DNA of 20,812 nucleotides. Origin: Okeania sp. (GTDB lineage: Bacteria; Cyanobacteriota; Cyanobacteriia; Cyanobacteriales; Microcoleaceae). The DNA lies in assembly GCF_035285525.1 (NCBI RefSeq), contig NZ_JAYKGW010000202.1:1-20812 (forward strand), read 5' to 3'. The stretch's first letter is position 1, and each line of letters opens with the position of its first letter. This document shows positions 1 through 20,812 of this stretch, one piece after another. The notes beneath the pieces were generated by a model, which worked only from the letters and a program-made list of their open reading frames with translations, had not been told where the DNA came from and ran no database searches. The position numbers and the translations under genes are program-made.

Positions 1-295
1 TACAGTTTTTTCTGACAAATAATTTCTTATGGCTATGTATATTTTTAGTATTGTATTCAGGGCAACTTCATAGAGGAATCCTATTACTTATGGTTCTGCG
101 TATATAATTAAATATGAATACTTAATAAATTTCTTTAGATTAATTTAATACTAAATTAGGAATTAGTATGTATAGTTAATTAATGTAAAAAATTTGATAA
201 ATACTGACAATTTATTGGTAGGATTTTACCCGGAGTTTCTAATTTAAAGTAGGAACTATCAAAAGAAAATTTATATTATGATAAAATCATAATTT

Positions 296-1378
296 ATGGT
301 AGAACATAAACGTGTTGGTATCTTGACCAGTGGAGGAGATTGTGCAGGTTTAAACCCTGCAATTCGCGCTGTAGTCTATCATGCAATAGGAACTTACGGT
401 TGGGAAGTTGTCGGAATTCGTCAAGCTACTCAAGGATTGATGGAGCGTCCACCAAAAACACTTAAACTAGAGATCGAAGGAATAGACCCCTTACTAACTT
501 CAGGTGGCACAATTTTAGGAACTACAAATAAAGGTAATCCTTTTGCCTTTCCCATGTCAGATGGTACTTTGCGCGATCGCTCTCAAGAAATTATTGACGG
601 TTATCATTTACTGGGACTTGATGCTTTAATTGGTATTGGAGGGGATGGTAGTCTTGCTATCCTGCGTAAAGTTGCTCAACAAGGAAACTTGAACTTAGTA
701 GGTATCCCCAAAACCATTGATAATGACGTTAACTGTACTGAACTATCTATTGGTTTTAATACTGCTGTCAAAATTGCCACAGAAGCATTAGACCGTTTAC
801 ATTTTACTGCTGCTAGTCATAGTCGCGTGATAATTTTAGAAGTAATGGGAAGAGATGCGGGTCATATTGCTCTGAATGCTGGGATTGCTGGTGGTGCAGA
901 TGTGATTTTAATTCCGGAAATTCCTTACAAAATAGAAAATATTTGTAACTATATCCGCAAACGTCAGGATTTAGGCAAAAATTACTCCTTGATCATTGTA
1001 GCAGAGGCAGTGCGGACTGAAGCAGGGGAAGCAGTGACACAAGATGATTTATCAGGTAAATCTCGCTTTGGGGGTATTGGGTATTATCTAGCTGAGAAAA
1101 TCTCTGATGGTAGTGGTGCAGAAGTTCGCGTTATAGTGTTGGGTCATATTCAAAGGGGTGGTGTTCCTTCCACCATCGATCGCTTAGTTGCTTCAGCTTT
1201 TGGAGTTGGCGCGATTGAGTTGATTGCTGAAGGAAAATATGACCAGATGGTAACTTGGCAAAATAGACAAGTTGTTAGTGTGCCGATTGAGGAGGCGATA
1301 GCTAAATATAGAGCAGTAGATCCTGATGATACTTTAGTTAAAACTGCGCGATGTATGGGTATTTGTTTGGGAGATTAA
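296..1378 (+). CDS. pfkA: ATP-dependent 6-phosphofructokinase
   Basis: 360-aa ORF with ATG start and TAA stop. Carries canonical PFK-A motifs: GILTSGGDCAGLNPAIRAVV at the N-terminus, IGGDGS, IPKTIDND, and MGRDAGHIAL. Confidence 0.93.
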   Translation: MVEHKRVGILTSGGDCAGLNPAIRAVVYHAIGTYGWEVVGIRQATQGLMERPPKTLKLEIEGIDPLLTSGGTILGTTNKGNPFAFPMSDGTLRDRSQEIIDGYHLLGLDALIGIGGDGSLAILRKVAQQGNLNLVGIPKTIDNDVNCTELSIGFNTAVKIATEALDRLHFTAASHSRVIILEVMGRDAGHIALNAGIAGGADVILIPEIPYKIENICNYIRKRQDLGKNYSLIIVAEAVRTEAGEAVTQDDLSGKSRFGGIGYYLAEKISDGSGAEVRVIVLGHIQRGGVPSTIDRLVASAFGVGAIELIAEGKYDQMVTWQNRQVVSVPIEEAIAKYRAVDPDDTLVKTARCMGICLGD

Positions 1379-1444
1379 TTCAAATTATATCCACTTAAAC
1401 GGCGTTGCACAATGTCAAAAATTGGGAATTTTGAATTTAATTCC

Positions 1445-1936
1445 GTAGGGGTTTGGTCTCCAAACCCTCTTCATACCCTTCCCAAAATTAAAATTAATGT
1501 ATAATCCAATCAATGTAGGGGTTTCGTCTCCAAACCCTCTTCCCATAATGTGGGGGTGTGCTCTCCAAATCTTACCCAAAATATCAAAATTAAAATAAAT
1601 GTATAATCCAATCAATGTAGGGGTTTCGTCTCCAAACCCTCTTCCCATAATGTGGTGGTTGGCTCTCCAAAATATCAAAGCCATATAATAACCCAAAATT
1701 AAAATAGATGTATAATCCAATAAATGTAGGGGTTTTGGAGACAAAACCCTCTTCATACCCTTCCCAAAATTAAAATAAATGTATAATCAAATCAATGTAG
1801 GGGTTTGGAGACAAAACCCCTACGATCAAATGCTACAACCTATTTGGGTTTGGAGACAAAACCCCTACCATAATAGATTCGGTTTGGAGACAAAACCACT
1901 ACCACAATAGATTCGGTTTGGAGACAAAACCACTAC
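1445..1936. repeat. Array of 8 REP-like GTAG-led palindromic hairpins (consensus GTAGGGGTTTGGAGACAAAACCCCTAC) with repeated AT-rich linkers
   Basis: Hairpin copies start at 1445, 1515, 1617, 1726, 1797, 1846, 1881 and 1915. The linkers are themselves repeated (units of about 70 and 102-109 bp, then 3 x 34 bp). The array ends 11 nt before the RAYT ATG. Confidence 0.85.
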
Positions 1937-1947
1937 GATCAAAAGAA

Positions 1948-2526
1948 ATGACCTCCAAAAATTATAATCCAGAAATCCATCATCGTCGTTCTATTCGTCT
2001 GAAATATTACGATTATAATCAAGCAGGAGCATACTTTGTTACTATTTGCGTGCAGGATAAAAAATGTTTGTTAGGTAAAATCAAGGAAGGTTTAAATCAG
2101 ATTAACCAGTATGGAAAAATTGTTGAGGAAATTGGGAATTATTTACCAATAAATTTTTCTAGAATAGAAATTGATGGAGCTGTTATCATGCCAAATCATT
2201 TTCATGGAATTATTGTTATTAATGAATATCAAAAATTTGGAGAAAGTTTCAAAGGATCTTGAGAAAAAGATTTCGAGAGACCGGGGAAATTTTATGATCA
2301 AAAGACTTTTTTAGGTTCGGTTATTGCTTATTTTAAGTATGAGACTACTAAGTTAATTAACTTACAAAGAAATTCTCCAGGGGTTAAGTTTTGGCAACGT
2401 AATTATTATGAGCGTATTGTTAGGAATGAGGATTCTTTGAATATTTTGCGTAATTATATTGTTGAAAATCCTCTGCGATGGGAAATGGATGTATTACATC
2501 CCGATAATTTGACGGGGGTTGGGTAG
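1948..2526 (+). pseudogene. REP-associated tyrosine transposase (RAYT; IS200/IS605-type Y1 HUH transposase) interrupted by one in-frame TGA at 2260-2262
   Basis: The track ORF 1918-2262 uses a TTG start inside the last REP; ATG 1948 is more plausible. The N-terminal part reads HHRRSIRLKYYDYNQAGAYFVTICVQDK...VIMPNHFHGIIVI (HUH motif). After the TGA the same frame stays open to TAG 2524-2526 and encodes ...FLGSVIAYFKYETTKLIN...FWQRNYYERIVRNEDSLNILRNYIVENPLRWEMD, the catalytic-Tyr region typical of this family. Joined length is 191 aa. Confidence 0.8.
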
Positions 2527-2550
2527 GAGGGTTTGGAGACCAAACTCCTT
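2526..2550. repeat. REP-like hairpin copy immediately 3' of the RAYT gene
   Basis: GGAGGGTTTGGAGACCAAACTCCTT has the same GGTTTGGAGAC core as the upstream array. It overlaps the last base of the RAYT stop codon. Confidence 0.6.
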
Positions 2551-2602
2551 CGACTACTCCCAAGAAAGCGATCACATTAGTTATTTAATAGCTGATCTCT
2601 GG

Positions 2603-2630
2603 GTAGGGACGTTGCATACAACATCCCTAC
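2603..2630. repeat. Second hairpin family, GTAGGGAC...(G/A)TCCCTAC
   Basis: GTAGGGACGTTGCATACAACATCCCTAC is an imperfect palindrome. It lies 12 nt 3' of the cobK stop, between the convergent RAYT and cobK genes. A related copy is at 4033-4060. Confidence 0.6.
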
Positions 2631-2641
2631 AAGATTATAAT

Positions 2642-3409
2642 TTAAGAATTAATCATTAGCTTGATCATTTTTTTTATCCAAGCAACTGCACTCTCCACAT
2701 CACTTACTTGTTCTCCTTCAGGAAGAGGTGGACGTTGAATCATCACCACTGGCATACCTAACTCCCGTGCAGCAACAATCTTAGCATAGGTAGCATCACC
2801 ACCACTATTTTTACTCACGATCGCCTCAATCTCATACTTTTGCAAAAGCGATCGCTCTTCCTCAAAATAAAAAGGTCCGCGTTCAGTCAAGATTTTTCCC
2901 GGAGGTACTAAACTATCTGGTGGAAATAAATCGATGATTCGGATTAAAAACCAGAGATGTTTGAGATGAGCATAACTTGCTAACTCTTGGCGACCAATAC
3001 TCAAAAATATTCGTGAACCTAAATTTGCCAAAACTTTAACCGCAACTTCATTATTTTCTGCTTCTATCCAGCGATCGCCCTCAACTTTTTTCCAAGGAGG
3101 ACGAACTAACATTAAACGAGGGATCTTTAGTTCTGAAGAAGCGATCGCTGCATTCCCAGAAATTTGACTTGCAAAAGGATGAGTTGCATCAATTAACAAA
3201 TCTATTTCCTGTTCTCGTAGATAATTTATCAATCCAGACACACCACCAAAACCGCCAATGCGTCTAGGAGTAGATCCGATTGCAGGTTGCCGAGTCCGAC
3301 CTGCAAGAGAATTTATTATCTCTAATTCTGGTATAGTAGAAATTAAAGCTATTAATTTTGAGCTATGCCCAGTACCACCAAGAACCAACACTCGTTTGTC
3401 TCTTGCCAT
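2642..3409 (-). CDS. cobK: Precorrin-6A / cobalt-precorrin-6A reductase
   Basis: The track ORF (to 3532) is trimmed to the ATG at 3409, giving MARDKRVLVLGGTG. Family pattern: VLVLGGTG..., GGFGGVSGLINYL, IDLLIDATHPFASQIS, ERGPF, IVSKNSGGDATYAKIVAARELGMPVVMIQRP. The upstream 41 codons run into a MITE. Confidence 0.85.
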   Translation of the reverse strand: MARDKRVLVLGGTGHSSKLIALISTIPELEIINSLAGRTRQPAIGSTPRRIGGFGGVSGLINYLREQEIDLLIDATHPFASQISGNAAIASSELKIPRLMLVRPPWKKVEGDRWIEAENNEVAVKVLANLGSRIFLSIGRQELASYAHLKHLWFLIRIIDLFPPDSLVPPGKILTERGPFYFEEERSLLQKYEIEAIVSKNSGGDATYAKIVAARELGMPVVMIQRPPLPEGEQVSDVESAVAWIKKMIKLMINS

Positions 3410-3443
3410 AGTTACGGAATAATGAATAATTAATAACTTAATA

Positions 3444-3601
3444 CAGGACTTACGCACGCGCAACGTATTTCTGTCATGGCGGGACTCCCAGCGCCAACAA
3501 AACGCAAGCGACAGCGTTTCGCTCCGGGACATGAATGCGGAGTATTCCGGACCGAAAGCAATCTCAAATGACCCAAACTCGTTCCGGATGCGTAAGTCCT
3601 G
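3444..3601. mobile_element. MITE-like element with 13-nt terminal inverted repeats CAGGACTTACGCA / TGCGTAAGTCCTG and a GC-rich interior
   Basis: TIRs lie at 3444-3456 and 3589-3601. The interior is visibly more GC-rich than its flanks. It sits 35 nt upstream of the cobK start. The 64-aa track ORF 3430-3624 lies inside it and is discounted. Confidence 0.6.
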
Positions 3602-3610
3602 TAATTATTA

Positions 3611-3700
3611 TAGGACTTACGCATGAACGCTATTATTAGGGTGCGTTACACTGACGTTAACGCACCGATCACTATATATAGTCCCTTTGCGTAAGTCCTA
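3611..3700. mobile_element. Second, shorter MITE of the same GGACTTACGCA-TIR family
   Basis: Bounded by TAGGACTTACGCA (3611-3623) and TGCGTAAGTCCTA (3688-3700). Contains an internal hairpin, GGTGCGTTA...TAACGCACC. Confidence 0.6.
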
Positions 3701-3813
3701 AATTAATAATTAGTAATTAATAATTAAATAATTCAAGTTTAAAGCCTCCTCTTTCAAGGGGAAAGAAATTTATTTTTTTCCTTTTAGTCAATGGTCTTCC
3801 TTTTAGGGAAAGG
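3701..3813. mobile_element. MITE family C: (TAATTAT)n-like AT repeat followed by GCCTCCTCTTTCAAGG...CCTTTTAGGGAAAGG
   Basis: Near-identical to the reverse complement of 10555-10674. It has an internal inverted repeat, CCTCTTTCAAGGGGAAAG / CTTCCTTTTAGGGAAAGG. Confidence 0.65.
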
Positions 3814-3885
3814 TTATTGAAATTTATACAATATAATTTTGCATAAACACTTATACTGGAGAAACTTTAAACTTTTGGGGATTAA

Positions 3886-4028
3886 TTAGGACTTGGTGAT
3901 TAAATATAAAAGTATTCATATTTTGGAGCTGCTCAGTTTTTGAATCTGAGCATTTTAGGCTAACTACAAGAGAAAAATTAAGGAAGTAGTTGCCAAAATA
4001 CTTCCTCTGTAATTCCCCTAAATCCTAA
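3886..4028. mobile_element. Short member of the TTAGG...CCTAA MITE superfamily
   Basis: The left end, TTAGGACTTGGTGATTAAATATAAAAGT, closely matches the left ends at 11082 and 14424. The right end is ...CCCCTAAATCCTAA and is ambiguous (4021 or 4028). Confidence 0.45.
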
Positions 4029-4032
4029 ATCT

Positions 4033-4060
4033 GTAGGGACATTACACGCAACGTCCCTAC
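4033..4060. repeat. Hairpin of the GTAGGGAC...GTCCCTAC family
   Basis: GTAGGGACATTACACGCAACGTCCCTAC, located 52 nt 3' of the 94-aa minus-strand ORF. Confidence 0.6.
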
Positions 4061-4111
4061 TCTCTACCTTAAGAAAAAGACTTTTTATAAACAAACCCTA
4101 ATCATCAATTA

Positions 4112-4396
4112 TTAATTGTTAATTATCATCCATTGACCAAATATTTCTTCATAATAAAGCAAAATTCGATCTACTTTTTGACGAATAGCATCTTCAGCAT
4201 CTTCAGCATACTCTAACCATAATCCTCCTACTTGGCTTTTGTTGTAATCAAATGTCTCAGAGGAAGGAGGAGGAAATAAACCCACTTGTACTTTATCTAC
4301 TTGGCGTAAATGAGCTGCTACTTCTCGATAGACTGCCAGTGGTAGTCCCTGACAGCTTAATTCAAAACGTTGTTGTTTATGTTTCCGAGTCTCCAT
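4112..4396 (-). CDS. Hypothetical protein, 94 aa
   Basis: Clean ORF with ATG start and TAA stop, 66 nt downstream of the LuxR-type gene on the same strand. I recognise no motif. Confidence 0.55.
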   Translation of the reverse strand: METRKHKQQRFELSCQGLPLAVYREVAAHLRQVDKVQVGLFPPPSSETFDYNKSQVGGLWLEYAEDAEDAIRQKVDRILLYYEEIFGQWMIINN

Positions 4397-4462
4397 TCTT
4401 AAATATTTACTAAAAAATAAAGGTATAAAGTCTCACAGAAATTATCAATTTTTTGTCACTCT

Positions 4463-4717
4463 TTAGGGTTTTACAGTACAACAATTGATATCATCTAAAC
4501 ATACTTTGCCCCACTGCAAACCCCATCGAACTAACTCTACTCGATTATGAGTTGAAGTTTTACCGAGAATATTACTAACATGGTTATCTACAGTTCGTTT
4601 GCTAATTTCTAGCTTCTCAGCAATTTTTTCATTGGTCAACCCGTCTGCTACTAGCTCCAGAACTTGCAACTCTCTTTCAGAAAGGGATATATGGGTTTGA
4701 GATTCACAACTATTCAT
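4463..4717 (-). CDS. Small LuxR/GerE-family helix-turn-helix transcriptional regulator (stand-alone HTH, no receiver domain)
   Basis: 84 aa. LSERELQVLELVADGLTNEKIAEKLEISKRTVDNHVSNILGKT is a typical LuxR-type HTH signature. Confidence 0.8.
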   Translation of the reverse strand: MNSCESQTHISLSERELQVLELVADGLTNEKIAEKLEISKRTVDNHVSNILGKTSTHNRVELVRWGLQWGKVCLDDINCCTVKP

Positions 4718-4774
4718 AACTTTTTCCTATATGTGTATATTTGCCTAATTATCATTTTAGAGATATCTTGACCA

Positions 4775-4788
4775 CATTAACGTTAATG
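4775..4788. promoter_or_regulatory. Perfect 14-bp palindrome CATTAACGTTAATG in the divergent luxR-like / fructokinase intergenic region (candidate operator)
   Basis: The perfect dyad is seen directly. It lies 58 nt upstream of the LuxR-type start and 167 nt upstream of the fructokinase start. There is no functional evidence. Confidence 0.3.
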
Positions 4789-4954
4789 ACAATCTATATA
4801 AGAGGTAAAAATATAGGAAAGCGTCCAAAAAGTGGAATAAATTTCTTTTTATGATTAATATCTAAAGAAATTTTTGATTTTAGTAATCATCAAAATCTTT
4901 AATGATTTTATACTTTTGATTACCAATTTATAATTCTCAGATACTTAAACCAAT

Positions 4955-5944
4955 ATGACCCATCCCTATGCTATTTGTCTTGGTGAAATTTTATTTGATT
5001 GTCTAGCGGACCAACCTGACAAAGCTTTAAATCAAGTTGACTCTTGGGCAACCTACCCTGGTGGCGCACCTGCTAATGTTGCCTGTGGTTTAGTTAAACT
5101 GGGTACTCCTGCTGCCTTAATTAGTTCTGTGGGTAAAGATACAGAAGGTGAAAAACTGGTACAACTTTTACAGGAAATAGGGGTAGATACTTCAGGTATC
5201 CAGGGACATCCTTATGCACCAACCAGAAAGGTCTATGTCCTACGTTCTAGTAGTGGAGACCGTGAATTTGCTGGTTTTGGAGAATATCCCACCACAGAGT
5301 TTGCTGATACTCACATCAAACCTGAACTCCTGCCAGAATCTCTATTTTTGAATAGTGAATTTTTAGTCCTCGGAACTCTAGGACTGGCCTATCCCGAAAC
5401 TAGACAAGCTATTTATCAAGCTCTTGATTTAGCTGACCAATATCATCTGAAGATTATGGTCGATGTTAATTGGCGTCCCTCCTTTTGGCCTAATCCTGGT
5501 GAGGCCAGAGCCTTGATACATTCTTTACTACAAAGAGTAGATTTTGTCAAGCTTTCTGAAGAAGAAGCTGAGTGGCTATTTGATTCTAGGGATCCTGGTA
5601 CAATTACTTACAGATTAGATTCAGTAGAAGGTACATTAGTAACCTTAGGTAACGAAGGGTGTGCTTATTACTTGTCAGATAATGAAGGAAAAGTACCTGC
5701 TTTTTCAGTGGATGTTGTAGACACTACTGGTGCAGGAGATGGGTTTGTGACAGGTTTTATACATCAATTACGCCAATATGGTATTCGCCGTTTACAGCAA
5801 CCAGGGGTAGCAAAACAAATTGTTACTTATGCTTGTGCAGTGGGGGCGTTAACTACTACTCAATCAGGAGCAATGACAGCTCAACCTACTGCTGATGAAG
5901 TAGAAGCTTTTTTAAGTAGCTATTTACATCAGTCAAATGAATAA
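4955..5944 (+). CDS. PfkB-family carbohydrate kinase, probable fructokinase
   Basis: 329 aa. N-terminal CLGEILFD...PGGAPANVA and C-terminal DTTGAGDGFVTGF are the PfkB signatures. Overall it resembles cyanobacterial fructokinases. Confidence 0.8.
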   Translation: MTHPYAICLGEILFDCLADQPDKALNQVDSWATYPGGAPANVACGLVKLGTPAALISSVGKDTEGEKLVQLLQEIGVDTSGIQGHPYAPTRKVYVLRSSSGDREFAGFGEYPTTEFADTHIKPELLPESLFLNSEFLVLGTLGLAYPETRQAIYQALDLADQYHLKIMVDVNWRPSFWPNPGEARALIHSLLQRVDFVKLSEEEAEWLFDSRDPGTITYRLDSVEGTLVTLGNEGCAYYLSDNEGKVPAFSVDVVDTTGAGDGFVTGFIHQLRQYGIRRLQQPGVAKQIVTYACAVGALTTTQSGAMTAQPTADEVEAFLSSYLHQSNE

Positions 5945-5947
5945 TTA

Positions 5948-6219
5948 ATAGGGTTCTGAAAAAGTATTTTTAAGGATATAGGGAGATGGGGATATAGGGA
6001 GATGGGGAGATGGGGAGATGGGGAGATGGGGAGATGGGGAGATGGGGAGATGGGGAGATGGGGAGTAATTTTGCTGCCCAACTCTTCGCCAAAATACACT
6101 CCTTTTTAAACCAGGGCTACCCAAAAAGTAGCACTTTTACGGTTCCCGAGAAATCAGAACCTAAAAAGACATTTACCTTTTATATGTCAAATTTTTCATA
6201 CTTTTTCAGCAATCCCTAA
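5948..6219. mobile_element. MITE of the TTAGG...CCTAA superfamily (ends TAGGGTTCTGAAAAAGTA / TACTTTTTCAGCAATCCCTAA) carrying an expanded octamer array
   Basis: Its reverse complement aligns along its length with 14424-14615, sharing the core GGTTCCCGAGAAATCAGAACCTAAA / GTAAAAGTGC. The 69-aa track ORF 6010-6219 lies inside it and is discounted. Confidence 0.7.
5974..6064. repeat. Octanucleotide tandem repeat (GATGGGGA)n
   Basis: 8 perfect units at 6001-6064, preceded by degenerate units at 5974-6000. Confidence 0.95.
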
Positions 6220-6398
6220 ATACGCAATGTGCAACTTTCTAGTGAATGATCAGCATTTCTGAGTCTTGAGCAGAAAGTCTAGTTCCTAAAACTTCCTAAA
6301 CTCATCAGTTGGAAAAAGTTGCACAGGACGTTAATAAATGATGCTTATATAAGAATTTAGTTAGGCTAAAATACTCTCTGAACTCTTTAGTTAATAAA

Positions 6399-6615
6399 TA
6401 AGCATTCAGCTATTACCATTCAGCTAGCTTCCTGCGGAAGAACTGCGTTAACAGCTTTTTAAAGAATCAAGCAAAGACCAAGGTTACCTAACAGAAATGT
6501 TTCATTGATATTTCACTCCTTGACTACTAATTGTTTCTTCCAAGATAATGAGTTCATAAACTCATAGCTGATAGTTGACGGCTGAATGGGAGCACATTCC
6601 GCAGGAAATGCTTAC
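6399..6615. mobile_element. MITE of the (G)TAAGCATTCAGC-TIR family inserted in the 5' region of the first DUF937 gene
   Basis: Ends are TAAGCATTCAGC...CTTCCTGCGGAA and TTCCGCAGGAAATGCTTAC. TTAATAA occurs on both flanks (6391-6397 and 6617-6623), as expected for a target-site duplication. The paralogous upstream region at 7284-7320 lacks the insert. Confidence 0.65.
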
Positions 6616-6657
6616 ATTAATAAGTGACAAAAATTAAGTTAATTGGAATTAAAAATT

Positions 6658-7182
6658 ATGGGACTTTTTGATCAAATTATTGGTGCTATTAATAATCCTA
6701 ATCAAGAAGCTAGTAGTAGTCAATTGAGCAATATTCTTGGTACTGTGGAGCAACTAAGTGGTGGTCTAGGAGGAAATACTGGCGCAACTCAAGTTGCTAT
6801 GTCAATTTTAGGTGGTCAGGTACGTTCAGCTTTGCAACAAAAACGAGAAGAGTCAGGTAGTACAGGAGTTCAAGAAATTATTAATCAATTTGCAGGCACG
6901 ACTCCTAACCCCCAAGCAGTTGCTGCTATATTTTCTTCTAGTCAAGTCACTAATATTGTTAAAAGTATATCTGAAAAAACAGGTTTTGATGCGTCACAAA
7001 TTCAGAAATTATTACCTACTCTTATTCCAGTAATTCTCAATTTATTAAAGACTGGCAATGACACTCAAAACCCTAAGCAAGCATCTAATAATGTTTTAAA
7101 TAGTTTTTTGGATGCTGATGGAGATGGAGATGTTGATATAGCTGATGCAATCAGAATGGCAGGTGGTTTTCTAGGTGGTTAA
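6658..7182 (+). CDS. DUF937-family protein (paralogue 1)
   Basis: The track ORF starts at TTG 6643; ATG 6658 gives MGLFDQIIGAI. It reads like cyanobacterial DUF937 proteins: MGLFD start, NQFAGT, LLPTLIPVILNLLKTG, and a C-terminal DADGDGDVDIAD calcium-loop-like motif. Confidence 0.6.
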   Translation: MGLFDQIIGAINNPNQEASSSQLSNILGTVEQLSGGLGGNTGATQVAMSILGGQVRSALQQKREESGSTGVQEIINQFAGTTPNPQAVAAIFSSSQVTNIVKSISEKTGFDASQIQKLLPTLIPVILNLLKTGNDTQNPKQASNNVLNSFLDADGDGDVDIADAIRMAGGFLGG

Positions 7183-7200
7183 ATAAAAGTCTTTAGGTAG

Positions 7201-7240
7201 GTGATTTTAAGTTTTATGTAGATCAAAAATCACTTATTTT
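7201..7240 (+). terminator. Weak candidate intrinsic terminator after DUF937 paralogue 1
   Basis: GTGATTTT (7201-7208) pairs with AAAATCAC (7226-7233) and is followed by TTATTTT. The stem is AT-rich and the loop long, so support is weak. Confidence 0.25.
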
Positions 7241-7339
7241 ACCTATGTTTACATTAAAAGATATTAGAGTTCATTGAGTCTCAAATACTCTCTGGACTTT
7301 TTGTTAAAAACTAATAAAAGTTAATTGGAATTAAAAATT

Positions 7340-7933
7340 ATGGGACTTTTTGATGAAATGGCTGGAGCTATTCATGACCCTAACCAGGAAGGTAGTACAA
7401 ATGAATTGAGTAATATACTGAGTAGCGTTAAGCAACTAAGCGATGATAGTGGATTAGACCTTAGTAAAACTGAAGTTGCTATGTCAGTTGTAGGGGGTCA
7501 TTTGCGTTCAGCTTTACAAAAAAAACAGCTAGAAAATGGCACAGATTCCGTTGTAGGAGTTGTCAATCAATTTGCAGGTACAGTTTCTGATTCTAAAGCT
7601 GTAGAATCACTATTTTCTCACGCTCAAATAACTGATATTGCTCAAAAGATTTCTGAAAAAACAGGTCTTAATACTTCACAATCTGAAAGTTTATTACCTA
7701 CTTTAGTACCAGTTATTCTCAAAGTATTAAAAACTGGTGCTGGTACTCAAAATAATAACCAAATAAGTAATCGTTTATTAACTATCTTTTTAGATGTTGA
7801 TGGAGATGGAGATGTTGATTTTGTAGATATGATAAAAATCTCCAAAAATGATATAAAAAACCCTTTCAAAAAATGGCTGTTTAATATTGGGAGAAAGCTA
7901 ATGCCGATAATAAGTCGTTTTTCTGGTCGTTAA
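7340..7933 (+). CDS. DUF937-family protein (paralogue 2, with a divergent basic C-terminal tail)
   Basis: ATG 7340 gives MGLFDEMAGAI. It is colinear with paralogue 1 at roughly half identical residues by eye, through DVDGDGDVDFVD, then has a unique tail KNDIKNPFKKWLFNIGRKLMPIISRFSGR. Confidence 0.6.
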   Translation: MGLFDEMAGAIHDPNQEGSTNELSNILSSVKQLSDDSGLDLSKTEVAMSVVGGHLRSALQKKQLENGTDSVVGVVNQFAGTVSDSKAVESLFSHAQITDIAQKISEKTGLNTSQSESLLPTLVPVILKVLKTGAGTQNNNQISNRLLTIFLDVDGDGDVDFVDMIKISKNDIKNPFKKWLFNIGRKLMPIISRFSGR

Positions 7934-7942
7934 AGAAAAGTT

Positions 7943-8126
7943 GTAAGCATTCAGCTATTTGCCTCAGCTATCAGCAATAAAAAACTCGGTTTGAAGGAGG
8001 ATATTTAAACGAATATAGAAAGTGAAAACGGAATTTTTTAGTCAGAAAAATTTCTGATTTATCGGGAACCGTATCATAAATCTTTTTTCTCAAAATAAAA
8101 TCAATAGCTGAGTGCTGAATGTTTAC
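7943..8126. mobile_element. MITE of the GTAAGCATTCAGCT-TIR family
   Basis: Left end is GTAAGCATTCAGCTATTTGCCTCAGCTATCAGC and right end is ATAGCTGAGTGCTGAATGTTTAC. (A)AAGTT occurs on both flanks. The interior carries TCTGATTTATCGGGAACCGT, which is related to cores of the other families. Confidence 0.65.
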
Positions 8127-8245
8127 GATAAAGTTTTTAGGTGTTACTACAGATTTCAGGCAAATGACTTACAGGGTAATGGTGAAAATTGTAGTGGGGA
8201 AATCTTGCCGACGATAGATGTACGTCACGGGCAAGGGAAAGGGCT

Positions 8246-8380
8246 ATATATATAGCAATCCTAAATTAGTTGTGACTGTTTTTATAATAGTTAATCTCGG
8301 CTAAAAATTTTGAAAATTATAACTCTTGATTCCTAAATATAGCTAAAATATTACAACTTAAATAGGATTGTTATATAAAT
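8246..8380. repeat. Inverted-repeat-bounded element (TATATAGCAATCCTAAAT ... AAATAGGATTGTTATATA), family G
   Basis: The arms, at about 8246-8266 and 8358-8380, match 15 of 18 positions. A related element is at 15965-16098 and a lone arm near 19118-19140. The right arm overlaps the last codons of gntK. Confidence 0.45.
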
Positions 8381-8852
8381 TTTTCCTAATAGAATAGACA
8401 ATCTCTTCTGGAGATTTTTCAGCATCTATTATTATTGCTTGTTTTGGTTCTTCCAGAATATCAAATTGACTCTGAAGCATCTCAAATTTCATAAAGTGAT
8501 TTTTTCTTTCTTGGAGTCGTTGAGCACATAAATTAAAAGAACCTTTTAAATATACTATTTTAACATTTTTTGTATTGGTTAAAAGGTAATGACGATAAGT
8601 TTGTTTAAGAGCGGAACAAGCTAATACAACATTTTTATTATTTTCTAACCATTCATCAATTGCATTTCGCATTTTTTCTAACCAAGGAATTCGATCAATA
8701 TCATTTAAAGGAATTTGATTACTCATTTTTTCGATATTAGTTTCGGGATGAAAAGAGTCTCCATCAAAAAAATCCCAATCTAAAGATTTTGCTAGTAATT
8801 TTCCTACAGTAGATTTACCAGCACCAGAAACTCCCATTATAATTATAATCAT
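8358..8852 (-). CDS. gntK: Gluconokinase (gluconate kinase)
   Basis: The track ORF starts at GTG 8870; ATG 8852 gives MIIIIMGVSGAGKSTVGKLLA (P-loop). This is followed by FFDGDSFHPETNIEKMSNQIPLNDIDRIPWL, typical of GntK-type kinases. Confidence 0.85.
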   Translation of the reverse strand: MIIIIMGVSGAGKSTVGKLLAKSLDWDFFDGDSFHPETNIEKMSNQIPLNDIDRIPWLEKMRNAIDEWLENNKNVVLACSALKQTYRHYLLTNTKNVKIVYLKGSFNLCAQRLQERKNHFMKFEMLQSQFDILEEPKQAIIIDAEKSPEEIVYSIRKNLYNNPI

Positions 8853-8922
8853 TAAGAAAATAGGGAACACTTAACAGGGAAAAGGGAACAGGAAATGGGC
8901 AATAGTAAAAAAAATAAAACAC

Positions 8923-9020
8923 AAGCATTTAGTCTTCAGCTAGCCTCTTTTTCTTTCCTATGGAATACTTTGCAAACAGAGGAATTTCGCTGATGGCTAA
9001 TACCTGAAGACTGATGATGA
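8923..9020. mobile_element. Degenerate MITE related to the AAGCATT-TIR family
   Basis: AAGCATTTAGTCTTCAGCTAGCC ... GGCTAATACCTGAAGACTGATGATGA, with the inverted repeat AGTCTTCAG / CTGAAGACT. The right boundary is unclear. Confidence 0.4.
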
Positions 9021-9153
9021 AATAGTATTAATATAGTAGGAAATACCAAGGATATAGTATACTAAATGAAGCGCTTTTTTGACTTTTTTAAAAAACCTGA
9101 ATATAGATTTACATTTTAAGATAAAAACGCTATTTTAAATTAAATGTGTAATA

Positions 9154-9244
9154 GTTCAGCCGTCAGTTATTGAGCTAGAATTAAATCTTACTATAGAAGC
9201 CTAGTTTTATTACCAATAGTTGATAGCTGGTAGCTGAATGCTTT
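9154..9244. mobile_element. Short MITE-like element of the ...AGCTGAATGCTT family
   Basis: GTTCAGCCGTCAGTTAT ... TGATAGCTGGTAGCTGAATGCTT. Compare the right end of 6399-6615 (CTGATAGTTGACGGCTGAATGG). Confidence 0.45.
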
Positions 9245-9279
9245 TAAATATTAATTCTCAAAATTTATAAAGTATTAAA

Positions 9280-9753
9280 ATGGCAATTGAAATAGAACGC
9301 AAATTTTTAGTTAAAGGCAATGGATGGCGAAATCAAGCTGTTGGACAAGTTTATCGTCAAGGTTATATGTCTACAAAAGATGGTATAACATTAAGGGCAA
9401 GAGTAGCAGGAAGTAAAGGATATTTAACTATTAAGGGACCTAGTGTTGGTAATTCTAGAGCAGAATATGAGTATGAAATTCCCCTTGCAGATGCTGAAGA
9501 AATGTTAAATACTTTATGTGGTTCTCGTTTAATTGAAAAGATTAGATATAGAATTTATCATGGTGAATTTCTCTGGGAAGTTGATGAATTTGCTGGAGAT
9601 AATCTAGGTTTAATTATGGCTGAAGTTGAACTAAGTTACGAAAATCAAACAGTTGAATTACCTGAATGGATAGGAGAAGAAGTTTCTCAAGATAAGAGAT
9701 ATACTAATTCTAATTTATCGAAAAATCCCTGGAAAAATTGGTCTTCAATTTAG
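9280..9753 (+). CDS. CYTH-domain protein (triphosphate tunnel metalloenzyme; class IV adenylate cyclase/triphosphatase fold)
   Basis: 157 aa. N-terminal EIERKFLV (the ExExK signature), then LTIKG, WEVDEF and IMAEVEL strands typical of CYTH. Confidence 0.8.
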   Translation: MAIEIERKFLVKGNGWRNQAVGQVYRQGYMSTKDGITLRARVAGSKGYLTIKGPSVGNSRAEYEYEIPLADAEEMLNTLCGSRLIEKIRYRIYHGEFLWEVDEFAGDNLGLIMAEVELSYENQTVELPEWIGEEVSQDKRYTNSNLSKNPWKNWSSI

Positions 9754-9973
9754 GATAAAATAATAGAAAGAAGCTATTAACTAATAAGGTAATTTTTTTA
9801 GTGTTGACTGTGCTATTTTTAGCGATCGCTCTAGTATCTATCTAAAATTAATTTTGAAGGAAATTCCAACGTTTTAGTTTTGATATTTGAGAAGAATTAC
9901 TTGCTAGGGATTTTTTAGTAAATACTATTAATTCCTCTGAAATTTATCATAAAAGTAGTCATTTATTAGTTAT

Positions 9974-10997
9974 TTATACAGAAAAAGCATAACCAATTCC
10001 AACATTGGCAGACCTTTTAAGCTCATAAGTCATTATTAACATTTGATTTTTACTTTCTATAAAACCTTCAGCAGGGTCAAAATTATCTAAAAATATTCTG
10101 GCTTTACTATTAGACAACATTTCAATATTCTGCTTTAGAATAGAGCGAAAATATTAAAACTATTTGAGTTAAACCAGTTGCTTTTCTAGTAAAAATAACA
10201 ATAATATCATGTCCGGATAATTAGTGATAAAAAAAACTTTCTCCTGGGAGGGTTAGGGATGGGTTTACTACCCTGATTATTTATAACTATTCAACCGGAA
10301 ATAATATAACTTTTCCTGTCTTTGGCTCGATTAATAGACCTCCTGAATTACTATAGTTTACACTTGCATCAACTTGAATAACATCCATATTTTTCTCTTT
10401 ATAAAAAGACGATATTATTTGAGAATTACAGACACAGACAAGGTTAAGATGTTAAAGTGGATATCCAATAAAAAATATATCACCCCCTATTCGCTTTTCT
10501 AAATATGAATAATTAGATGGCTCAAAGTTTTCAATAATGGATAATTGATAATTACCTCTCCCTAAAAGGAAGAGGATTGAATAAAAGGAAAAAATTTATT
10601 TTTTTTCCTTGAAAGAGGAGGCTTCAAGGTGCGAATTATTTAATTATTTAATTATTTAATTATTAATTATTCGGTAAAGTTTTTGTGCAGATAATTGTGG
10701 TATCTCTAGCACTATATAATCAAAACTTTTTTCGTCAGAAGCTGTTTTTGTTCTTTTTAAAAAATCATCATTATTAATGGAGATAGCACTAGCACTAAAT
10801 GTACCAGGAAAACTATTATCTATTGTTCTAATAATAACTGATGAATTTCAGGGAGGAGAATAAGCAACATGATAATTTGTAACTAATAATCCTGCAACCA
10901 TAAATCCAGTTTCTGAAGAGACTCTCTCTCCATTAACTGTATTAATAATGTGAACAAAACCTGATTTTACTTCTTCTAAAATATATACCACAGACAT
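9974..10997 (-). pseudogene. Decayed trypsin-like (S1/chymotrypsin-fold) serine protease gene, broken by stops and a MITE insertion
   Basis: Hand translation of the minus strand gives three fragments. Fragment 1: ATG 10997 MSVVYILEEVKSGFVHIINTVNGERVSSETGFMVAGLLVTNYHVAYSPP, then TGA (10848-10850), then the same frame continues NSSVIIRTIDN...DEKSFDYIVLEIPQLSAQKLY (His and Asp motifs) until it runs into the MITE at 10674. Fragment 2 (about 10300-10520): GDIFFIGYPL, TAA (10452-10454), ...MDVIQVDASVNYSNSGGLLIEPKTGKVI (Ser motif). Fragment 3 (9974-10120): ...NVGIGYAFSV then stop. Confidence 0.6.
10555..10674. mobile_element. MITE family C copy (inverted relative to 3701-3813) inserted in the protease pseudogene
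   Basis: The reverse complement is nearly identical to 3701-3813, including the AATTATTTAATTATTTAATTATT repeat tail. Confidence 0.7.
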
Positions 10998-11081
10998 AAT
11001 TAACCTTACCTTAATGAATCAAAAATTAACTAGAAGTATTGTCTATCATAAAAAATTTTCATCAATAATCATATAGAATAA

Positions 11082-11318
11082 TTAGGGGTTACTGATTAAA
11101 TATAAAAGTCTTTATATACTAATACTTATAGCATTTTTTTTAATACCGATTTCTCGGAAACCGTAAAAGTGCAACTTTTACAAATATAACTACCAAAAAA
11201 TTAGGATTTTAGGGATATCATAGGGTAGAAAAATCAAGGAACAATTATTCTTCCTGTTATCTCTTTCTTCCTAAACTTCCGACCTTTCCCACACTCTGCT
11301 TTTTTCAGCAAACCCTAA
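11082..11318. mobile_element. MITE of the TTAGG...CCTAA superfamily
   Basis: Left end is TTAGGGGTTACTGATTAAATATAAAAGT, core is TTCTCGGAAACCGTAAAAGTGCAACTTTT (as at 14490-14520), and right end is TTTTTCAGCAAACCCTAA. Confidence 0.65.
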
Positions 11319-11456
11319 TTAGGAGTCAGAATTAATAAAGGCTGTATCTACTGAATTTTCCACTAATCAAATATCATTAAACATAAGATTTAGTAGAAAT
11401 TTTCAAGCAATTTATTCAACTTCATCCTACAGATAAAGTTTAATTCTGACTCCTAA
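11319..11456. mobile_element. 138-bp MITE with perfect 17-bp TIRs TTAGGAGTCAGAATTAA
   Basis: TIRs lie at 11319-11335 and 11440-11456. It abuts the preceding MITE head-to-tail at a CCTAA|TTAGG junction. Confidence 0.7.
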
Positions 11457-11484
11457 ATTTTTTCTTGATCAACTGCGAGTAAAA

Positions 11485-12804
11485 CTACATAAATTCTCGT
11501 GGATCAGTCACATATCCAGTCAGTGCTGAAGCTGCTGCTGTATAGGGAGAAGCTAAATAAACTTCTGCTTGTTTATTCCCCATTCGACCAGGAAAATTAC
11601 GGTTAGTTGTAGACACACAAACTTCTGGTTCATTTAATCGCCCAAATGTATCTTTTGGTCCCCCTAAACAAGCAGCACAAGATGGGGCAGCAGGTTCAAT
11701 ACAACCAGCATCTAAAAATATTTCTGAGAGAGTTTTGCCATCATATTTGACAGTAAATAAATCCTCATAAACTTTCTGAGTTGCTGGTACTAAATAGGTA
11801 GGAACTTTAACTTGATGACCTTTAATAAGGTGAGCTGCATGAAGAAAATCAGAAGTTTTTCCACCTGTACAAGAACCTATATAAACTCGGTCAATTTTAA
11901 CATCTTGACAGTTACGAGCGAGTTCTTTATTATCTGGAGAATGAGGTTTAGCTACCACAGGTTCTAATGTTGTCACATCGTAAGAATGACTACTATAAAA
12001 AATAGCATTTTCATCAGTATAAAAAGACTCAAATGATTTATCGGTTCGACCCCGCAAATATTCATAAGTAGTCTCATCGGGAGCAATAACTCCATTTTTA
12101 CCCCCCGCTTCAATAACCATATTGCAGAGAGTCATCCTTTCTTCCATTGTCATTCGTCCGACAGTTTCGCCAGCAAATTCCATTGTTCTATAGGTAGCAC
12201 CTGATACAGAAATATCTCCAATAATCTGTAATATTAAATCTTTTGCCAATAAATAATTTGGCATTTCCCCATTTAAGACAAACCGCATAGTTGCTGGTAC
12301 TTTAACCAATAATTTGCCTGTGCCAAAAATAAAGGCAGCATCAGTATTACCGATACCTGTGGCAAATTGTCCAAAAGCTCCAGCATTACAAGTGTGGGAA
12401 TCCGTACCAAAAAGGACTTCTCCTGGACGAGTATGACCTTCTTGAGCGAGAGCAACGTGGCAAACTCCCTTGTAGTCTGGATTTGCTTTAAAATCTGAGC
12501 GGTCGGTAATATCGTAGAAGTATTTAATATTTTGTTCTTGAGCAAAATCTCGCAAAATATCCACGTTGCGGTTAGCTCGTCGGTCAGCAGTGAAGATATA
12601 GTGGTCTGGGATAAGGACGATTTTTTCTTTGTCCCAAACTTGAGCATCTTGGCCAAATTCTCGTTTGAAGATGCCGATTGTTCCTGGACCACAAACATCG
12701 TGGGTCATTAAGACATCAACATCGATCCAAATATTTTCCCCTGGGGTAACAGTAGGTTTTCCAGATGCTTTGGCCAGGATTTTTTCAACCATGGTCATTG
12801 CCAT
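11485..12804 (-). CDS. Aconitase-family dehydratase large subunit, archaeal-type LeuC/HacA-like (3-isopropylmalate / homoaconitate dehydratase family)
   Basis: 439 aa. N-terminal MTMVEKILAKASGK...VDVLMTHDVCGP, then GTDSHTCNAGAFGQFATGIG, IGSCTGG, CAACLGG and NRNFPGRMG, which include the Fe-S cluster cysteines. AGGAG lies 13 nt upstream of the ATG. The substrate cannot be assigned from sequence alone. Confidence 0.85.
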   Translation of the reverse strand: MAMTMVEKILAKASGKPTVTPGENIWIDVDVLMTHDVCGPGTIGIFKREFGQDAQVWDKEKIVLIPDHYIFTADRRANRNVDILRDFAQEQNIKYFYDITDRSDFKANPDYKGVCHVALAQEGHTRPGEVLFGTDSHTCNAGAFGQFATGIGNTDAAFIFGTGKLLVKVPATMRFVLNGEMPNYLLAKDLILQIIGDISVSGATYRTMEFAGETVGRMTMEERMTLCNMVIEAGGKNGVIAPDETTYEYLRGRTDKSFESFYTDENAIFYSSHSYDVTTLEPVVAKPHSPDNKELARNCQDVKIDRVYIGSCTGGKTSDFLHAAHLIKGHQVKVPTYLVPATQKVYEDLFTVKYDGKTLSEIFLDAGCIEPAAPSCAACLGGPKDTFGRLNEPEVCVSTTNRNFPGRMGNKQAEVYLASPYTAAASALTGYVTDPREFM

Positions 12805-13039
12805 AAGCGATCGCTCCTATGCGTGATAATTTGATAGGTTATGGATGTATTTTAGACAACTTATAGTCAAAGGAAGAAAAAATCAGGAAAAAGTTAAGTA
12901 TTAATATTGTTTTATTTTGGCAGTTTTGAAAGCTTAGTTTGATAACTAAGAACTGATAACTGAAATGGCGATCGCTTATTCATAAAAAAAATATTAACAA
13001 GTAGTTATAGCAATCTTAAATAATTTGTGAAATAAAACT

Positions 13040-13065
13040 GTAGGGGTTTGGTCTCCCAACCCTAG
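13040..13065. repeat. Dispersed copy of the REP-like hairpin from the RAYT locus
   Basis: GTAGGGGTTTGGTCTCCCAACCCTAG has the same GTAGGGGTTTGGTCTCC core as 1445-1470. Confidence 0.7.
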
Positions 13066-13068
13066 TCA

Positions 13069-13212
13069 AAATGGGATTGGGAAACTAAAGCCCTATTATC
13101 AAATATCAAAATAAAATCTATTTAAGAATATTAGATAACTAAATGGGGTTGGGAAAATAAACCCCTACTATAAAATGTCACAATAAAATCTATTTAAGAA
13201 TATTAGAGAACA
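13069..13212. repeat. 2 x 72-bp tandem repeat, each unit a degenerate REP-like hairpin plus an AT-rich linker
   Basis: Unit 1 is AAATGGGATTGGGAAACTAAAGCCCTAT...AATAAAATCTATTTAAGAATATTAGATAAC. Unit 2 is AAATGGGGTTGGGAAAATAAACCCCTAC...AATAAAATCTATTTAAGAATATTAGAGAAC. Confidence 0.8.
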
Positions 13213-13300
13213 ACTAATATGATGATTTTCAAACAATATTAGGATTCAATTCTAAATTCTTAATTCTTAAATTCTAAATTATTACATTAGGAATATAAAT

Positions 13301-13744
13301 ATGGAATTTGAAACATTAGCTCAAGCAGAATGTTATCAAAAAATTGATGGTTGGATGGCAGAATTATTTAGTGATTATCCTTGGGAAAAACTTGATGAAC
13401 CAGGGTTTAGTATATTTTTAGGTTCTGCTTGGGTAGAAGTAAGAATTTATCCTTGGGGTGAGGATAGTATTATTAATACTTGTTCTACTGTAGTTATTGG
13501 AGCTGAATTAAAGTCTGATTTACTGGAATTTTTATTACGAGAAAATAGTAATATGCAGTTTGGTGCTTTCTCTTTAGATACTGATGGAAATATCTTATTT
13601 CAACACAGTATAATTGGTTCTACTTGTGACCCAAATGAGTTGGAAGAATCTGCTTTAGCAGTTTTGGAAGTTGCTGATGATTATGACGATAAAACTGTTG
13701 AACGTTGGGGCGGTAAACGTGGGTTAGATATTCCACCTCAATAA
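13301..13744 (+). CDS. YbjN-like / type III secretion chaperone-like family protein (putative)
   Basis: 147 aa and acidic. The pattern ...VEVRIYPWGE...VVIGAEL...LLEFLLRENSNMQFGAFSLDTDGNILFQHSIIG...ELEESALAVLEVADDYDDK resembles YbjN-domain proteins. This is a motif-level call only. Confidence 0.5.
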   Translation: MEFETLAQAECYQKIDGWMAELFSDYPWEKLDEPGFSIFLGSAWVEVRIYPWGEDSIINTCSTVVIGAELKSDLLEFLLRENSNMQFGAFSLDTDGNILFQHSIIGSTCDPNELEESALAVLEVADDYDDKTVERWGGKRGLDIPPQ

Positions 13745-13921
13745 TGAAAGAAGAAGCAAGAAGGAAGAGAGAAGTTTAGGAAATCTCTATAAATTATTTC
13801 TTAATTTTAACCCTCCGACTTTAGTCGGAGGTTAACTGATAACTCAAATGACTTCTGACCTCCTACTCTCTACTCCCCAAAATTTGTGATATATGCAAAA
13901 TGAATATTGTTTGCTTACAAG

Positions 13922-13963
13922 TGATAATTGATAACTGATAATTGATAACTGATAACTGAAAAG
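13922..13963. repeat. STRR-like heptamer array (TGATAAY)n
   Basis: TGATAAT TGATAAC TGATAAT TGATAAC TGATAAC TGAAAAG, ending at the base before the nuiA ATG. Confidence 0.9.
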
Positions 13964-14374
13964 ATGACTCCAGCTAATTTAGAAATTTTTAAAAGATTAG
14001 ATAAAGCAACAAAAGGTTTAGAATGGATGAGTGAATCTGACTATCCCTTTGAAGCTTTTATTTGGGAATTTGGTGAAAAGATTTTACTGGATAATGAAGC
14101 AGTCTTGAAAATTACTAAACATCCTTTAGATACTCCAATTAAGGTTATAGAATTTGAGAGATTTTTTCAAGGAGTAATTACTTATGAAAATTGGGATGAT
14201 GCAGAAGATATTGATATAGTCAAAAGATATCAAGAACTTGTCAGGATAATGAAAGAATATTTAAGTAATTTGAAAGTTTATAAAGTAGGTGAAATTGAAA
14301 TTCATGTTTATATAGTTGGTAAGACTAATACAGGAGATTATGCGGGTTTAGCTACAATTTCTATTGAGACCTAA
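13964..14374 (+). CDS. nuiA: Nuclease A inhibitor (NuiA family)
   Basis: 136 aa. ...LEWMSESDYPFEAFIWE...KVYKVGEIEIHVYIVGKT..GDYAGLATISIET resembles Anabaena NuiA (about 135 aa). It is convergent with a NucA-type nuclease gene 457 nt away. Confidence 0.8.
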   Translation: MTPANLEIFKRLDKATKGLEWMSESDYPFEAFIWEFGEKILLDNEAVLKITKHPLDTPIKVIEFERFFQGVITYENWDDAEDIDIVKRYQELVRIMKEYLSNLKVYKVGEIEIHVYIVGKTNTGDYAGLATISIET

Positions 14375-14423
14375 AATAATGGATAATTAAGAATGGATAA
14401 TTGATAATAAAAACTATCTTTAA

Positions 14424-14615
14424 TTAGGGCTTGTTGATTAAATATAATAACTTTTACCAATAAAGATTTTACCCTGTTTAGGTTCTGATTTCTTGGAAAC
14501 CGTAAAAGTGCAACTTTTTAGATAGATATGATTTAAAAAGTTAGCATATTGGGTAATACTTTGGTCAAAAAATTACTCCCCATCTCCTTAAAAATACTTT
14601 TTCAGTAAATCCTAA
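14424..14615. mobile_element. MITE of the TTAGG...CCTAA superfamily (same subfamily as 5948-6219, opposite orientation, unexpanded octamer)
   Basis: TTAGGGCTTGTTGATTAAATATAA ... GGTTCTGATTTCTTGGAAACCGTAAAAGTGCAAC ... AATTACTCCCCATCTCCTTAAAAATACTTTTTCAGTAAATCCTAA. Confidence 0.7.
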
Positions 14616-14817
14616 TTAGGGCTTCCTGAAAAAGTTTCTTGCTGAAGGTAGGCAATGGTTGTAGGTGTTAATTTTTCTACATTATTTCTCCTAGTTTGAT
14701 GAGGAAAAATCTAGATTTTTAAAGATTAGTCTAGTAATTTTTTGGCACTTTTTGTTACCAGAAAAAGCGTTAAACTTTTATATGTCAAAGCTTTGATATT
14801 TAATCAGCAAACCCTAA
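14616..14817. mobile_element. MITE of the TTAGG...CCTAA superfamily (same subfamily as 16683-16957, opposite orientation)
   Basis: TTAGGGCTTCCTGAAAAAGT ... TATTTAATCAGCAAACCCTAA. It abuts the previous MITE at CCTAA|TTAGG. Confidence 0.7.
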
Positions 14818-14831
14818 TTATCCATTATTAA

Positions 14832-15641
14832 TTATCCATTATCAACTTTACTTTCAATCACATCTTGAATTTCTTTAGGAACATTTGAAAGAAAATCATA
14901 ACCAGTAGCAGACTCAATTTTATCCACAGAAACTCGGTAAGCTTTCCAGTCACTTCTAATCCGATTCGAATTAGGCATATCCACAGCAATAACCCTAGTA
15001 TTTTTATTAACTCCTCTCACACCAGCACCAGGTTTTAAAACAACAATAATTTTCCAGGTTCGACTAGGAATCATCACCTTACCATCAGCAATATTTCCTT
15101 TTTTTCTATATCCTCCAGCAATAATATAAAGTTCATTTCCTTCTTCTACAAGTTGGCGAGAATATTGTTCTAACCCTCGCCAAGTTTCCCGATTATTATC
15201 TGGAGCTTGAGGAATTATATTTGTCATTAAAAATGTAGCTGAATTATCAGTTTCATTAGCTGTTCTATCTCCTGAAGGAATTAAATGTCCTCGGTCATAA
15301 CCACTATTTCTATAATCATTTGCTTTGACATGATACCACTCTTCAGGTAAACTATCATCTGGGCAAAAATTATCTTGTCTTTCTACATTCCCTAACCAAG
15401 ATTTATTAAGTTGCCAACTTACCCAATTTGGTGTTCCTTGCTTTCGGTTATATGACAAAACATATTGCGGTTTTTCCATTAAAAAATTATCGGAATTTTC
15501 GACATTAATTGTGGCATTACTTGGATTTCCTAAAGTGAGATGAACTTTAGCAGATGGTTTGATAATTAGAGAACATCCACTGGCAAGTATCAGTAAAATT
15601 ATTGTGACTAAAGTAGTAAATTTTTTTAGTAAAATTAACAT
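14832..15641 (-). CDS. nucA: Secreted DNA/RNA non-specific endonuclease (NucA family), probable lipoprotein or signal peptide
   Basis: 269 aa. The SGYDRGHLIPS active-site (DRGH) motif and NIIPQAPDNN are typical of the Serratia/Anabaena nuclease family. The hydrophobic N-terminus KKFTTLVTIILLILASGCS ends in a lipobox-like ASGC. Confidence 0.88.
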   Translation of the reverse strand: MLILLKKFTTLVTIILLILASGCSLIIKPSAKVHLTLGNPSNATINVENSDNFLMEKPQYVLSYNRKQGTPNWVSWQLNKSWLGNVERQDNFCPDDSLPEEWYHVKANDYRNSGYDRGHLIPSGDRTANETDNSATFLMTNIIPQAPDNNRETWRGLEQYSRQLVEEGNELYIIAGGYRKKGNIADGKVMIPSRTWKIIVVLKPGAGVRGVNKNTRVIAVDMPNSNRIRSDWKAYRVSVDKIESATGYDFLSNVPKEIQDVIESKVDNG

Positions 15642-15964
15642 TGGTTTTACCTATCAATAAAAATTATTTTATTCAGAAATATAGCATATTTGGGGTAAAT
15701 TAGGCATCAGTTTTAATTGTAAAATTACTGTTGTGTGCGCATCTTGCCTATGATAGATGTACTTGATAAGAATGAGAAGCGCTGTATATAAAAATTAAGG
15801 TATCAGCTTACCGTTATGTTCATTCATAGATAATCAATAATTGCCTCTGATTAAAACCGAGAAAATTAAACTTAGTAGTGAAATCTCCTAGCACTTTTTT
15901 GTCCTTAAAAAGAGAAGCTTTAAACCGAATGAATTAATATTTATTGTCCATTGATAAAGTAGCA

Positions 15965-16098
15965 ATATAGTAATCCTAAATAGGTTGTCACCAATCAAAA
16001 ACTAGAAATAAATTATGAAACTCTTACCTATTGCCTCCATATCTATTCCTGAAAAAAGGCAAGATTTTTAATACGACTAAAATAGGATTGCTATATAA
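15965..16098. repeat. Family G inverted-repeat element
   Basis: ATATAGTAATCCTAAATAGG ... CTAAAATAGGATTGCTATATAAT. Related to 8246-8380, though the interiors are only loosely similar. Confidence 0.4.
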
Positions 16099-16144
16099 TT
16101 AATTTTAAGTTAAAATCTACATTGTTCAACTAAAAGCAAAAACT

Positions 16145-16357
16145 ATGAATATAGAAAAAGCAATAATTAAGAAATACGCAGACAAACCCATGAAAGAAAT
16201 TGCCGATTCTCCGGTTTGGGCAATCAAAGGAATATCTGAATCAGATGCAATTTTACTAGAAGGAGCATTTGGAGTAAAAACAGTTCGTGATTTTGCTAAT
16301 CTTAAATATTTTAAGTGGGCGCAGGCAATAGTATCTTTATCAGAAGTAGAAGTTTAG
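16145..16357 (+). CDS. Hypothetical protein, 70 aa
   Basis: ORF with ATG start and TAG stop and non-repetitive sequence. I recognise no family. Its coding status is supported only by its length and its clean composition relative to the flanks. Confidence 0.45.
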   Translation: MNIEKAIIKKYADKPMKEIADSPVWAIKGISESDAILLEGAFGVKTVRDFANLKYFKWAQAIVSLSEVEV

Positions 16358-16682
16358 AAAAAATGGTGCATCTCAATTTTAAATAAAGCCAAAAAATTAT
16401 CTATTTTAGGGAATATTTAACTGGGAATAGAGAATATAAAAAAAGTAGTGGTAGTGTAAAAGTAGTGATTTTTGCTATTTCATTTCTGACATTTATAACG
16501 AATTTACTTCTAAATATTACTACATCTACAAGACTAGCAAAAAAGTATTTTTGTAAATCTTGAGATGTAGCAAAAAAAAGCTTTGAGCAAAATTAATTCC
16601 TCAAATTTTAAGTTGGAGACAAAGCAAGTATTTTATTAAGTAATTAACACAGATGGAATAACCTTTTTGAGAATTAAATTAA

Positions 16683-16957
16683 TTAAGGCTGGCTGAATAA
16701 ATATCAGAGTATTGATATATAAAGATTAAAGGTTTTTTGGGGTAAAAAAAAGTGCTAATAAATTACTAAATTAATCTTTAAAACTTCAGATTTTTCCTCA
16801 TAAAACTTGAAAAAAGGAAAAAAATTAACACCTGCAACTATTGCCTATTGCCTATTGCCTATTGCCTATTGCCTATTGCCTATTGCCCATTGCCTATTGC
16901 CTATTGCCCATTGCCTATTCCCTAAATTCACCAACAGACTTTTTCAGCACACCCTAA
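16683..16957. mobile_element. MITE of the TTAGG...CCTAA superfamily carrying an expanded heptamer array
   Basis: Aligns with the reverse complement of 14616-14817, for example AAAAGTGCTAATAAATTACTAAATTAATCTTTAAAA...AGATTTTTCCTCATAAAAC...AAATTAACACCTGCAAC. The right end is ACTTTTTCAGCACACCCTAA. Confidence 0.65.
16838..16921. repeat. Heptanucleotide tandem repeat (CTATTGC)n, 12 units
   Basis: Counted directly: 9 perfect CTATTGC, 2 CCATTGC, and 1 CTATTCC. Confidence 0.95.
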
Positions 16958-17049
16958 TTATATATTAGCTAGAATTGTATTAATTATTATTCTGTTTATT
17001 TCTCCCCCACTCGCCCACTCCTTACTCCTTACTCCCTACTCCTTAATTA

Positions 17050-17784
17050 TTAATTATTAATTAATTCAGCTATACCCAAATATTGAATTTCTTGAGGAGT
17101 AACTTTAAATCTACAAGGCAAAATTTCTACCCCTTTTGTAACAGCTTCCCTCAGAAGTTTACCATAATCAGGGTCAGCAATATCCCCAGGAGCAAAAGTA
17201 TCACAATCGCCACGATTTATTAAAAACAAACATACCGCTCTTTCCCCTTCTTCAACTACCTCCATTAATTCCCGTAAATGTTTTTGCCCCCTCTCAGTAA
17301 CCGTATCTGGAAATAAAGCAACTCTTTGATTTGCCCAAGTAGTATTCTTAACTTCCAGGTAAATATTTTTAGCCTCACTAATTAACTTAAAATCTACCCT
17401 ACTTTTCCTATTTTTTCCATAAACAACTTCTGTTTTAACTTCCTGATAATCTCCTAATTCAGGAAATAAATATTCTGCCAAAGCTAACTTAATAATTCTG
17501 TTTGGTAAAGCCGTATTAATTCCCACCCAAGTCGGTTCATTATCCATTACTTCAATTAATTCCCAAGTATAAGCTAACTTACGTTTTGGATTATTACTAT
17601 GAGAAATCATCACATTACTTCCTGGAGTAGAAACCCCAGTCATCGGACCAGTATTTGGGCAGTGAGCAGTAATAATTTCTCCAGACTTTAACTCTATATC
17701 TGCCAGAAATCTTTTATAGCGTTTAATTAAAACTCCTGGTTCCAGAGTAGGATATTTATAAGAGAATTTTGGCAGATTATTCAT
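17050..17784 (-). CDS. sfsA: SfsA (sugar fermentation stimulation protein A; DNA-binding/nuclease-fold protein)
   Basis: 244 aa. LIKRYKRFLADIEL..GEIITAHCPNTGPM...WVGINT...SRVDF...YLEVKNTT...ALFPDTVTERGQKHLRELM is the canonical SfsA pattern. Confidence 0.88.
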   Translation of the reverse strand: MNNLPKFSYKYPTLEPGVLIKRYKRFLADIELKSGEIITAHCPNTGPMTGVSTPGSNVMISHSNNPKRKLAYTWELIEVMDNEPTWVGINTALPNRIIKLALAEYLFPELGDYQEVKTEVVYGKNRKSRVDFKLISEAKNIYLEVKNTTWANQRVALFPDTVTERGQKHLRELMEVVEEGERAVCLFLINRGDCDTFAPGDIADPDYGKLLREAVTKGVEILPCRFKVTPQEIQYLGIAELINN

Positions 17785-17793
17785 AATTATTTG

Positions 17794-17880
17794 GTAAGCA
17801 TTTAGCTGTCAGCTATTGCTTTTAGTTTTTGATAAAAGCTTTATTATACGGTTCCCGATCAATCAGAAATTTTATTTTCC
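17794..17880. mobile_element. Partial MITE of the GTAAGCATT-TIR family, 10 nt upstream of the sfsA start
   Basis: GTAAGCATTTAGCTGTCAGCTATTGC ... ACGGTTCCCGATCAATCAGAAATTTT; compare the interior of 7943-8126. I found no matching right TIR. Confidence 0.4.
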
Positions 17881-18123
17881 TATGTATTAATCTATAGACT
17901 TATCTACTTTCCTTCTTCCCTCTTCCTTCTTCCTTTTTTAGGTAACAGGAAATAGGAAAAAAGTATTTTTGCAAATAAACATAAGATGCACTCTAATAAA
18001 AGTCATAAAGTATAGAGAAATTAGGAACTTTTCAGATTAGATAACTACTAAAAAAATCCTTAAATTAACTGTGTTAATCTATAGACTTAAATACTCTCAT
18101 TCTAAATGAGAAATTATAAATTC

Positions 18124-18960
18124 TTAGATTCTCAAAGATAATTGTCGTAAAATTGCAAAGCTAATTAATCTTAAAGGAAAACTAGAACTTTTAACAACCT
18201 TTAATCGTAAATATTTGCCAATAAGTAAACGCAATATACCTTTTAATCTTGCTTGAAATCTTTCTTTAAATAATCTCCATATTTGAAATTGATCGACACC
18301 AGCATAAATTGGTAGAAAAGCTAATTTATCGTAAAGAACATCAGCTCGATGAACCTTACTTAAACCAAAACGAGAATGTTCTAAATTAGGTAAACCTCCA
18401 TGTTCTCCATAATTCTTAAACGGAACAAAATTCTGGAAATTTCTCTTTCTTAAAAATTCATCAATAGTAGAATCCCACGTTGAATAATTATCACTTCCAA
18501 AATTAAGACGAACCTCATTTGCTAACTCAATTAATTCCAGAGCTGCTTCAGGTGTAATAATATAAGCTACAGCAGAAGTTGAAAAACCTTCAGCACAATT
18601 ATCATTAAAAACACTATAGATTTGAGAGGCACAAGTGTAAAGCCAAGCTATACCCACATTATGATTTTTTAAATTAAATGGTAAAGGTAATAAACCAAAG
18701 TTTATAACAGGAACAAAATCAGCTTCAATAATTAAACTTGGTTTCTGTTCTTCACTTGCTTTTATCCAAGCTTTTTTATGATTGAGAAGAGTCAGATAAC
18801 TAGGAGAATAACTCTTATATTCTGGCTGATGTTTTTGCCTCAAAAGTTGATAATTAAAACCCTGTTCCTGCAAAGTTTTTTCGAGAATCGTAGTATCTTC
18901 TTTATAAGCAAGAATAAACACACTAGATACACTCTCTATTAAACTACTTTTATTTGACAT
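18124..18960 (-). CDS. Putative glycosyltransferase family 25-like (LPS/LOS biosynthesis-type) protein
   Basis: The track ORF starts at GTG 18969; ATG 18960 gives MSNKSS. LLNHKKAWIKASEEQKPSLIIEADFVPV resembles the GT25 S-H-x-x-x-W ... ILEDD region. This is a motif-level call only. The basic amphipathic C-terminal tail is unusual. Confidence 0.4.
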   Translation of the reverse strand: MSNKSSLIESVSSVFILAYKEDTTILEKTLQEQGFNYQLLRQKHQPEYKSYSPSYLTLLNHKKAWIKASEEQKPSLIIEADFVPVINFGLLPLPFNLKNHNVGIAWLYTCASQIYSVFNDNCAEGFSTSAVAYIITPEAALELIELANEVRLNFGSDNYSTWDSTIDEFLRKRNFQNFVPFKNYGEHGGLPNLEHSRFGLSKVHRADVLYDKLAFLPIYAGVDQFQIWRLFKERFQARLKGILRLLIGKYLRLKVVKSSSFPLRLISFAILRQLSLRI

Positions 18961-19251
18961 AATACACACCTTATTAATCTTTTTTTCTCAAAAATACTAA
19001 TTAGTCAGAGAATATAACAATCTGAAAATAAATTGTGAATTGTAAATAAAAAAACTGAAACTTTCACCTGTCTCCTATTTCCTAAAAAGCCGTAATATTT
19101 TTGACACAAATAAAATCAGATATAAGATTGCTATATTATTCATTCAAAACCTGATAGTTAGATAATTACAAAAAAATTAATCTCCAGTTACCTGCCACTC
19201 AAGACCAAATCGTGATTAAACTAATTTAAGCAAAATTACTATATTGTAGCC

Positions 19252-20812
19252 GTGTCCAAATCAGAACCCAACAAATCTTCTCGTTCCCTAGCTGGAATAG
19301 CTGGCATTGTAGCAGTGGCCACATTAATTAGTAAAATATTTGGCCTAGTACGTCAACAGGCGATCGCTGCGGCCTTCGGAGTAGGTGCAGCAGTAGATGC
19401 TTATAATTACGCTTACGTTATTCCTGGCTTTTTATTAGTCCTATTAGGAGGAATTAACGGGCCATTTCATAGTGCTATAGTCAGTGTCTTAGCAAAACGG
19501 GATAAATCAGAAGCTGCCCCACTAATAGAAACCATTACCACATTAATAGGCGGAGCCCTCTTATTAGTCACAGTTGGCCTGATTTTTTTTGCCGATCCTT
19601 TAATTGACTTAGTAGCACCTGGTTTAAGTATAACCACGGAAGGTTTAGAAATTCGAGAAATTGCCATTCAACAATTTCAAATTATGGCTCCGATGGCTTT
19701 ACTAGCAGGATTAATAGGTATTGGTTTTGGTGCCCTTAATGCTGCGGATATGTATTGGTTGCCTTCTATTAGTCCGTTATTTTCTAGTGTGGCTTTATTA
19801 GGAGGAATTTTTATTTTAGTTTTGCAATTAGGAGAAAAAATTACTGAACCAAAATATGCTATGATAGGAGGTTTAGTTTTAGCTTGGGGTACTCTGATTG
19901 GAGCTATATTACAATGGTTAATTCAAGTTCCGGCATTGTGGCGAGCAGGTTTAGGAAAATTACGTTTAAGATTTAATTTTCGCAATCCAGGAGTACGAGA
20001 AGTTACTAAGGTAATGATACCTGCAACTTTGTCTTCAGGAATGTTACATATTAATGTTTATACAGATTTATTTTTTGCTTCTTATATTCCTCAAGCTGCT
20101 GCTTCTTTAGGTTATTCTGGTTTATTAGTACAGACTCCTTTGGGAATTATTTCTAATGTTATTTTGGTTCCTTTTTTACCCATATTTTCTCGATTAGCTG
20201 CACCGGAAAATTGGCAAGATTTAAAATATAGAATTAGGCAAGCTTTGGTTTTAACGGGAATTACGATGTTGCCTTTAAGTGCAATTATGGTGACTTTAGC
20301 TTTGCCTATTGTGAGGGTGGTTTATGAACGTTTTGCTTTTGATTTATCAGCATCAAAATTTGTGGCTTCTGTATTAATGGCTTATGCAATAGGAATGTTT
20401 GTTTATTTAGGAAGGGATGTTTTGGTTAGGGTTTTTTATGCTTTGGGAGATGGAGAAACTCCTTTTAAGGTTAGTGTGTTTAATATTTTCCTAAATGCTT
20501 TGTTAGATTATGTGTTAATTAATAGTTTTGGCGCTCCTGGTTTGGTATTGGCAACTGTGGGAGTAAATTTAATTTCCATGATAATTTTTCTCTTTCTATT
20601 AAACAGAAAATTAGGGGGTTTACCTTGGGGAGAATGGTTCATTCCTTTTACTGGTTTAATAGGTGGAGGTTTGATAACTGGTTTAGTTTGTTGGAGTGTG
20701 CTTCATGGTAGTCAGTTAATATTAGGAAGTGAAGGATTTTTTGTACAGTTATTGGAACTTGGTTTGGCAAGTTTTTCCGGGTTAGTTATCTTTGGTTTGA
20801 TAGCTATGAAAA
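19252..20812 (+). CDS. murJ: Lipid II flippase MurJ (MviN), 3'-truncated by the window edge
   Basis: Not in the supplied track. Hand translation from GTG 19252 gives 520 codons with no stop up to the window end: VSKSEPNKSSRSLAGIAGIVAVATLISKIFGLVRQQAIAAAFGVGAAVDAYNYAYVIPGFLL...VMIPATLSSGMLHINVYTDLFFASYIP...RVFYALGDGETPFKVSV...GAPGLVLATVGVN. An in-frame TAA at 19222-19224 limits any upstream extension. Confidence 0.9.
   Translation, partial: MSKSEPNKSSRSLAGIAGIVAVATLISKIFGLVRQQAIAAAFGVGAAVDAYNYAYVIPGFLLVLLGGINGPFHSAIVSVLAKRDKSEAAPLIETITTLIGGALLLVTVGLIFFADPLIDLVAPGLSITTEGLEIREIAIQQFQIMAPMALLAGLIGIGFGALNAADMYWLPSISPLFSSVALLGGIFILVLQLGEKITEPKYAMIGGLVLAWGTLIGAILQWLIQVPALWRAGLGKLRLRFNFRNPGVREVTKVMIPATLSSGMLHINVYTDLFFASYIPQAAASLGYSGLLVQTPLGIISNVILVPFLPIFSRLAAPENWQDLKYRIRQALVLTGITMLPLSAIMVTLALPIVRVVYERFAFDLSASKFVASVLMAYAIGMFVYLGRDVLVRVFYALGDGETPFKVSVFNIFLNALLDYVLINSFGAPGLVLATVGVNLISMIIFLFLLNRKLGGLPWGEWFIPFTGLIGGGLITGLVCWSVLHGSQLILGSEGFFVQLLELGLASFSGLVIFGLIAMK

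Follow-up and report, generated by a model that had tools for sequence, protein, structure and literature searches.

A probable REPtron with an in-frame stop codon in its RAYT gene, between pfk and cobK of an Okeania contig

Described REP/RAYT systems and the pfk–cobK region

REPtrons of the type considered here are already known from cyanobacteria. Quentin et al. (2018; PMC6006769) described the same RAYT subclass, 2.4, along with the REPs that accompany it, and reported that it is abundant in cyanobacteria. Its members are ~194 aa long, carry NH[IFV]H, WQ, and YIxNNP as motifs, and have a median HuH-Y distance of 88 residues. In this study, we analyzed a stretch of 20,812 nucleotides from Okeania sp. 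(contig NZ_JAYKGW010000202.1; hereafter, the window), in which the pfk–cobK intergenic region (1379-2641) holds hairpin arrays and a Y1/HUH ORF (1948-2526). We put the probability at roughly 0.85 that this region is a REPtron, wherein a Y1 (HUH) transposase gene that belongs to the RAYT/TnpA-REP clade and has been domesticated on the chromosome lies between arrays of its cognate REPs. Because the gene has a premature stop codon, the locus is probably a decaying, and otherwise ordinary, example of the type. The initial annotation had proposed a REP/RAYT module in a cyanobacterium, and this proposal is supported by the protein motifs, matches to the E. coli TnpA-REP structure 4ER8, the lack of tnpB, synteny, the presence of the hairpin at homologues, and its dispersal. 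The accompanying suggestion that the locus is a candidate source of a repeat family is true at best historically, since a nonsense codon precedes the catalytic Tyr.

The locus resembles subclass 2.4, or Group 4 (PMC6006769, PMC5581495), in the three protein motifs, in a length near 194 aa, and in a HuH-Y distance of 86 residues compared with the median of 88. In both, HuH and Y are separated by a loop of variable insertions, and the REPs include a "double-foot" type and a "canonical long" type, the latter tagged 5' with GT[AG]G and having three G-C pairs at the foot of the stem. REPs are also found no farther than 1 kb from the gene and, in frame, inside homologous genes; cyanobacterial abundance and low copy number are likewise features of the subclass. 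Unlike in its described counterparts, a nonsense codon interrupts the variable loop of the window gene, no internal REP is detectable, and the flanking REPs are mostly mutated, tandem-duplicated copies.

TnpA-REP (YafM) of E. coli K-12, the protein of structure 4ER8 (PMC3333891, PMC3479197), has the same Y1 HUH fold, is flanked by GTAG-tagged REPs, and is encoded by a vertically inherited chromosomal gene that some lineages have lost; its residues W94/Q95/E100/R104 correspond to W149/Q150/E155/R159 in the window protein. However, the two share only ~18% identity, the E. coli protein falls in subclass 2.2, its REPs form BIMEs and fold into stems that are longer and bulged, and its inhibitory C-terminal extension is not evident in the window protein. 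The REPIN/RAYT system of Pseudomonas (Bertels & Rainey 2011, PMC3116915) is similar in that the RAYT, single-copy in Pseudomonas, sits among its repeats and in the inverted doublets that we see in related genomes. In contrast, the Pseudomonas RAYT belongs to Group 3, and the window RAYT to Group 4; the window REP, which is putatively mobile, is common to many genera, and the window has no spaced doublet, only a fused double-foot copy. By description, the hairpins also resemble the cyanobacterial families GTAG-12, -15, and -16 (Di Nocera et al. 2013, PMC3733652), which are short, GTAG-tagged, REPtron-associated palindromes found in filamentous and unicellular cyanobacteria as singletons, dimers, and clusters in tandem with flanking DNA. 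The IS200/IS605 family (IS608, ISDra2) has in common with the locus the Y1 HUH fold, a hairpin with a guide tetranucleotide on its 5' side, and, as predicted for the window protein, recognition of a single-stranded hairpin. Nothing is seen at the window locus of the class 1 motifs of this family, its dimeric enzymes, its left and right ends that are distinct, its frequent tnpB partner, or its many copies and horizontal transfer.

Table 1. Features of the probable REPtron and related repeats in the window
Feature	Position	Strand	Remarks
REP R1, GTAGGGGTTTGGTCTCCAAACCC	1445..1467	+	canonical: GTAG tag, 8-bp stem, TCT loop; left outermost copy
102-nt tandem duplication	1481..1735	.	2.4 copies, 87% match; unit = spacer, R2/R3, degenerate companion
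REP R2, GTAGGGGTTTCGTCTCCAAACCC	1515..1537	+	one stem mismatch, leaving a 6-bp stem
Degenerate GTGG-tagged companion	1550..1577	+	direct orientation, 35 nt after R2; family D1, 71%
REP R3	1617..1639	+	identical to R2; within 102-nt tandem unit
Degenerate GTGG-tagged companion after R3	1652..1679	+	64%
REP R4, GTAGGGGTTTTGGAGACAAAACCC	1726..1749	+	flanks of + strand-tagged units; hairpin centre in opposite orientation (chimera or "flip")
Double-foot REP R5, GTAGGGGTTTGGAGACAAAACCCCTAC	1797..1823	.	GTAG at 5' end, CTAC at 3' end
REP R6, GGGTTTGGAGACAAAACCCCTAC on + strand	1846..1868	-	tag on - strand
34-nt tandem duplication	1847..1936	.	2.6 copies, 96% match; includes R6-R8
REP R7	1880..1902	-	3 mismatches; 5-bp stem
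REP R8	1914..1936	-	identical to R7; end 11 nt before ATG
RAYT/tnpA-REP, subclass 2.4 (Group 4)	1948..2526	+	191 sense codons, one in-frame TGA; stop TAG 2524-2526
In-frame TGA, codon 105	2260..2262	+	variable loop between HUH motif and Tyr
REP R9, GGGTTTGGAGACCAAACTCCTTC	2529..2551	-	tag decayed to CTTC; right outermost copy
Second, different double-foot GTAG...CTAC palindrome, GTAGGGACGTTGCATACAACATCCCTAC	2603..2630	.	another copy 4033-4060
Dispersed REP, same family as R1	13040..13062	+	1 mismatch; 10.5 kb from gene
72-nt unit, twice in tandem	13069..13211	.	degenerate REPs, including 13146-13168 (4 mismatches, tag on - strand)

The RAYT protein and its family

The ORF had been annotated as a RAYT gene for an IS200/IS605-type Y1 (HUH) transposase, and its signatures are those of class-2 TnpA-REP rather than of IS200 TnpA. 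The HuH motif, P-N-H84-F-H86-G (H84/H86 at 2197-2205), is invariant among 31 and among 52 aligned homologues and fits NH[IFV]H. MPNHFHG, WQRNYY (W149/Q150 at 2392-2397), and Y170-xxxNP are invariant in the alignment of 31 homologues; the Y motif of the window protein reads Y170-I-V-E-N-P, with the catalytic Tyr encoded at 2455-2457 and 86 residues from H84 to Y170. In E. coli the GTAG-recognition residues are W94, Q95, E100, H101, and R104 (PMC6006769), and alignment to 4ER8 places W149, Q150, E155, and R159 at recognition positions of the window protein. Position 156 is R in the window protein and H in its orthologues, and a substitution of the H156R type is tolerated in other subclasses (PMC6006769). 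Judged by its motifs, HuH-Y spacing, and length, the predicted protein matches Quentin subclass 2.4, which is Bertels Group 4.

Profile and structure comparisons point the same way. The only family match of the window protein is NCBIfam REP_Tyr_transpos (NF047646; E = 2.6e-15), at a score of 56.6 bits that lies below the curated cut-off of 80. All 31 aligned homologues match this model, and 3 of them weakly match the NCBIfam IS200 model, which does not match the window protein. The Pfam Y1_Tnp model (PF01797), to which the initial annotation had pointed, gave 20.6 bits, under its curated cut-off of 23. When a profile of the family was compared with the PDB, 4ER8 was the only significant match (E = 4.7e-6); the family profile was required, a phmmer search of the PDB with the single window sequence having returned only a spurious match. 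The top Foldseek match was again 4ER8 (rmsd 3.0 Å over 154 columns) for an AF2 model (pLDDT 84.6) that represents the 92%-identical intact orthologue P0001, not the window protein; the TnpAs of IS200, IS608, and ISDra2 followed at ranks 2-30 with rmsd values of 4.4-16 Å.

The absence of a tnpB partner, also part of the initial annotation, was borne out by a search for TnpB homologues in the window, and none was found as a neighbor partner beside 85 family loci. A tnpB gene in the related MAG (L110) was considered as a RAYT partner and rejected; it is unrelated to the RAYT because it sits in a ~1.27 kb insertion that splits pfk. We likewise rejected a REP insertion inside the window gene: no site for a decayed insertion within 9 mismatches was found in the variable loop of the window or L002 gene, and L110 has one site, at chance level.

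Hairpins at the gene, at its homologues and elsewhere

Ten GTAG-tagged hairpins of one family are spread across 1445-2551 of the intergenic region, in a span that starts 503 nt ahead of the RAYT gene and ends 25 nt past it (Table 1). The core GGTTTNGWSWCNAAACC, with at most 1 mismatch, has 10 sites in the window (9 in 1450-2546 and 1 at 13045) against an expected 0, 100 shuffles of the window having yielded no site; GT[AG]G hairpins number 9 in the window versus 0.9 in Markov-1 controls. The eight copies reported 5' of the ORF, starting at 1445, 1515, 1617, 1726, 1797, 1846, 1880, and 1914, were all recovered, with two degenerate GTGG-tagged companions besides, as was the position of the ATG (1948), 11 nt past the end of the last upstream copy (1936). 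Two orientations occur: the leading GTAG is on the + strand for the copies at 1445, 1515, 1617, and 1726 but on the - strand for those at 1846, 1880, 1914, and 2529. Tagged at both ends, the copy at 1797 is the junction of the two orientation blocks and is of the double-foot type described in PMC6006769.

Other details of the initial annotation needed revision. The copy at the 3' end of the ORF is present, but it spans 2529-2551 and so does not overlap the TAG stop (2524-2526), from which its start is 3 nt away. The 27-mer quoted as a consensus has one exact site, 1797-1823, and just one further site within 3 mismatches. Of the distant copies, those at 13040-13062 (1 mismatch) and 13146-13168 (4 mismatches) are real, but one near 13072 is very degenerate; 13040-13211 is the one further REP locus away from the gene within the window. 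The canonical 8-bp stem is retained locally only at 1445, where the DNA fold has an energy of -7.8 kcal/mol (z = -4.4) and the copy is kept at the corresponding place in the related MAG (L110 3440-3462); the other local copies have a stem mismatch and fold weakly. Counting copies with at most 4 mismatches from the core, the stem is mutated in 7 of the 9 near the gene; elsewhere it is canonical in 114 of 184.

The cognate REP is 5'-GTAG followed by GGGTTTGG-TCT-CCAAACCC, which comprises a guide tetranucleotide and an 8-bp stem with three G-C pairs at its foot. What the enzyme may do with it is transferred by homology (~18% identity) from E. coli TnpA-REP, for which REP binding and cleavage have been studied biochemically (PMC3333891, PMC3479197). 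A TnpA-REP-like enzyme would bind the folded REP on single-stranded DNA, choose a CT dinucleotide with the help of A3/G4 of GTAG, and cleave and rejoin the DNA through Y170 with an HUH-bound metal, the outcome being that REPs spread round the chromosome as single units or inverted dimers. Local tandem duplication of the 102-nt and 34-nt units accounts for most of the growth of the array beside the gene, and the double-foot copy at 1797 is a fused inverted REP dimer.

The association of hairpin and gene is conserved. At the intact orthologue locus (L002/L003), tandem units of 45 nt bring R1-family hairpins to either side of the gene, and the last upstream hairpin also ends 11 nt before the ATG; in L002 the flanking copies are all direct. 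R1-family hairpins lie within ~350 nt of the homologues in Phormidium, Coleofasciculus, Picosynechococcus, Oxynema, and MAG bin.35, and hairpin-flanked homologues are found in six other cyanobacterial lineages, with compensatory stem variants (GGATTTGG/CCAAATCC and GGGCTTGG/CCAAGCCC) at homologues. As in the window, GT[AG]G-tagged hairpins whose stem foot is GGG/CCC stand within ~1 kb of the gene in L002, L103, and L110-L113. The variable loop of five homologous proteins (P0002, P0003, P0005, P0008, and P0018) contains RGLVSKP or GLVSKP, the peptide obtained when AGGGGTTTGGTCTCCAAACCC is translated in frame, and in-frame "RGLVSKP" inserts can therefore be recognized as REP-derived. In 80 metagenomic loci of the family, GT[AG]G hairpins have a density of 2.32/kb within 400 nt of the gene versus 0.11/kb farther away (~20-fold); at 47 of the 80 loci at least one such hairpin is found in that 400-nt range, and 118 hairpins lie inside the RAYT genes themselves.

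The hairpin is also widely dispersed away from the gene. A 21-mer search found it in >105 stretches from ~12 named cyanobacterial genera and at least 31 genomes, counts that for other genomes are lower bounds, the search pattern itself having demanded CTAC. A RAYT homologue was present at 1 hairpin locus, leaving 104 of 105 loci without the gene. Inverted pairs with GTAG tags facing outward occur in other genomes, 12 of 18 being spaced by 10-11 nt, and the window has no spaced inverted doublet, only the fused double-foot copy at 1797-1823. The sequence of the hairpin is unusually constant between genera.

Two other readings of the gene and its hairpins must be weighed against a REPtron. In one, the locus is an autonomous IS200/IS605-type insertion sequence whose ends are the inverted hairpins at 1445 (left) and 2529 (right) and whose gene mobilizes itself. 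R9 is indeed inverted relative to R1, so that the outermost copies bracket the gene with 92% complementarity over 26 nt, the fold is common to the TnpAs of IS200, IS608, and ISDra2, which fill Foldseek ranks 2-30, and the IS200 model is weakly matched by 3 of 31 homologues. We nevertheless regard this reading as very improbable. The motifs are those of class 2 (NHFH, WQ, YIVENP), not class 1.1 (DH[VI]H, W[TS], Y[IV]ENQ); 4ER8, which is no IS TnpA, is the only profile match and the best fold match; tnpB is absent; the hairpin stands at >100 places without the gene; and the number and orientation of flanking copies vary by homologue, all being direct in L002. Moreover, the order pfk - REP - RAYT is shared with MAG bin.35 at 86-90% nucleotide identity, and a pfk-adjacent position kept in a relative that differs at 10-14% of nucleotides is the behavior of a chromosomal gene, not of a hopping IS. 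The metagenome scan returned no orthologue above 60% identity and thus added no synteny.

Alternatively, the hairpins could be host regulatory elements (transcript ends, mRNA-stabilizing stem-loops, or protein-binding sites) maintained by selection, beside which the transposase-like gene is incidental. Enterobacterial REPs have such roles (PMC3733652), the hairpins are intergenic, the double-foot copy scores as terminator-like on the - strand, and the constancy of the hairpin sequence across genera is unusual. This reading is unlikely, if somewhat less so than an insertion sequence, for it does not accommodate the systematic association with the gene, namely, the 20-fold enrichment over 80 loci, the six lineages, and the in-frame insertions within genes. 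Consensus promoter and terminator scans were at chance level, Rfam gave no match to the hairpin, and the asymmetric GTAG tag is left unexplained. Regulatory roles could coexist with RAYT-driven spread.

State of the gene and its implications

The 191-aa translation in the initial annotation had been joined from what are really two in-frame pieces, split by the TGA at 2260-2262. Codon 105 is TGA in the window, TGG (Trp) in L110, and AGG (Arg) in L002, and two further changes are specific to the window: the near-invariant W63 is G, and so is the C-terminal W192. The TGA lies upstream of both W149/Q150 and Y170, and the window RAYT is therefore most likely a pseudogene, one that was recently inactivated; otherwise it would be expressed through rare read-through alone. 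Pairwise dN/dS of the RAYT versus its relatives is 0.22-0.31, and values of 0.2-0.3 show no sign of long neutral decay. The syntenic gene of the related MAG has lost its first 49 codons by deletion, and L stands in place of W149; since that gene is dead, loss of the RAYT at the pfk-adjacent locus does happen.

It is possible, though we think it doubtful, that the window gene is instead alive, the TGA being a sequencing or assembly error or else leaky and read as Trp, with RAYT activity perhaps deliberately low. The stop is one transition away from the TGG of L110 and sits in a loop that tolerates insertions of many sequences (PMC6006769); elsewhere the reading frame of the ORF is maintained, and no residue that is invariant in the family has been lost; pairwise dN/dS is 0.22-0.29; and E. 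coli TnpA-REP is likewise strongly down-regulated and auto-inhibited (PMC3479197). Against a living gene stand the loss of W63 and W192 in the same lineage, the certain death of the syntenic MAG gene, and the stem mutations in most of the local REPs. No intact product identical to the window sequence is on record, and database searches for shortened RAYT products and for cobK found no record either. A search for an independent assembly over 2260-2262 found none, the sole record being the pfk product, on a Logan contig of 1.3 kb that breaks off within the first REP. We favor a recently inactivated pseudogene.

The locus documents one more REPtron of cyanobacterial RAYT subclass 2.4 and leaves the understanding of REP/RAYT function unchanged. 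It does allow the cognate hairpin of this subclass, common to many filamentous and unicellular cyanobacteria, to be named explicitly, and this hairpin accounts for assembly breaks and short repeat arrays in the cyanobacterial genomes that bear it. Because the locus is available in an intact, a nonsense, and a deleted state, it could be used to study how a RAYT is lost. A bolder reading, which we hold to be rather unlikely, is that the window captures a RAYT just after its death, that a related lineage lost the gene independently by 5' deletion, and that the cognate 23-nt REP is near-identical across ~12 genera. If that were true, the pair of lineages would form a natural experiment on the decay of a REP population following RAYT loss, and the identity of REPs between genera would point to horizontal spread of REPtrons or to an unusually rigid match between enzyme and hairpin. 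Should the complete genome have no other intact RAYT of the clade but many canonical REPs, the hairpins would persist by host selection or through a trans-acting paralogue.

Three points were underplayed in the initial annotation, i.e., the in-frame TGA, the 5'-deleted syntenic gene of the MAG, and the mutated, tandem-duplicated state of the local hairpins. The second double-foot palindrome of the region, GTAGGGACGTTGCATACAACATCCCTAC, belongs to a family of its own that is also found at Okeania, Dapis, and Trichodesmium loci.

Hairpins around the transposase gene

The 1,263-nt gap between pfk and cobK is crowded with related GTAG-tagged hairpins (REPs) around a single ORF, that of a domesticated Y1 HUH transposase (RAYT), and pattern scans of the window bear out the coordinates and counts of these hairpins in the initial annotation. 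The 27-mer quoted there does have an exact match, but only one, with one other site within 3 mismatches. The degenerate core pattern GGTTTNGWSWCNAAACC, with at most 1 mismatch allowed, occurs at 10 sites in the 20.8-kb window (9 within 1450-2546 and 1 at 13045) and in 0 of 100 dinucleotide-preserving shuffles. Stem-loops that directly follow GT[AG]G number 9 in the window versus 0.9 ± 1.0 in Markov-1 controls. The REP copies around the gene (R1 to R9) fall into two orientation blocks, and unit alignment places R5 at their junction. A double-foot REP like R5 has been proposed to derive from an inverted dimer whose central part was deleted (Quentin et al. 2018, PMC6006769). The RAYT ATG (1948) lies 11 nt past R8, and R9 begins 3 nt after the stop codon TAG (2524-2526).

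Genes and REP copies in the window
Feature	Position	Strand	Description
pfk	296-1378	+	phosphofructokinase gene
R1	1445-1467	+	GTAG tag 5' of hairpin
R2	1515-1537	+	GTAG tag 5' of hairpin
Degenerate companion	1550		GTGG-tagged
R3	1617-1639	+	GTAG tag 5' of hairpin
Degenerate companion	1652		GTGG-tagged
R4	1726-1749	+	GTAG tag 5' of hairpin
R5	1797-1823		both tags: GTAG at 5' end, CTAC at 3' end
R6	1846-1868	-	hairpin then CTAC
R7	1880-1902	-	hairpin then CTAC
R8	1914-1936	-	hairpin then CTAC
R9	2529-2551	-	hairpin then CTAC
cobK/cbiJ	2642-3532	-
Distant REP copy	13040-13062		1 mismatch
Distant REP copy	13146-13168		4 mismatches; within 72-nt unit, 2 tandem copies

The full 8-bp stem is found in R1 only (-7.8 kcal/mol, z = -4.4); most other copies have a near-loop mismatch and fold no better than shuffles. 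Local tandem duplication accounts for much of the array, with a 102-nt unit present in 2.4 copies at 1481-1735 and a 34-nt unit in 2.6 copies at 1847-1936. In the unit alignment, R4 combines the flanking sequence of + strand-tagged units with a hairpin centre of the - strand-tagged type, a flip that points to recombination, or to template switching, in the palindromic stems of copies that face opposite ways. Every long repeat unit upstream of the gene also contains TGTATAAT (1497-1504, 1599-1606, 1708-1715 and 1779-1786), a putative extended -10 box that lies 10 nt before GTAG and is directed towards the RAYT gene; a -35/-10 consensus scan gave chance level only.

A REP-associated transposase at a conserved position

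The RAYT frame (1948-2526) is interrupted at codon 105 by a TGA (2260-2262), so the joined 191-aa translation of the initial annotation does not come from a single open frame. An intact orthologue of 192 aa, found on three short metagenome contigs, is 92 % identical to the window protein and has AGG (Arg) at this codon, while a related metagenome-assembled genome (MAG) has TGG (Trp), from which one G-to-A transition would account for the stop. Translation up to the TGA yields a 104-aa product that includes the HUH motif (H84, H86) but stops short of W149/Q150 and the catalytic Y170, and so cannot be a transposase. Two further changes are specific to the window, W63 to G at a near-invariant position and the C-terminal W192 to G. 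Pairwise dN/dS of the gene is 0.22-0.31; if the gene is dead, its inactivation is therefore recent. Judged from its nonsense codon and its mostly mutated, tandem-amplified hairpins, in place of fresh canonical insertions, the system in the window looks run down.

The protein family was assigned by profile and structure searches. Pfam Y1_Tnp, the model proposed in the initial annotation, did match, but weakly (20.6 bits, below the threshold of 23). The sole NCBIfam match was "REP-associated tyrosine transposase" (E = 2.6e-15; 56.6 bits, below the cut-off of 80). All 31 aligned homologues match this model, and 3 of the 31 match the IS200 model, weakly. The family is very large, with E <= 1e-5 for 7,956 of the 8,000 candidates scored; of the top 120 matches listed, nearly all those with an organism name are cyanobacterial. 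Invariant columns comprise MPNHFHG, WQRNYY and Y170-xxx-NP. [quoted passage not shown] 2018, Table 1, PMC6006769). The window protein, whose HuH-Y distance is 86, appears from its motifs to match this subclass. Against the PDB, the family profile found E. coli TnpA-REP (4ER8) alone (E = 4.7e-6), aligned through the HuH motif and WQ...YIxxNP. An AlphaFold model of the intact orthologue (pLDDT 84.6) likewise had 4ER8 as its best Foldseek match (rmsd 3.0 Å across 154 columns), ahead of the IS200, IS608 and ISDra2 transposases, which superposed less well.

An ordinary IS200/IS605 element would be the alternative to a RAYT gene with its own REPs (a REPtron). The MAG Cyanobacteria bacterium P01_H01_bin.35 has the same order of pfk end, spacer, R1 and RAYT, at 86-90 % nucleotide identity to the window. 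Its RAYT gene lacks the first 49 codons together with the entire upstream array and carries W149 to L, so this copy is dead by a lesion unlike that in the window. The tnpB of this MAG was rejected as a RAYT partner: it forms a tnpB-only (OrfB_IS605) element, carried by an insertion of about 1.27 kb that interrupts pfk (1753-3027 of the MAG locus) and unassociated with the RAYT remnant. The initial annotation had seen no tnpB partner, and indeed no TnpB homologue was found in the window or beside 85 family loci. The conserved position, the purifying selection on the gene and the dispersal of the hairpin without it in other genomes all favour a REPtron over an IS200/IS605 element. The REP/RAYT module proposed in the initial annotation is supported by the motifs, the 4ER8 matches, the hairpins beside homologues and the conserved position.

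Hairpins beside homologues and across genomes

The hairpin is tied to the RAYT gene outside the window as well. The intact orthologue has 45-nt tandem units on both flanks, each with GGGTTTGGAGACCAAACCCCTAC, and its last upstream REP likewise ends 11 nt before the ATG. Same-family GTAG hairpins lie within about 350 nt of homologues (56-63 % identity) in Phormidium pseudopriestleyi, Coleofasciculus, Picosynechococcus PCC 7117 and Oxynema CENA135, with compensatory stem changes (GGATTTGG/CCAAATCC and GGGCTTGG/CCAAGCCC). At 80 metagenomic family loci, the density of GT[AG]G hairpins is 2.32 per kb up to 400 nt from the gene versus 0.11 per kb farther away, and 118 more lie inside the genes. The TTT-stem hairpin is common to the closest relatives; distant ones keep GTAGGGG...CCC, often with a GG-TCT-CC top, and vary in mid-stem. 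Across these metagenome loci the mid-stem varies pairwise (TTT/AAA, CGA/TCG, CGG/CCG, CAC/GTG), and many RAYT genes contain one or two in-frame REP insertions. In several homologues the variable loop contains RGLVSKP or GLVSKP, the in-frame translation of AGGGGTTTGGTCTCCAAACCC; here the REP has entered the gene of its own transposase, an event already reported (Quentin et al. 2018, PMC6006769).

Species-representative genomes contain GTTTGGAGACNAAACCCCTAC in at least 105 stretches; these counts are lower bounds, and the search pattern itself demanded CTAC. Genera among the matches listed include Okeania, Trichodesmium, Dapis, Spirulina, Phormidium, Coleofasciculus, Aphanothece, Chroococcus, Planktothrix, Pseudanabaena, Crocosphaera and others. 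The loci of these listed matches hold at least 184 copies within 3 mismatches, 114 of the 184 canonical, and only 1 locus has a RAYT homologue. Adjacent copies there are arranged either as direct repeats with 9-13 nt between them or as inverted pairs with outward tags, usually with 10-11 nt between them; the inverted pairs resemble REPIN doublets. In Logan, a 1.3-kb contig identical to the pfk region stops within R1, the outcome expected where a repeat interrupts an assembly.

E. coli TnpA-REP has been shown to bind REPs in folded, single-stranded form, to take the 5' GTAG as a guide, whose A3/G4 specify a CT cleavage site that can be on either side of the hairpin, and to cleave and recombine BIMEs (PMC3333891; PMC3479197). 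Its GTAG-contacting residues W94, Q95, E100 and R104 are conserved as W149, Q150, E155 and R159. Given this conservation, we propose that the window's RAYT family would perform the same chemistry on the GTAG-GGGTTTGG-TCT-CCAAACCC hairpin. Every structural element has a published precedent (PMC6006769, PMC5581495, PMC3733652, PMC3333891), among them the GTAG tag and the GGG foot of the stem, double-foot REPs, further REPs beside and within the gene, cyanobacterial occurrence and gene loss in some lineages. Specific to this case are the hairpin sequence in explicit form and how widely it occurs over cyanobacterial genera, the three states of a single locus (intact, nonsense and 5'-deleted), and the copies with chimeric or fused hairpins; a specialist would find none of this surprising.

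Other repeats in the window

A second, distinct family of double-foot GTAG...CTAC palindromes, GTAGGGACGTTGCATACAACATCCCTAC (with ...GCATGC... in the consensus elsewhere), is present at 2603-2630, 77 nt past the RAYT stop, and at 4033-4060, with relatives (at most 5 mismatches) at Okeania, Dapis, Trichodesmium, Spirulina and P01_H01_bin.35 loci. The 72-nt tandem unit with degenerate REPs (two copies, 13069-13211) is found a short distance upstream of a YbjN/TY-Chap1-like gene (13301-13744). Positions 10534-10627 (~90 nt) match loci of Dapis (L092, 88.5 %), Okeania (L006, 92 %) and P01_H01_bin.35 (L110, 79 %) and are probably another short dispersed repeat. Short tandem repeats with 7-8 nt units occur at 5981-6065, 16838-16924, 13922-13959 and some 20 more places, among them GGGAGATG x 10.6 and CTATTGC x 12.4; we take them to resemble the STRR-like (short tandemly repeated) sequences of filamentous cyanobacteria.
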